DNA of 64,000 nt from a virus (IMGVR_UViG_3300012228_000003:3050-67049); one strand, 5' to 3'; positions 1 through 64,000 are shown, counted from the stretch's first letter. The notes: generated by a model not told the origin, from the sequence alone. Numbers and translations: made by a program.

Positions 1-7514: not shown

Positions 7515-8234
7515 TCAAGCTCCCTTGATCGCGACCCAGCCGGCGAAGTTGAGGGTTCGCCAGAAGCACTCGACGTACGAAAACCCCGCAGAGGTCAAGA
7601 GGTCTTCATTCCACTGCGCCGTCACAGGGACCAAGACTCCCTCCAGCGCCAGGCGCTTTCGCTCGACGTCGTCCTTGCTGTAGCCGTTGGCCTCCTTGAC
7701 TTGCCAGTAGAGAGAGTTGAGCAGGTCGTTGGTCTCGCAGCAAGACCCCATCACCTTCTCGACCAGGATCGCCGCGCCGCCCGGCAGAGTACTGTTGAAG
7801 AGGCTTCGGACGATTCGCTGCCGATGCTCGATGGGCGTGAACTGGAGAGTCAAGACGCAGAGGGTCAGCGAGGCCAGGAAGGGCGGGTAGGTCGTCCTCA
7901 AGTCCAGCTCCTGAACGTGAGCGACTCCGCAAGAGATCAGCCCGGCGAACCTCTCCCGCGCCGCTGCCAGCATCGGAGGCGAGACCTCGACCCCGACGTA
8001 TTGATTGAAGGCTCCGAACTTCGCGACGAACGGCGCAAGCGCCTCGCCCCTGCTGCAACCCAAATCGACTATTGCCGTCTGCGGCTTGACGAACTTGCAG
8101 CCTACCTCGAAGCAGAGCCTGCGCATCTCGTCGTAACTGGGAATGGAACGTGAGAGCATCTGATCAAAGTTGTTCGTGACATCTTCGTCAAAGGTCCACT
8201 TCTTGCCCTTCTCTAGTTTTGCTTCAGTCGGCAT
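7515..8234 (-). CDS. cmoA: Carboxy-S-adenosylmethionine synthase (CmoA family)
   Basis: WTFDEDV..FDQMLSRSIPSY, DLGCSRG, LTLQF, PGG...LVEK, KRLALEGVL (conserved Arg), AGF...FWRTLNF. Confidence 0.9.
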   Translation of the reverse strand: MPTEAKLEKGKKWTFDEDVTNNFDQMLSRSIPSYDEMRRLCFEVGCKFVKPQTAIVDLGCSRGEALAPFVAKFGAFNQYVGVEVSPPMLAAARERFAGLISCGVAHVQELDLRTTYPPFLASLTLCVLTLQFTPIEHRQRIVRSLFNSTLPGGAAILVEKVMGSCCETNDLLNSLYWQVKEANGYSKDDVERKRLALEGVLVPVTAQWNEDLLTSAGFSYVECFWRTLNFAGWVAIKGA

Positions 8235-8540
8235 TTTTCTTTCCTTTTGGATGTAGTTTTCCAGTTTGACCCTTGCTGATCTTTTGCCTGTGCTCCTCGG
8301 ACAAGGGAACTCCGAGATGAGCCTCGCTCAGTTTTCTCTTCCAATCTCCTTCATAGAAAATTCAGACTCTCCATACTTTCGCATCGCACGGTGCAGGAGA
8401 GTCTTCTTGTCCAATTTCGCCGAGGACCTGTGATGAATCCATCGAAAGGCTAACGTGTGACTCGTTTGCCCGACGTAGATTTTCCCGTTTACAAGGTTCG
8501 TCACCAAGTAAATCAGCCAGATTTTCTCCTCTACCATCAA
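8235..8540 (-). pseudogene. Degenerate GIY-YIG/NUMOD3 homing endonuclease
   Basis: LIY..NLVNGKIYVGQT...R..H...AMRKYG, then an early stop. NUMOD3-like KRKLSEAHLG..SEEHRQKISKG continues in another frame. Confidence 0.7.
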
Positions 8541-8656
8541 GGTCTCCTGAAAGATTGTCGAAAAAAGTTGCCCTACTTATCTCAGTATACTCCAAGAACT
8601 TGCGTTGAGAGTCAAGAAAATCTCGTGCAAAACCGGTCATCTACGCCAAAACCCCC

Positions 8657-8685
8657 TTGCCATCTACAGCACCTCAGGCTATAGT
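8657..8685 (+). promoter_or_regulatory. Sigma70-like promoter
   Basis: TTGCCA-N17-TATAGT upstream of the isolated plus-strand gene. Confidence 0.7.
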
Positions 8686-8742
8686 GAAGACGTGAGGACG
8701 ATTGATCCTCAGCACCATCAAACCCTTTCAAGGAGTCCACCC

Positions 8743-9141
8743 ATGACCGAGAACAACGTCGCCACCGTCTCCGCCCCCGCGCAAGCTGCTAAGGCCCCGA
8801 AGGTCAAGAAGGCCTCAAAGAAGGCGGCGCCGGCCCAGCGAGAGGCCAACGACGGCCTTCGCAAGCCCCAGGTTCGCATCCTCAAAGCCCTGGCCAAGCA
8901 CGGCCCACTCTCTCGCAATCCCCTCGCGAGCAAGGCCAAGGTCGGCCCGAATCAGGTCGTCGGCTTGACCGGCTCGGCTACCCCCGAAGCTCGCAAGTCC
9001 ATCGAAGCCTACCACGGCTACGTCAGCCTGATCACTCGCGGCTTGGTCCGCGACAAGGTCATCGACGTCGATGGAGTCAAGGAGCGCCTCTTCGAGGTCA
9101 CGGCGGCGGGCAAGAAGATGGCCGCGAAGATCGAAGCCTAG
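8743..9141 (+). CDS. Winged-helix DNA-binding protein with Lys/Ala-rich N-terminus
   Basis: AAGGAG RBS; PQVRILKALA...GLVRDKVIDVDG...FEVTAAGKK. Confidence 0.75.
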   Translation: MTENNVATVSAPAQAAKAPKVKKASKKAAPAQREANDGLRKPQVRILKALAKHGPLSRNPLASKAKVGPNQVVGLTGSATPEARKSIEAYHGYVSLITRGLVRDKVIDVDGVKERLFEVTAAGKKMAAKIEA

Positions 9142-9167
9142 GCAAGTCACGTCAACCTGACTTCAAA

Positions 9168-9192
9168 ATCCCCGGCCATCGAGCCGGGGTCT
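9168..9192. terminator. Hairpin between convergent genes
   Basis: CCCCGGC-catcga-GCCGGGG. Confidence 0.55.
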
Positions 9193-9193
9193 C

Positions 9194-11288
9194 TCATTTC
9201 TGCCCCAGCATCTTGCATAGAGCCTTCGTCGCTGCTTCGATGTTGCTCCCCTTGTTCCACCACGAGTCGACTCCCGAAGGGTGGGGCAGCAAGAGGAACG
9301 TCGCCCCCTTGACCTGCCTGACCTCCAGGAATGCCATGTCTGCCAGATCGAAGGCTTCGGCCACCCCTCGACCTACCAAGACCACTCGCCTGCCAGAGAC
9401 TGACAACAGGCAGGCAGTGCGACGTGCCTCGTCGAGGGGGAAGATGTCTCCCTTGCCGCCCTCCGAGTGACCCCGGAATCTGTCGATCAAGTTGACCGCC
9501 TCGAAGGAGGTCAAGAGATTCGCCAGCGACGTGCCCAGCACCGCAGCGAGGCGCTCCCCTGAGTTGCCGGAGGAGGCTCTGCGATCCTCTCTGGCGTCGG
9601 TCAGCACCGAGGGAGACTGGCCGACGAGGAGGGGGCGAGCGTTGGCGAGGCGAACCTTCGCAGAGAGCACCTTCCTGTCGACGGCGGGGATCAGGACGAG
9701 GTCTCTGACCGTCTCCGCGACCGCCCTCATCATCAGCGGAGGCACTGCGCGACCGAGGCGCTCCCATTGCTGGGAATATGATCCTGTGAGCACGAAGTTG
9801 TCGGGGAAGGCGCAGATTCGGCGCAGCTCCGCGATGGAGAACTTTCGCTGCAGGGTCGGGTGACAGACCGATGCCAGCGAGGGAGTCCCACCTTCGGCAG
9901 TGACGGTCGGTGAGGCTCCATCGAGGGGGGCGCGGACTAGCTGGAAGAACTTGTCGCTCTGCTCTCCTGGCAGGAGCTTCGCGGCCTCGGCCCCGACCGC
10001 GAACCTCGACATGTCAGAATCGGACTCGACCTGCGTCAGCCGCACGTCCCCGCCCCCTGATCTGCCGTTGCCGCTGTTGGGACTGGCACCAATGGTGCCA
10101 GCCGGTTCCTTCTCTGCATCCTTCCAGCCCTCCTCGCCGAAGGCCACGTTGGCGCCAACCTCGACCTTGACCCCGTGAGAACCTGACCTCGTGCCTCGCA
10201 CGGTCATCGCCGGATCGTCGGCGGAGTTCTCGACCACTCCGGCTCTCTTGTCGTTGGTGATGATCGTCTTGACCTCCGGCACTCTGTTGCCGGTAGCTTC
10301 TCGAAACGTGTGAATGATGGTCGGTGCCGGTCTTTGCCCCGCATCCTCCCACTCCTTGTCGGTCCCCTTCTTGCTGAAGTCTCCTCCTGGCACGCGACCA
10401 ACTTCGGAAATCCACGGGATCGCCTCGCGGACCGAGTAGCGATGGGGCAATGGCTTCGGGTGAGCGGGCATCAGCGGCTTGCCGTCGGAGTCCTCCAGAT
10501 CGTTCCGCACCCCGACGAAGATGCAGCGCTGCCGCTGCTGAGGGACTCCTAGCCACTGCGCATCAAGGACCTTGCAAGCTATGCGATAGCCACAAGCCTT
10601 CAGCTCCTTGAGAATCTCCAGGAAGTATCCCTTGGCCGTTCCCTTGACGAGTCCTGAGACGTTCTCGGCGACGAAGGTCTTCGGCTGAATGCCCTTGAGC
10701 AATCGTGCGAACTCGAAGAACAGGTCGTCGGTTCGCTGCGAGGTATCCGAATATTTCTTGACCGCCCCCCAGTCCCGCTGCCGCTTGCCTGCGGTCGAGA
10801 ATGATGCACAGGGCGGCGAGCCGTCTAATAGGTCTAGCTCTCCGGGCTTCATGCCGATGATCTTCAACACGCTCTCTGGCGTCACCTCTCGTATGTCCCT
10901 CTCGTCAAGGTGCGTCCCCGGCCTCATGTTCGCTCGATAACTGTCCCTGGCGGCCTCGACGAACTCCGAGGCCAAGAGGACGCGGAAGCCGGCCATTCGA
11001 TAACCCAGACTGGAGCCTCCGCAGCCGGAGAAGGTAGAGACCACCGTGAGACCGTTCCAGGGGATCGCCGTGATCTCGGCCATGCTGGGCACTCGGTAGG
11101 GGGGCTTCTCGTCGATGTCATCGCAGAGCTTCGGCATCTGACCATCCTCCTCTATGTAGTAGCTTCCCAGACCGAACCCGACCCCCCCCCGCACGGATGG
11201 TGCGGCAAGGTTCCTTGCTTATGTTCCTTCTCTCGACCCAGCCGTTCATCTTGCCAGCTGGTTGAGGGCAGATCAGCCAGAGCGTCAT
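9194..11288 (-). CDS. C5-cytosine DNA methyltransferase-family enzyme (predicted carboxymethyltransferase) with tandem TRD-like modules and a C-terminal UDG-like domain; 5' module frameshifted at G9
   Basis: FSGCGG (I), GSPPCASFS (IV), ENV (VI), QQRQR (VIII), RRICAFPD (IX), LGRAVPP (X, N>R); C-terminal LLVGQSP...LPHPSG. An internal ATG at 11137 has a GAGGAGG RBS. Confidence 0.9.
11182..11190 (-). repeat. G9 homopolymer (C9 on +)
   Basis: Direct reading; G8 would put ATG 11288 in frame with the MTase. Confidence 0.9.
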
Positions 11289-11977
11289 GGCGCTTCGTCC
11301 TCCTGACCTTCCTTCGCTTGAACGTCTCCTCCGCTGAAAGCATACCCGCAGCGGGGGCAGATGTGATCGACCTCGATGTCCTCACCGACTTCGGGGAAGT
11401 CTTCGGGCGAGGCAGGCTCGGCGAAGTCCATCGCTCTCAGCACCTCTAGCTCGTCTAGGCTCCAGCCGACCATCTCCAGCCCGGCCTTCGAGACCATCTG
11501 CTCCAGCTTGGCGACTTGCTCGAAGTCCCAGCGACCGTGCTCGGCACTTCGATTGTCCGCCATCCCGTAGGCGGCAAGCTCGGCCTCAGAGAGGTCGTCG
11601 TCTCTGGCCGCCGCGATCTTCGTCCAGCCGAGCGCCTTGGCCGCTTCGAGGCTCCCGTTGCCTGCGATGACGATGCCGTCCTTCGTTGCAGCTAAGGGCC
11701 TGCGCTGACCGAAGAGGGCGAAGGAGAGCATGATAGCCCGGATCGACTTCTCAGGATGCTTCTTCGCGTTGTTCGGATCGGGGGTCAGCGAGTCGATCTT
11801 GACCACAAGGGATTTGAGCGAGGGGGCGATCCGGTCCTTCGGCGCCTCTCGCATCACCCGCTCCTCCCGCTCCAGTTGAGTCTCGGCCTTCTTCGCGGCT
11901 TCAGGAGTCTTGACCTTGGTCACTAACCCCGCTGCTCCTCGGTTGACCAGCTGCGGTCTGTCGTCGAACTTAGGCAT
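11285..11977 (-). CDS. ParB/Srx-like protein with C-terminal Zn ribbon
   Basis: LTPDPNNAKKH, FGQRRPL, IAGNG, ADNRSAE..WD; HICPRCGYAF. Confidence 0.85.
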   Translation of the reverse strand: MPKFDDRPQLVNRGAAGLVTKVKTPEAAKKAETQLEREERVMREAPKDRIAPSLKSLVVKIDSLTPDPNNAKKHPEKSIRAIMLSFALFGQRRPLAATKDGIVIAGNGSLEAAKALGWTKIAAARDDDLSEAELAAYGMADNRSAEHGRWDFEQVAKLEQMVSKAGLEMVGWSLDELEVLRAMDFAEPASPEDFPEVGEDIEVDHICPRCGYAFSGGDVQAKEGQEDEAP

Positions 11978-11981
11978 GTGC

Positions 11982-12701
11982 CTATCCTTTCTTGAGTAGT
12001 TGTTCCAAGCGCTTCCAATTCTTCTGCCGAGTCTGAGAGGCTACAGTCTGAGGGTTCAGTCTCTCCCTCTCGATTCTTTCTACTGCGATGTTGAAGTAGT
12101 GCTCGTTGATCTCGCAGCCGACGAATTTTCGCCCCAGCCTCATGCAAGCCACTCCGGTCGATCCGGCCCCCATGTAGGGGTCGATGATCGTCTTGGCCTT
12201 GACCTTTTCGATGCACCACTGCATGAGTGCTGCCGGCTTCTGAGAGGGATGAACTGAGACCTCTCCTCTCTCACTCTCCTTGTCGAACCCGTGCCACTTG
12301 TGCTCGAAGAGATAGACCCCCACTCCACCTTTCTTCCAAGCTAACTCGGCATCTGAGAGAAAAGTTCCAAGCTGATTGCTCCCCTTCTTGTTCCAGACGA
12401 GGACAGTGCCGACCGATAGGTGAGAGGCAAAGAACTGCCAGCCCCAGAGGATCACCTCGGGGAACCTCAGCCACGGAGTTGGATCGAACGGTTCAGAGTC
12501 CCCCGCAATTCCTTGGTCATAGTTCTTGCTTGGAGCGATGCCGTTGGTGAACCTCGTATAGTCGCAGTTGTTATCTACGCCATAGGGAGGGTCGGAGATG
12601 ACGGCCCCCTGAGACAGAGAGGCCAACGATTCAAGGCAGTCCCCCAAGATCAGCTTGTAGCGATCCGTCTCGACGATCCTCTCCGGTTCAAGCCTTGGCA
12701 T
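11982..12701 (-). CDS. N6-adenine/N4-cytosine DNA methyltransferase (beta class)
   Basis: SDPPYG, HPSQKP, IDPYMGAGSTG. Confidence 0.9.
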   Translation of the reverse strand: MPRLEPERIVETDRYKLILGDCLESLASLSQGAVISDPPYGVDNNCDYTRFTNGIAPSKNYDQGIAGDSEPFDPTPWLRFPEVILWGWQFFASHLSVGTVLVWNKKGSNQLGTFLSDAELAWKKGGVGVYLFEHKWHGFDKESERGEVSVHPSQKPAALMQWCIEKVKAKTIIDPYMGAGSTGVACMRLGRKFVGCEINEHYFNIAVERIERERLNPQTVASQTRQKNWKRLEQLLKKG

Positions 12702-14958
12702 CGGACATCACCTCCCCGTAAACTTCGGTCATCTTGGGGGTCAAGCGCCAGCGGTTCTTGGGGTTCTGCCCCTTGAACTTGGCCGTCGGCTTGAACATCT
12801 CGGTCACGTGAATCTTCGTCAGGAAGCGAAGGTAGTGGCGGACCTTCGCCTCCTCGTCGGGCAGCCAGACTGCGAGGCTCTCCGGCACCACCCCTACGTC
12901 TCCGGCCTTGAAGAGGTGGGCCACGTACTCGACGGTCTTGCCCTCTCCGGTGTTCAGGGCTGTCTGCCTGACCCTGCGCATCACCTCGCCGTCGGCGGCG
13001 GTCTTGGAGAGCACGGCAGTGAGGCACTTCGCCAGCCTCGTGAGCTGAGAGACCAGGCGGTAGGGGAGTTCCTTCTCATGGCGCTCTTCCTCCTTGGAGA
13101 GTGACGGCCTGGCCCTCATGAAGGCAATGTACCTTCCGAGGTTCTTGATCTGCGTTCGAGCCTCTTGGGGAATCTCGACGCGAGAGAGCAGAGAGTCGTC
13201 GTCGCAGAGGCGGTTGATGTAGCCTCCGGTCAACTGCATCGCATGGAGCAGGGCAGGCTCGTAGTGAGTTTCCATCTCGCAGTTCGTCCTGATCTCGGCG
13301 GTGCGGTCGGCGCGGTTGATGATCCGGTCGAGGAGCAAGTCCTCGTCCTCCTCGGTCGGGTCCTTCATCACGCAGTCGAGGAACCTGGCCCCCAACTGAC
13401 TCTGGTCCAAGGCCCTCAGCGCCGTCGTGCCGCAGAGAATCCAGGTCATCCTGATCCCCTCATGATCCATCCCCATGCCGTTGCGATAGTCAGAGCGAGC
13501 CGTCGTGTCGTAGAGGTCGCGGGCCTCGGAGAGGATACGGTCGCGATCTCCCATCTGGAGGATCGTGTCGCCGTCCTTGGTCACCAGAGACTTGTCCTTG
13601 AGCTTGAGGATCAGGGAAGAGTTGTCCCCCAACTCCGGGTCGCGGTAGCCGGAGTGGAATCCTCGGATCGTCGAGAGCGCCTTGACGTGACGATGGTTGA
13701 CCGAGAGGGCCTCGCAAAGGGTAGACTTGCCTCCGCTGGGGGGCGACATGATCTTGACCCAGAGCTGGTCACCGGCGCTGCGAGTCGAGAGAACCGAGGA
13801 GAGCATCACCGAGAGTGCTCGATCCAGCCCCTCGGTCCAGAACATCGCCTTGCGCCAAGCTTGGACCAGGGTGTTCCAGTCGGGGCAGAAGGCGCAGTTG
13901 ATCTCAGTGCCTCCCGACGCGACCGCCGCCTCGTCCCTGCCGGGCAGCCAATCGTCGGGGATCGGCTGAATCTTGTTGAGCAACTCGGAGAGATGAGGCA
14001 GACGGTCCTTGAGGTCAACGCCTCGCTTGAGGACGTCGCGAAGATCGGTGCCGTCGGGGAGGTTCGGGTCGAAGCCCTCCTCGCCCCAGCAGAGCCACTT
14101 GACGACCTTCGCAGGTTCCGTGCTCCTGCCGAGGCGCTTGGCCACTCGCTTCATCCCGTCATAGCCGGCGCGGAAGGTCTTGCCATTGACCTGACGAGGA
14201 TGGTCCGAGTCGAAGAGCAGGTCCACCTCGCAGTCCTTGAACGTCAAGGCCCACTCGTCGCGGAAGACGTTGCAGCCCGGAACCGCCAGGACGGTTCTGT
14301 CCTTGAGCAGCGAGGCCGCCTCGCTCCCGGTGACTCCCAGGTTCCTGACCTCTCCTTCACCGACGTCCTTCGCCTGCCTCATGATCTCCCAGAGGGCCAT
14401 TCCGTCCCACGGCCCCTCGCAGATCGAGAACTTCTTCTTGAGAGGATCGAGGGGGAATCGTCCGAAGATGCCGTGCGAGAGACCCGGAGAGGCCAGTAAA
14501 CTCCGCTTGCCGGAGGGGGCCGTCGTCCAGCGATAGAGCTGGCAGAGCTTGCCTTGGATGTTGTGGCCGGGGATGATCCAGTCGCCGGAGAGATTCGAGA
14601 CGCAGACCCCCCACTGGCGCAGGGTCTCGACGTCAAGGATGCCCCGATCCTGAGCCAAAGACTTCCAGGCAGAGGTCTCAGTCGCCGCCATCGAGGTGGC
14701 CAAGAGAGTCGAGAGGAAGGTGTAGACGTTGCCCCCGCCCTTCTCGCTTCCTGCTCCGCAGACCCAGCAGCGCCAGAGACCGGAGGTCAAGTTGACCGAG
14801 AACTTCCTCGGCTTGTCGCAGAAGGGGCAGTCGCCGACGGCCTGAGTCCCTTCGATGCTCAGGTCCAGCCCGTGGAAGGCGAAGGGCTTGATCAGCTTGT
14901 CAGGTCCCTCGACCGCAGCACCGTTCGCACTCGGCTCTTCGTCAATCAGTCTCGGCAT
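12688..14958 (-). CDS. Primase-helicase (Zn finger + Toprim + AAA+)
   Basis: CPFC...CWVC, EGPWD, DSD, TDLRD, SPPSGGKST P-loop. Confidence 0.8.
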   Translation of the reverse strand: MPRLIDEEPSANGAAVEGPDKLIKPFAFHGLDLSIEGTQAVGDCPFCDKPRKFSVNLTSGLWRCWVCGAGSEKGGGNVYTFLSTLLATSMAATETSAWKSLAQDRGILDVETLRQWGVCVSNLSGDWIIPGHNIQGKLCQLYRWTTAPSGKRSLLASPGLSHGIFGRFPLDPLKKKFSICEGPWDGMALWEIMRQAKDVGEGEVRNLGVTGSEAASLLKDRTVLAVPGCNVFRDEWALTFKDCEVDLLFDSDHPRQVNGKTFRAGYDGMKRVAKRLGRSTEPAKVVKWLCWGEEGFDPNLPDGTDLRDVLKRGVDLKDRLPHLSELLNKIQPIPDDWLPGRDEAAVASGGTEINCAFCPDWNTLVQAWRKAMFWTEGLDRALSVMLSSVLSTRSAGDQLWVKIMSPPSGGKSTLCEALSVNHRHVKALSTIRGFHSGYRDPELGDNSSLILKLKDKSLVTKDGDTILQMGDRDRILSEARDLYDTTARSDYRNGMGMDHEGIRMTWILCGTTALRALDQSQLGARFLDCVMKDPTEEDEDLLLDRIINRADRTAEIRTNCEMETHYEPALLHAMQLTGGYINRLCDDDSLLSRVEIPQEARTQIKNLGRYIAFMRARPSLSKEEERHEKELPYRLVSQLTRLAKCLTAVLSKTAADGEVMRRVRQTALNTGEGKTVEYVAHLFKAGDVGVVPESLAVWLPDEEAKVRHYLRFLTKIHVTEMFKPTAKFKGQNPKNRWRLTPKMTEVYGEVMSDAKA

Positions 14959-16988
14959 CAGATCGCCATCCCTTCGGCCCAGGAAGATTCGTGGTACTCC
15001 ATCGACACCGGCGTCGGCACGTTGATTCGCTTGCCGCTCTGCTCCATCAAATGCCGCAGCTTGCGATAGAGCGGCAGGTTGCCCAGCTTCGCTCGCTTGG
15101 GCATCTCGATCACTAGCTCGTCATGAACCTGGAGAACGATGGCCCCGTCGGTCACTTCGTCTTGACGCCACTCTTCGAGCTGCGCATCGCACGAAGTCAT
15201 CCCCAACATCATCCAGTAACAAGCCGTGCCCTGAACGTGATAGTTCAGCGGGGTCGTCGGCATGATCTTGCCCCACTGAGTCCGCTGGCAGAGCAGGGGG
15301 TAGCCCCTGGCGCAGCCCAGGCCAGAGTCGGGGATCGTCTCGACGTAGCCGAGCCTGTCGGCGCAAGACTTCATTTTATCGGAAAGCAAGGCGATGCGAG
15401 GGAAGCGGTGGCGAATCTTCTCGAAGGCTCCGTGCTGGTGATAGGTCGCATCGGCTTTCCTCTGCTGCGCTCCGTAGATCACCGAGAAGTTTCCGTTCTT
15501 GACCCACTGGTAGAGGGTCGCCTCGAACTCGACCTTGAACCCCTTGCCCCACTTCGCAAACTCCTTCGGCCAGAGCAAGTCGCAGATGACCAAGTGATAA
15601 CTGCCGTAGTAGGGTCCGTCATCGGGATGCTCGAAGACCCACATCAAGTCCTTCTCTTGAGCCTCGAAGGTCGGGATGCGCAGCTCAAGGTTCTGCCCGT
15701 CCATCGAGACCCACTCTCTCCCCGGCCCCGGCCCGAACATCCAGCGCAGGTTCTTGCCCTTCCTCTTGAGGTCGCCCATCTCGGCGAGGTTCTTCTTCGA
15801 TATCTGCTGACCGTTCGGATTGCTCATCGAGCCGCGCATGGTCACCGTCCCGGTCGGGTTGTAGTTCGGGTAGAGCCGCCGATGGTCCTCGTCCTCTCCG
15901 GGCAACCAGAACTTCTCGTAGCTCTTGACGTAGCCGAGGGCCGTCTGCCGCTTGCGATAGTGCTGAAGATTGAGGACGAACTCCTGCGCCGGACTGCCAA
16001 ACTCCAGCTCGTGGACCCAGTCGTCGAGGACCTCGGCGTCCATCGCAGGCCCTCCCGTCTCGGTCCGCTTCGGATGGCTCAGCTTGAACTTGCCGAAGAC
16101 GACCTCGTCGAGGGCCTTCGAGCGACCGTTGACCGGCAGCACCGCGATGGCCCCCTCGCTCAGCTCGACGCAGCGCCGGCGGCAAGCCTCCGAGGTCTTG
16201 CCGTACTCGACCTTGAGGATCTCGGCGCGGCTCTTGATCGCAGTTACCGAGGCTCGTTCCATGCGACAGATCGAGGGGAGGGCCTTGATGCACTCAAGGT
16301 AGACCTCCCAGAGGTCCCTCTCTCTCAGCTCACGCTCCATCACCTTCCAGAGCGCCAAGGTCGAGATCGAATCCCCGTTGGAGTAGTCCGAGAGGACGGT
16401 CCACCAGGGATGATTCTCAGGGTACTTCAGCGTCTTCGCCACGGCTCTGGGTAGCCACATGTCGGCTCGCCAGGTCGAACCCTCCTCGACTCCCTTGGCC
16501 TTCTTGTCCTTGTCCTTGCCCTTGATCGAGGGCATTAAGGGGTCGCCGGCCTTCGCCAGGCGCCAGAGAGGAAACTTGGCCTTGGCAATCTTCTTCGCAG
16601 CTTTGACCGCGACCTCCAGGGCATCTTCGAGGGGCTTGATATTGTGACCAAGATAGATCGAGCACATCAAGGTCAGGTCGTGAGGCTGCGAGGAGGCCAG
16701 GACGTGACCGGCTCTCAAGGTGCAGTGGCCGGGGTTCCAGGGCAGCTCGACCCCGATTGAGGCCAGCGCGTGGAAGTCGAACTTGCGGTTCTGAAGGACG
16801 GACTCTTCTCGCAAGACCTCCCTGATCTCGCGGAGGTCCTGCGCCAAGATGATCGGCTTGCGGGTCAGGGGGTCGACGTCCCACTGCCACTCGGTCGTGC
16901 TCAGGTCCTCGTGAGCGACGGTCACGAAGAAGGGCCTGGCGCCGTGATATAGGTCTAGCCCCGTGCACTCCGTATCTACAGCAATCAT
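14958..16988 (-). CDS. polA: DNA polymerase family A with 3'-5' exonuclease
   Basis: AVDTECTG, NRKFD, motif A DGQNLELR, motif B KNGNFSVIYG, motif C VHDEL. Confidence 0.9.
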   Translation of the reverse strand: MIAVDTECTGLDLYHGARPFFVTVAHEDLSTTEWQWDVDPLTRKPIILAQDLREIREVLREESVLQNRKFDFHALASIGVELPWNPGHCTLRAGHVLASSQPHDLTLMCSIYLGHNIKPLEDALEVAVKAAKKIAKAKFPLWRLAKAGDPLMPSIKGKDKDKKAKGVEEGSTWRADMWLPRAVAKTLKYPENHPWWTVLSDYSNGDSISTLALWKVMERELRERDLWEVYLECIKALPSICRMERASVTAIKSRAEILKVEYGKTSEACRRRCVELSEGAIAVLPVNGRSKALDEVVFGKFKLSHPKRTETGGPAMDAEVLDDWVHELEFGSPAQEFVLNLQHYRKRQTALGYVKSYEKFWLPGEDEDHRRLYPNYNPTGTVTMRGSMSNPNGQQISKKNLAEMGDLKRKGKNLRWMFGPGPGREWVSMDGQNLELRIPTFEAQEKDLMWVFEHPDDGPYYGSYHLVICDLLWPKEFAKWGKGFKVEFEATLYQWVKNGNFSVIYGAQQRKADATYHQHGAFEKIRHRFPRIALLSDKMKSCADRLGYVETIPDSGLGCARGYPLLCQRTQWGKIMPTTPLNYHVQGTACYWMMLGMTSCDAQLEEWRQDEVTDGAIVLQVHDELVIEMPKRAKLGNLPLYRKLRHLMEQSGKRINVPTPVSMEYHESSWAEGMAI

Positions 16989-16994
16989 CCTTGA

Positions 16995-17321
16995 CTACTC
17001 CTTGTTGAGTTCTGCGACCAGTGCCTTGAGTTCCCTGACGGCCTTGGCGATGTCCCCACTAGCGAAGTACCATTGCCTGATCCTCTTGAGCTTCTTGCTC
17101 AGGACTTCTTCTTCCCTTCGCCGTCGGTCATCGATGGCCTTCTTCTGCTTTGCGATGGCCTTCAAGCGAGGATGAGAGGCCAAGAGTTCCTTGGTGATCT
17201 CCTCTTCCTCTTCGCTCAGGGCCGCATAGTCAGGGTCCTGGTATCGATAGTTTCTCTGAGACAGTTCCCTCATCAAATTCTCGACCATCCTCTTGGATGG
17301 CATTGGTTCGATCTCTTTCAT
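16995..17321 (-). CDS. Hypothetical coiled-coil protein
   Basis: AAGGAG RBS; ATGA overlap. Confidence 0.6.
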   Translation of the reverse strand: MKEIEPMPSKRMVENLMRELSQRNYRYQDPDYAALSEEEEEITKELLASHPRLKAIAKQKKAIDDRRRREEEVLSKKLKRIRQWYFASGDIAKAVRELKALVAELNKE

Positions 17322-17875
17322 TTGTTCTCCTTCATCGCTTTGCGAAATGCTTCCAGTGACTCGTAGAGGGGAGGAAACTCCCTGCCCTCGACGACCAGGC
17401 GCCACTCTTGCCACTCGACCGAGGACCAGGACCGATGGCGCTTGTCGTCCGGTCTCTCCAGCCCGACCTCTCTCAAGATGCTCCTGCCCCTCTCCAAGAT
17501 GTCCTCCATCTCCTGCCGAGAGATGACCCCCTTCTCCACTAGACTCCTCAGAAACCCCGGATGGATGAAGCCGTGGCACTTGCCGCAGAGAGGGACGGTC
17601 TCGACGTAGGTCGAGCGACCGAGCAGCCAGTCGATCTCGTATCGCTCGTGGCATTCGAGGCGACCGATGGCGAAGTCCTTGCAGGCAATGCAGTGATAGT
17701 CGGTTGAATCTCTCGCCTTGACCTTGACCTCGTTCCACCAAGCCTCCCCCATCACGACCCTCGGCGCGGTGCCGGAGAGGGGAACGGGAATCGGCGGGTC
17801 CAGCAGGACTTCGGGGCGAGGAGTCCAGATCGCTGGCTTGCGCTGCCGCAGGTTCTTCTTCAGAGGTTCGCTCAT
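17318..17875 (-). CDS. HNH-like nuclease
   Basis: CIAC...LECHERY...LCGKCHGFIH. Confidence 0.7.
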   Translation of the reverse strand: MSEPLKKNLRQRKPAIWTPRPEVLLDPPIPVPLSGTAPRVVMGEAWWNEVKVKARDSTDYHCIACKDFAIGRLECHERYEIDWLLGRSTYVETVPLCGKCHGFIHPGFLRSLVEKGVISRQEMEDILERGRSILREVGLERPDDKRHRSWSSVEWQEWRLVVEGREFPPLYESLEAFRKAMKENK

Positions 17876-18073
17876 CGACTTGCCTTGAAAGGTGAGGGGG
17901 CCGAGGTGTCCCGACCGAGGCCGAAGGACCCAAACAATCGGCCTGGCAAGGCGGCCCCCTCATAGTAAATAGGTTGGCGACTATCATCATCCTTTGGTCC
18001 TAGCCGTACAAGCGATTTCTCTCCGGCTCGCATCAGACTACTTTCATCGCTTCCCCTACCATCGATGGATCAA

Positions 18074-19354
18074 CTACTCCAACTGGCCCCACGGAATCGG
18101 ATGACTCCTGCCGTCCTTGACCACCGGCTTCTCGGTCGTCAGGTTCTTGAGGGTCACCGTCTCGTTCTTGAGGTTGACGGTCAGGACCTCGTAGTCCGAG
18201 GGCTTCAGCGGCTTCTTGGTTTTCGGGTCGATCATCGGCTTACCCTCTTTGGTCTTCCAGCACCACTTGACTACCGACCCCTTGACCGGCGAGATCGGCG
18301 CTTCCTCGGCAGGAGCTTCCTCTGCCGGGGCCTCTTCGCTCGGCGCTTCTTCGCCGGGAGCCTCTCCACCCTCCGCTGCGGCACTGGCCTCCTGGCACAT
18401 CGTCAGCACGATGGCCCAAGAGTCCGCGTTCTTCATCGCCTCGGCCTCTATGCCCAGCGAGAGGCCCAGGTCAATCAGCTTCTTACAGGCGGCCTTGCCG
18501 GCGGGAGTCTTGCCTGAAGGGTCCTTGTCCGCCGCCACCGCGACCGCTTCCCAGTCCTCGCTCTCTTCTGCCGCCGCAGGAGCCTCGGCGCCTTCATCGG
18601 GAGGAGCCTCGTCCCCGGCGGCTTCGGTCTCAGGCGGCGCTTCGTCTGCGGGAACCTCCTGCGCCGAGTCGTCCATCGGAGCCTCGCCTTCATCGGCAGG
18701 GGCGTCGCAGCGCCCGTTCCACTCCTCGTTGACTCGCGGTTCGAGATCCGCATAGGGATTCTTTTTCTTCGCCTCTTCCTTCGTCGCGTAGGGGCCGCTC
18801 TTCGTCGAGGTCCCCTGCACCGCATACCACTTGCCCTGGCGCTGGACGATCTCGGTCTTCTTGCCCTTCCAGGTCCTGAAAGTGAAGAAGGTCGGGTTCT
18901 CCGGGGCGACCAGTTCTTCCATCGAAGCCTGGAGGAAGGCGTCGACCTCCTCCGGCGTCATGTCCCCGTCGGTCGCGGCGGTGTCGACCCCCAGCAGCTT
19001 GAGGTGGTTGAGCATGTCCGCGTAGTGCTCTGCGAAGGTCGCCTTGGCCTTGCCCGGCGTGTCGCAGAGAGGGATCGGCCCGATCTTCGTGTGCAACCCT
19101 CGGCACGGTCTGCCGTCGTGAGAGACCGGGCTGCGGACGATTCCCTGCGCCATGAAGTAGGGCTGCCCCTTGAGGTCCCCGGTCTTGTACTCGTCAATCT
19201 TGATCATGCTCAGCTTGGCGACTCCCCCTTCGATTCCCGATGGCAGGGTAGCGTTCCCTGCCTCCGGCGGCTTGTCCTTGTTTGCCTTGTGAGCTGCGGC
19301 GACCTTCGCGCCAAGCTTCTTGGCCAGCGGTGCGTTCTTCTTGACTCCCGGCAT
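18074..19354 (-). CDS. Acidic replication-module protein, possibly ssDNA-binding
   Basis: Follows the nuclease and AAA genes; long E/A/P-rich linkers; AAGGAG RBS. Function inferred from context only. Confidence 0.5.
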   Translation of the reverse strand: MPGVKKNAPLAKKLGAKVAAAHKANKDKPPEAGNATLPSGIEGGVAKLSMIKIDEYKTGDLKGQPYFMAQGIVRSPVSHDGRPCRGLHTKIGPIPLCDTPGKAKATFAEHYADMLNHLKLLGVDTAATDGDMTPEEVDAFLQASMEELVAPENPTFFTFRTWKGKKTEIVQRQGKWYAVQGTSTKSGPYATKEEAKKKNPYADLEPRVNEEWNGRCDAPADEGEAPMDDSAQEVPADEAPPETEAAGDEAPPDEGAEAPAAAEESEDWEAVAVAADKDPSGKTPAGKAACKKLIDLGLSLGIEAEAMKNADSWAIVLTMCQEASAAAEGGEAPGEEAPSEEAPAEEAPAEEAPISPVKGSVVKWCWKTKEGKPMIDPKTKKPLKPSDYEVLTVNLKNETVTLKNLTTEKPVVKDGRSHPIPWGQLE

Positions 19355-19414
19355 GATATCTATCTCCTTGGGTCCGCGGGTTTTGAAAGAGGCCCCGCAG
19401 TGATTGCCTCGTGG

Positions 19415-20404
19415 TTAAATCTCGCTTGCCTTCTGCTGCTTGACTCCGATGACCAGCCTCTCAATCCTCTCGAAGATGTCGGTCCTCTTACCCTCCTGCT
19501 CTTGAGGGACCTCGATGAACTCAGGGACGTTCAGCGGAACCTCTGAGCGACAGCCGGCCATGAAGTTCGGATGGAACATCGTACGCAGCTTGCGGATCAT
19601 CTTGCCGGTCTCGACCTCGGTAGGCGTACCTGGTCGGGTCTTCTCGCTGCCCGGAATCTTGATCGACCTGCCCGGAACGACCTTGATCTCCTTCTCCTGA
19701 TAGAGGTGGCAGATGTAGTCGCAGGAGTCTTGAAGCCACTTCGCGGTGGCGCCTCCGAGGTCGACCGAGAAGAAGGACTCCGAGTGAGCGCCACGCAGCA
19801 TCTTCGAGATCACCCGGTCCCCCTTGATCGAGTTGTGATCCTTCATCTGCGCCAGGAAGACCGTGTGGGCGTCGACGTTGATGAAGGGCCGCAGGACTTC
19901 CCTTGTCCTCTCGGATCGCTGGCGGTACTGGTCCTCGGTGACCATCCCCCAGTTGAGCTGGTCGGCAACTTCGGGCAGGTCCAGTATCTCTTGCAGGATG
20001 AGGTCCTGAAGAGAAGTCACGGTGTCGACTATGATAGTATTGAACGGACAACTCACCGCTTTGAGTTCCTTGGCAAGCTGGGTCAGCTTCGTCGAGGCCC
20101 ACTCGTTCTGCTTGACTCCTCTATGGTCCTTCTCTCCCTTGTTGACGACGTGGATGAAGCTGATTCCCTTCTCGGCCTTGGCGGTCTTGGCGCCTCCGCT
20201 CTGCCCCGGCTCGCAGGAGATCAAGAGGGCAGGCTTGGGAAACTTCGAGGCGAGGTACGTCTTGCCCGTCCTGTTGGCGCCGTAGACCGCGATCTTGATG
20301 TAGTCCGTGACCAGTTCCGAGATGTCGATGGCCTCGGAGAGAACCGAGCCTGGCAGGGTCTTGATCGCCCTAGAAGGCGCTTGCTGAGAGATCGAAGGCA
20401 TCAT
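19415..20404 (-). CDS. AAA_24/Sak4-like ATPase
   Basis: YGANRTGKT Walker A, IIVDTVT Walker B. Confidence 0.8.
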   Translation of the reverse strand: MMPSISQQAPSRAIKTLPGSVLSEAIDISELVTDYIKIAVYGANRTGKTYLASKFPKPALLISCEPGQSGGAKTAKAEKGISFIHVVNKGEKDHRGVKQNEWASTKLTQLAKELKAVSCPFNTIIVDTVTSLQDLILQEILDLPEVADQLNWGMVTEDQYRQRSERTREVLRPFINVDAHTVFLAQMKDHNSIKGDRVISKMLRGAHSESFFSVDLGGATAKWLQDSCDYICHLYQEKEIKVVPGRSIKIPGSEKTRPGTPTEVETGKMIRKLRTMFHPNFMAGCRSEVPLNVPEFIEVPQEQEGKRTDIFERIERLVIGVKQQKASEI

Positions 20405-20646
20405 TGCTCCTTTTGCTTCGCTTTGAAGGCTTCGGTGAACTTGTTGGAGGTTCCGAGATCGGCCAGTCCCATCTGAGCCAGAGCCTCCCAGGTCGTCTGC
20501 TTTGCCTCAACCAACTTCTTGGCGGTCTTGTAGCAGGTCATGCAGAGGCCCTTATAAGCTATTGGAGACTTGCCGCAGGAGGGAGTCAGGCAGGAGAGCC
20601 GCTTGCTCTCAGGGGGGCCGGCGCTGCCGAGGTCGATTGATGGCAT
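20401..20646 (-). CDS. Small Zn-binding protein
   Basis: CLTPSC...GLCMTCY. Confidence 0.6.
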   Translation of the reverse strand: MPSIDLGSAGPPESKRLSCLTPSCGKSPIAYKGLCMTCYKTAKKLVEAKQTTWEALAQMGLADLGTSNKFTEAFKAKQKEQ

Positions 20647-20675
20647 ATCTCAATCCTAATCGAAATCAAGTAGCC

Positions 20676-21203
20676 CTAGAAAGGGCAGGTCAATTCGTGA
20701 TACAGCTTTAGAAAGCGCTCCTTGGATTCTTCTGGAGTCCAAGGTTCGATCAATCCTTCAAGGGGCTGCACCCCTTCGAGACAGTCCCACGTCTGAGAAT
20801 CCCCCATCAAATCTCTTCTCTCGGTCGCCAGCATTCGCAAATCCATCTCCTCCACGCGACGATCGAACCTTTCGATATTGCCAAGGGTGAGGAAGATGAC
20901 GGCTTGGACGATAGCCTCGATCCCCTTGTATCTCGGCAACAGCCTCTTGATCGGTCTCGGCAAGTCGCAGAGGTATGCCTCCTGTGCGTCGTGGAGGAGG
21001 AAGTGTAGGGCGACCTTGTTGTTCTCGAAAGCCTCGGCGCCGATCACGCAATGTTGGGCGACCGAGTAGAACTTCCTGCAATGCCCTCCGAACCGGCAGA
21101 GATTCGAGAGGGCATGAGCTACGTCCTTGATGTCAACCTCGCAAGGTTCCGGGTCAAGGATGTGAAACTTCTTGCCGGTGAAGGTCTGAATCCACTCGCT
21201 CAT
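20676..21203 (-). CDS. HD-domain 5'-deoxynucleotidase (YfbR-like)
   Basis: AHALSNLCRFGGH, YSVAQH, LLHDAQEAYLCDLPRPIK. Confidence 0.85.
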   Translation of the reverse strand: MSEWIQTFTGKKFHILDPEPCEVDIKDVAHALSNLCRFGGHCRKFYSVAQHCVIGAEAFENNKVALHFLLHDAQEAYLCDLPRPIKRLLPRYKGIEAIVQAVIFLTLGNIERFDRRVEEMDLRMLATERRDLMGDSQTWDCLEGVQPLEGLIEPWTPEESKERFLKLYHELTCPF

Positions 21204-21206
21204 AGA

Positions 21207-22331
21207 TCATCCTTTCTTCTCGACGTTCAATTCGGGGAAGAGTCGGCCTCGATAGATCAGCCCGGTCGAGTTGCCGGTCTCGATGTAGGAGTCGTACTCG
21301 GTCGCCCCGGTCTCGATCAGTTGATTATAGACTCCGAAGGGCGCCCGCCAGTGAACGGGATTCTGGTAGAGGTCGATCTTCGTCCCGTGACAATTCCTGA
21401 TCCAGTCGTACCAGTCACAGAGCTGCTCCAGGAGGGGAATCAGACACTCCCTGCCAAACCTCTCGACCTCCTTGGCGCTGACCTTCGAGTTCCAGCGCTT
21501 GAACCAGTTCTCTGGCTCGGCGTCGAGGTAGTCTCGCCGGAACCTGCCGAAGTATTCGTCGACCGTTTCCCCTCGTGGCTTGCTCTTGGTCGGCTGGTGC
21601 TGGCGGATCGGCATGTCCCGGCGGATGACATTGTAGCGAACGCCTTGAATCCTCATTCCTCGGAACATCTCTACCAGATTAGGAGACTTACTAGGGGCAA
21701 CATAGAGAGAAGTAAGGTAGGTCATCGTCTGCAAGTCAAAGCGCAGCGCCCTTCTCAACTGAGCCTCATCAATCTTACTCTTGGTTTTGTTCTCCATAAG
21801 CCAGATTCCGGCATTCTCCCCCTCTGGAATTAAGTCTACCGAGTCCCACTTTCCTCGTAGGTAGATAGTTCGCTTGGAAGGAAGGATAATAGGGACGTGA
21901 AACTCTGCCTCTTGCAAGAGAGGTTGCCTATTGTCCTGGTCGGGATGGGTCAACCAATAGCACTGATAGCAGGGAAACTGAACCAAGCAAATCGTTGCCC
22001 AATGTTCTATGGTCTCCCGCTCAAAAGGGAACTCCTCGAACTGCTGCCTCATATAAGCGATGAGAGGTTTCTTGTGATCCTTCTTAGCTGCCGCCGCCTC
22101 CTCACAAACGTGCCACATGTTGCCGTAGCCCATCGGCTTGGACCATCCCTGAGAGGGTTCGAGGCCCAAGAAATACTTGATGCGGAAGCGCTCCCTGCAG
22201 CAGAGGAAGCGCTGGAGCATCGATTGGGTGATGCCCCCCTTTGGTCCTGGGTCCTCCGGCCCAGCCCAGAGAGGTTCCTTGGAGCGCTTAGGTAGAGGTT
22301 TCGATTTCAACTGATTAATCAGGGCGGTCAC
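21207..22331 (-). CDS. PD-(D/E)xK (RecB/Cas4-like) exonuclease
   Basis: TQSMLQRFLCC, GNMWH, QEAEF, RGKWD, ENKT, QTMTY; GTG start after AAGGAG. Confidence 0.8.
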   Translation of the reverse strand: MTALINQLKSKPLPKRSKEPLWAGPEDPGPKGGITQSMLQRFLCCRERFRIKYFLGLEPSQGWSKPMGYGNMWHVCEEAAAAKKDHKKPLIAYMRQQFEEFPFERETIEHWATICLVQFPCYQCYWLTHPDQDNRQPLLQEAEFHVPIILPSKRTIYLRGKWDSVDLIPEGENAGIWLMENKTKSKIDEAQLRRALRFDLQTMTYLTSLYVAPSKSPNLVEMFRGMRIQGVRYNVIRRDMPIRQHQPTKSKPRGETVDEYFGRFRRDYLDAEPENWFKRWNSKVSAKEVERFGRECLIPLLEQLCDWYDWIRNCHGTKIDLYQNPVHWRAPFGVYNQLIETGATEYDSYIETGNSTGLIYRGRLFPELNVEKKG

Positions 22332-22521
22332 TTGTATGCTCCTTTCTTGCTCGCTCTTGAGAGGCTGTTCCGGATTCGATGCCAGTAGACCAGCCAATCT
22401 CCTCGTCAAAACATCTATCACAATGACTACACATTTCAGGCGGCTGCTCTTCGCCAGTCCCTTTGCAATGGCTACACAAGTCTTCTACTGGGCAATCAAA
22501 CCCAATGATCTGACAGTTCAT
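22315..22521 (-). CDS. Small Cys-rich protein
   Basis: CSHCKGTG...CSHCDRC; ATGA overlap. Confidence 0.45.
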   Translation of the reverse strand: MNCQIIGFDCPVEDLCSHCKGTGEEQPPEMCSHCDRCFDEEIGWSTGIESGTASQERARKEHTSDRPD

Positions 22522-23081
22522 TCGTTCATCTCCTGAATTGCGGTAGCCAAGGTTACTTTGGCCATCTGCGCCATCATGTCCTTCTGTGCAATGTTTGCCC
22601 TCAGCACCGCCGAGGGATGGGTGATATTGATGATCTTGACATCCTCAAGCCCCAGTCCTGGCCTCATCTTGGCTACCCACTTTCCGGCCAAGGCGCCGAC
22701 GCAGACGACCAGCTTAAGCCTCGGCTTGCACATCGCGATGAACTCTCGCAGCCGAGGTTCGCAAGCCTTGATCTGCGACGGCTCTGGCTGATAGTCCCCC
22801 TCTAGCTTGGCATCGCGAGGGAAGCAAGCTACAAGATTTGTGTAAGCGGTCTTGACCTCGCCGTCGCCGATTGCCCAGGCGATCCACTCGTCCAGCAAGT
22901 GCCCTGCCGGTCCGGCGAAGGGGTAGCCGAGGTCGTTCTCCGAGGTTCCCGGCGCCTCCCCGATGAAGAGCACGTCGCAGGGCAAGCTGCCCCGTCCGAG
23001 GCAAATCTTGTCCCGCTGGTTGCAGAGGTCGCAGCGAGTACAGGCTTCCCAGTAGAGAGAGTGCTTCTTCCAGGGGGTCAT
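22518..23081 (-). CDS. udg: Uracil-DNA glycosylase family 4
   Basis: CTRCDLC, FIGEAPG..E, PFAGPAG, TNLVACFP, THPS. Confidence 0.9.
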   Translation of the reverse strand: MTPWKKHSLYWEACTRCDLCNQRDKICLGRGSLPCDVLFIGEAPGTSENDLGYPFAGPAGHLLDEWIAWAIGDGEVKTAYTNLVACFPRDAKLEGDYQPEPSQIKACEPRLREFIAMCKPRLKLVVCVGALAGKWVAKMRPGLGLEDVKIINITHPSAVLRANIAQKDMMAQMAKVTLATAIQEMNE

Positions 23082-23266
23082 CGTTTTCTCGCCCTTTCCT
23101 TCTCGGCCTTGATAGCATCCTTGATCGCACTTTCGGCCATCACATCAGGATCGTAGCTCTTATACCAGCACATCTCCAGCTCGAAAACCAGCGCGCGATA
23201 CTACTCCAAAGTTTGCCCAATCCCGTTGACCTTCGGAGGCAGCAGAATCTTCGCGAGCCTCTTCAT
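23078..23266 (-). pseudogene. Small ORF interrupted by an in-frame TAG
   Basis: MKRLAK...QTLE*YRALVFE...RARKR, with ATGA overlaps at both ends. Confidence 0.55.
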
Positions 23267-23652
23267 ACCACTGCCTCCGCTTGCAATGCCGGCGCCGCCA
23301 GTCGGTCCCCGAAGACCTCCGGGTTCAGCGCCGTCGAGCCATCTAACAGAATCGTCAAGACCGCCTTGCCGGGAACCCTGACCCATCCTCTGCCAGAGTC
23401 GAGGAAGCACCGGATCAGCCTGGCCCCGGCCTCCCTGCCGTAGTTGCGAGCGAGGTCAATGATGAGAGCAGCCTGAACCAGAGGGCAGAGGAAGGCCAGG
23501 GCCGGGGACTCCTCTATCGCCTCCCTGCCCTGCACGTCCAGCCGGCAGAGGTTCGGCCCGAAGAGCTTGACTCTCATGACCTCATCTATGAGGTCGAGGT
23601 CTTCGAGGAGAATCGCCAGCCGTCTGGACTCGTCGTCGATGAGCCTTGGCAT
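23263..23652 (-). CDS. Hypothetical protein (starts MPRLIDD)
   Basis: TGATG overlap with the ruvC stop. Confidence 0.65.
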   Translation of the reverse strand: MPRLIDDESRRLAILLEDLDLIDEVMRVKLFGPNLCRLDVQGREAIEESPALAFLCPLVQAALIIDLARNYGREAGARLIRCFLDSGRGWVRVPGKAVLTILLDGSTALNPEVFGDRLAAPALQAEAVV

Positions 23653-24161
23653 CAGAGGGTCCCCGTCCTTTTCCTTCGACAATACTCGGCCAGCAGCAGC
23701 GCATCCGCCGTAGCCAGCGTGATCTTGACGTTAGGGAACAACTGCTGTGCTTTCGCCTTGAGACGCCCCTTGAACTGCGTCCTGCTCTCCTGCTTCCCCT
23801 TGCTGGCAATGCCAAGGGCCTTCTGCCAGGTTCGGGGGATCACGGCCTCGAAGGGAATCTGAGCCGCCGTCAGCGCCATCCTCAAGCCCCCGTAGGAGCA
23901 GCCGAACTTGAACATAGCAGAGCCGGGCTGCCCCGATCCCTCGCGAGGGACGTAGCCACCGACCTGCTCGACGACTGCGAAGATTTCAACATCTCTTGAC
24001 TGCCAGAAGTAGCGATCCTGATAGAACCAATTCCAGATATCTCGCTCGCTCTCAGGCATCGACAAGACTTGAGAGTCGAAGTTAGAAATTGCAGCAAGAC
24101 CTCCAGAGGCTCCCGGGTCAATCCCGACGTATATGGCCGGACTCTCGATCAGATCAGGCAT
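23652..24161 (-). CDS. ruvC: RuvC-like Holliday junction resolvase
   Basis: VGIDPGASGGLA, VEQV, FKFG, WQK, ADALLLA. Confidence 0.85.
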   Translation of the reverse strand: MPDLIESPAIYVGIDPGASGGLAAISNFDSQVLSMPESERDIWNWFYQDRYFWQSRDVEIFAVVEQVGGYVPREGSGQPGSAMFKFGCSYGGLRMALTAAQIPFEAVIPRTWQKALGIASKGKQESRTQFKGRLKAKAQQLFPNVKITLATADALLLAEYCRRKRTGTL

Positions 24162-24375
24162 CTTCGACCTCCGTCGTCATGGTGAGAGACAGCCCGTCGT
24201 CGGCTATCTTGATGTGGACCTTGATCCCCTGGCGCCTGGCGGCAAAGCGAGCGGCCTGCGCCATCGTGTCAGTGCGGCCCCCGTAGTCCCTGCCCTGCCT
24301 CAAGCGGACCTGACCTCGCTTGAACCATTCGAGCCAGGGGTATCGCCGTCCGTATTTCTTCACTGCTTTGCTCAT
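24154..24375 (-). CDS. Small basic, probable DNA-binding protein; first gene of the leftward operon
   Basis: RRYPWLEWF...AARFAARRQGIKV. Confidence 0.6.
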   Translation of the reverse strand: MSKAVKKYGRRYPWLEWFKRGQVRLRQGRDYGGRTDTMAQAARFAARRQGIKVHIKIADDGLSLTMTTEVEDA

Positions 24376-24540
24376 GCTCTCATCCTATCAAATTGCCGAA
24401 GAGCTAGATATAAGGTCGAAAAAAGATTCTTTTCTTGTCCTTTGCAAGTCCTTGCAGCTAAAGGAGTTAGGACGATTCCCCCCCTCCCTTGCAAGATTTC
24501 TATTGCTTTTTTTCCGTCAGACCTTATTATAAGGTCTTAG
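24376..24540. promoter_or_regulatory. Divergent promoter region with palindromic operator
   Basis: Leftward -10 TAGGAT 6 nt before ATG 24375; rightward TTGCTT-N16-TATTAT; AGACCTTA-tta-TAAGGTCT at 24519-24537. Confidence 0.6.
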
Positions 24541-24633
24541 GCAATGCCTCTGAGATGTTCGACCTCTTTCGAGGACGGCCAGAGGATCGCCGAAGGAAGC
24601 CGGCAGAACCTAACAAGACTCCGGCAATGCAAG

Positions 24634-24888
24634 ATGAGAAGGGAATTGACGAAGGCCGAGATCGGATACATGAAGCGAGAGGTCGAGGCTCACATCCAAC
24701 TTCATGGCGGCGGAGCTGCTCACGTCAAGTATCACAAGCAGAATCAATACGTCGAAGCATGGATCGCAGTCTACATGACTGATCGCAGAATCGCTAAGGT
24801 TCGCTTCTATGCGACTGGCGACCTCTACGAGATGACGACCGAGTCAGGCATCCTCTCTCACAACTATCAGCAAGCTATCTGCGTTTAG
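24634..24888 (+). CDS. Hypothetical early protein
   Basis: First ORF after the rightward promoter. Confidence 0.55.
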   Translation: MRRELTKAEIGYMKREVEAHIQLHGGGAAHVKYHKQNQYVEAWIAVYMTDRRIAKVRFYATGDLYEMTTESGILSHNYQQAICV

Positions 24889-24943
24889 TTTCCCTTTCCT
24901 CTTTTCAAGGGGCAGGGAACCTAACAAGACCCTGCCAAATTTC

Positions 24944-25996
24944 ATGCCGAGATTGATTGATGACGTGGTCGAGGTCAAGCCCGATGACGTCAAGGTCCTC
25001 GAACCGATTGAACTCGAATGGACCAAGGACAAAGAGGGGGTCTATCACCACGACCACTTCTGCATCGTTCCCTCCGGCGGCAAGTTCGCCCTCGAAGTGA
25101 CCGAGAGCAAGGGCAAGAAGGCTCGCAAGGCGACCCAAGCCTGCAAGGGTCCCCTGAAGGTCTGCAAGGGGTTCGCCCTGGACATCTCCGAGGGCAGACT
25201 GGTCAAGACGGAGTCGGGGAACTGGGGAGCGCCTCCAGTACCCGAAGTCAAACCTTTCAAAATGCCAGGTCATGGCAGGAAACTCAAGCTATGTCCTGAG
25301 ACTACTCCCGAGGAGCTAGCAGCACTAGGTATTAATCCGATCTCTGAGGATGACTCTGCTATCATCAATGCAGCTTGCGAGGCCGGAGCTGCGGCGGTCG
25401 AAGCGGTCAAGGCCGAGACGATCCCCGAAGCCGTCCACGTCTCCTCCCTCGTCGGCGCCATCTCGATCCTCTCCCGCGAGTATCCGATCTCCGCCCTGCC
25501 CCCCGGCTCTCACTTCTCTCAGGGGGGTCGGTTCGGGACATTTATCGAAATGGTCGGCAGCGACGCCAAGGTCGAGTGGGACGGCAAGACGACTCAGTGG
25601 TCCGGGGCATCTCCGGTCAAGTGGGCCGCAGAGAGGCCAATCAAGACCGAGACGAAGTCTCCGAAGCAGAAAGCCGAGCCGGAGATCGCCGTTCACAAAG
25701 ATGGTACCATCTCCGTAAATACCTCCTCGACTCCCGCCACGCAGAAGGCTCCTGTAACTCCCAAGGCCGACAAGTCGATCTTCGGCCATCACGTCAAGCG
25801 AGTCATCATGGCGATGACCGTCGCCTCCTTCACGGCCAAGGAGATTGCCTCGGTAGTCAAGGCCCATCACATCGACGTCGCCCCCGCTCGGATCGCGACG
25901 GTGATGAACTACGCCAAGACGGGCAAGGAGGGTGATCCCGCAGCCCTGACCCCCGACCAGCTCAAGCAACTCAAGAACGTCGTCGGCAAGAAGTAG
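24944..25996 (+). CDS. Hypothetical protein (starts MPRLIDD), possible C-terminal HTH
   Basis: 350-aa ORF with phage-typical codon usage. Confidence 0.7.
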   Translation: MPRLIDDVVEVKPDDVKVLEPIELEWTKDKEGVYHHDHFCIVPSGGKFALEVTESKGKKARKATQACKGPLKVCKGFALDISEGRLVKTESGNWGAPPVPEVKPFKMPGHGRKLKLCPETTPEELAALGINPISEDDSAIINAACEAGAAAVEAVKAETIPEAVHVSSLVGAISILSREYPISALPPGSHFSQGGRFGTFIEMVGSDAKVEWDGKTTQWSGASPVKWAAERPIKTETKSPKQKAEPEIAVHKDGTISVNTSSTPATQKAPVTPKADKSIFGHHVKRVIMAMTVASFTAKEIASVVKAHHIDVAPARIATVMNYAKTGKEGDPAALTPDQLKQLKNVVGKK

Positions 25997-26025
25997 ACTC
26001 ACCACAACCTCAAGGAGACCCAACC

Positions 26026-26235
26026 ATGCAAGCACTGCAAGCGGAACCCCTGACCCTCTGCGCAGCTCCGGCGATTAGCGCCGAAGCCGTCGCGGAGTCC
26101 GAGCTGCCTTCGGGCTACTCGGTCCTCGTCAAGACCGGCAAGGACCACGAGCTAGGACAGAGCGAGACTCCGGGCATCACCTACCAGAAGTGCGGCGGCG
26201 GACGCCGCATCCTTCGCAACCGAATAAAGGATTGA
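26026..26235 (+). CDS. Hypothetical protein
   Basis: AAGGAG RBS. Confidence 0.55.
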   Translation: MQALQAEPLTLCAAPAISAEAVAESELPSGYSVLVKTGKDHELGQSETPGITYQKCGGGRRILRNRIKD

Positions 26236-26239
26236 CCCC

Positions 26240-26434
26240 ATGAATCGCTGGTCCCTGCTCTACCTGCTCTTGGCCTTCCTGTTCGCAGTCTCCGTCCTCA
26301 TCGACATCTGGCTCGCCATCGTCTCCGAGGACCCCGAGGCCGCGAACTTCTGGCTGGTCATGGCGGCAGTTCAATCGGTTGCGACCGTCGGTGCCGTGGT
26401 CCTCTCAATCAACAGCAACAAGGAGTCCAAGTGA
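26240..26434 (+). CDS. Small two-TM membrane protein
   Basis: Two hydrophobic segments. Confidence 0.6.
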   Translation: MNRWSLLYLLLAFLFAVSVLIDIWLAIVSEDPEAANFWLVMAAVQSVATVGAVVLSINSNKESK

Positions 26435-26706
26435 TGTGCTATCGATGCTCAATCTGCGAGGCCAACGTCGGTCCGAGGATCGGCCTCAACCGTCACGTCA
26501 TCTACAGGACCGTCACGAAGTGGCCCTCGACGACTCCGATCCTGGAGATCGAGCGAGAGCTACCTATCTGCGGTCCCTGCAAGACGCTGCTCGATCAGGG
26601 ATTCCCCCTCGTCAAGGTCCGCTACATACGCCTGCCGAAGCCCTCGGCGGCTCCCATCAACCTGCCGTCAAGTGCCCCTGCCCTGCAAGCCGAAGCAATC
26701 GTCTAA
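26431..26706 (+). CDS. Small Zn-binding protein
   Basis: CSIC...ICGPC; GTGA overlap. Confidence 0.6.
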   Translation: MMCYRCSICEANVGPRIGLNRHVIYRTVTKWPSTTPILEIERELPICGPCKTLLDQGFPLVKVRYIRLPKPSAAPINLPSSAPALQAEAIV

Positions 26707-26714
26707 CCTCAACC

Positions 26715-26747
26715 GGCGGCCTCCTCAGTTCGAGGGGCCGCCTCTTT
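26715..26747 (+). terminator. Terminator-like hairpin
   Basis: GGCGGCC...GGCCGCC followed by TCTTT. Confidence 0.45.
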
Positions 26748-26764
26748 CACAACGGAGTTTCACC

Positions 26765-28315
26765 ATGCCGAAGTTGCAAGAAGAGAAGCTCTCGGTCGCC
26801 AAGAAGCCTATCGTCAACAAGCCTGCGCCGACTCCTGCGGTCGCGGCAATCGAGAAGCGAGCCGTCGTCTACTCCGAACTCAAGGCCAGCCTGATGGTCG
26901 GGGAGCAAGTCTTCACCGAGGAGCTAGCCAAGAAGATTCTCAAGTGGGAGGCCGAGAAGGACTTTCAGGCTCGGATGATCGCGGCCAACCCCAAGACGAC
27001 CGAGGACTCCTGGCAGTTCAAGGAGGACTTCTTGCTCAAGGACGAGGAGGGCAACAAGGTCCGCTGCTGGAACGTCGTCAACAACCGACCCTTCGACGAC
27101 ACCCACTGCCGGGGCCTCGCTCAGAGCCTCCTGACCCGACGCTGGGCCGACTCTCGGAACGGCAAGGGCTGGAGCATCAACGGCGAGTCAATCATCCTCT
27201 CGAACACGGCCAGAGTCGACTCCGGCCAGCATCGCCTCATAGCCCTGATCCTGGCCTGCCAACTCTGGCGCAAGAATCCGAAGCGCTGGAACCTCTGGAC
27301 CGAGGCCCCCTCAATGGAGGGACTGCTGGTGACCGGGGTCTCGGAGGAGGTCACGCAGACGCTGGACAACGTCAAGCCCCGAAGCGTCAGCGACATCCTG
27401 ATCACCTCGAACCACTTCGCGACCGAGGTCGTCAACGGCAAGAAGGTCCCGATGAGCAACGCGGGAAAGAGGGAGTGCAGCAGGATGCTGGAGAAGGCCA
27501 TCGACTTCGTCTGGAATCGGACCGGGACCGGGGCAGCCTACAAGACCCAGCAGGCTTGCCTCGACTTCCTGGCCGCTCATCCGACCATCGAACCGCTGGT
27601 CAAGCACCTCTTCGACGAGAACAAGAACCGAGGCATCTCCTTGCTGCGCCTCTCTCCTGGTCAGATGGCAGGCGTAGCCTTCCTGATGGCCGGGTCAGCC
27701 TCGGATGAGCTGACCTATCGCAAGGGGACTCCCCCTTCCGAGAAGCAGATGAGCATGAGCCGACTGTCCCAGGCTCAGGACTTCTTCGTCCTGCTCGCTG
27801 GCAAGGCGAAGCAGGTCGCGGCGGTTCATCACGCCATCGGGGGTCTCGTGGGAGATGATGCCGAAGGCTTGGGGGGTCGGCTCTCCGAGAAGCTCGCCAT
27901 CTTGTCAAGAGCTTGGGCGGTCCTGGCTGCCGACCCCAAGGCCGTCGTCTCCGAGCACGACGTCGCCCTGACCTACTGGGACGACGAGGAGGGAGTCAAG
28001 CATCTGCTCGCCGGTCCCGATGGCTACGTCAACTGCTTCGGCGGGATCGACATGGGCGAGAAGGTCAAGAAGACCTCAAGCGAGGACGGAGTCAACGGCC
28101 AGGTCGGCGCCGAGGGCAAGTCCCCGACCCCGGCTCAGATCGAGAAGGCCAAGGAGGAGGCCAAGGCTCGCCGAGCTGCGCAGGCCCAGAAGATCATCGA
28201 CGAGCGGAACAAGAAGAGGGACAACGCTCCGGTCCCGGTCAAGCCGCCAGCCCCGAAGATGCTGCCGACCGCTGCAAATAAAAAGGCCAGAGAAACGGCA
28301 TCAGGCAAGAAGTAG
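26765..28315 (+). CDS. ParB-like (DGQHR-type) domain protein
   Basis: NNRP, NGESII, DSGQHRLIAL, TLDNVKPRS. Confidence 0.7.
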   Translation: MPKLQEEKLSVAKKPIVNKPAPTPAVAAIEKRAVVYSELKASLMVGEQVFTEELAKKILKWEAEKDFQARMIAANPKTTEDSWQFKEDFLLKDEEGNKVRCWNVVNNRPFDDTHCRGLAQSLLTRRWADSRNGKGWSINGESIILSNTARVDSGQHRLIALILACQLWRKNPKRWNLWTEAPSMEGLLVTGVSEEVTQTLDNVKPRSVSDILITSNHFATEVVNGKKVPMSNAGKRECSRMLEKAIDFVWNRTGTGAAYKTQQACLDFLAAHPTIEPLVKHLFDENKNRGISLLRLSPGQMAGVAFLMAGSASDELTYRKGTPPSEKQMSMSRLSQAQDFFVLLAGKAKQVAAVHHAIGGLVGDDAEGLGGRLSEKLAILSRAWAVLAADPKAVVSEHDVALTYWDDEEGVKHLLAGPDGYVNCFGGIDMGEKVKKTSSEDGVNGQVGAEGKSPTPAQIEKAKEEAKARRAAQAQKIIDERNKKRDNAPVPVKPPAPKMLPTAANKKARETASGKK

Positions 28316-28416
28316 CGACCTCTCGCGGACGCCGCAACGGACTGCGGCGCGAGCCGAGCGGCCGTGAGCTAATCCAATAGGGACCAGAGCCGCGAACCTT
28401 CTTTCAGGAGTCAGCA

Positions 28417-31398
28417 ATGCTGTACGTCTGCAATCTGTGCGAGATCGAGATAGAGTCCCCGGAGCAATCGCTCTTGCCGGCTAAGACGGGAGGATGCCTT
28501 CACGTCTGGGAGGATAAGAAGAGCATGGACCCTACGTCCAAGACCTTGAAGGCAACATCGTCCCTCTCAGCGATCTCGGAGCCGACGATGACCAAGCCTT
28601 GCGAGACTACGAGCGATGGTGTGACCGCCAGCAACGCTGAACCATTCATCGTTCCCCCCTCGAAGCTCTCCTTCGGCGGCAAGACTGCCTTCCGCAATCG
28701 ACCCTCTCCTCTCGCCAATCGCCTCAAGGAGCAAGCTGATAACTTCATCCCCCACCTCATCGTCGAGGCTCGCGCAGGAACCGGGAAGACGACGACCCTC
28801 GTCTGGGGCATCCTGAGCATGTTCCGCCAGCGCTGCCCCGGAATCTGGGAGAGGCTCAAGTCGGTCATCGGCTTCGAGCCGGTCCCTTCCCCGCAGCAGG
28901 CAAAGATCTGGGAGGCGATGGCTCTCTCCTCGAACGCCAAGACGATTCAGTTCACCGCCTTCAACAAGGCCCTTCGCAATGACCAACCAATCTTGACCCC
29001 TGATGGCTGGAAGCAAATCGGAGATGTAGAGATCGGAGACTTAGTTTTCGGTCCCGACGGTAAACAGTACCCCGTAATCAAGGTCAATCACCTAGGCTTG
29101 CGTCCAATCTACGAAGTTCTCTTTAGCGACGGTACGGAGGTTTTAGCAGATGAGGAACATCTCTGGATGACAGAAACAATCAAATATCAACCTGGGAATA
29201 GCAAAGGATGGTACAAGCGAGAGCGATGGTCACTTAAGACAACTAAACAGATCATGGACACCGTCGAAGGAGTTCATCGCGTTCCCCATCTCTCAAGCCC
29301 AGTAGAGCATCCTACGAGAGAACTGCCCCTCGATCCCTACCTCCTCGGTGCCCTGATCGGTGATGGCTCCTTCGTCTACAACGCAGTCTCGTTTTGCTCC
29401 GCCGAAGATGATATGACTGAGCTAGTTAGGCAGACTATCCCAGAAGAGTGTGAAATGATCTCTACTGGAGATGGTCGGCTCGGTTGGAGAATAGTTGCTA
29501 AGAACAGAAGGCGAACGATGGCCCTAGGAAGCAATCCTGTGCTAAATGCTCTTCACGGGCTAGGACTTCACGGCAAGAGATCAGGAGAGAAATTCATCCC
29601 TGAGAAATACCTCTTCGCCGACGTTAACCAGCGCCTCGCGATGGTACAAGGACTGATGGACACCGATGGATGCTCCAACGGAGTTATGTCCCCCTTCGTC
29701 ACGACTAGTCATCTCCTAGCCTATGGGGTACAGCACCTTGTACAGTCCCTTGGCGGAGTCTGCTCCGTATCATTCAAGAAGTCTAGCGAACCTCAGAACA
29801 GCGACTCGTACTGGGTCAATGTCAGGCTCCCTGTTTTCATGTGCCCCTTCCGGCTCCCTCGCAAGATCAACTCTTGGAAGCCGAGAGAGCGAGAGGAGCA
29901 GACTCCTCGCAAGATCATCTCAGTCTCAAGGACTGCCGATGCAGAGGCAACCTGTATCACCATCAATTCCCCTGATCATCTCTTCCTGACTGCCGGTTGC
30001 ATCCCGACGCACAATAGTATCGTCCGCGAGTTCGAGGGCAAGTGGGGGTGGGTGCAGACTGCTCTGCGAGAGGTCGGCGTGACCCTGAACTTCAACACCA
30101 ACCACAGCATAGGCTTCGCTGCGGTTCGCAAGGCTTTCCCTCGCATCGAGGTCTCGGAGTATCGGGTGATGGACCTGATCTCCGAGGTGCTCGGTCAGGA
30201 CATCCGCGAGCTACGCCGGAACAAGTTCGAGATGCTCAAGGGCACGGAGCGTCTGGTCGGTCTCTGCAAGATGAACCTGCTCGACGGAGAGGACGCGGAT
30301 GAACTCCAGAAGCTCGTCTCTCATCACGACCTGGGCATCGACGGCTTCAAGAGCGAGGTCTTCGGCCTGGTGCCGAGGATCATCGCTCTCTGCAAGGACC
30401 CCTCGAAGGACCGGCGGATCGACTACGACGACATGGTCTGGCTGCCTGTCGTGCATCGCCTCAACATGGCCAAGAACGACCTCCTGTTAGTTGACGAAGC
30501 ACAGGACCTGAACCGCTGCCAGCAAGCCCTCGCGAAGATGGCCGGGCATCGCCTGATCCTGGTCGGCGACCCGAAGCAGGCCATCTACGGCTTCGCGGGC
30601 GCCGACGTCGAGTCGATGCCGAGGATGCACCAAGAGCTTGCCGGGAATGCGAACATCCCTCGCTGCGAAGTCCTGCCCCTGACCATGACTCGGCGCTGCG
30701 GCAAGGCCATCGTCAGGGAGGCCAACAAGATCGTGCCGGACATCGAGGCATTCCCGACGAATCCCGAAGGCGAAGTCCTGCAAGCGCTCTACCCGACCTT
30801 CGAGCGGAACGGCAAGACCGAGGAGCGGAAGTTCGAGGAGACCTATCTGGCACTGGTGCAGGACGGCGACATGGTCCTCTGCCGAGTCAATGCTCCGCTG
30901 GTGTCCCAGTGCTTCAGGTTCCTTAAGCGGGGCATCAAGGCCAACATCCAGGGTCGGGACGTCGGGCAGGGATTGATAACGACCATTCAGAAGATGGGAG
31001 CCGAGAACCTGCCGACCCTCGTCGCGAAGATCGGAGACTGGCTGGAGCTGGAGTCGAACAAGGAGCGAGCCAAGCGCAACCCCTCGGAGTCGAGGATCAT
31101 CGCCCTGCAAGACCGGCACGACTGCATCCTCGCTTTCACGGAAGGAGCGAAGGAAGTGACCGACGTCATAAAGAAGATCGAGAGCATCTTCACCGATGAC
31201 CGGACCAGGGCGGGGATCAGGCTGTCATCCGTGCACAAGGCAAAAGGTTTGGAGGCAAAGCGAGTGTTTATCCTCCAGCCAAAAGGCGCTGCAATCCCTC
31301 ATCCCCTCGCCAAGAGTCCTTGGCAGGTCGGACAGGAGTACAACTTGCTCTACGTCGCCATCACCAGAGCCATCAACCAACTCTACTTCGTCAGCTAA
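28417..31398 (+). CDS. UvrD/Rep-like SF1 helicase, intein-containing
   Basis: ARAGTGKTT, AFNK, VDEAQD, VGDPKQAIYGFAGA, TRRC, SVHKAKGLE, YVAITRA. Confidence 0.9.
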   Translation: MLYVCNLCEIEIESPEQSLLPAKTGGCLHVWEDKKSMDPTSKTLKATSSLSAISEPTMTKPCETTSDGVTASNAEPFIVPPSKLSFGGKTAFRNRPSPLANRLKEQADNFIPHLIVEARAGTGKTTTLVWGILSMFRQRCPGIWERLKSVIGFEPVPSPQQAKIWEAMALSSNAKTIQFTAFNKALRNDQPILTPDGWKQIGDVEIGDLVFGPDGKQYPVIKVNHLGLRPIYEVLFSDGTEVLADEEHLWMTETIKYQPGNSKGWYKRERWSLKTTKQIMDTVEGVHRVPHLSSPVEHPTRELPLDPYLLGALIGDGSFVYNAVSFCSAEDDMTELVRQTIPEECEMISTGDGRLGWRIVAKNRRRTMALGSNPVLNALHGLGLHGKRSGEKFIPEKYLFADVNQRLAMVQGLMDTDGCSNGVMSPFVTTSHLLAYGVQHLVQSLGGVCSVSFKKSSEPQNSDSYWVNVRLPVFMCPFRLPRKINSWKPREREEQTPRKIISVSRTADAEATCITINSPDHLFLTAGCIPTHNSIVREFEGKWGWVQTALREVGVTLNFNTNHSIGFAAVRKAFPRIEVSEYRVMDLISEVLGQDIRELRRNKFEMLKGTERLVGLCKMNLLDGEDADELQKLVSHHDLGIDGFKSEVFGLVPRIIALCKDPSKDRRIDYDDMVWLPVVHRLNMAKNDLLLVDEAQDLNRCQQALAKMAGHRLILVGDPKQAIYGFAGADVESMPRMHQELAGNANIPRCEVLPLTMTRRCGKAIVREANKIVPDIEAFPTNPEGEVLQALYPTFERNGKTEERKFEETYLALVQDGDMVLCRVNAPLVSQCFRFLKRGIKANIQGRDVGQGLITTIQKMGAENLPTLVAKIGDWLELESNKERAKRNPSESRIIALQDRHDCILAFTEGAKEVTDVIKKIESIFTDDRTRAGIRLSSVHKAKGLEAKRVFILQPKGAAIPHPLAKSPWQVGQEYNLLYVAITRAINQLYFVS
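28969..30015 (+). mobile_element. Class 3 intein (Ala1) with LAGLIDADG homing endonuclease, 349 aa
   Basis: Starts ALRNDQPILTPDGW; HLW (block B), TCITI (block F), PTHN/S (block G); LGALIGDG and QGLMDTDG; lower GC. Confidence 0.9.
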
Positions 31399-31410
31399 GG
31401 AGAAACTATC

Positions 31411-31740
31411 ATGCAACAAGAACCGATATGCCCACCAGAAATCTTAGCAGAACTCAAGCCAAGGAAATGCCCAGCTTGCGATGCCGACTGCATTCCAAGA
31501 CAGGGGGGATTCAGCAAGCATCGCTGGTTCATGGGATGCCCGAAATACCCAAGATGCCCAGGCAAAGCTCCCTCGTTGACTTTAGACAGCAAAGGACGAG
31601 CAACCAAGAAGCTCTCTAGAACCTATGCTTTCATCAACCACATGGGGAGCATCAAGGAAGCAGAAGCCTGGCTGAAAGTTGCTGCTCAAATCATTCTTAT
31701 CCAGAAGGGCAAAACTGACGGCCCCCCCTTCGATTCCTAG
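31411..31740 (+). CDS. Protein with topoisomerase-type C4 Zn ribbon
   Basis: KCPAC...FMGCPKYPRC; AAGGAG RBS. Confidence 0.65.
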   Translation: MQQEPICPPEILAELKPRKCPACDADCIPRQGGFSKHRWFMGCPKYPRCPGKAPSLTLDSKGRATKKLSRTYAFINHMGSIKEAEAWLKVAAQIILIQKGKTDGPPFDS

Positions 31741-31770
31741 CCATCCAGGGACAGAAAGGCAAGAATCCCC

Positions 31771-31829
31771 AGAGAAGCCCCCGCGAGTCGTTCCTAGCCT
31801 GCGCTAGAACGGTTTCCGGGGGCTTCTCT
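31771..31829. terminator. Long hairpin at the convergence of the two transcription units
   Basis: AGAGAAGCCCCCG/CGGGGGCTTCTCT 13-bp perfect arms with further internal pairing. Confidence 0.7.
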
Positions 31830-31834
31830 CGTGT

Positions 31835-32839
31835 CTATTCGGGAAAGAAGTCGCGAAGAACGGAGAAAGCCCTAGCGACCGAAGCCTGGGTCGTGATGCC
31901 CGGCTGGATCGGCAGGTACATCACACAGGCTGCGAAGTGACTCGACCGAGGGTAGTAGCTGCTCTTGACCAGTTGGCAATCCCTGAACTCCTCCTGCTCG
32001 TGCATCGGCTTGAAGGCATGACGAGCGGCAATCCCCTCCTTCTTCAGCGCCGCGATGACTCGGTCAAAGCAGAGCAAGCCGCTGGAAGGGAGACGGAGGT
32101 CGTAGACCCACGGCGCGTCTCGCGGCGGCATCCTCCAGGTCGGAGGGCAGGCATCATCGTACCATCGCTCGATGAGTCGCCGCCCCATATTGGCGAACTT
32201 GAAAGCCTCCAAGCTCTTCAAAACCAGCTCCGCATGTGCGTTGCTCATCCGGTAGTTGTGACCGCGAGGGACGTGGTTGAAGTCGTGGGCCTCGGTGAAG
32301 CCCAGCGACCGAAGCTGCCTCGCCAGCGCAGCGTGCTTCGGGTCGCGGAACCAGACGGCCCCGCCCTCCTCGCCGGCGACGATCTTGTTACGGTAGAAGG
32401 ACCAGCAGGCGGCATCGGTATACTTGCTAGGCTTGACCCCATGAGCCTCAGCGAGGTCTTCTACTACCTTAGCAGAGATTGGGGAGGACATCCACGACTC
32501 CATATCTACTCTTCGTCCGTAGATGTGAACTGCTAATATGCACCTAACGTCATTAGGTCTAGGCATCTGAACGATACCGCACTTGAACTTCAACTCAGAG
32601 TCCATGTTAAGGTCGTCCCCGCAATCGACGAAAACAGGCTCCAGTCCCGCCAGCACCACAGCGCGGGGGCAGGCGACCATCGTGAAGTCCGGCACCAGGA
32701 CCTTCGAGCCTGGCGGGAGCTGCAAGCTCTCCAGCGCCAGGTGCAGGGCGGCGGTCCCACTGGAGCAGGCGACCATACCAACAGGGTCGAGGTCGTTGAA
32801 GGCTGCCCACTCTTGCTCAAGTCGTTGATATGCTTCCAT
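31835..32839 (-). CDS. DegT/DnrJ/EryC1/StrS sugar aminotransferase
   Basis: SSGTAALHLAL, VHIYG, EDLAEAHG, SFYRNKIVAGEEGG, GHNYRMSN. Confidence 0.9.
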   Translation of the reverse strand: MEAYQRLEQEWAAFNDLDPVGMVACSSGTAALHLALESLQLPPGSKVLVPDFTMVACPRAVVLAGLEPVFVDCGDDLNMDSELKFKCGIVQMPRPNDVRCILAVHIYGRRVDMESWMSSPISAKVVEDLAEAHGVKPSKYTDAACWSFYRNKIVAGEEGGAVWFRDPKHAALARQLRSLGFTEAHDFNHVPRGHNYRMSNAHAELVLKSLEAFKFANMGRRLIERWYDDACPPTWRMPPRDAPWVYDLRLPSSGLLCFDRVIAALKKEGIAARHAFKPMHEQEEFRDCQLVKSSYYPRSSHFAACVMYLPIQPGITTQASVARAFSVLRDFFPE

Positions 32840-33027
32840 TATTGGCACTCGCAGACTGTGACGTTGTAGGCTTTGATAATTTGTATCGTACTGTCATCTA
32901 TGCTATAAGTCTTGCGGAGTTCTTTGACTTTGGCTTCAGCTTCGTCAATGTCTTTGAACTCCTCGAATCCGCAATCATGGCCCTGCATGATGCAGCCACC
33001 GCAGTTCCAGTAGACAAAGATTTGCAT
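32839..33027 (-). CDS. Hypothetical AT-rich small protein
   Basis: Tightly coupled to both neighbours. Confidence 0.5.
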   Translation of the reverse strand: MQIFVYWNCGGCIMQGHDCGFEEFKDIDEAEAKVKELRKTYSIDDSTIQIIKAYNVTVCECQ

Positions 33028-33028
33028 T

Positions 33029-34153
33029 TTACTTCTCCCAGGGCCACTTGCGACCGTTGCTCTCGAACCACTTGATCGTCCTGCGCAAGGCCTCGTCGAG
33101 AGAAGTCAGCTCGTCGAGCAAGCATCCATGAGAGTTGCTAAGGCTTCCGCGAATCTTCTTCACGTCTGCCTGAAGATGCCATATCTCCCACGGCCTTACC
33201 CTTGCCTCGTCCCTCTCGACCTTGACGTCGGCGAACCCCATCAGCTTGCCGATCAGCTTAGCGAGGTCATACATCTTGATGCCAGTCTCGCTGCCAAGGT
33301 TGTAGACCTCTCCGAACTGCCCGCGCTCCAGCAGCTCGACCGCGATCTTGATCGCATCGCCGGCATAGAGGAAGTCGCGGAAGCTGTCGTTGCCGAGGCG
33401 GACGACGTTAGTTCCGCCAGGTCCGTAGATGCTCTTCGACCCGCCGCAGGTGAAACACTCTTTGTGTTCATATCCGGTGGCGGTCGATTCTCTCCTCGTC
33501 CCCGTTCGATGGCACTTCATGCAGTATTGCTTGTTCAGTTGACTGATGATCTCCGGCACGATGTAGGGATGGGTCTCCCTCTCGCCGACGCAGTTGAACT
33601 GTCGTAGGGCGATGCACGGTATCTTGGCCTCCCGCCACCGAACTTGCACCCAGTTGTCCACCGCTGCCTTAGCGACCCCGTAGGAGGAGTGAGGAGTAAC
33701 AGGGAATCCTTCTCCTATCCTTATATCGTCCTCTTCGGTAGGCTCTACCGTGAATGGAACATCACCGTATATCTCGGCGCTGCTAACCTGGAGGATGGCC
33801 TCGGCACCGGCCTCCTGCGCTGCGTTGATGACCTTCATCGCCCCCATGTAGTTGACGTCGGCGACGTGGATCGGTCGGGCAAAGGAGACGGGGATGTAGG
33901 GATAGGCCGCATAGTTGAAGCAGAACTGCGCTCCGAAGCCATAGAGCAGGCGCCACAGCCTATCCTCGCTGCCGGTGATGTCGTGGTGCTCGAAGGTAGC
34001 CTTCGGATGGACGAACTCCCTGCGGCCTGCGCAGAGGTTGTCGATCACCAAGACGTCGCAGCCCCGATCCTCGACGAGATGATTGACGAGGTGCGACCCT
34101 AGAAAACCTGCACCACCAACGACGACCACATTGCAATCTCGAATCGTTCTCAC
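33029..34153 (-). CDS. NDP-sugar epimerase/4,6-dehydratase (extended SDR)
   Basis: GGAGFLGSH, SSAEIYG, YGVAK, RQFNCVG, RDFLY. Confidence 0.9.
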   Translation of the reverse strand: MRTIRDCNVVVVGGAGFLGSHLVNHLVEDRGCDVLVIDNLCAGRREFVHPKATFEHHDITGSEDRLWRLLYGFGAQFCFNYAAYPYIPVSFARPIHVADVNYMGAMKVINAAQEAGAEAILQVSSAEIYGDVPFTVEPTEEDDIRIGEGFPVTPHSSYGVAKAAVDNWVQVRWREAKIPCIALRQFNCVGERETHPYIVPEIISQLNKQYCMKCHRTGTRRESTATGYEHKECFTCGGSKSIYGPGGTNVVRLGNDSFRDFLYAGDAIKIAVELLERGQFGEVYNLGSETGIKMYDLAKLIGKLMGFADVKVERDEARVRPWEIWHLQADVKKIRGSLSNSHGCLLDELTSLDEALRRTIKWFESNGRKWPWEK

Positions 34154-34635
34154 AGTATGTCTCCCTTGTCCTCTTCGTCATACTCCAGAAAAAGCACCCG
34201 CCGCGACACCCTTATCAACTCCTGCTCCATCAGGTTCCAGACGTCCTCTCCCAGGTTCCTCTTCATCATCGGGCGTATCGAGATGCAGACGGCCCAGTCG
34301 AAGGTGTCGGGGAAGTCCAGCCTGCGCAGGTCGCCGACGACGAACTCTTTGCGAGGGTGAGTCTGCTGTGCCAGCGCCACGAAGTCCGGCGAGAGGTCGA
34401 CGCCGAGATACCGCCCGTCCCAGTCCTTCGGCAGCAGGGTCAGGAGCCTCCCCCACCCACAGCCTGCGTCGAGGATCGAGTCGTGTGGCAAGATTAAATC
34501 ACTCAGCAGCTTGCGGTGCCTGGCCTCGATGCGCTGCCAGCGGTCGAGTGGGCAGCGGAACACAGCCTGGTGCAGTTCCTTGGCCTGCTCCAAGCGCTGC
34601 CGCCAGTAGTCAGGAGAGAGGATCGGCTCGGTCAC
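34150..34635 (-). CDS. Class I SAM-dependent methyltransferase
   Basis: ILDAGCGWG, GVDLS, GDLR; GTGA overlap. Confidence 0.85.
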   Translation of the reverse strand: MTEPILSPDYWRQRLEQAKELHQAVFRCPLDRWQRIEARHRKLLSDLILPHDSILDAGCGWGRLLTLLPKDWDGRYLGVDLSPDFVALAQQTHPRKEFVVGDLRRLDFPDTFDWAVCISIRPMMKRNLGEDVWNLMEQELIRVSRRVLFLEYDEEDKGDIL

Positions 34636-35597
34636 AGCAGCTTCTCCTTGATGGTCTGGACAAGGGTGGCGCAACGGTGACTGTAGGTATGCTTCTTCAT
34701 AGTCCAGCGATGTGCTTCTCCAGCCAACTGCTCTCTCAGCTTCTCTTCTGAGAGCCACCTATCGATCACCGCGGTCAGTTCCAACTTTCGATACATTACG
34801 AGGGAGAGAGGTTCCTTGTACTGCTGATATAGTCCCTCGCTCCAAGGGTGCAGTAGGAACCCGCCGAGTCTCAAGACATTGTAAACTCGATTGCTCCAAT
34901 ACCGTTCCGTCACCGGCGAGTCAGGAGCGACGACGATCTTGGCCCTGTTGATCTCGTTGGCCAGCGCGACCCCGTGGCAGCCCTTGAGGACGTGCTTGAA
35001 CTTCTCGCCGTAGCGCTCCCGCAACTCCTTGACGAAGGACTCCCTACCGTAGCCGAGACCTCCGACGAAGAGGACGTCGACCGGTCGGACGACTTGAGGG
35101 CTGACGAACTCATAGTCCTCTGGTTTGTAGACCAGTTCCCTCATCCACTGCTGACCCTTAGCATTGCTCTTGATCCTAACATCTCGAACATAGTCGAAGG
35201 TCCCATCGCACGGCCTCTCGTCGGCCCCCTGGGTCAGCCAGTGCAGCTTGCCGGTCTTGTCCTGAGCCACCCAGTCACCGTCGGTCAGGAACCCCAAGTC
35301 GCAGATCGCGGTCAGCTCGGTCATCCACTTCCTGCGCTGGCTATGGCGCTGACCGCCCTCCGGCCAATCAATGAGATCAAAACACCAGAACACCTTTGGT
35401 ATCTTGACCTGGCGCAGGGCGAAGAGGTCGTGCCAGTGATGGCAGAGCAGGAAGTCGGCCTGGAGGTTCGAGACCCCCTTGGTGTAAGATTCCATGACCC
35501 TAACGACCTCGTGGCCGAGTTTCTCCAGGGCGAAGTGAATCGCGCCCTCGTCGTCATTGCCACCTGAGTCATGCTTGCCGACGTAGACGATCTTCAT
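34632..35597 (-). CDS. Glycosyltransferase, GT-B (CgeB/YkvP-like)
   Basis: LGHEV, DVLFVG, YWSNRVY..L.LGGFLL, HTYSHR. Confidence 0.8.
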   Translation of the reverse strand: MKIVYVGKHDSGGNDDEGAIHFALEKLGHEVVRVMESYTKGVSNLQADFLLCHHWHDLFALRQVKIPKVFWCFDLIDWPEGGQRHSQRRKWMTELTAICDLGFLTDGDWVAQDKTGKLHWLTQGADERPCDGTFDYVRDVRIKSNAKGQQWMRELVYKPEDYEFVSPQVVRPVDVLFVGGLGYGRESFVKELRERYGEKFKHVLKGCHGVALANEINRAKIVVAPDSPVTERYWSNRVYNVLRLGGFLLHPWSEGLYQQYKEPLSLVMYRKLELTAVIDRWLSEEKLREQLAGEAHRWTMKKHTYSHRCATLVQTIKEKLL

Positions 35598-36646
35598 TGA
35601 CCCAGCACCTCAAGGTATTTCGGTTTCAGCGCGTCCCACGAGTTCTCCTCGGCCCACTGCCTGCCCTGGCGAGAGTACTCGGAGATATCGCGACCGTACC
35701 ACTCGTCGATCTTCGATGCTATGTCCTTCGGGTCGATGATCGCCTCGTCGAACTCTCGGCACCGGGTGGCAACCCTTGCCTTTTGGTATCCCGACGGCTT
35801 GACGAGAGGCTCAGTCGGCAGCCAGGCGTTGATCGGGAACCTGTCGGTTGCCATCACCAGCATGCCAGATGCATGCGCCTCTTGGAGAGGGAGGGACAGG
35901 CCATTGAAGCGCTCTGGAAATATAAATACATCGCCTTCAGAGTATAGGTCTTCGTATGGAACTGTTCCGGACCGCCAGTGGAGATTCCTACCTCGATGTC
36001 CGCTACCTTCTCCTTCTGCCTGAGTCCTAACGATCAACTTGGCTCCTGACTTGACGTATTGCATCGCTGCGTATAATTCAGCGGTTCCATTCCTGCCCCT
36101 CAGACCTCCATGACCAGCATTGTGCACAAAGACCTCGGCAGTTTCTCGCAAGCGCCATCGAGAGGCTACGGCTCTCGGAACGGGGACGGGAAGGAAGACG
36201 CTTCGAGTGCTGACAGGAATTAGAATCCTGTTGCCAAGCTGATCCTTGCCTACCTTGTGCGTCTGCCAATGACCGTCTGGGTAGCATTGGAGGTCTAACA
36301 GTGACGGACAGATGAAGTGGTCGGGGTGCGCTGGTAGTGGATCAGGCATACATTCATACATCGGGCATAAGAACGTCTTGACACCAGCATCTCGACAAGC
36401 TGCGATCAGGCTCCAGTTGAATGGAGTCTCGAAGAACAATATCACATCCATCGCCAGGCAGAAGGCCAGCAGCGCGGGATCGTTGAGGTTGCCGATCCGG
36501 GGGGAGTTCGGATACCACTCATCATGTTCCGGTCGCCGTCCGTGCCTAATGACGGCTACGTCGGTGATGATCCCTTCGTCGTAGAAGTCCTTGGCGAGGA
36601 TGCCGAGGCCCTGATCCGTCGAAAAACATAAAGTCCCGATCTTCAT
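35594..36646 (-). CDS. Glycosyltransferase, GT-B (GT4-like)
   Basis: DVFIFPERFNGLSLPLQEAHASGMLVMATD. Confidence 0.85.
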   Translation of the reverse strand: MKIGTLCFSTDQGLGILAKDFYDEGIITDVAVIRHGRRPEHDEWYPNSPRIGNLNDPALLAFCLAMDVILFFETPFNWSLIAACRDAGVKTFLCPMYECMPDPLPAHPDHFICPSLLDLQCYPDGHWQTHKVGKDQLGNRILIPVSTRSVFLPVPVPRAVASRWRLRETAEVFVHNAGHGGLRGRNGTAELYAAMQYVKSGAKLIVRTQAEGEGSGHRGRNLHWRSGTVPYEDLYSEGDVFIFPERFNGLSLPLQEAHASGMLVMATDRFPINAWLPTEPLVKPSGYQKARVATRCREFDEAIIDPKDIASKIDEWYGRDISEYSRQGRQWAEENSWDALKPKYLEVLGQ

Positions 36647-36819
36647 CTTTTCTTTCTCCTACCTTCCCGATAAGCCTTGCAAAGAGAGAAGACCGTCTTG
36701 AGCTTATGCAGATCAGTTAGGGGTTGAAGAATTTTGCGTCTCTTCCAAGCTGCTCTCAGCTTAGCTCGATGCCCCGGAGTTTTGTTCTTGTCTCCAAGAG
36801 CCGTCTGAATCTCACTCAT
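36643..36819 (-). CDS. Small basic ORF, possible NUMOD3-like remnant
   Basis: Hand translation MSEIQTALG...HRAKLRAAWKRRK...; ATGA overlaps at both ends. Confidence 0.45.
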   Translation of the reverse strand: MSEIQTALGDKNKTPGHRAKLRAAWKRRKILQPLTDLHKLKTVFSLCKAYREGRRKKR

Positions 36820-37037
36820 CTTCTCGCGATGTGAAAGTCAACTATTCCTTGCAGCTTGTTCAGCCTCTCCACCATCGCCGCGTGCGAGGACCGGAGGGCG
36901 GCGAGTTCGGCAGCGAGGTGGCGAAGCATTGCGGCAGCTTCACGCAGGCCGCTATACTTGATTGGCCTGTCGCCAGCACATCCTTCAAGGTATGCCGCCA
37001 CCTTCTCCTTCACCTCGATGAGGTCTTTATTGTTCAC
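36816..37037 (-). CDS. Hypothetical protein
   Basis: Coupled ORF. Confidence 0.55.
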   Translation of the reverse strand: MNNKDLIEVKEKVAAYLEGCAGDRPIKYSGLREAAAMLRHLAAELAALRSSHAAMVERLNKLQGIVDFHIARR

Positions 37038-37360
37038 AGCGGACCCCCCGAAGATCGAACGTACATGACTGCGTCGGCTCCGTTCTCAGCTCCGTAGAAC
37101 CTGCGCAGGACTCCAGCCACCTCGAACCCGCAGGACTCGTAGAACTGCTGGGCGACCTCGTTCGTAGTCCTGGTGATCGCGAAGACCCTCTTGCCCGGCC
37201 CGACGTCTTGGAAGAGAGTAGTCAGCAGTTGCTTGCCGATTCCCCGGCGCCGATGCTCCGAGGTCACTGAGATGTCGAATATCTCCACGGTCCCTCCCCC
37301 GCCCTCTCGATAGACGAGGAAGTCTTGAGACCCCAAGAATATGGTGACGTCGGTCTTCAT
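37034..37360 (-). CDS. GNAT acetyltransferase (RimI-like)
   Basis: ISVTSEHRRRGIGKQL, NEVAQQFYESCGF. Confidence 0.85.
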   Translation of the reverse strand: MKTDVTIFLGSQDFLVYREGGGGTVEIFDISVTSEHRRRGIGKQLLTTLFQDVGPGKRVFAITRTTNEVAQQFYESCGFEVAGVLRRFYGAENGADAVMYVRSSGGPL

Positions 37361-37878
37361 TGGAGTATCCACACTGCCAGCCTCTCGACTCGGTCGGTCC
37401 ACTGACCGAGGGCCTCGACTGCCGCCCTCTTGACCTGGAATCCTCCGCCGGAGTCGTTGACATCATGGACCGCGATGACCTTGGCTCCGCACGCTTGAGC
37501 CTTCTCGATCTGGACGATGGTCCCGTCGTAGGAATGCTCTCCGTCGAGATAGGCAAACTCGACCGGCCTGACCTCCCACTCCTCTATTGGCTGCTTGAAG
37601 AGGACCGCATGGAACAGTTCTCTGCTGCGCATGTTGACGTGCCAAGCCTCCTCGATCTTGTCACCGTCCGTTGCCGTATCCTCTCGGTCGAAGGGGTCAA
37701 CGCAGTAGAGCGGCCTGCCAAAGGAAGCAAGCAGAACTGAGCTGCGGCCCTCGTAGCAGCCGACTTCGAGAATCGGTCCCTGCATTTGAGAGCAATGCCA
37801 GTAGAGCAAGGAGGCCTCGTTCTTGGAGAGCCATCCGTTGCCAGGCAGGGTCTCATAGATTTCGGCGAAGGTCTTCAT
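37357..37878 (-). CDS. Class I methyltransferase (Methyltransf_24-like, possibly sugar O-methylation)
   Basis: LEVGCYEGRSS, VDPF, YLDGEHSY, VHD. Confidence 0.85.
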   Translation of the reverse strand: MKTFAEIYETLPGNGWLSKNEASLLYWHCSQMQGPILEVGCYEGRSSVLLASFGRPLYCVDPFDREDTATDGDKIEEAWHVNMRSRELFHAVLFKQPIEEWEVRPVEFAYLDGEHSYDGTIVQIEKAQACGAKVIAVHDVNDSGGGFQVKRAAVEALGQWTDRVERLAVWILQ

Positions 37879-38771
37879 GTTCTCTCCCTGTCGATGAGGT
37901 TTCTGTCATAGGCTCCAGCGCTCATGTCAGCTCGGAGGTCATTGGTCAAGAGCTGGAAGGCGAACGAGGCAAGGTCCTTTGGCAAGCAGGTTCCGCCGAA
38001 GCCTCGCTTGCCGTCAGGTCCAGGGACTTGAGTGTGCATCGGATTGATCCAGCCCCCCGCGAGAAGAGCCTTGACGCACCGCTCCCAGTCAAGTCCCTTG
38101 AGGTCGGAGAAGGTCCGAGCCTCGTTGAAGAAGGCTATCTTGACGGCGCTGAAGGCGTTCTGGAGCAGCTTGACGAACTCGCTCTCGTCGGAGGACATCT
38201 CGAATATCTGTGCAGCTCGGTCGCCAGAGCCTTCACAAGCGTAGCATTCTGGCAATCCGCCTTGCTTCAGATATCCAAGTCCACCACACTCTTCACAGTC
38301 ACCTTTGAAAGTAAAGGTCTCCTTGTACAGATCGTGCAGCGATTTCGCTCTCGTCAATGGGTTCGGGCCAGGATATCCTATCACCATCCTTGTCGGATTG
38401 CAGGCATCTTCCTTCGCGGTTCTTGCTGTAAGGAACTCCGGGGAGTGGACCAGATTCGGCAGGTCGAAAGTCTCTCGCGCCTTGCGAGTGTAACCGACCG
38501 GGACGGTAGAGCGCAAGACGAAGTTGGCCTTCTCGAATCTTGAGGGAAGTCCATACTCAAAGAAGCTGTCAATCGCGGTAGTGTCGCACTCCATCGAGTC
38601 CTCCTTCTGTGGGGTCGGGAGGCAGATGAAGATGATGCCGCTCTCCAAGACGTCGGAGAGTTGATGGGTCTCTCGGCTGCGCAGGCGGTCCGTAATCCTG
38701 ATTTCGTGATCCTTGAAAGCCTCGGCAGTGGCGCCGCCGACGACTCCGTTGCCGATGATGCCGATGATCAT
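37875..38771 (-). CDS. ugd: UDP-glucose/GDP-mannose 6-dehydrogenase (short form)
   Basis: IGNGVVG, CLPTP, RSTVPVG, SPEFL, GFGGTCLPKD. Confidence 0.9.
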   Translation of the reverse strand: MIIGIIGNGVVGGATAEAFKDHEIRITDRLRSRETHQLSDVLESGIIFICLPTPQKEDSMECDTTAIDSFFEYGLPSRFEKANFVLRSTVPVGYTRKARETFDLPNLVHSPEFLTARTAKEDACNPTRMVIGYPGPNPLTRAKSLHDLYKETFTFKGDCEECGGLGYLKQGGLPECYACEGSGDRAAQIFEMSSDESEFVKLLQNAFSAVKIAFFNEARTFSDLKGLDWERCVKALLAGGWINPMHTQVPGPDGKRGFGGTCLPKDLASFAFQLLTNDLRADMSAGAYDRNLIDRERT

Positions 38772-38998
38772 AAAAGTACCTCTGGAAACTTTTTCATTAA
38801 CTCGTCGATCAATCCTTCGGGAGCTTGATTTTCTGCTCGCCAACCTCTATCGTATTGATAGAACCTTCTATCGCTCGCCAGTACGCTTAGCTTGGAGACC
38901 CTACCCATCCTGATACCAAATATACTAGGACTATCGTAGACCTTAGCCTCGCACTTCCATACGACATCATCCCAAGTCAAGTCAAAATTAGTCCACAT
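38768..38998 (-). CDS. Hypothetical protein
   Basis: SIFGIRMGRVSKL...YDRGW; GGAGG RBS. Confidence 0.6.
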   Translation of the reverse strand: MWTNFDLTWDDVVWKCEAKVYDSPSIFGIRMGRVSKLSVLASDRRFYQYDRGWRAENQAPEGLIDELMKKFPEVLL

Positions 38999-39108
38999 CA
39001 CAAGAACCTCCTTGCCAACTCGATCAGAGTGGCGACGTTGATGACGGCGATCCATCCCCAGACGATGAGGATGACGGCATACCAGACTTTGTCGTCGATG
39101 TGCTTCAT
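38998..39108 (-). CDS. Small single-TM peptide
   Basis: Hand translation MKHIDDKVWYAVILIVWGWIAVINVATLIELARRFL; overlaps at both ends. Confidence 0.5.
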   Translation of the reverse strand: MKHIDDKVWYAVILIVWGWIAVINVATLIELARRFL

Positions 39109-40202
39109 CGAAATCTCTCCATGAACTTCGAGAGCGAGGCGACGTCCGCTGAGCGATCCTTGCTCCACATCAGCTCCAGCAGCCTCGCTCGCCCGGCCTG
39201 CCCAATAGCCTGATTATAACCCGGCTCCTTGAGCGCTTCGAGATGCCCCTCGATCTCGGCGGCGCAGGAGACGACCTCCTCCGGCGAGAGGGCATCGTGG
39301 GTCTCCCGGTCGAAGACCAGGCAGGTCTCTCCTGGGATGAAGAGGTCCTCCATCCTATTGCGCCAGATCAGCCGGCGGGAGCAGATGACCGGACAGCCTG
39401 CTGCGAGGGACTCGTATAGCGCGTAACCTGGGGCGTCGCTGCTCTTGAGGTGGACAGTGGCGACCGCCCTGCTGAGCAGCTTCGGAATCTCTCGGTGCTG
39501 AACCAGGCCGTCGGGTGAGGAGACTCCGTGACACTTGACTCCGAGGGCACGGATGCTGGGGATCAACGCACCATAGCCCCAGCCGTGGAGGTTATGGATC
39601 AGGCAGATCGGCGCCTCGAAGGGAGCATGACGAAGGACTGAGTATTCGTTGAAGCGATGGAAGGGAGGCCAGCAGGCGTAGGCACTAGCCCTCCAAGGAG
39701 CATATATTGGCGGGGGCGTATAGACTCCTGCACAATTGTAATGTCCCTGAGTCGGGTCTGGGTTGCCGCACATCTTGTCTCGATACCACAAGTTCGGCGT
39801 CAGGATCGGGCAGCCGGGGTTGATCTCGTCGCCGCAGTCCTCACCGGAGGGCTTGATGACGTGCTCCGGCTTGCCGCCGTTGATTCGATACCAGCAGACC
39901 TTGCCTGCCAGGTTCGGCCAGCGCTTGGTCACCAAGGGTCCGTTGCGATGGGCCTTGACGTCGAAGTAGATCACGTCGGTGCGAGACATGTCGGCACTGC
40001 TGGCCAGGGGCAGAGGCATCGGAGACTCATATCCCCAGCCCTTGACCAGAGACTCGATGTCGAGGACGGTGTCGCAACCGATGGACCGAAGCTCACGTTT
40101 CAATGCTTCGTTTGGCAGCAGGCAATCGATGCCGACCGACCGGAGCATCACGACAAGAGATTCCAACGGACCGGTATCAGCGACTTGCAAGATTGCTTTC
40201 AT
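39105..40202 (-). CDS. Glycosyltransferase, GT-B
   Basis: DAPGYALYESLAAGCPVI, IGQAGRAR. Confidence 0.8.
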   Translation of the reverse strand: MKAILQVADTGPLESLVVMLRSVGIDCLLPNEALKRELRSIGCDTVLDIESLVKGWGYESPMPLPLASSADMSRTDVIYFDVKAHRNGPLVTKRWPNLAGKVCWYRINGGKPEHVIKPSGEDCGDEINPGCPILTPNLWYRDKMCGNPDPTQGHYNCAGVYTPPPIYAPWRASAYACWPPFHRFNEYSVLRHAPFEAPICLIHNLHGWGYGALIPSIRALGVKCHGVSSPDGLVQHREIPKLLSRAVATVHLKSSDAPGYALYESLAAGCPVICSRRLIWRNRMEDLFIPGETCLVFDRETHDALSPEEVVSCAAEIEGHLEALKEPGYNQAIGQAGRARLLELMWSKDRSADVASLSKFMERFR

Positions 40203-40317
40203 CAGGCTTCCTTTGTTCGAGAGGTTCGCTTGCCTCTCTTGACTCTATCTCTTGAAAGGATCGGCGAAAAATGGCCTCTCGAACTACACCCCACCCATCC
40301 CTACCTTTAGGTAGGTT

Positions 40318-40544
40318 AGAAAAGCAAGGCCCGCTCTCAGGAAGTATCGGTTTGCTCCGAAGAGGTCCGAATGCTTTTTAGAGGTTTCGGTTCATCACCG
40401 CAGACTCAGGCCGCAAAGCCTGAACCCCCTTATAGAGGGCCGGGACGCTGGTGGGGAAGGCGACATCGATTAGCCGCTCGTAGCCCGGAGAAACCTGAGA
40501 GTTGAGAAGCGATTTCGTTCATCAGCTTCCCCCTTGCTCTTTCT
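40318..40544 (-). ncRNA. Candidate structured ncRNA of unknown class
   Basis: Intergenic; terminal pairing AGCAAGG/CCTTGCT, several internal stems and a tRNA-like acceptor/T-arm segment; TAGAAT -10 just upstream. Confidence 0.4.
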
Positions 40545-40560
40545 ATTCTATCAAAAGATT

Positions 40561-41664
40561 CTAAGGGGCCTTCGCAAGCTCTCTCTGCCCCTCCCGGTAA
40601 ATCTCCAAGAGGTCGAAGTCCTCTCCCCGGAAAGAGGTCGCCTGCTTGTGCGGCTTGTTGCCCATTGAGCTGACCTCTCCGGTGTGCTGCACCAGCGAGG
40701 GATTGTGGACGTACTCTCGCCAACCGGCCTTGCGCATCGAGTCGACGATCCCGCCGTCGACTGCCTTGTGCCCCCGGTTCGCGTCCATCGGCCTGCCGAC
40801 CATGTGCTCCGAGGTCAGCAGCGCCAAGACCGCCTCCCGGTTGAAGACCAGCGCCACTGCCCCCCTGCCGAACTGGTTCGAGAGATGCCAGCCGTGTCGC
40901 TGCCTGCCGGTCTGACCCTCAGTCGGGATGATCGACTGGTTCGAGGGCATCGTGTAGAGGTTCAGGTATCCCCTCTCCCTGCCGTCCTTGCCGTCGGGGT
41001 AGGAGGTTTCGAGATATACCCTCAGATTTCGTGATGTGACGAAGTCGTCCTGGAAGATCGCATAGCGCTGAGCTTGAGGGTTCCTGATGAATATCTCAGA
41101 GAGGGTCAAGACCCAGTTCCCGTGCGTGCGAATCTTGGGGGACCTGAAGGTCATCTCAAGACCAAATCTCTCCCACTCTCGACCCCCTGCGCAGCCGTCG
41201 ACGAACAGCCTCGGCGCGTCGAAGCCTCCAACCTTGAGAGATGCCAGCGTCCTCGGCAGCAGGTCATCTCGACGCTCTAGGACCGTCGTCACGCCATATG
41301 CCCATATCAGCGAGGCTGAGTGAGGCGCTGGAGTCGGCGAGGTCTCCGACGTCTGCGCCGCTGCTTTGAGCAACTTCTCATGACCTTCGCTCCTCTCCTG
41401 ACGATGCAGGCAGGGAGAGTAGAGATTCGTCTGCGGGTCGACATTCCCATTGCAGCAGGCGACTCCTGGAGCGGCCTTGACGAGGGTGCAGCAACCAAGG
41501 ACTGCGCACTCGAAGAGCTTTAGCTCGACTCGGCCCCGGCAGGTTGGGCAGGTCACTGTCTCTCTAGTATCCGGTCCCAGGTAGACGCAGGAGCCTGGCA
41601 GAGTGCTCTTCCTGGCATCGAGCCTTGCTTGCAACTGAGCAGTCCTCTTTTCCAGGTGGGTCAT
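40561..41664 (-). CDS. Cys-rich N-terminal domain fused to a GT-A-like glycosyltransferase
   Basis: CPTC/CC-rich N-terminus; YGVTTV..R, FQDD, VDGGI, PSLVQHTG. Confidence 0.65.
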   Translation of the reverse strand: MTHLEKRTAQLQARLDARKSTLPGSCVYLGPDTRETVTCPTCRGRVELKLFECAVLGCCTLVKAAPGVACCNGNVDPQTNLYSPCLHRQERSEGHEKLLKAAAQTSETSPTPAPHSASLIWAYGVTTVLERRDDLLPRTLASLKVGGFDAPRLFVDGCAGGREWERFGLEMTFRSPKIRTHGNWVLTLSEIFIRNPQAQRYAIFQDDFVTSRNLRVYLETSYPDGKDGRERGYLNLYTMPSNQSIIPTEGQTGRQRHGWHLSNQFGRGAVALVFNREAVLALLTSEHMVGRPMDANRGHKAVDGGIVDSMRKAGWREYVHNPSLVQHTGEVSSMGNKPHKQATSFRGEDFDLLEIYREGQRELAKAP

Positions 41665-43052
41665 TCGGTGATCCTCAAGGTCGGGTTGATGCCCCCGCAG
41701 CAGGAGCCTATCGTCAAGGCGAGGCTGACGTTGCCGCTGTCGAACGGGGAGCAGCTAACGGGATAGCAGACGGCACTGTTGATGACCCCGTCGCATACGG
41801 AGTAGACGTAGAAGAACACCTCGCCGACGGGGGGAGCACACTCCATCGCCCAGTAGAGCTGATGTCCGTTGGCGGTCTCGATCTCGGTGTACCACATCGG
41901 GCCGAGGGCGCCGAGGGCATCGTAGGTCATTACTCGCGGAGTCGCCGCGCCGGAGCACCCACTGACGACGGCGAGGGAAAGGGTCGCCGGGATCGCCTCG
42001 GCACAGCAGGTCGTCGTTATCGGCTCCTCTGGAGGCAGAGAGGTGCCGGTGCCAGTCTCCGCCTGAGTTCCCGTGCCAGTAGTTGGGCTGCTACAATCTC
42101 TACGCAGCACTGCGATTGATGGCCAGTTGGTGCAATACTCATCATCGTTGCTTTCTAGCACCAACGACAATGGGGAATCGCAGTCCCAAGAGGATGCTAT
42201 GTAGGTAGCATGAACGAAGCCGGCACCGGGCTGCCAGATCGATAGTCGCCAGAGAGAATCCTCTGGTATCCAGCGCAGCAGCAGCACGAAGTAGATCGTT
42301 GCGCCGTTGAGAGTGCTCTCGCAGATTGCAAGACCTTCGCTGGCGAGCAAGCAACCGTCGGCGGGTCCGGCGTAGAAGGTGTCCCTGCGCAGCTGAATCG
42401 AAGACCTCAGCAAGTCACAGTGGCGGCAGATGATCGGGTAGGCGGTTGAGCCGGGACCGTCGATAACGCCGGAGAAGGAAACCGTGTAGCAGTCACCGGG
42501 GATGCAGGGACAATCGTTAGCTCCGGTGCCGGTTCCCGTAGTTGAAGTTTCCTGGCACTCCTCGCAGGGAACGGAGTCAATCGAGGCTAATACTCCGCTG
42601 ATGAAGTGCCAGGACTCGTAAGCATCCGAGCAGAGATCGTAGATCGTCTTGCAGCCGGTGAACCCGTCAGTCTCCGGGGAATGAGCCAGGGAGTGGATTG
42701 CCAGCCAGGTCCCGTACTTGTCTCTGACGACGATGATGAACGAGTCGCCAGAGATTTCAGAGAAGGAGACGTTGTGGACCTCGACCGAAGAGAAGGCTAA
42801 CATGACCTGCGGGACGTCCTGACGCAGCAGCTGATAGATGTCGCAGGTCGCTCGACCGGGGCGGATCACTGCCATCGCCGGAATGCCCGAAGCAGGGACT
42901 CTGGCAACGTAGACCTCCGGTGCTTGCGAGTCCTCCCCCAGAGAGAGGCCAGAGTGCAGCGGCGGTGGGGTCCTGTTGATCCTCTCGACCAGGCGCTGGA
43001 AAATTTCCAGGTCCTTTGAAGTCAGGAATCGAGGAGTCTCGGCCACGATCAC
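41661..43052 (-). CDS. Cys-rich distal tail protein
   Basis: Last gene of the tail block; many Cys residues; TGTGT linkers. Confidence 0.55.
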   Translation of the reverse strand: MIVAETPRFLTSKDLEIFQRLVERINRTPPPLHSGLSLGEDSQAPEVYVARVPASGIPAMAVIRPGRATCDIYQLLRQDVPQVMLAFSSVEVHNVSFSEISGDSFIIVVRDKYGTWLAIHSLAHSPETDGFTGCKTIYDLCSDAYESWHFISGVLASIDSVPCEECQETSTTGTGTGANDCPCIPGDCYTVSFSGVIDGPGSTAYPIICRHCDLLRSSIQLRRDTFYAGPADGCLLASEGLAICESTLNGATIYFVLLLRWIPEDSLWRLSIWQPGAGFVHATYIASSWDCDSPLSLVLESNDDEYCTNWPSIAVLRRDCSSPTTGTGTQAETGTGTSLPPEEPITTTCCAEAIPATLSLAVVSGCSGAATPRVMTYDALGALGPMWYTEIETANGHQLYWAMECAPPVGEVFFYVYSVCDGVINSAVCYPVSCSPFDSGNVSLALTIGSCCGGINPTLRITE

Positions 43053-43053
43053 C

Positions 43054-43476
43054 TCACGATGGAAATATGGTGATGTTGAATTTGGCTCTGCCGGCCCTGC
43101 ACCGGACGAGCAAGGTGCTCAGGTCCGACGGGCAGAATCGCATCGACTGCCCCGGCCTGACTAGGAACGGATGGGCTTCGCCTCCTCGCACAGCGACCTC
43201 GATGATCTTGGAGGCGATCACGACCTTCTCTTCGGCGGACGGAACGACCTGATGATGCTTGCCCTCGACGTTGGAGATGCTCACCATCGATGCCTGCTTG
43301 ATCCACCCTGAGTCGATTTGCTCCCACTCCTCCCCCGCGAAGCTGAAGCGCGGACCGCAGGGAGACTCGTCGCTGCTCAGCCAGGTCGAGAAGCTGCCGT
43401 CGACCGACACGGGGCGGTCCACGGACGGGGCGTGGTAGACGGTCTCGACGACGACGAGGCGGTTGATCGGGTTCAT
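43054..43476 (-). CDS. Putative tail-associated protein
   Basis: Position; beta-rich sequence. Confidence 0.55.
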   Translation of the reverse strand: MNPINRLVVVETVYHAPSVDRPVSVDGSFSTWLSSDESPCGPRFSFAGEEWEQIDSGWIKQASMVSISNVEGKHHQVVPSAEEKVVIASKIIEVAVRGGEAHPFLVRPGQSMRFCPSDLSTLLVRCRAGRAKFNITIFPS

Positions 43477-43483
43477 TGAGTTC

Positions 43484-43921
43484 CTACTTTTCAAAAGCCT
43501 TGACCGTGACCTCGACGTCGGCACCGTCGGCCTTCATGAAGAACTGATTATTCGCTGCCGTGGTCCCCGTGCCAGTCCCGACGTACTCCTCCTGGAGGTC
43601 GCGAGAAAGACGCAGGACGTAAGACTCGCCAGGCAGCAGCTCGCCAAGTGGATAGTAGACATCAGTCTGCGGGTCATAGATGCCGTAGCTGACGTAGTTC
43701 GTGGCATCTGAGTTCTTCAAGACGCAGAGACTGGGAGTGCTCAGCTCCTCAAAGGAGACGGCCTTGCCTCCGGTCGGGATTGTCAGCGCTCCGGGGGTCG
43801 GCCCCTTCGTGCCGTCTACGTCGGCGGTGAACCCGGCACTAATGTTCTCGTCCATCAGGGTGATCGAACCGCTGAGCTTCCTGATGTTCAACCCGATGCG
43901 AACGCTTGCTTCTCTTGCCAT
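43484..43921 (-). CDS. Putative tail-associated protein
   Basis: Position; beta-rich; GTGTGT loop. Confidence 0.55.
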   Translation of the reverse strand: MAREASVRIGLNIRKLSGSITLMDENISAGFTADVDGTKGPTPGALTIPTGGKAVSFEELSTPSLCVLKNSDATNYVSYGIYDPQTDVYYPLGELLPGESYVLRLSRDLQEEYVGTGTGTTAANNQFFMKADGADVEVTVKAFEK

Positions 43922-43931
43922 GATGTTTCTC

Positions 43932-45650
43932 TTAGAAGGTCAGGGGGATGCCGAGCTGGAGGAAGTCGACCTCGGTGTACTTCTCGACGTGAATGTGGCC
44001 CGGCTGCGTGTCCTCAGTGATCGTCTCCGTGCCGACCAGCGTCCAGCGCCCGCCGGATGTCCAAACCCCGTTCCCAGAAGAAGAGTTGAGGGTGAAGTTG
44101 TCGGCGTCGACTACAGTAATTGCATAGGTTCCGTTGGCCGCAGTGTTGCCCAATGCACCCTCAATCTGCACGGTCTGCCCCGAAGTCCTGCCGTGGCTGA
44201 CGCTGTTGACGCTGATCGGCGAAGCATTCGTCGCCCCGGTGATGATCTCCGAGGGAATCGAGGATTGGCCGACGCTGCCGTCGAGGGAGAAGTGGTTCGC
44301 GTCGACGACCGTGACCACCCAGGCTCCGTCGTCGATGCCCGCAGCGCCAGTGTTCTGAACGAAGATGCCCTGCCCAGTCGCCAGTCCGTGAGCAGTCGAG
44401 GTGATCAGCACCGGAGTAACGTTGTCGGCGACCGAGTTGATGCCTCCTGCCCTGCGATACCTGCCCCCCTCCATCAGGGCGATGTCGCCGGGGTTCCCGC
44501 CGTCCGAGCCTCGCAAGCGGAACCTGATCGCGTCGACGACGTCGACGATCCACTGCCCGTTGGCACGCTCTGCCTGGAACCCAAGAACGTCCTGCATCGT
44601 GATCGTCTGCCCGGTAGCCAGCCCGTGGGGGCCTGATGTCTCGACATTGATCACGGCGCTGACCGGCGGACCGATGTTGCCGAAGAACCGCTGGACCGCC
44701 CCGCCGGGGTCGGTGAACCAGTCCCCGCCGGCGCCGATGGGGGCATATTCGTTGACCTGCGCAGGCACAATCCGCTGGGAGACAACTCTGACCGAGGCCG
44801 GGACCCCGTGGCCGTTGAGAACCACGCGGGTATTCTCGCCGTTGCGGTCCTTGAAGCGGATGAAGTGCTGGGGGTTGTAGTACTGCGGCAGCGCCCCGGC
44901 GATCAGGTCCAACACGTAGTTGCCGGTGATCCTGTCGAAGTGGCCTGAGAGGGCCTTGGTTCCCTCGTCGAGGATGTCGCGGTCGTGCGTGCGGAAGTCG
45001 ACCCCGAACTCCAGCGTGCGCCGGTAGTAAATGTTGCAGGAACCGAAAAACTTCCTCTCCCACGGCGAGGAGTTGAGCTTGACGCAGCGCGGGGGGATAC
45101 CCCAGATCGAGAAGGCGTTGACGCAGTTCTTGAAGCGCAGCGGCAGGACGTAGCCAAGATAGGCACTAGCGACGTTCTGGACGATCTTGATAGTATCCTG
45201 CCCGACGTCCCATTCGTTCTGCGGTCCTCGGATCATCTCGTGAGAGGATGTCAAGATCGCCCTGCCGAAGCGGTCCTTGAGCGCCTCCTCGACCTTCGAG
45301 ACGAAGCTGCCGCTGATCTCCGGCGGCTCCAGCAGCGGGTCCTCTATCGTCGTGTCCTGGCAGCGGCTCGGTGCCCTGGTCGAGAAGGTCTGCTCGACGG
45401 TGAAGTTGCGGTTCGGCTCGTTGGCCAGAGACGGAGTGATAGTGGCGGTCTGTTCGCAGTAGGCCCAGGGATCGATCTCTCCACCGAAGGCCCAGATCGA
45501 GCCGGGCAGCGGCAAGCCTGGAGTGTTCAAGGCGCTGAATGGGCCGTCCTCCGGGTCGCATTCGAGGAAGTGCTTCAGCTTGTACTCGCGGTGGCCATCA
45601 GCGAAGCGTTGCATCTGCCACTCGCGAGGGCCAACGATCCTGGTGGTCAT
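43932..45650 (-). CDS. Tail hub/baseplate-like protein with three E1-FCCH-like beta repeats
   Basis: Follows the TMP; repeats of the form HGL.TGQ.I.......NG.W.V.VVDA..F.L. Confidence 0.6.
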   Translation of the reverse strand: MTTRIVGPREWQMQRFADGHREYKLKHFLECDPEDGPFSALNTPGLPLPGSIWAFGGEIDPWAYCEQTATITPSLANEPNRNFTVEQTFSTRAPSRCQDTTIEDPLLEPPEISGSFVSKVEEALKDRFGRAILTSSHEMIRGPQNEWDVGQDTIKIVQNVASAYLGYVLPLRFKNCVNAFSIWGIPPRCVKLNSSPWERKFFGSCNIYYRRTLEFGVDFRTHDRDILDEGTKALSGHFDRITGNYVLDLIAGALPQYYNPQHFIRFKDRNGENTRVVLNGHGVPASVRVVSQRIVPAQVNEYAPIGAGGDWFTDPGGAVQRFFGNIGPPVSAVINVETSGPHGLATGQTITMQDVLGFQAERANGQWIVDVVDAIRFRLRGSDGGNPGDIALMEGGRYRRAGGINSVADNVTPVLITSTAHGLATGQGIFVQNTGAAGIDDGAWVVTVVDANHFSLDGSVGQSSIPSEIITGATNASPISVNSVSHGRTSGQTVQIEGALGNTAANGTYAITVVDADNFTLNSSSGNGVWTSGGRWTLVGTETITEDTQPGHIHVEKYTEVDFLQLGIPLTF

Positions 45651-45657
45651 GAGACTG

Positions 45658-47682
45658 CTACTCCGTCACGTTAGAGGGGGAGAAGGTCACCGGAGGTCGC
45701 CCTGCCAATCGAGCGAGGTGGCCGTCGATGGAGATCAGCAGCGCCACTGTCCTGTCCCTGCCCGCGTCGGTCGGGACCGAGGTGTTAGCGGGAGTTGGAC
45801 CGCTCAGGCTCGCGACGGAGGGGGAGGGGATGCCGCCGCCCATGCTCGCCGGCGCCCCTGATCCTCCTGCTCCCCCCGGTCTGACCGCCGTCAAGCGTTC
45901 CTGGTAGGCAATGATCCGAGCGACTCCCTCGGCGCTGCCTCGCAGGACGGCATCGAATTTCTCGGCCTCCTTGACAGCCTTCTTCATCTGTTCCAGTTCT
46001 TGAGCTGCTGGACTCTTCTTGGGATATTCGGCAGCTGCCGCCAAGGTCGCAAACTCTCTGCGTCTCATGGCAACGAAATCCTCGAAGGACTCGAAGAGGC
46101 CCTCGCTCATCTGGTCGAACTCCGCTTGCAAGTTCCTGGTCAGATCGCTCACTCCTCCGCCGAGACTTAAGGCAATGCTCTCGAAGTCCTCTCGCCACTG
46201 TTCCGATATGCCCCGGATCGGTCCAGCATCTTCACCTCGAATGACCTTCCAGAGGTCGGTGAAGGTCCTGCCCAAAGTCTTGCAAGTCGCGGCTCCAGCG
46301 GCGGCGATTCCTATGAAACCATTCCTGACGCTGTCGGCAGCGATAGAGGCATCGAGCTTCATTGCAACCCAAACAAGGGATATGACCTCCTCGAAGTTTA
46401 GCAAGGTGAACTCAGCGAAGAGGATGACCCGCTGAATCACGTCTTGAACGTCTTCCCAGTTGATCTTGGCATCACCGAAGATGCCCTCCCAAACGGAGAT
46501 GATGAAGTCCCAAGCCTGAGTTGCCGCTACGACGATGAAGTCCCAAGTCGCAATGGCTGCCGTCTTGATGATCCCCCAAGCAGTGATTGCAAAGGCAACT
46601 GCTGCGTCGGTGATCGGCTTGAGCCAGGCCCAGAACTCCAGCGCCTTGGCCTTGACCCACTCCCAGGCGACCCCGGCGGCCTTCTGCACGACCTCCCAAG
46701 CCTCCTTGACCCCTCCGAGCTTGGATATCCAGACCGCGATGGCGACTCCAGCGGTGACCACCAGGCCGATTATCAAGCCGACTCCTCCGAAGGCGGTGTT
46801 GAAGACCGCTCCGGCTACGGTGATCGCCGCGGCGACCGAGAGCACTGCGACCGCCAGCATCGCGACGACGGTGATGCCGGTCTTGACCGAGTCCGGCAGT
46901 TGTCGGAACCAGGCGATGGTCTCGCGGACTCCGTTGATCACCGGCTTGAGGGTATCGGCGACGATCTTGCCGACATCTTCGAGCATGTTCCCATAGTCGC
47001 GCTTGAGCATCTTCATCGCTCCGGCGGAAGACTCGGTCTCGGCGGCGGCGGCCTTCATGCCGGCGGCGACCAGCTTCTGCGCTTCGGCGACGAACTCAGA
47101 CTCGTCCTTGATGTTCCGCAGTTGGGGAACCATGCGCGCCATCATCATGGCTGTCTCGATGTCACCTCTGGCGATGGCGGCGGTCAGCCTGATCAGGCTC
47201 TCGGCATTCCCCTTGGTGATGGTCGCTAGGCCGATGGCGTCCGAGACCGCCTGCTCCGCGGCCCTGCCGGTGATGCGGTAGGTCTCGGCGGTCGCCAGCA
47301 ACGAGAGGACGTGGTCGTCCTCCTCGGTCGTGATCCTCTCCAGAGAGGATGCGAAGTCGTTGTACTGAGCAGTCAGCACAGCGACCTCCCTGCCGTTCGA
47401 CTCCAGGACCGCATTGAGATGCAGGCCGATGGTCTCGGCCTCCTGGAAGTTCCCCAGCGCATCGCGCAGCCAGTTGCCGGCGCCGAAGGCCCCCAGTGCC
47501 GAGAGCGCCCCGGAGGCGAACCCCTTGAGGCTACCGCTGAACTGCTCGATCCTGCCGGCGGCGACTTGGACCTGTGCGGCAGCCTCCAGCGTCTGCACAC
47601 GAGCATCCTTGAGCATCTGCGCATAGTCCGAGCCGTCGCCGGTCAGTCTGACCACCAGGGATTCTACTTCCGTCTCGCTCAC
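45658..47682 (-). CDS. Tape measure protein
   Basis: LVVRLTGD N-terminus, Ala-rich helices, TM segments, periodic Trp repeats. Confidence 0.85.
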   Translation of the reverse strand: MSETEVESLVVRLTGDGSDYAQMLKDARVQTLEAAAQVQVAAGRIEQFSGSLKGFASGALSALGAFGAGNWLRDALGNFQEAETIGLHLNAVLESNGREVAVLTAQYNDFASSLERITTEEDDHVLSLLATAETYRITGRAAEQAVSDAIGLATITKGNAESLIRLTAAIARGDIETAMMMARMVPQLRNIKDESEFVAEAQKLVAAGMKAAAAETESSAGAMKMLKRDYGNMLEDVGKIVADTLKPVINGVRETIAWFRQLPDSVKTGITVVAMLAVAVLSVAAAITVAGAVFNTAFGGVGLIIGLVVTAGVAIAVWISKLGGVKEAWEVVQKAAGVAWEWVKAKALEFWAWLKPITDAAVAFAITAWGIIKTAAIATWDFIVVAATQAWDFIISVWEGIFGDAKINWEDVQDVIQRVILFAEFTLLNFEEVISLVWVAMKLDASIAADSVRNGFIGIAAAGAATCKTLGRTFTDLWKVIRGEDAGPIRGISEQWREDFESIALSLGGGVSDLTRNLQAEFDQMSEGLFESFEDFVAMRRREFATLAAAAEYPKKSPAAQELEQMKKAVKEAEKFDAVLRGSAEGVARIIAYQERLTAVRPGGAGGSGAPASMGGGIPSPSVASLSGPTPANTSVPTDAGRDRTVALLISIDGHLARLAGRPPVTFSPSNVTE

Positions 47683-48083
47683 TTCAGCCCTCTAGGTTTG
47701 ACTTTCTGCACCTTCGCGATGGCGTCGGCTTTGGCCATCTCGTTGCGATACCTCTGCACTTCTTCTCTCGTCAGCGGACCAGGAGGCCCGCCCTCCTTCC
47801 TGACGTAGACCTTGCTCGGCTCGATGTTCACGAAGGGCAGCTTGAACTGGGTCGGCTGGATGGAGTTGGGCTTCTTGGAGAGCACCCGGCGGACTTCGCA
47901 AGAGTTAGCCATGATATACCAGTCTGTCCTCGAAGGACGGTCCCACTCCATCGCCAGCCAAGCCTGCCAGGTCCTGAACTGCCTGTGGGTCATCGGACCG
48001 GGCCAACCGAGGACCTCATGAAGATGCTTGCTCAGGGTCTGCGCTAGACGGAAGCACTCGTCATAGCGCCTCGCCCGTTTTTT
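47679..48083 (-). CDS. Tail assembly chaperone, -1 frameshift extension (gpGT-like)
   Basis: The -1 frame is open from the slippery site: KRARRYDECFRLAQ...MTHRQFRTWQAW. Confidence 0.75.
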   Translation of the reverse strand, partial: KKRARRYDECFRLAQTLSKHLHEVLGWPGPMTHRQFRTWQAWLAMEWDRPSRTDWYIMANSCEVRRVLSKKPNSIQPTQFKLPFVNIEPSKVYVRKEGGPPGPLTREEVQRYRNEMAKADAIAKVQKVKPRGLK

Positions 48084-48508
48084 GCCGACTCCCTCAACTT
48101 GGCGAGGTCGGCCTTGTTCTTCTTGAGCGCCTCGATCTGCTTGTCGATAGAGACCTCGTCCTCTTCCTCCCGCAGGCCAGTGATCTCCCGCAGCTTGTCG
48201 CGGAGCATCTTGACCACCTTCGTCGGCCAGGCCAGGACGACCTCGACGGTCACGGGGACCTGCCCGCCTTCCGTTACCTCGAAGAGACAGGATGCCAAGA
48301 ACTTCGCATTGACCAGGCCAACCCCCTCCATCGTGGTCGGCTTGCCGGTCTCCATGTTCGGCTTGGCCGCTCGCAGGGTCCCGTCCCGGTGCTCAAGCTG
48401 CGCCCCCTCGGACGCCTCCTTGAGGAGGTAGCGCTTGCCCTGAAACTTGACGGGGACCTCGATGGGCTTGAGTCCTTCGAGGTCCATTTCCAGATTCGCT
48501 GCTTGCAT
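48044..48508 (-). CDS. Tail assembly chaperone (gpG-like)
   Basis: Between major tail and TMP; A-AAA-AAC slippery heptamer at 48077-48083. Confidence 0.8.
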   Translation of the reverse strand: MQAANLEMDLEGLKPIEVPVKFQGKRYLLKEASEGAQLEHRDGTLRAAKPNMETGKPTTMEGVGLVNAKFLASCLFEVTEGGQVPVTVEVVLAWPTKVVKMLRDKLREITGLREEEDEVSIDKQIEALKKNKADLAKLRESAKNGRGAMTSASV

Positions 48509-48546
48509 GGGATGCTCCTTGTGGTTGGTCAGGGGCGAATGATCGA

Positions 48547-49020
48547 CTACGTGCCGCTGACGGAGGTTAGCACGGGACCGGCCTCGGCCTTGGTGATCGG
48601 GTCGCGGTTGGTCGGCACGATGGTGAACGAGGCTTCGGGCTGCACCCCCTCCTGGAGTTCATCTGGCTCGAAGCTCTTGAGGAACCCAAAGTAGGCCAGG
48701 GTCGAGCCGTCCGAGAATATCTGCGTGATGGTCCCCTCCTGATTGATCAGTGCAATGATCTGAGAGTAGACGGCGGGGTCATAAGCGCACTTGCCGGTGC
48801 TCTCGGTCAGGGTGATCAATGCCCTTGATGCCATCGTCCGATAGACGAGGTTGTGCATCGTCGTCTGCTCGATGGCGTCTCCGCCGTCGGCGCCTGGTGG
48901 CTTCATCGACTTCTCCCAGAAGGAGACGTCGCGGTCGCGCTCGAAGGATATCTTCGAGGAGAATCCGTCTTCGAGCATGATGCCGACCGGGGTCTGTCGA
49001 GTCGTAGCTACTGGAGGCAT
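48547..49020 (-). CDS. Major tail (tube) protein
   Basis: Position; GGDAIEQTTM, FSDGSTLAYFGFL; AAGGAG RBS. Confidence 0.75.
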   Translation of the reverse strand: MPPVATTRQTPVGIMLEDGFSSKISFERDRDVSFWEKSMKPPGADGGDAIEQTTMHNLVYRTMASRALITLTESTGKCAYDPAVYSQIIALINQEGTITQIFSDGSTLAYFGFLKSFEPDELQEGVQPEASFTIVPTNRDPITKAEAGPVLTSVSGT

Positions 49021-49032
49021 TGTCTGATCTCC

Positions 49033-49482
49033 TTATGAAATCTGCTTGATAGTGGTGACTGCGTTGAGCGTGAACAAGCTCCTGGCGCTGTTGAGGTCCT
49101 TGCCCAGCGAGAGCACGTCGCCGATCTTCGAGACCGCGTGGACGAGGTAGCGAGAGGCGCCGATGACGACCGTCTCGTCGTAGACCACCTCGGCGAGGGT
49201 CGCCTGGATCGCGTGGGCCTTGATCCAGCCGACCCTGGCGTCCGTCGCCCGCACCCGCACCTGGAATCCGTAGAGGCCCATCTTCTTGCCGTCTACCATC
49301 GACCTGCCGCTGTTGACCCCCGGCGTGTCGTAGACGGTGATTGCGTTGTCGGGAGTCACCGGCTCTGCCGAGAAGTAAACCGGCCAGTTCGTCGCCGAAG
49401 CTTCAGACGCGAGCGCTCCCAGGGAGAGGTCCACTAGGAGCTTCCTGATGACGTCGGCGGGTGAGTGCGTCAGTACTCGCAT
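49033..49482 (-). CDS. Tail terminator/completion protein
   Basis: PDNAITVYDT, FQVRVRA; position. Confidence 0.7.
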   Translation of the reverse strand: MRVLTHSPADVIRKLLVDLSLGALASEASATNWPVYFSAEPVTPDNAITVYDTPGVNSGRSMVDGKKMGLYGFQVRVRATDARVGWIKAHAIQATLAEVVYDETVVIGASRYLVHAVSKIGDVLSLGKDLNSARSLFTLNAVTTIKQIS

Positions 49483-49485
49483 CTG

Positions 49486-49668
49486 CTATCCCCACATGGT
49501 CCTGTGCTTCTTCTTGACCAGCTCGACTAGAGGAGCTTCCTGCACTTCTCTCGGCGGTCGCTGGACGAAGAGGGACCTCGCTATCCTCGTCGCCGCGAAG
49601 TAGAGCAGCCCGAAGGTCGTCAGGACTCCGGCGACCCAGCCCAGGGCGAACCACAGAGCCTCGATCAT
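49486..49668 (-). CDS. Small membrane protein
   Basis: N-terminal TM segment; ATGA overlap. Confidence 0.5.
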   Translation of the reverse strand: MIEALWFALGWVAGVLTTFGLLYFAATRIARSLFVQRPPREVQEAPLVELVKKKHRTMWG

Positions 49669-50024
49669 CTCTCGACCCTCGTGAAGGCGCTGTTCTTGAG
49701 CGCCCCGGTGTCGACCGGGACCAGCCTCTGGGCTTCGCGCTGGATGCGCAGGCCGGCGAGCAGGAGGCCCTGCATCATCGTCTTGCCCTGACGCATCACC
49801 TCGACGACGATTCGCGAGAGGACTCCGCCCTGAGACAGCTCCCTGGCCGGCTGCTCCAAGAACTTCGCCTGCCCAACGAGGTGGTAGGCTTCGAGGTTCT
49901 CGTGAACATAGATCGCGTAGTTCTGAGTGAAGCCGACTACCACCGAGCCGGAGTCCTTGAGAGCTTGCGCAGCTCTCTCTCGCAGCTCCCTGTCCAGCGC
50001 CTCTAGGTTCTTGATGCTCGCTAT
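49665..50024 (-). CDS. HK97 gp10-like tail completion protein (apparent ATA start)
   Basis: YAIYVHE, AKFLEQP, VPVDTGALKNS. Confidence 0.7.
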   Translation of the reverse strand: MASIKNLEALDRELRERAAQALKDSGSVVVGFTQNYAIYVHENLEAYHLVGQAKFLEQPARELSQGGVLSRIVVEVMRQGKTMMQGLLLAGLRIQREAQRLVPVDTGALKNSAFTRVER

Positions 50025-50025
50025 G

Positions 50026-50412
50026 TTACTGCTCCAGTGCCGGCGGGACGTCCTTGTAGAACTTGAGGCCAACCGTCCTCCTGACGTTCCTGTTCTTTAT
50101 GTCCGGCGTCTCGTTGTAGGCGACGATCTCCATCACCGAATTGTCCATGTCAGCAGAGCCGGAGCCTAGCCAGTCTGCCAGCTCGCCCTCGAACATCGCC
50201 CCGCCGACGTTGCACTCTTGATCGACCACGACCTGTGCGTCGACCGTCACCGGGTTGCCGTCGGCCCCGCGCATCATCGCCTGCTTCCAGACCCAGCGCA
50301 CGTTCAGCTCGACTGGAGCAGAGACCTGGGGTTGTCCCATGTCGTCGGCCCGAGTCACCACTGCCCAGTAGACCGCCTTCTGAAGTCGGTCCATAGTCTC
50401 GAAGGCAGGCAT
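50026..50412 (-). CDS. Head closure protein
   Basis: DDMGQP...PVELNVRW; position. Confidence 0.65.
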   Translation of the reverse strand: MPAFETMDRLQKAVYWAVVTRADDMGQPQVSAPVELNVRWVWKQAMMRGADGNPVTVDAQVVVDQECNVGGAMFEGELADWLGSGSADMDNSVMEIVAYNETPDIKNRNVRRTVGLKFYKDVPPALEQ

Positions 50413-50846
50413 CAGCGTCGGTCCTCGTAAGGCATCTGCTCCGAGGGCGACCTACCGAGCCACCCTCCCCCTGCGATCTTCAGCTCCTTGCCGCCGGCGG
50501 CATCGAGACAGCCTGATGGGTCCAAGCGCAGGGCTGTCTGTCCGTAGAGGGAGGACTCAAGGTACATCGCAGTCTGTCCGTCGAAGTTGCCGGAGGCTCC
50601 CTCGGTGCTGCGGCTGGAGTACCCCTTGTCGCTGACCTTGAAGTAGTGGGCCGCCAGCCAGCGCTCGATCAGCTCTAGCCTCTTTGCGGGGTATGCCGTT
50701 GCTCCCTTCGCGGCCATGCAAGAGACGACATCGTCGACCATCGCAGAAGCCGTCTCGATGAACGGGTTCAGGCTCGGCGCTTGCTCCGAGTCGTAGTCCC
50801 TGCCAGGAAGCAGGAGGGCCTTGACCGCATTGGCATTAGTTCTCAT
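50412..50846 (-). CDS. Head-tail adaptor (DUF4054-like)
   Basis: IERWLAAH, SSLYGQ..L.LD. Confidence 0.7.
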   Translation of the reverse strand: MRTNANAVKALLLPGRDYDSEQAPSLNPFIETASAMVDDVVSCMAAKGATAYPAKRLELIERWLAAHYFKVSDKGYSSRSTEGASGNFDGQTAMYLESSLYGQTALRLDPSGCLDAAGGKELKIAGGGWLGRSPSEQMPYEDRR

Positions 50847-50853
50847 GACTCAC

Positions 50854-51183
50854 CTAGCAAGGAATGATGTCCACTCCAAGGCACTCGACGACCACGGCTC
50901 CGCCCGACAGCGTCACAGTCGCCTTGATCTCATACTTGTCTCCGACCTCAGCCCCGGCGCCGACCGTGACCTTGAACTGAACGATCTTCAAGGAGGGATC
51001 AAGAGTCTGCGATGCCAAGCTCAGGCCGGTCGAGACCGAATCGTCCTTCAACACTTCGAGGACCGCACTGCTGATCGTCTGGCCGCCATCGGCAATCTCG
51101 TGTCGAGAGGAGAAGTCGATCTCGGTCAGGATGCCCTGCTCGCCAATCCGCAGCTCTAAAATTCCGTCCAACGTCCCAGTCAT
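50854..51183 (-). CDS. Small Ig-like fibre adaptor protein
   Basis: Beta-rich; follows the fibre genes. Confidence 0.45.
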   Translation of the reverse strand: MTGTLDGILELRIGEQGILTEIDFSSRHEIADGGQTISSAVLEVLKDDSVSTGLSLASQTLDPSLKIVQFKVTVGAGAEVGDKYEIKATVTLSGGAVVVECLGVDIIPC

Positions 51184-52232
51184 GCTTCCACCTCGAACGT
51201 AGAAGGCCGATCCTCTGTCTCGAATCGAGTTTGTCGATCTACGATGACAAAACTGCCTCGTCGATCTACGATGACAAATCTCTTGGCACCCACTGCATAT
51301 AGAGGAGCTGCCGGTGCAACAAATATCAGGCTTGCCGCCAGCGCGGTACGCTGAGAAACCAGTGCCCCTGCCCCGCTGAAGATCAGCCTAAACAGCGCGT
51401 TGGCCGAGAGCGTGGACGGTTGCGAGGTCAGGGCTACGGCAGCCACGTAGGACGGCGCCACAAAAGTAACCGACGCTGCCAGCGCGGTCTTGAGCGAGAC
51501 CAATGAAACGACAGCTACGTGCCTTGACCTGAACGTAGCGCTTGCAGCGAGTATGGACGATCCGCCCGTCAGCGCAACCGCCGCGCTGAACATGGACGTC
51601 GCGAAGATCGAGGTTGCCGCAAGCATCGTCGAACCGCCAGTCAATGCAACCGTTGCCACGTAGATCGGCACTGTGAATGTCGCGGTTGCTGCCAGCATAG
51701 TTTGTTGTAACGATAGCGCCGCCGTCGCCATATGCGTCCCAGGGCTGAACGTGACCGAGGCTGTCAGAGCGCTAATCGTGGACGCCAAGGAAACCGTCGC
51801 GGTATGGGTACCGGGCGAAAACATAGCAGAGGCCGCGAGCATCGTTGAGCCTGATGCAAACGCCGCTGCGGCCGTGTGAATGCCAGGGCTAAATATAGCA
51901 GATGCTGCTAATACTGATTGGCCGCCTGCCAGCAATACCGTCACTGTATAGGTCGGTCGAACGTGTGTTGCTGTCGCCGCGAGCGTCGTGAGCTGGCTGG
52001 TTAATCCGACGGCCGCGGTGTACTTCGGCCTGAATGTGGCAGAGACCACCAAGGTCGAGGGTTGACTGGTCAGTCCAGCAGATGCCGTATGAGTACCGGG
52101 GCTGAATGTCTCGGACGCCGCGAGCGTACTGCTACCGCTGACGAGCGATGCTGCGGCTGTAAAAGTCCCCGCCCCCGCCTCAGCCGGCAGAGTCGATGTG
52201 GGCAGTTCAGAGACAGTGCCGAATCCAGGCAT
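51180..52232 (-). CDS. Ala/Thr/Ser-rich fibre-like repeat protein
   Basis: About twelve 23-24 aa repeats plus C-terminal 9-aa repeats. Confidence 0.65.
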   Translation of the reverse strand: MPGFGTVSELPTSTLPAEAGAGTFTAAASLVSGSSTLAASETFSPGTHTASAGLTSQPSTLVVSATFRPKYTAAVGLTSQLTTLAATATHVRPTYTVTVLLAGGQSVLAASAIFSPGIHTAAAAFASGSTMLAASAMFSPGTHTATVSLASTISALTASVTFSPGTHMATAALSLQQTMLAATATFTVPIYVATVALTGGSTMLAATSIFATSMFSAAVALTGGSSILAASATFRSRHVAVVSLVSLKTALAASVTFVAPSYVAAVALTSQPSTLSANALFRLIFSGAGALVSQRTALAASLIFVAPAAPLYAVGAKRFVIVDRRGSFVIVDRQTRFETEDRPSTFEVEA

Positions 52233-55200
52233 TTAGCTCCCAGGTATAAATTCTGCGATTGCCAGTTGACGGTTCGCGCTCGGGTCAACGCCAGTCGCCA
52301 CGGCGATATTGATGAGAACGCTCAGCGTGTTCGTCACCGTCGTGTCGATAGCCGACGTGCCAGCGAATGGGTTGTCCAAGTTCGTGGTCGCCGCCGGCCC
52401 GGCCAACAGGTCTCCTTGCCCGGTCGTGGCTGCGGCCATGCTGCCTTGATGGAGGATGCCCGCCAAATATTGCGAGTTCGTGGCGTTTCGGTTAGATAGG
52501 TTCAATTCCATCATGCAGATGCGCGTACCGGCCCCGACCGGCATGGCGGTCGTCGCGTCTGCCCATAGCACCGTCGCACCAAACTGCACCTTGAATGTTA
52601 TAATGCGGGCCGTGCCGCTCGCGTGAGCGTAGTCGAAGTAAATCCGAACCTGCACGCCGCCGTTTAGCCCCAGCAAGTCCGCCGCGATTGCTACCGAATA
52701 AAGAGTCTGGTCCCCGGCGGCTTCCAGGAAGTTTACCGTCGTGGTCTGCCTGTCCAGGATCACCGGGCTGGGGAACGAGTCGTTGATGCCGCTTAACTGG
52801 ACCCAAGTAGTTCCGTTGTAGATGAACTCGATTGAGTTGATCTTGCTCGCGGCGGTGTTCGGAGTCCACCGCCGAACGGAGTACGAATCCCCCCAAAGGA
52901 TGCGCCGCCCACCAGTACCGTCCTGCGTGAACTCGAAAGAGAGTCTCTGTCCCTGGTGCTCGCTCACCGTGTTGGCGACCGGCGTGTCCGCCGTCAGCGT
53001 GAGCTGGTGGTAGATGCCTTGGTATGGATTCGGGAGCAACGGCAGCTGCATCGTCTGCGTGCCGGTTCCAGTCCCCGTGAAGTCGATGACGGCACCGCCA
53101 GGAGTTGCGGAGAGCGTGAGTGTGGTCGAACTTGGTATCGTCTTAACGTAATACGGTATGTTGATGACGATTTGCGGGGTGGACGCAGGGAGAGCGCCGC
53201 CACTGTTGCTGACCAAGACTGGATCATTCAGGCTCAAACCGTGGGCCGAACTGGTCGTTATCACATCGGTCGCCGCGACGACGGTCCAGGTACGCGTACC
53301 TGGAAAGGCCGGAACTTGATACCCACCGTCGGGACCGACGTGGATGTCATTGCCCGTGACGGTGCCTTGGACGTATTGGATGCCTGAAGCAACCGAGCCG
53401 GCGCTGAACGCGATGAGCGTCTGGTTCCTCAAAGCGCTGTTGACAAGGTTGATGATCGACGTGCTCGTGGTCCGGTTGAAGTCGAGCACCTGCCCGTAGA
53501 TTTTGCAGTCTGTGCAAGCATCGAGCCGGAACGCATCGCCCGCGTTGTTGTTGCTCGTGCCGTTGGAGATCGCCGTCCGGTCGCATCCTTCCAGGAACCA
53601 ACCGTGCGAAGTGCAATCCTGCGCCTCACAGCCCGACAACTCGTTGTTGTCGCCGACGATGTGGAACCCGTAGCCAAGCGAAGATGTGCGATCTCCCGGC
53701 CAGAACGACTTGACGCCGCCGAGCCGGTTCGTGCCGCCGACGAGCTTGATGTTTTGAACGCCGGAGTGCCCAACGTCGAGCTGCAAAACCGAGTGATCCG
53801 TCGATGACGTGTCGATCAGGAGGCCGATCAAGTTGCAATAAAGGATGTAGCAACTCAAGATGCGCACTTCACGAACTTCGTTGCCGAGGTAGACGCCGTT
53901 GCCGCTCCACGAGGTGATGAAGCAGTTGTGAATCGTGTAAATTTCATCGCCCTGACTCGTCGCATCTGCGAAGTGGACAGCGTCGTTGGCGAAGGTCGCA
54001 TGTGAACGGAAGCCGTTGAGCGTCATGTTGTAGACGCCGCTGCCTAAGCTCGTCGTGGTGAGGTTGCTTATCAAGTGTCCGTTCGTGCCGCCCCTCTGGA
54101 TCAACTGAGTGCCCCAGCCTGCGCCGTACAGCCATTGGTACGTGTCAAGTTTGAGCGTCGAGAGGATGAAGTTGCCGGGCGGCACGAAGATCATGCCAGG
54201 TCCAACGTCGATGGCTGACTGGAAAGCCGCCGTGTCGTCCCAGCCGTACACCACGTCAGCAGATGTCACGGTGTTCGTGGCCGCATCCGCGAGATCGACC
54301 GAGGTGCTGCTGTTGAACGTCTTGATGACGGAGTTGAGCGGCCCCGCCGTCAGATTGACCGCCGGCACGGTCGCGCCGTCCGTCCGCTGCACGAGCGCCA
54401 GGTCCGCAGTCGTGCCCGTGATACCAGTCGAGTAGAGGATTTCCGTGTTGGTCGTTCCGCCGACCGGAGTCAAGTAGATGTTCGCTCCCGTCGCGTTGGC
54501 AGGCAAAGAAGGAATCGTCACCCGGGGAATATTTCCAGCCGCCGGAGTGAACGTCGTCGATTCGCTCGTGCCGCCCGTCGTCTCGCCCCAGCTTGTAACC
54601 CAGGTGTACTTGACCCTGTAGGTTCCTGCCGCCAGTCCGCCGCCCGTTGAGCCGCCGCCGGTGATGTTGACGGTCGCAGCCGTGGTGGGATTGGCGATCT
54701 GGTTCGTGCCGGCCCATGCGACGGAGCAAACCTTGCCGACATCCGTGGCGGCGAAGCCGCTTGAAGTCAGGGTGACGCCAAGTGCCGTCATCGCGCCGTT
54801 CTGCTTCGTCGTCCCGGCACCCATCGCACCGTAGGCCATCACGTTGCGCACGGCACCGGAGCGATCAAAGAATGCGCCTTGCAGCTTGGCGCCACTGGTG
54901 AAGATTGCTCCGCCGGTTGCTCCAGCGTACACTCGCCCGGCCGTCGAAGTCTGCGCCACGGGGATGGTGGTCAGCGACGAGTCAGCCGTGTTATCCATGT
55001 AGGTGGTGGTCGTGTTGTCCGCGATGGTGGTGAGCAAGTAGAACGGCCCGCCGCCCGCTTTGGTCCGGTAGACCTTGCGCGAGGTCACGACGTTTGCGGT
55101 GCCGGTCGCAATCGAGGTAAGAGATACCTGCCCGTTCGTGGTTTTGTTGGCGACGGTCAGCACGACGCCGGTTCCGAGGTCGGAGTCTCCGAGTGCCGTG

Positions 55201-55760
55201 GTGAACACGACCTTGTAGACATGATTGCCGTTGTCCACGTTGCCTGCGCCAAGTCCGGCTAACGCAGCGGCACAAGCGGCAGGGACGGCGACATGATCGA
55301 ATCGGACGTTGCCGGTGGAGACGTGCAGGCGCTGCGCGGGGGCATTTGTGCCGAGGCCGAGGAAGTCGTTGGCTGCATCCCAGAACAGCGCGGTTGGGTC
55401 CTGACCCTGCAACCCGTTGGCCACGGCGAAAGGGATAGCTCCCGGCGTCCAGGGAGTCCCAAACCAATCCGCCGGTGCCGTGATGAAGACGTTCCTCGTC
55501 CCCGCCGCCCAACTGACCGCCGCGCCGCCGTTGCTCGAAGCGAGGATGGTAGTGCGTGCAAGCGTGGTGCCTGAGAGCGTGTAGGTGCCGACGCCGACTT
55601 CCCAATCGACGCCGTTCTCCGCGCAGTAGAAACAGGTATTGCCGTTGCCGACGACCGAGAACGAGCGAAACCCCGTGACAGCGCCGGCGAGCGTGTACGT
55701 ACCGGTGTCGGTTGTGGTTGAGGTTTCTTTAGTCCGATCAAAGATGTACGGTCCAGCCAC
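52233..55760 (-). CDS. Fibre/spike protein with pectate-lyase-like beta-helix (putative depolymerase or receptor-binding protein)
   Basis: DRTKETSTTTDTGTYTLAGA N-terminus, LGLGTNAP..LHV, DDTAAFQSAID...VPPGNF, parallel beta-helix repeats. Confidence 0.75.
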   Translation of the reverse strand: MAGPYIFDRTKETSTTTDTGTYTLAGAVTGFRSFSVVGNGNTCFYCAENGVDWEVGVGTYTLSGTTLARTTILASSNGGAAVSWAAGTRNVFITAPADWFGTPWTPGAIPFAVANGLQGQDPTALFWDAANDFLGLGTNAPAQRLHVSTGNVRFDHVAVPAACAAALAGLGAGNVDNGNHVYKVVFTTALGDSDLGTGVVLTVANKTTNGQVSLTSIATGTANVVTSRKVYRTKAGGGPFYLLTTIADNTTTTYMDNTADSSLTTIPVAQTSTAGRVYAGATGGAIFTSGAKLQGAFFDRSGAVRNVMAYGAMGAGTTKQNGAMTALGVTLTSSGFAATDVGKVCSVAWAGTNQIANPTTAATVNITGGGSTGGGLAAGTYRVKYTWVTSWGETTGGTSESTTFTPAAGNIPRVTIPSLPANATGANIYLTPVGGTTNTEILYSTGITGTTADLALVQRTDGATVPAVNLTAGPLNSVIKTFNSSTSVDLADAATNTVTSADVVYGWDDTAAFQSAIDVGPGMIFVPPGNFILSTLKLDTYQWLYGAGWGTQLIQRGGTNGHLISNLTTTSLGSGVYNMTLNGFRSHATFANDAVHFADATSQGDEIYTIHNCFITSWSGNGVYLGNEVREVRILSCYILYCNLIGLLIDTSSTDHSVLQLDVGHSGVQNIKLVGGTNRLGGVKSFWPGDRTSSLGYGFHIVGDNNELSGCEAQDCTSHGWFLEGCDRTAISNGTSNNNAGDAFRLDACTDCKIYGQVLDFNRTTSTSIINLVNSALRNQTLIAFSAGSVASGIQYVQGTVTGNDIHVGPDGGYQVPAFPGTRTWTVVAATDVITTSSAHGLSLNDPVLVSNSGGALPASTPQIVINIPYYVKTIPSSTTLTLSATPGGAVIDFTGTGTGTQTMQLPLLPNPYQGIYHQLTLTADTPVANTVSEHQGQRLSFEFTQDGTGGRRILWGDSYSVRRWTPNTAASKINSIEFIYNGTTWVQLSGINDSFPSPVILDRQTTTVNFLEAAGDQTLYSVAIAADLLGLNGGVQVRIYFDYAHASGTARIITFKVQFGATVLWADATTAMPVGAGTRICMMELNLSNRNATNSQYLAGILHQGSMAAATTGQGDLLAGPAATTNLDNPFAGTSAIDTTVTNTLSVLINIAVATGVDPSANRQLAIAEFIPGS

Positions 55761-55846
55761 GTCTTACCTCGCCATGAGCATGGCAATGAAGAACAGCACC
55801 ATCAAAAGTACCAGGATGCGCAGGTCGTCGTGTTTTCCTTGAAGAT

Positions 55847-56254
55847 TCATAGTTTGTCCGTAGTGATCGGTTCGCGGTCGAGGTCCAACTCGACGACGTG
55901 CCAGAGCAAGTGATGAGCCGCGTCGCGCAGCTCCTTCTGCTTGACTGGATCGATACCATCGAAGAGGACGCCGAATGCTTTCAACTCGTGCGACCAGGGG
56001 ATGTGGTCCCACAGAGCCTTCTTGATCGGCTCGTCAAGGCCGACGATGTTGCCGCGACCGCTCGGATGCGGCTTGCCCTCGCCGACAGACTCCGGCAAAT
56101 CCCACCACTGCTTGCAGCAGTCGAGCAGCTTGACCATCGCATCCCTGACCGGGAACTGAGGGTCGAGGTCGTTGACGAGCGCCTCGTACTTCATGAGCAG
56201 CTCGTCGGTCAGCGGCGGAGCGAAGGAGCCGCCGACTCTAGGAACGGTTGCCAT
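55847..56254 (-). CDS. Hypothetical protein
   Basis: GAGGAG RBS; coding-like composition. Confidence 0.6.
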   Translation of the reverse strand: MATVPRVGGSFAPPLTDELLMKYEALVNDLDPQFPVRDAMVKLLDCCKQWWDLPESVGEGKPHPSGRGNIVGLDEPIKKALWDHIPWSHELKAFGVLFDGIDPVKQKELRDAAHHLLWHVVELDLDREPITTDKL

Positions 56255-56266
56255 GCGAAATTCTCC

Positions 56267-56659
56267 TCAGATAGGCGCCGTGAGAGTCAAGGACGACACG
56301 GCGATGGTCCCACCGGCGACGATGACGTTGTTGTCAAAGTTGAAGTCACCAGACCCCTGCCCACAGGTCGCGTCCGAGTGGATCGCGGCCCCGGAATCGA
56401 GCAGCCTGGCATGTCCTGCCGTGCCGCTGGCATCGGCGTTCGTGTCGCTACTGATCGCCCCGGCAGTGACCACTCCGGTCGAAGGCACGCCGAAAGCTGT
56501 TGCCGAGAAGCCAAGGGTGCCCAGCAGCGTCCCTCCGGCGGCATCCCCGACGTTGGTCGGCTGAGCCGTGGTCCTGATCTGAATGGTCCCGCCGTTGAGC
56601 AGGTCGCCCTCCGCATCGGCCACCGCGTTGCGAGTCGCAGTAGATCGTCTGTATGCCAT
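56267..56659 (-). CDS. Small beta-rich virion protein
   Basis: ADASGTAGHARL motif typical of fibre-associated phage proteins; GGAGG RBS. Confidence 0.6.
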   Translation of the reverse strand: MAYRRSTATRNAVADAEGDLLNGGTIQIRTTAQPTNVGDAAGGTLLGTLGFSATAFGVPSTGVVTAGAISSDTNADASGTAGHARLLDSGAAIHSDATCGQGSGDFNFDNNVIVAGGTIAVSSLTLTAPI

Positions 56660-56701
56660 TGACAGCCTCCGTCTCTCAAGTTAAAGTTGCGTCTGTAACG
56701 C

Positions 56702-57217
56702 TCAGCCGCAACCACCTCGGCGACCCAAGAGTCTCGGCCTCGACTCCAATCGCTCTCTCAGTCGTGGAAAGATGCCGACCGCGATGGGGACCTCAGTTTG
56801 CACTTGCACTGCCGGTTGCACGACCTGAACTGGTCGAGAAGGCTTGTCGAACAGCTTGGTGAACTCTTGGGGGGTCGACTGCACTTGAGCCGCTTGAGGA
56901 ATGCCGCAAGAGCCGTCTGCGCAGCCTCCGGCGGCCTTCCGTCGAGACTGAGCCTCGGCGGGAGAGGCCAAGGCCAGCCCCAAGCCAAGGACCACCGCAC
57001 CCGCGATGATCGCATTGATCAGGGCTTGCATTGCAGCAGCGATGCCTGCTGTGTTGCCCGACATCAGGGCGATGATCAATTGGATGGCGGCGCCGAGGAC
57101 TCCTCCCCAGTTGACCTTGGCGATGGAGGCACCGACGGCCTCCTCTTGAGGAAGATCGAAGGCCATCGTCACGGTCTTGATAGCGACCGGATTGCCTTGA
57201 GCGTTTACCCATACCAT
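56702..57217 (-). CDS. Membrane/exported protein (lysis-associated?)
   Basis: Hydrophobic helices, AEA cleavage-like site, GGCADGSCG motif. Confidence 0.55.
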   Translation of the reverse strand: MVWVNAQGNPVAIKTVTMAFDLPQEEAVGASIAKVNWGGVLGAAIQLIIALMSGNTAGIAAAMQALINAIIAGAVVLGLGLALASPAEAQSRRKAAGGCADGSCGIPQAAQVQSTPQEFTKLFDKPSRPVQVVQPAVQVQTEVPIAVGIFPRLRERLESRPRLLGRRGGCG

Positions 57218-57261
57218 AGAAGTTCTCCTTCGTTGAGAGTTGTGATGATGTTAATGCTCGA

Positions 57262-58494
57262 CTACTTCTTCGGCGCCTTGAGCTTGCCCGTGATCAGGTC
57301 GAGCCGGCGCTGTATCTCGGCGAGGTCCGCCGGGTCGACCGCATAGTAGGTTCCCTTCGGGATGTCCTGCGGGATGATGAACTGGTAGCCTCCAGGTCCG
57401 GGGATCGGCGGAGGAGGCGGGGGAGATGAGCCGATGGTGGCGATGCAAGTCCCAGTCCCGACCTGGCCGAGGCTGTCAACCGCTGTGACCGTCGTCTTGT
57501 AAGACCCGGCGGCCTTGTAGGTATGAGAACCTGAGGCGTCCTGGACCCCGTCGCCGTACTCGAAGAGGAAGATGTAAGGGGCCGTCCCACCCGAAGCGCC
57601 AGGAGAAAACTTGACAGGGACCCCGACCCCTCCGGCGACATCGGCGACGTTGACCGTCAGCTTGCCCGGCGGTGGAGGGGGCGGCGGGTCAAGGCCAACG
57701 ATGGTGGGGTTCCTGACCCAAGCCTCGACGCAGGTGTTCAGCAGCCACTTGTGGTCGACGACCCCGATGGTGTTCCAGGTGAAGAGCAGGTAGCCGTTGG
57801 CCGGGAAGTTGGCGGGAGCCGAGACGTTAAGCGCCTTGAACAGCTCTGCCGAGGAACCGTACCCTCCGAGGCTGACGCAGTGGTCGGTGTTCGGGAAGGC
57901 TCTTCCCCCGGCGACCGACCAGCCGTTGGCGTTGCCGGCCCCGGAGGGGAGCGCGTTCGAGGCGATGGCGATGGAGACCGGCCCCTGAGCAATGGCGCTT
58001 TTGAGGGTCTCTTCGTCGCGGTAGTCGACCGCCGAGGGCCTGCCGGCCTTGCGCACGGTCCCGACCGAGTCCTTGATCCCGTCGGCCTGCATGTCCTGGA
58101 TCACGTCAAGGAGGAAAGCCCCGTTGAGCCAGCCGTGCGCTCTGGCCCAACTGATGGCCGTCGCTTCGGGGATGAAGATTTCAGTGTCAGAGTTGCCGAC
58201 GTAGACCGAGTAGCAAGCGATGGCGAAGCAGGACTCCGAGGTGACGCAGCAACCGTACTGCGAGTTGCCCCACATCGAGAGCTTCGGGGGAATCGCGATG
58301 ACCTTCGCCGGAGGAGCCTCGGCCTTGAAGACCGCAGCCTTGCCCGACTTGACCGCTTCGAGAATCTTCGCGAAGGGGGTCGGCTTGGCGCCGGTCATGA
58401 ACTTCTGCGGCTCCGGCTCCTTCTCTTGAGAGGAGACGACCATCGGCAGGGTGCCGAAGCCGGAGATCAGGACGATGATTGCAAAGCGTTGCAT
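57262..58494 (-). CDS. Exported papain-like cysteine peptidase with PKD domain
   Basis: Signal peptide; GNSQYGCCV, DHCVSLGGY, FTWN; YGDG...HTY..AGSY (PKD); Pro linkers. Confidence 0.7.
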   Translation of the reverse strand: MQRFAIIVLISGFGTLPMVVSSQEKEPEPQKFMTGAKPTPFAKILEAVKSGKAAVFKAEAPPAKVIAIPPKLSMWGNSQYGCCVTSESCFAIACYSVYVGNSDTEIFIPEATAISWARAHGWLNGAFLLDVIQDMQADGIKDSVGTVRKAGRPSAVDYRDEETLKSAIAQGPVSIAIASNALPSGAGNANGWSVAGGRAFPNTDHCVSLGGYGSSAELFKALNVSAPANFPANGYLLFTWNTIGVVDHKWLLNTCVEAWVRNPTIVGLDPPPPPPPGKLTVNVADVAGGVGVPVKFSPGASGGTAPYIFLFEYGDGVQDASGSHTYKAAGSYKTTVTAVDSLGQVGTGTCIATIGSSPPPPPPIPGPGGYQFIIPQDIPKGTYYAVDPADLAEIQRRLDLITGKLKAPKK

Positions 58495-58536
58495 GGTTGG
58501 AACTCCTTGTGTTGTTGCTTGCAGACTCTGCGCTTC

Positions 58537-58713
58537 TCAGCGTGGCGGAGGATTCCGCTCGAAAAAGCACCATCCCAAGATGACAACGCAGCACCAGGGG
58601 ATGAAGGTGGTAGCATAGAGGCCTGGGCCTGCCTGATGATAGCCGTAGACGTAGTAGCCTCCTCCGAACAGCCAGAACATCATGAGTACGACGAATATCA
58701 CGCACTTGATCAT
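58537..58713 (-). CDS. Small two-TM protein (holin candidate)
   Basis: Hand translation MIKCVIFVVLMMFWLFGGG...FIPWCCVVILGWCFFERNPPPR; GAGGTG RBS. Confidence 0.5.
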   Translation of the reverse strand: MIKCVIFVVLMMFWLFGGGYYVYGYHQAGPGLYATTFIPWCCVVILGWCFFERNPPPR

Positions 58714-58723
58714 AACTGCACCT

Positions 58724-59179
58724 CTATTTCATGGGCAATGTCGGAGGAGACTCAACGGCCCTTTCCGGTTCCGGCCTTGACTCTTGTCCGGTAGCAAGTC
58801 TGATGTTAGCCATCGTCGCTCGCATGGTAGCAATAAAGGCCGTCTCTCTCTGCCTTGCCGTCGAGGGCGAATGACTCTCGGACACTACCGGGGCAACGAT
58901 GATCAGGGGAGGCTTGCTCTCGTATTTCTCGCGGTAGTAGTTCGCTGTGTTGATCGCCGTTTGCTGAGCCTCAACAGCGATCTCTTGATAGCTCTTCTTC
59001 ATCCCTTCAAGGTCAAGTCTCTCTACTTCCTTCTGAGCCAAGAGCATGGCGAATTCACGATCCTTGGAGGCGATCAGTAGACGGAAGAGGAAGGCTATCA
59101 CCGCTCCCGCTCCTCCGAAGATGCCTAGCACCGAAAGAGTGCTGATCAAGATTCCATTCGTTTCAGCAAAGAACATCAC
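58724..59179 (-). CDS. Single-TM coiled-coil protein
   Basis: N-terminal TM segment; GGAGGAG RBS. Confidence 0.6.
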   Translation of the reverse strand: MMFFAETNGILISTLSVLGIFGGAGAVIAFLFRLLIASKDREFAMLLAQKEVERLDLEGMKKSYQEIAVEAQQTAINTANYYREKYESKPPLIIVAPVVSESHSPSTARQRETAFIATMRATMANIRLATGQESRPEPERAVESPPTLPMK

Positions 59180-59607
59180 TCTCCTCCGAGGACCTCGATC
59201 AGCGCCGAGGTCTGCCTTGAGTAGTAGTCAATAACAGCCTGCGCCCCCTCTCTACCTCTGGGAGGAGCAGGCCCCTTGACGAGTAGGTCCGACTCCCTGG
59301 ACCACTTCGAGGTACTGTGCAGAGAGACTCGAAAATCCTCTGTAGTCGATGAGACCTTGGTTAGAATATCGACGTGCTTCTTGGCGACCTTGACCAGCTC
59401 CTTGGCATCCTCCGCTTGCTTTGCCGTCAAGAGCTTCTCGACCTTCTCAATCTTCCTGCCAAGAACCTCCCTGGTCTTCTCATGCTCTCCCGCAGCGACA
59501 CTTGCCTTGATCCTGAGACTCTTGTCGCAGGACAAGATGAGATGGACCGCAAGGGCAACCCAGAGACCTAGCACGACGAAGCCAATGACGAACCTGATCT
59601 TGTCCAT
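59176..59607 (-). CDS. Single-TM coiled-coil protein (spanin-like?)
   Basis: N-terminal TM segment followed by a coiled coil. Confidence 0.55.
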   Translation of the reverse strand: MDKIRFVIGFVVLGLWVALAVHLILSCDKSLRIKASVAAGEHEKTREVLGRKIEKVEKLLTAKQAEDAKELVKVAKKHVDILTKVSSTTEDFRVSLHSTSKWSRESDLLVKGPAPPRGREGAQAVIDYYSRQTSALIEVLGGE

Positions 59608-59610
59608 TGC

Positions 59611-60075
59611 TCATCTCTTGTCAGAGTCTCGCCTTGCCGGGATATCTCCAGTCTGCTTGGCAGTTGCGTCAACTACAGCCTGCCTGTGCTTGACGATGAT
59701 CTCGACTTCGGCGTCAGAAAGATTGACCCCACCTTTGCTCAGCACTACCTTGAACAGCTCGGTGATCTCCTTAGCACTCTGAGCCTTGCACTCAGGATGG
59801 TCAGAGGGTAGCTTGCCGACCCTCTGAGCTATCGCAATGTTCGAGCTAGAAATGTCCTTGAGGGTCTCACCCTGAGACTTCAGATGATCGACGATCTCCT
59901 TATCAGAGATCAGCTTGGCCGTCACCCCGGCCTTGGCTACATCAAGCATCTGTCCTAAGTGCTTCCAGAGTAGAACAGCAACGGTGATGGCCATCAAGAA
60001 GGCCACCGACCCGATCACTCCCGCCTCTTGCAACATCCTGGTCAGCGCGTCTATCGTATCTGGCAACCATTGCAT
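59611..60075 (-). CDS. Single-TM protein
   Basis: GGAGGTG RBS; TM segment. Confidence 0.6.
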   Translation of the reverse strand: MQWLPDTIDALTRMLQEAGVIGSVAFLMAITVAVLLWKHLGQMLDVAKAGVTAKLISDKEIVDHLKSQGETLKDISSSNIAIAQRVGKLPSDHPECKAQSAKEITELFKVVLSKGGVNLSDAEVEIIVKHRQAVVDATAKQTGDIPARRDSDKR

Positions 60076-60118
60076 CGCTCACCTCCTCTAGAGTTCCCGA
60101 GTTCGAGGAGTCGAGAGA

Positions 60119-60631
60119 TCAGTCGTCCTTGACCGCCATGATGTGGTTGACGATCTCGGCCTTGGTGTTCTTGCCGTGGAGGTCGATGCCCTCCTGCTGA
60201 GCAAGGTTGCGCAGCTGCTGGACGTTCATGCGCTGAAGAGACGCCTCGACCTCCTCGCGAGTCTTCGGCGGAGAACCCTTCTCAGCAGTCTCTGCCTTCG
60301 CATCTCCCTCGACCTCCTTGTCCAGCGCTGGGCCGGAGATCGTGCCCTGCGGAGTCCCGGTCGCCGACTGGAAACCGGTCGAGACCTGACCGCCTGGCGC
60401 GGCAGAGGCCTCTACCTTCGGACCCTTGACCTTCTTGGGAGTCCCGCTCAGCAGGACAAACTTCGCGGCCCCGTGCTTGGCGGCCAGGTCCTCGTCAGAC
60501 TCGATGGTCGAGCCTTCGGGGTAGGTCCGCGAGGGGCGCTTAGCCCCGACCTTGATCTGCTCCGGGGTCAACTCCGGCGAGTCAGGGTCAGTCGCGATGT
60601 GCTGACCGACCAGCAATTTGAACAGTGCCAT
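60119..60631 (-). CDS. Capsid-adjacent protein with C-terminal Rho-N/HeH-like domain
   Basis: LQRMNVQQLRNLAQQEGIDL...KAEIV. Confidence 0.65.
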   Translation of the reverse strand: MALFKLLVGQHIATDPDSPELTPEQIKVGAKRPSRTYPEGSTIESDEDLAAKHGAAKFVLLSGTPKKVKGPKVEASAAPGGQVSTGFQSATGTPQGTISGPALDKEVEGDAKAETAEKGSPPKTREEVEASLQRMNVQQLRNLAQQEGIDLHGKNTKAEIVNHIMAVKDD

Positions 60632-60691
60632 GCCATTTCTCCTCAAGGTGAAGTCAAAGTTATGAGGGGCGAAGTTTCTGCCGTCGTCACA

Positions 60692-61891
60692 TCAAGAGGT
60701 CGTACCGTGAATCTCGGCAACGATGCCGTTCGAGGGGGCACGCATCAGGGCGACCTGGATCATCATGACCATGAACTTCTGGAGCATGCCGCCTCGCTCG
60801 TTCCACTGCACGGTCCTCGGCTGCATGCCGTCGATGGCCTGGAACTGGCCACGGCTGAGGTCCAGCAGCAAGAGCTGGTAGCCGGAGGTCAGGTAGTCGA
60901 GGCGCCGGATGTCGCTGATGCCGTCGATCTCCATGATCCGCTCGCGGACCAGACGGACCGCAGAGGTCGAGCCACTGCGGAAGTAGTCGCTATTGAGCCA
61001 GATCGAGTACGGAGTCGAGTGGTAGAGGATGAACGGGCCGAAGTAGCCGTTGGCGTACATCGTCTCGATCATCTCCAGGATGTCCTGCACGACCGCTTCG
61101 GGGTTGGTCCCGGTCGGAATAGTCAGGTCAGCCTTGGTCACTCGGTAGGGGAAGTTCGTGTAGCCGAACTCGGTCGAGGCGCCGGTCTGCGGAATCGGAC
61201 CAGTGGTGCGACCGCCGTAGGTGATGCCGGTCTCGGTGCCGATGAGGGTCTTCTCGACCAGCTCCCAACCACGACGGGTGACCTGCTCGACCATCTCGGT
61301 GTCCAGAGGCATGCCAGAGGATCGAGACTGGTCGATCAGGCGCTGAGGGAAGGAGAAGTCGCCGTGGATGACCGGCAGCGGGACCGAGCGAATGATTGCC
61401 GTCGGAGTGTCATCGCGTCCTGGCGACGTGGCATCCATGTCCTTGACGACCTCGCCGGCATCGGTCACCGCATTGTATTCGAGGGTCATCTTGCTCCAAG
61501 CATCGAAGCCTCCCTTGCGAGAGGCCGCCAACAAGTCAGCCCAGGCAGTCAGGCGCTGGCGGGTCGCTCGCTCGACGGCCCGGTCAATCTCAATCCAGTC
61601 GTCGCGGAGCAGGGTCGTCGCATTGAAGACCGGACTGTTGATGCCCTTCGCCTGGAGCGCCTCGATGCGGTACTTCTTGCGCTTTGGCTCGGCCCGCCCG
61701 GTCTCTCGGTTGTAGACCGTGCCGACCTGAATCTCAGCGCAGGCCCTGCCGAGATCGGGGGACATCGGGTCAGTCTCGATGAAGGGCCGCAAGAGGCCGG
61801 GGTCGAACCTCCCGGTCATCTTGTTCGTGACGTTGAACGCGGCTCCGGCGCTGCCGAAGCCCTGCCCGTTCAATACGTAATCTTGCAACAT
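60692..61891 (-). CDS. Major capsid protein (HK97 fold, linocin/encapsulin-like family)
   Basis: LLRDDWIEIDRAV, VPLPVIHGDF, GYTNFPYR, YFGPFILY; position; GGAGG RBS. Confidence 0.85.
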   Translation of the reverse strand: MLQDYVLNGQGFGSAGAAFNVTNKMTGRFDPGLLRPFIETDPMSPDLGRACAEIQVGTVYNRETGRAEPKRKKYRIEALQAKGINSPVFNATTLLRDDWIEIDRAVERATRQRLTAWADLLAASRKGGFDAWSKMTLEYNAVTDAGEVVKDMDATSPGRDDTPTAIIRSVPLPVIHGDFSFPQRLIDQSRSSGMPLDTEMVEQVTRRGWELVEKTLIGTETGITYGGRTTGPIPQTGASTEFGYTNFPYRVTKADLTIPTGTNPEAVVQDILEMIETMYANGYFGPFILYHSTPYSIWLNSDYFRSGSTSAVRLVRERIMEIDGISDIRRLDYLTSGYQLLLLDLSRGQFQAIDGMQPRTVQWNERGGMLQKFMVMMIQVALMRAPSNGIVAEIHGTTS

Positions 61892-61948
61892 TTTCGCTTC
61901 CTCCGTTGATGTCAAATTTTGTGATGGACTCAGGGGCGAGGACGACTG

Positions 61949-62431
61949 CTAGTGGCCGGACCAGCGACACCAGGCGAGGGTGTCCGCGCTCGGATCGGTG
62001 ATCGCTTCGAGCAGCACCGCGACCTCGGTCTCAGGGCTGCCGGTCGTCGCGACGAGCATGCCGATGCCGTCGTCGACCATCATGATCTCGCCGACCGCAT
62101 GGTCATCGGCAGTGCCGGTGAGGTTGGTGACCAGCAGGTTCAGCTCGTCGCCGTCCTGCGGGAAGTACATCTTGGCGAAGTCGCCAGAGGCGTAGGCGGT
62201 GTTTGCGTCCCGACCGAGATACGGTTCGTAGTCGAGAACCGCAAAGGGTCCCTTCGGCTGGTCGCCGTCGGCAGCGCGATCGTAGACGGTCCAGGTGTGC
62301 TTGCCAGCCTTGAGAGCGACCGACGGGTCGATCTGGAGGATCATGCCCGGCTTGTAGGAGCCTGCCAAGTAGCCCCACTCGAAGTGCCCCCTGGCGTCGG
62401 GGTTCACCACGATCTTGTTTCCTCGTGCCAT
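61949..62431 (-). CDS. Head decoration protein
   Basis: Between protease and MCP; KPGM, YASGD. Confidence 0.65.
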   Translation of the reverse strand: MARGNKIVVNPDARGHFEWGYLAGSYKPGMILQIDPSVALKAGKHTWTVYDRAADGDQPKGPFAVLDYEPYLGRDANTAYASGDFAKMYFPQDGDELNLLVTNLTGTADDHAVGEIMMVDDGIGMLVATTGSPETEVAVLLEAITDPSADTLAWCRWSGH

Positions 62432-62491
62432 CGTCAATTCCTCCGGTTGAGTTGTGTATATTGATTGGGCGGTGATCGTCAGTGGTCGGCG

Positions 62492-63958
62492 CTAGGCCGT
62501 CTGCTGCCTGCGCAGCTTCGGCGAGGCCATCTCCTCGAAGTTGACTGCGAAGACCGGGAGCACGTTGTCCGAGTCGTCCTGCTCCTCCTCGTTGCCCACG
62601 ATCCCGCCGCCGGCTCCCGCACCACCTGCATAGGCGAAGGTCAGGGCCTCCTGGCGCTGGCCGTTCTGCACCGGCGCTTCGGGGATCAGGCTGACCAGCT
62701 CTTGCAGCTCGTCGAGGCTCTTGGTCATTAGCTTGGCTCCGGTCGCCTGACGCTTGGCCGCATCCGAGACGTTGCCGACGAGACGCTGAACGAGCTTGGC
62801 CTTGGCCTGCTTCTCCAGGCTCATCGCATTGGTTACGGCGGAGCGTACCTCCGGCGGCGCACCCTTGAGCCACTCGGTCGCGGTCTGCGGCTTCGCAGCC
62901 ACACTACCCTTCTTCTTGTTGCCAACCTTCTCCTGAGTGCCGCCCTCGGTCGCGGACATCGCGACCTTGTCCTCATCTTCGTCGTCCGCAGCCGGGGTCG
63001 CTCCCATCGTGACGCCATCGTCCATGACCGGCTCGGCAGGAGCGCCTCCGAGCTTCGAGCTGATCTCGTCGACCTTGCTCTTGAGCGCCGCCGCGAATGC
63101 GATGGGGTCGTCTGCCGGATTGAGGTCGACGCCGAGCAGGGTCGCCAGCTCGGTCCAGGGGACCCCGGCAACCGCCTCGTCGCCGCCGGCGTTGGCCTTC
63201 TTGTTCTTGATCTGGTTGACGACGAGGACCACCCTCGACTGGTTGACGAGCTTGGTCAGCTTGTCGTCGTCCATCTTGTCGAGGATCGCCTTGTCGCCCT
63301 TGCCCTTCCAACAGTCGCAGTTGGCGGTCAGGTGCTGGATCATGTCTTTCCGAGTCATGCTTACGTCTCCTTCAGTTGGTGTGGATTCTTCGTTGACGTT
63401 GACCCCGCAGCCATCCTTGTTCGAGCAGGCGCCCTTCGCATCGGGGAGGATGGCAAGGTGGTCGGGTCGGAAGTTGCGAGCGATGTGCTCGTAGGGAGTG
63501 TCGTTGTGGACGGCTCCGCTGGGAGCAGGCTCCTTGTCGAGGTCGAGGCCGGTGCTGATCTCGATGGGGGCGCCAGAGAGGAGTCTCGGCAGGATGCGGA
63601 TTGCAGGAGCGAGGGTCTTGTCGACCCGCTTGGTAGCCTCGACCTCGAACCACGCCTCGGCGCTGCGCCTGTTGTCTACGTACTGGTCCCTCAGCACCAA
63701 CCCGACCCCGCTCTTGTCGAGGACGTCGGGACTTCTGGCGGTGACGTGCTGCCCATCCTCGACCGGGTGGTAGACGACCAGCGGGACGTGGTTCCAGAGG
63801 CCGGGCCAGCGCTCGACCTCGTCTTCGGGGTAGTAGATCGGACCCTGGCTGCCGTTGAGGACTCCGGGCACGATCAGCGTCAGCGGCGCGACGAGGTAGT
63901 CTCGCCCGCCCATCTGCTGCGGCACCGCCCTGCCTAGATTGACCAAGAGGGATTCCAT
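62492..63958 (-). CDS. Prohead protease/scaffold (DUF2213-like)
   Basis: GVLNGS, WNHVPLVVYHP, EISTG, PDHLAILP..GACS..DGCG; acidic scaffold-like C-terminus. Confidence 0.8.
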   Translation of the reverse strand: MESLLVNLGRAVPQQMGGRDYLVAPLTLIVPGVLNGSQGPIYYPEDEVERWPGLWNHVPLVVYHPVEDGQHVTARSPDVLDKSGVGLVLRDQYVDNRRSAEAWFEVEATKRVDKTLAPAIRILPRLLSGAPIEISTGLDLDKEPAPSGAVHNDTPYEHIARNFRPDHLAILPDAKGACSNKDGCGVNVNEESTPTEGDVSMTRKDMIQHLTANCDCWKGKGDKAILDKMDDDKLTKLVNQSRVVLVVNQIKNKKANAGGDEAVAGVPWTELATLLGVDLNPADDPIAFAAALKSKVDEISSKLGGAPAEPVMDDGVTMGATPAADDEDEDKVAMSATEGGTQEKVGNKKKGSVAAKPQTATEWLKGAPPEVRSAVTNAMSLEKQAKAKLVQRLVGNVSDAAKRQATGAKLMTKSLDELQELVSLIPEAPVQNGQRQEALTFAYAGGAGAGGGIVGNEEEQDDSDNVLPVFAVNFEEMASPKLRRQQTA

Positions 63959-63995
63959 GAACGAAATCTAGCAAGGCGGGGAAGGAATAGAAAGA
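63959..63995 (-). promoter_or_regulatory. Putative late promoter, leaderless
   Basis: TAGATT 6 nt upstream of ATG 63958; no SD sequence. Confidence 0.4.
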
Positions 63996-64000
63996 GGAAA

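Follow-up and report, generated by a model that had tools for sequence, protein, structure and literature searches.

A predicted CmoA-CmoX pathway for 5-carboxymethylcytosine in an uncultured tailed phage, with the CmoX-type enzyme fused to a UDG-fold domain

The DNA stretch analysed here (the window, 64,000 nucleotides) belongs to the complete 67-kb genome (100%-complete) of an uncultured tailed phage, and the features that concern us are collected in Table 1. The cmoX-UDG product is listed in the protein database (P0002) with a length of 647 aa, while the longest form of the ORF, 9194-11194(-), starts with a GTG at 11194 and encodes 666 aa. It is the only gene of the C5-methyltransferase family in the phage genome. 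The interval between cmoX and cmoA holds a homing-endonuclease fragment that sits in a low-GC island (45-48% GC at 8100-8700 against 60-67% around it) and a small ORF on the opposite strand, which shares 32% identity over 91 residues (E 7e-7) with its paralogue and for which no significant family match was found, the best being EarA-like (E 0.049). In the phage polymerase (14958-16988) only polymerase and exonuclease domains are seen.

Table 1. Features of the cmoA-cmoX region, with positions counted from the first nucleotide of the window.
Feature	Position	Strand	Basis or remark
CmoA homologue, predicted carboxy-SAM synthase	7515..8234	-	239 aa; TIGR00740, phrog_4752 and 4GEK matches
CmoA R194, equivalent of E. 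coli CmoA R199	7653..7655	-	4GEK alignment (14-residue chain-numbering offset) and translation
GIY-YIG homing-endonuclease fragment, 70 aa, cmoX-cmoA interval	8328..8540	-	PF01541 E 1.1e-6; phrog_314 E 1.1e-14
Small ORF, opposite strand, cmoX-cmoA interval	8605..9141	+	Paralogue of ORF 6494-6907(-)
CmoX-UDG fusion gene	9194..11137	-	647 aa from ATG at 11137 (ORF list)
UDG-superfamily domain, C-terminal	9197..9643	-	Motifs GQSPS, EAVNL, PHPSG..WWN; phrog_12275 E 1.5e-17
Ser at predicted base-stacking position	9572..9574	-	Family column, 60 sequences: F 36, L 22, S 1 (this protein), V 1
C5 cytosine methyltransferase-fold domain, CmoX type	9707..11047	-	PF00145 E 3.6e-53, residues 50-496 (666-aa form)
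Motif-X Arg codon, predicted carboxylate-binding residue	9749..9751	-	Aligns with SpCmoX R350 (counted from alignment)
Gly-rich insertion of about 170 residues, variable (target-recognition) region	9953..10468	-	No Pfam match; pLDDT 21-30 in full-length model
SPPC motif, catalytic Cys	10808..10819	-	Translation; aligns with SpCmoX S95-C98
ParB-like gene directly upstream of cmoX	11285..11977	-	phrog_620 E 2.2e-31
N6/N4 DNA methyltransferase, second DNA-modification gene of the block	11982..12701	-	PF01555 E 1.5e-18

The methyltransferase portion of the 9194-11194(-) ORF also matches TIGR00675 (E 1.4e-47). Its best PDB match is SpCmoX (8YF3, E 1.3e-69), followed by M.HaeIII (2e-21), and the identity to SpCmoX is about 49% in both conserved blocks. 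The original prediction had placed an Arg codon in motif X, and that position is exact to the base: the minus strand at 9760-9740 reads cgc ctc ggt cgc gca gtg cct (R L G R A V P), where the second cgc encodes the Arg, R482 in the 666-aa form and R463 in the 647-aa form. When motif X (QQWERLGRAVPPLMM) was aligned to that of SpCmoX (QQTERVGRMVPPLMM), R482 fell on R350, the position equivalent to N304 of M.HhaI, and the Arg was invariant in the 39/39 close homologues aligned. The Gly-rich insertion of about 170 residues matched nothing in Pfam, not even at E 5, and is missing from the fusion relative P0005; its presence in the variable region of the methyltransferase may count against the proposed pathway. 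Yang et al. (2025) selected CmoX sequences by an SPPC motif and an Arg equivalent to SpCmoX R350 (PMC12783734). The phage protein combines the C5-methyltransferase fold, the SPPC motif and the Arg at the R350 position with a neighbouring CmoA, and the sequence supports the view that the 9194-11137 gene encodes a CmoX-type enzyme.

A CmoA with a KR..LE motif about 1 kb downstream was likewise part of the original prediction, and we found the motif as RKRLALE at 7641-7661, in a gene on the same strand as cmoX, whose stop lies 959 nt upstream of the cmoA start. The protein matches TIGR00740 over residues 8-239 of 239 (E 1.8e-42) with 145.7 bits, below the cut-off of 193.3, and it also stays below the cut-off of NF011995 (105 against 285). 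The match to the phage CmoA-like family phrog_4752 is strong (E 4.5e-68), and E. coli CmoA (4GEK) is matched over residues 11-238 (E 6.2e-29). The protein is closer to bacterial CmoA than to the assayed SpCmoA, with which it shares only 28% identity. Since SpCmoA, whose activity has been assayed, lies still further from the protein and since phrog_4752 is matched, we read the TIGR00740 miss as divergence among phage CmoA proteins and not as exclusion from CmoA. In E. coli CmoA, R199 salt-bridges the carboxylate of the cofactor, an Arg described as missing from ordinary SAM methyltransferases, and 8/11 of the cofactor-contact residues named in PMC3663124 are identical in the phage protein, as read from the alignment. 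Two E. coli contacts, by the same reading, are replaced (N90 by V84 and N132 by V127). The product of cmoA is predicted to be a carboxy-SAM synthase.

The CmoA-CmoX-CmoY system of Synechococcus phage S-B43 was described, with 5,615 candidates, by Yang et al. in late 2025 (Nat Commun; PMC12783734). The core CmoA-CmoX system is thus already known, as the original prediction had suspected when it cautioned that the chemistry might not be new. SpCmoX, whose target is GC, contacts the carboxymethyl group through R350; the wild-type enzyme accepted Cx-SAM only, and the R350N variant accepted neither cofactor (PMC12783734). The same authors reported an association of ParBc with many CmoX contigs, and in our viral-contig set a ParB-like gene accompanies 63/72 Arg-type CmoX loci. 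Our phage shares with S-B43 a CmoA, an SPPC/R350-Arg C5-methyltransferase homologue and a ParB-like neighbour. It differs in having no CmoY ligase in its whole genome, in a CmoX of 647 aa instead of 372 aa, the insertion of about 170 residues and the UDG-fold domain being extra, and in a CmoA nearer to the bacterial proteins than to SpCmoA.

Two other systems offer partial parallels. Engineered M.MpeI N374K, whose target is CG, is cited in PMC12783734 as a DNA carboxymethyltransferase; it too has a basic residue for the motif-X Asn and accepts Cx-SAM, but in the phage this residue is an Arg that occurs naturally, where M.MpeI carries a Lys introduced by engineering, and the enzymes belong to different clades. 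The tRNA cmo5U pathway of E. coli CmoA/CmoB (4GEK, 4IWN; PMC3663124) shares the CmoA fold and the carboxylate-binding Arg (R199; R194 in the phage), whereas the acceptor in the phage would be DNA cytosine and not tRNA U34.

The type of motif-X residue was related to the presence of CmoA in all three sets that we compared. In CmoX-seeded loci of viral contigs, CmoA was next door in 68/72 Arg-type and 0/8 Asn-type cases (Fisher p 1.7e-8); the corresponding figures were 16/20 and 0/9 in the UDG-seeded viral set, and 54/60 and 0/3 in bacterial genome contigs. Given this co-occurrence and the 39/39 invariance, the motif-X Arg is more than a chance feature.

We consider it about 80% probable that the replication/modification block of this phage encodes a CmoA-CmoX pathway for 5-carboxymethylcytosine (5cxmC). 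The carboxy-SAM-dependent 5cxmC synthesis proposed originally is supported by homology, through the CmoX hallmarks, SpCmoX as the closest structure and an Arg-bearing CmoA in the cluster. All catalytic activities of the scheme are deduced from observed sequence features, folds and gene associations. By homology to the S-B43 enzymes, CmoA would make carboxy-SAM out of SAM and prephenate. The methyltransferase-fold domain would flip the target cytosine, the Cys of SPPC would attack C6, and the carboxymethyl group would then be transferred to C5, with R482 pairing with the carboxylate of the cofactor.

Neither PF00733 nor SpCmoY, used as queries, gave a match at E<=1 in the 100%-complete genome, the control for the PF00733 search being positive in 14/14 genomes. 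Because the genome holds no CmoY-type amide ligase, the pathway probably ends at unelaborated 5cxmC, made by a CmoA-CmoX system without CmoY, and plain 5cxmC would serve as protection from host restriction. It is possible, though we think it quite unlikely, that 5cxmC is only an intermediate whose carboxyl is elaborated further by an unrecognised enzyme other than CmoY. The virion DNA of phage S-B43 held only the glycine amide and no 5cxmC, and Yang et al. expect diverse ligases (PMC12783734); ORFs 16995-17990 and 18074-19354 gave no match in Pfam and PHROG searches, nor did several other neighbouring ORFs in the libraries against which each was scanned. Against this, besides the absence of any Asn-synthase-family or SpCmoY-like sequence from the complete genome, stand the 2,251 ligases counted for 5,615 CmoX candidates (PMC12783734), a ratio by which ligase-free systems appear common, and the Asn-synthase-like match in only 4/72 Arg-type loci of our CmoX-seeded set. 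Far less probable is an ordinary SAM-dependent 5mC enzyme, with the CmoA homologue acting in host tRNA cmo5U synthesis, SAM depletion or a methyl transfer other than the CmoA reaction. The score of CmoA under the curated equivalog cut-off and its two replaced cofactor contacts would agree with such a scenario, and Yang et al. themselves considered that CmoA might additionally deplete SAM (PMC12783734). However, the Arg stands in the place of the motif-X Asn just as it does in SpCmoX, an enzyme that makes no use of SAM and is dead as R350N; CmoA co-occurs with Arg and never with Asn in three independent sets; and neither CmoB in the phage genome nor tRNA genes in the 64-kb window, which begins at base 3,050 of the genome, were found.

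Two features of the locus had been passed over by the original prediction, namely the missing CmoY-type ligase and the stretch of about 170 residues by which the methyltransferase ORF runs on into a UDG-fold domain. When the domain of the window's protein was compared alone with PF03167, it scored 18.6 bits (E 0.0021), below the cut-off of 24.3. Its AF2 model was of high confidence (pLDDT 93.8, pTM 0.86) and gave 28 Foldseek matches at E<=0.001, almost all of them UDG-superfamily chains among the matches listed; UdgX, family-4 UDG, TDG, MUG and SMUG1 were the best, with TMq of 0.53-0.62 for the best. Motif A (G-x-x-P-x, as GQSPS), motif B (H-P-S, in PHPSG) and the Asn in EAVNL are all present. 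As judged from the model, the C-terminal domain has the UDG alpha/beta fold. Over its full length the phage protein can be aligned with five further clusters that combine the two domains in the same way (52-82% identity), and the motifs are conserved across the six independent fusion clusters. What is new here is this architecture, a CmoX fused to a C-terminal UDG-fold domain; the main text of Yang et al. does not mention "glycosylase", "UDG" or "fused" (PMC12783734). The closest fusion relatives carry Phe at the predicted stacking position, and in the 60-sequence alignment the phage domain alone has Ser for the near-invariant Ala of motif A. Because of these two Ser residues, the phage's own UDG-like domain may be weakened.

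The viral family to which the domain belongs (phrog_12275) comprises at least 1,605 cluster representatives. Most members are free-standing proteins of 140-200 aa (144/150 under 300 aa among the matches listed). PF03167 is matched by 56/60 members at E<=0.01 (best 7.2e-12), and the family profile matches 3IKB (1.3e-5) as well as family-4 UDG and UdgX (0.005-0.2). G28, N71, P140 and S143 are invariant (60/60) and H141 nearly so (59/60); Asn71 and His141 are presumably the base-reading and leaving-group-stabilising residues, by their roles in known UDGs. The best structural and profile matches are to family-4 UDG and UdgX (1UI0, 6AIL), and the G-x-A-P motif A, the Phe of "PFxG", the Asn and the HPS motif B of UdgX are aligned in the profile. 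The phage domain is nevertheless about 50 residues shorter and lacks the Fe-S cysteines, and the cross-linking His109 of UdgX, named in the entry titles, aligns with an Arg of the family consensus, as read from the alignment. In family 4, four Cys ligate a 4Fe-4S cluster. Since no invariant or near-invariant Cys occurs in the 60-sequence family alignment, such a cluster is unlikely, and we rejected an assignment to family 4.

A CmoX-clade methyltransferase or a TAGT (TET-associated glycosyltransferase) was found within 8 kb, sometimes fused, at 52/80 viral loci of the family by raw count. The methyltransferase was present at 30/80 loci, with matches no more than 150 bp apart in 15 of the 27 measured, and TAGT at 23/80, 13 of these within 500 bp. 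By a hand tally, 22/28 records at least 90% complete had one or both partner families, while 21/80 UDG-bearing records, including 6/28 near-complete ones, had neither a C5 methyltransferase nor a TAGT. Members of the family recur next to, or fused with, phage enzymes whose modifications are placed on C5 of DNA pyrimidines. Seen from the other side, a UDG-like gene occurs at only 10/72 Arg-type CmoX loci and is therefore an accessory of CmoX systems. Phage clusters of C5-MT, TET and glycosyltransferase genes were described by Burke et al. (PNAS 2021, PMC8256090), in whose main text "UDG" does not occur and the sole "glycosylase" is aGPT-PPlase. Those clusters, with the Pfam TAGT family PF20691, have in common with our system a post-replicative hypermodification of cytosine C5, begun there by a GpC-type C5 methyltransferase. 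TAGT genes, too, have members of the UDG-like family beside them or fused to them, whereas no TAGT was found in the window itself.

For the function of the UDG-fold domain we favour, at roughly even odds, a deamination-repair (quality-control) glycosylase. Its substrates would be uracil or 5-substituted uracil opposite G, left when target cytosines are deaminated either spontaneously or via the covalent methyltransferase intermediate when the cofactor is short, and the UDG domain beside CmoX could then be the functional counterpart of Vsr beside Dcm. Vsr of E. coli is an endonuclease that acts on T:G and has a fold unrelated to UDG. The proposed analogy would lie in a C5 cytosine-modifying enzyme encoded with the repair of its own mark's deamination product; the domain here has a glycosylase fold, unlike the endonuclease Vsr. 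Nine neighbouring methyltransferases of the UDG-seeded set are Asn-type, so the partnership is not specific to the carboxymethyl group, which would fit a general role in deamination repair.

The domain could instead be non-hydrolytic and serve in base flipping or DNA tethering, so as to present 5-substituted pyrimidines to its partner (CmoX, a CmoY-like ligase or TAGT) or to hold that partner on DNA, which we regard as rather unlikely. Its fusion to three classes of modification enzyme would also fit non-catalytic DNA handling: to CmoX in the window's protein, P0003-P0006 and P0010, to TAGT in L023, L038, L059 and L062 (Pfam) and in L030 and L051 (tblastn TAGT match inside the UDG-bearing ORF), and to an Asn-synthase-like piece in L011-L013. 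Motif A of family-1 UDG carries the catalytic Asp; in our family Ala or Ser takes that position, and the window's copy is also without the stacking Phe/Leu. However, the residues predicted to read the base and stabilise the leaving group are kept, most members stand alone, and the flipping of the target base is done by CmoX itself, SpCmoX being an active monomer (PMC12783734). A repair glycosylase would also have a precedent among active UDG domains fused to phage DNA enzymes: in phages with hypermodified thymine, UDG domains are fused to A-family DNA polymerases, and the polymerase-fused domain is reported to have uracil-glycosylase activity and to safeguard the integrity of the genome (Missoury et al., NAR 2026, PMC13697223). 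Those fusions resemble ours in joining a UDG-fold domain to a phage DNA enzyme in a modified-pyrimidine phage, but the partner here is a base-modifying enzyme and the family is a different one, a minimal domain of about 150 aa (phrog_12275).

Read from 9760, the minus strand of the window (cgc ctc ggt cgc gca gtg cct) translates to R L G R A V P, and the motif-X Arg codon thus lies exactly where the original prediction had placed it within a C5 methyltransferase gene. The ORF that carries it, CmoX, matched PF00145 with E 3.6e-53 (Pfam profile search) and TIGR00675 with E 1.4e-47 (NCBIfam profile search). The protein database lists it as a 647-aa form with an ATG start at 11137 (P0002); residue numbering follows the longer, 666-aa form except where noted. 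A search of all PDB sequences ranked SpCmoX (8YF3; CmoX from Synechococcus phage S-B43) first at E 1.3e-69 and M.HaeIII second at E 2e-21. In the printed alignment of this search, the window segment 'QQWERLGRAVPPLMM' is aligned over SpCmoX 'QQTERVGRMVPPLMM', and a residue count along chain 8YF3_A pairs SpCmoX R350 with window R482. Direct comparison with the S-B43 gene showed 49% identity in each of the two conserved blocks, and the two sequence marks of a CmoX, SPPC and the Arg, are present in the window protein.

The chemistry of such a pair has been described. Yang et al. (Nat Commun 2025, PMC12783734) report in their main text that SpCmoX forms 5-carboxymethylcytosine (5cxmC) from carboxy-SAM (Cx-SAM), which is supplied by the phage CmoA; its R350 takes the place of M.HhaI N304 and touches the carboxymethyl group, and the wild-type enzyme accepts only Cx-SAM while R350N accepts neither cofactor. 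The same text counts 5,615 candidate CmoX with SPPC and Arg across IMG/VR, UniProt and MGnify, whose contigs carry 4,257 CmoA, 2,251 ligase and 1,660 ParBc genes, and the window sequence is probably already among its IMG/VR candidates. Since the core pathway is published with thousands of candidates, the window is one more member of the CmoA and CmoX route to 5cxmC. The core of the original prediction, a CmoA acting with a CmoX, is therefore right yet not new, and its own caveat that the chemistry might already be reported was well placed. Like the S-B43 enzyme, the window protein has SPPC and the R350-equivalent Arg and is accompanied by a CmoA, here downstream of CmoX; like many candidate contigs of that main text (PMC12783734), it also has a ParB-like gene, here directly upstream. 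It is much longer than SpCmoX (647 against 372 residues), and the features that set the window apart are a complete genome with no ligase, a large insertion and the fusion of CmoX to a UDG-fold domain.

Features of the window and of its phage genome discussed here
Feature	Position	Strand	Basis or remark
C5 cytosine DNA methyltransferase homologue (CmoX)	9194-11194	minus	longest ORF, 666 aa
SPPC catalytic motif	10808-10819	minus	translation
Gly-rich insertion, ~170 residues, variable region	9953-10468	minus	extra relative to SpCmoX
Motif-X Arg codon, R482 in the 666-aa form	9749-9751	minus	direct translation
C-terminal extension, UDG-like domain	9197-9643	minus	extra relative to SpCmoX
ParB-like gene directly upstream of CmoX	11285-11977	-	phrog_620, E 2.2e-31
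CmoA homologue, 239 aa	7515-8234	minus	start 959 nt downstream of methyltransferase stop
RKRLALE motif in CmoA homologue	7641-7661	minus	translation
GIY-YIG homing-endonuclease fragment, 70 aa, N-terminal catalytic half only	8328-8540	minus	inside low-GC island
Paralogous small ORFs flanking cmoA	8605-9141, 6494-6907	plus, minus	32% identical to each other across 91 residues (E 7e-7)
993-aa ORF, opposite strand	28417-31398	plus	C-terminal half phrog_1967 (DNA helicase), E 2.8e-69
Small terminase, A-family DNA polymerase, AAA_24 ATPase, PD-(D/E)XK nuclease			genes in window genome
N6/N4 methyltransferase			gene in window genome
Primase/helicase-like gene			window genome
Holliday-junction resolvase, dNMP phosphatase			genes in window genome

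A CmoA with a KR..LE motif had been noted about 1 kb downstream of the methyltransferase, and both the gene and the motif are there. The homologue spans TIGR00740 (CmoA) end to end with E 1.8e-42, its 145.7 bits falling under the curated cut-off of 193.3, and it matches the phage family phrog_4752 (E 4.5e-68) and E. coli CmoA (4GEK, E 6.2e-29). In the text of Byrne et al. 2013 (PMC3663124), R199 of E. coli CmoA salt-bridges the cofactor carboxylate, and other cofactor contacts are listed. Residue pairs were read from the 4GEK alignment, with the 14-residue offset of chain 4GEK_A allowed for. Identical contacts were found at Y39 (Y34 in the window), D62 (D57), G64 (G59), S66 (S61), A70 (A65), D117 (D111), F137 (F132) and R199 (R194); D89 to E83 and I118 to L112, the latter a main-chain contact, are conservative changes, while N90 and N132 are replaced by V84 and V127. 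Identity between the window homologue and the assayed SpCmoA is no more than 28%, so that phage CmoAs, judged by sequence, seem to form at least two distant groups. The split is also visible in the CmoA E-values of the 80 best CmoX-seeded viral loci, which fall into two bands, 1e-47 to 1e-95 and 1e-8 to 1e-19. In a BLAST alignment with the window gene, the biochemically validated SpCmoA (phage S-B43, L162 3443-4138) carries Glu where E. coli has R199 and the window R194; its nearest Arg follows four positions later, aligned with window E198.

A role for this CmoA in tRNA modification was considered and rejected. The phage genome gave no match to CmoB (PF08003) at E<=1, the control being detected in 13 genomes, and no tRNA gene was found within the 64-kb window (the first 3,049 genome bases lie outside the scan), which together make such a role unlikely.

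The motif-X Arg was invariant in 39/39 aligned homologues, picked from the best 120 of 3,545 matches. With this alignment as seed, the motif-X column of the 80 best viral-contig loci was read as Arg in 72 and Asn in 8, and a CmoA-like gene lay within the fetched locus for 68 of the 72 Arg-type methyltransferases but for none of the eight Asn-type ones (Fisher p 1.7e-8). A viral set seeded with the UDG domain, not fully independent of the other because some contigs are common to both, gave 16/20 and 0/9 (16/19 when L079, a poorly aligned Arg-type locus, is left out). Among 71 bacterial genome-contig loci, 60 were Arg-type, 54 of them with CmoA, and three Asn-type, none with CmoA; the rest had Ala (2) or Met (1) or left the column uncovered (5). 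The window thereby adds independent bioinformatic support, in viral and bacterial contigs, that a motif-X Arg predicts CmoA linkage. We also observed, in several Verrucomicrobiota MAGs (genome contigs L165-L232, e.g. L176, L177, L179, L182, L193, L230 and L232), a cassette of ParB, Arg-type CmoX and CmoA-like genes in 3-7 copies per genome, the copies sharing 74-96% DNA identity over 3-13 kb. These cassettes look like a family of integrated elements, and they suggest that 5cxmC-type modification may be widespread too in bacterial chromosomes or their prophages.

The source record (67,049 bp, of which the window covers bases 3050-67049) has direct terminal repeats, is estimated as 100% complete in IMG/VR and holds a single PF00145 gene. 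No match to the Asn-synthase family (PF00733) was found in this genome at E<=1, the control being detected in 14/14, and a query with SpCmoY, the ATP-dependent amide ligase of S-B43, found nothing in it. The end product is likely to be unelaborated 5cxmC, unless a new tailoring enzyme lies among several unannotated ORFs. This complete phage genome, which has both writers but lacks the ligase, is a natural candidate for DNA bearing plain 5cxmC.

As for the two parts that the window protein has in excess of SpCmoX, the insertion has no Pfam match at E<=5, is missing in the fusion relative P0005 and was modelled at very low confidence; a full-length AF2 model from a 6-sequence alignment (mean pLDDT 47.1) was uninformative on domain packing and insertion folding. 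The C-terminal extension alone matched PF03167 (UDG superfamily) below threshold (E 0.0021) and phrog_12275, an uncharacterised family, clearly (E 1.5e-17). Because the C-terminal 169 aa, searched against PDB as a single sequence, gave chance matches only (cytochrome b, E ~1), a family profile was needed. Among 1.84 billion cluster representatives, 1,605 relatives were recovered at E<=1e-3, 595 of them at E<=1e-10. With 144/150 of the matches listed measuring under 300 aa, most family members stand alone. We aligned the window domain with 59 relatives, choosing stand-alone proteins of ~140-190 aa and excluding longer ones. PF03167 was recovered at E<=0.01 in 56 of these 60 members (best 7.2e-12), the family profile found 3IKB in PDB at 1.3e-5 and then UdgX and family-4 UDGs (E 0.005-0.2), and the AF2 model of the domain built from the alignment reached a pLDDT of 93.8. 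Almost all of the Foldseek matches listed belong to the UDG superfamily (UdgX, family 4, TDG, MUG and SMUG1), and in the ESM Atlas the domain falls in unnamed clusters that are 93-98% viral. Gly28, Asn71, Gly78, Gly85, Gly111, Pro140, Ser143 and Asn150 are invariant in the 60-sequence alignment, His141 is present in 59/60, and a small residue (Ser, Gly or Ala) follows the motif-A Pro; there is no conserved Cys, so the family is not a canonical Fe-S family-4 enzyme. The window domain itself has Ser in place of the motif-A Ala and Ser at the predicted stacking position, where 58/60 members have Phe or Leu; the Phe is kept in the closest fusion relatives of the window protein.

Among the 120 best CmoX matches, PF00145 and PF03167 occur together in five other protein clusters, 52-82% identical to the window protein over the alignment and with the motif-X Arg and the UDG motifs kept. 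Neighbourhood counts rest on a sample of 80 viral loci encoding a relative of the UDG-like domain. By tblastn, a CmoX-clade methyltransferase lay within 8 kb of the UDG-like gene in 30 of them, CmoA in 16 and ParB in 27, and the UDG-like and CmoX-clade matches were <=150 bp apart in 15 of the 27 loci measurable for both. A homologue of TAGT, the TET-associated glycosyltransferase family reportedly defined by Iyer et al. in 2013 (NAR), was found within 8 kb in 23/80 loci and within 500 bp in 13; by tally, at least one of the two, CmoX-clade methyltransferase or TAGT, lies within 8 kb in 52/80. Strict linkage of the UDG-like family to C5 methyltransferases was rejected, PF00145 being present in 38/80 whole records and in 14 of the 28 that are >=90% complete. 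The partnership holds only when TAGT (25/80 records) is counted too: either partner occurs in 59/80 records and in 22/28 near-complete ones, the six lacking both being mostly the weakest query matches. The UDG-like gene was found in 10/72 Arg-type CmoX viral loci and 1/71 bacterial loci, which makes it an accessory rather than a core component of CmoX systems. As a rough baseline, 2.9 million viral contigs yielded at least 573 confirmed CmoX-clade relatives, out of 597 stretches that matched the search pattern.

The domain also shares single ORFs with other enzymes, namely with TAGT in L023, L038, L059 and L062 by Pfam (a larger ORF; PF20691, E 1e-43 to 1e-48) and in L030 and L051 by tblastn, and with an Asn-synthase-like piece in L011-L013. 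In the latter (L011, L012, L013 7209-8462), a 417-aa ORF is made up of an N-terminal part resembling Asn synthase (PF00733, E 2.8e-5) and the UDG-like domain, and it sits between an Arg-type CmoX, directly before it, and CmoA, after it; this ORF is a possible CmoY-UDG fusion. TET/JBP (PF12851) gave no match in five TAGT-UDG contigs, a search in which the control was silent in every genome and four contigs are 15-20% fragments. Of 50,697 cultured-phage records, only one has the UDG-like domain, that of PhiJL001 (AY576273.1, L001). The match, at 8001-8456, straddles the annotated genes gp16 and gp17, which may point to a split or mis-annotated gene; nearby, this phage encodes a glucosyltransferase, a dCMP deaminase and a dUMP-hydroxymethylase-like thymidylate synthase.

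Nine of the methyltransferase neighbours of the UDG-like domain are Asn-type, presumably ordinary 5mC enzymes, and together with the many TAGT partners they indicate that the role of the domain is not specific to the carboxymethyl group. We take the conserved Asn and His of the family for the pair that, in UDG enzymes, recognises the uracil face and stabilises the base as it leaves. TDG and SMUG1, with a small residue after the motif-A Pro, accept 5-substituted uracils, and C5 methyltransferases promote cytosine deamination under cofactor limitation. Because of the conserved Asn and His, the small residue and the role beyond the carboxymethyl group, we favour, with a probability of about 0.5, the reading that the domain is a predicted glycosylase removing U or 5-substituted U opposite G. 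Such bases would come from deamination of target or modified cytosines, and Dcm-Vsr is a proposed parallel to the arrangement of CmoX with the UDG-like domain. For the fused state in the window, another parallel could be drawn with thymine-modified phages, whose active UDG domains are fused to polymerases (PMC13697223). The two Ser replacements in the window domain are a caveat to the glycosylase reading for this copy. The main rival, that the domain is a non-catalytic module for base flipping or tethering, draws on its fusion to three enzyme classes; set against the conserved Asn and His, we consider it rather unlikely.

Slightly short of an even chance, in our estimate, is the broader reading that the phrog_12275 UDG-fold family is a dedicated third component of phage post-replicative pyrimidine-C5 hypermodification, as a glycosylase or as a base-flipping module. 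A mismatch glycosylase would clear U, T, 5hmU and 5-carboxymethyl-U opposite G, the deamination products of modified cytosines, and, as the phage equivalent of Vsr or TDG, would allow a genome to bear dense C5 marks without mutating; a repurposed base-flipping module could present 5-substituted pyrimidines to partner enzymes (CmoX, CmoY-like ligases, TAGT glycosyltransferases). If the family is such a third component, the CmoX-UDG fusion of the window would be Rosetta-stone evidence for the coupling. Together, the fusion and the strong neighbourhood signal tie an unnamed viral UDG-fold family to DNA pyrimidine C5 modifiers. If it repairs deaminated modified bases, this would explain phage tolerance of dense cytosine modification and would provide a glycosylase of new substrate specificity for 5cxmC-based sequencing and DNA-engineering chemistry. 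We found no CmoX-UDG or TAGT-UDG link in the literature, where the sole relevant paper with 'CmoX' was Yang et al.; its main text (PMC12783734) has 0 matches for 'glycosylase' and 'UDG', though its supplements may list domain architectures, and the main text of Burke et al. 2021 has 0 matches for 'UDG'.

Between cmoX and cmoA, the GC content is 45-48% at 8100-8700 and 60-67% around, and this low-GC island with its GIY-YIG fragment appears to be left over from the insertion of a mobile endonuclease. The paralogous small ORFs that flank cmoA had no significant family match (best EarA-like, E 0.049) and could encode DNA-binding proteins that regulate the modification block. In the 993-aa ORF of the opposite strand, a mid-protein P-loop region resembles terminase and primase families.
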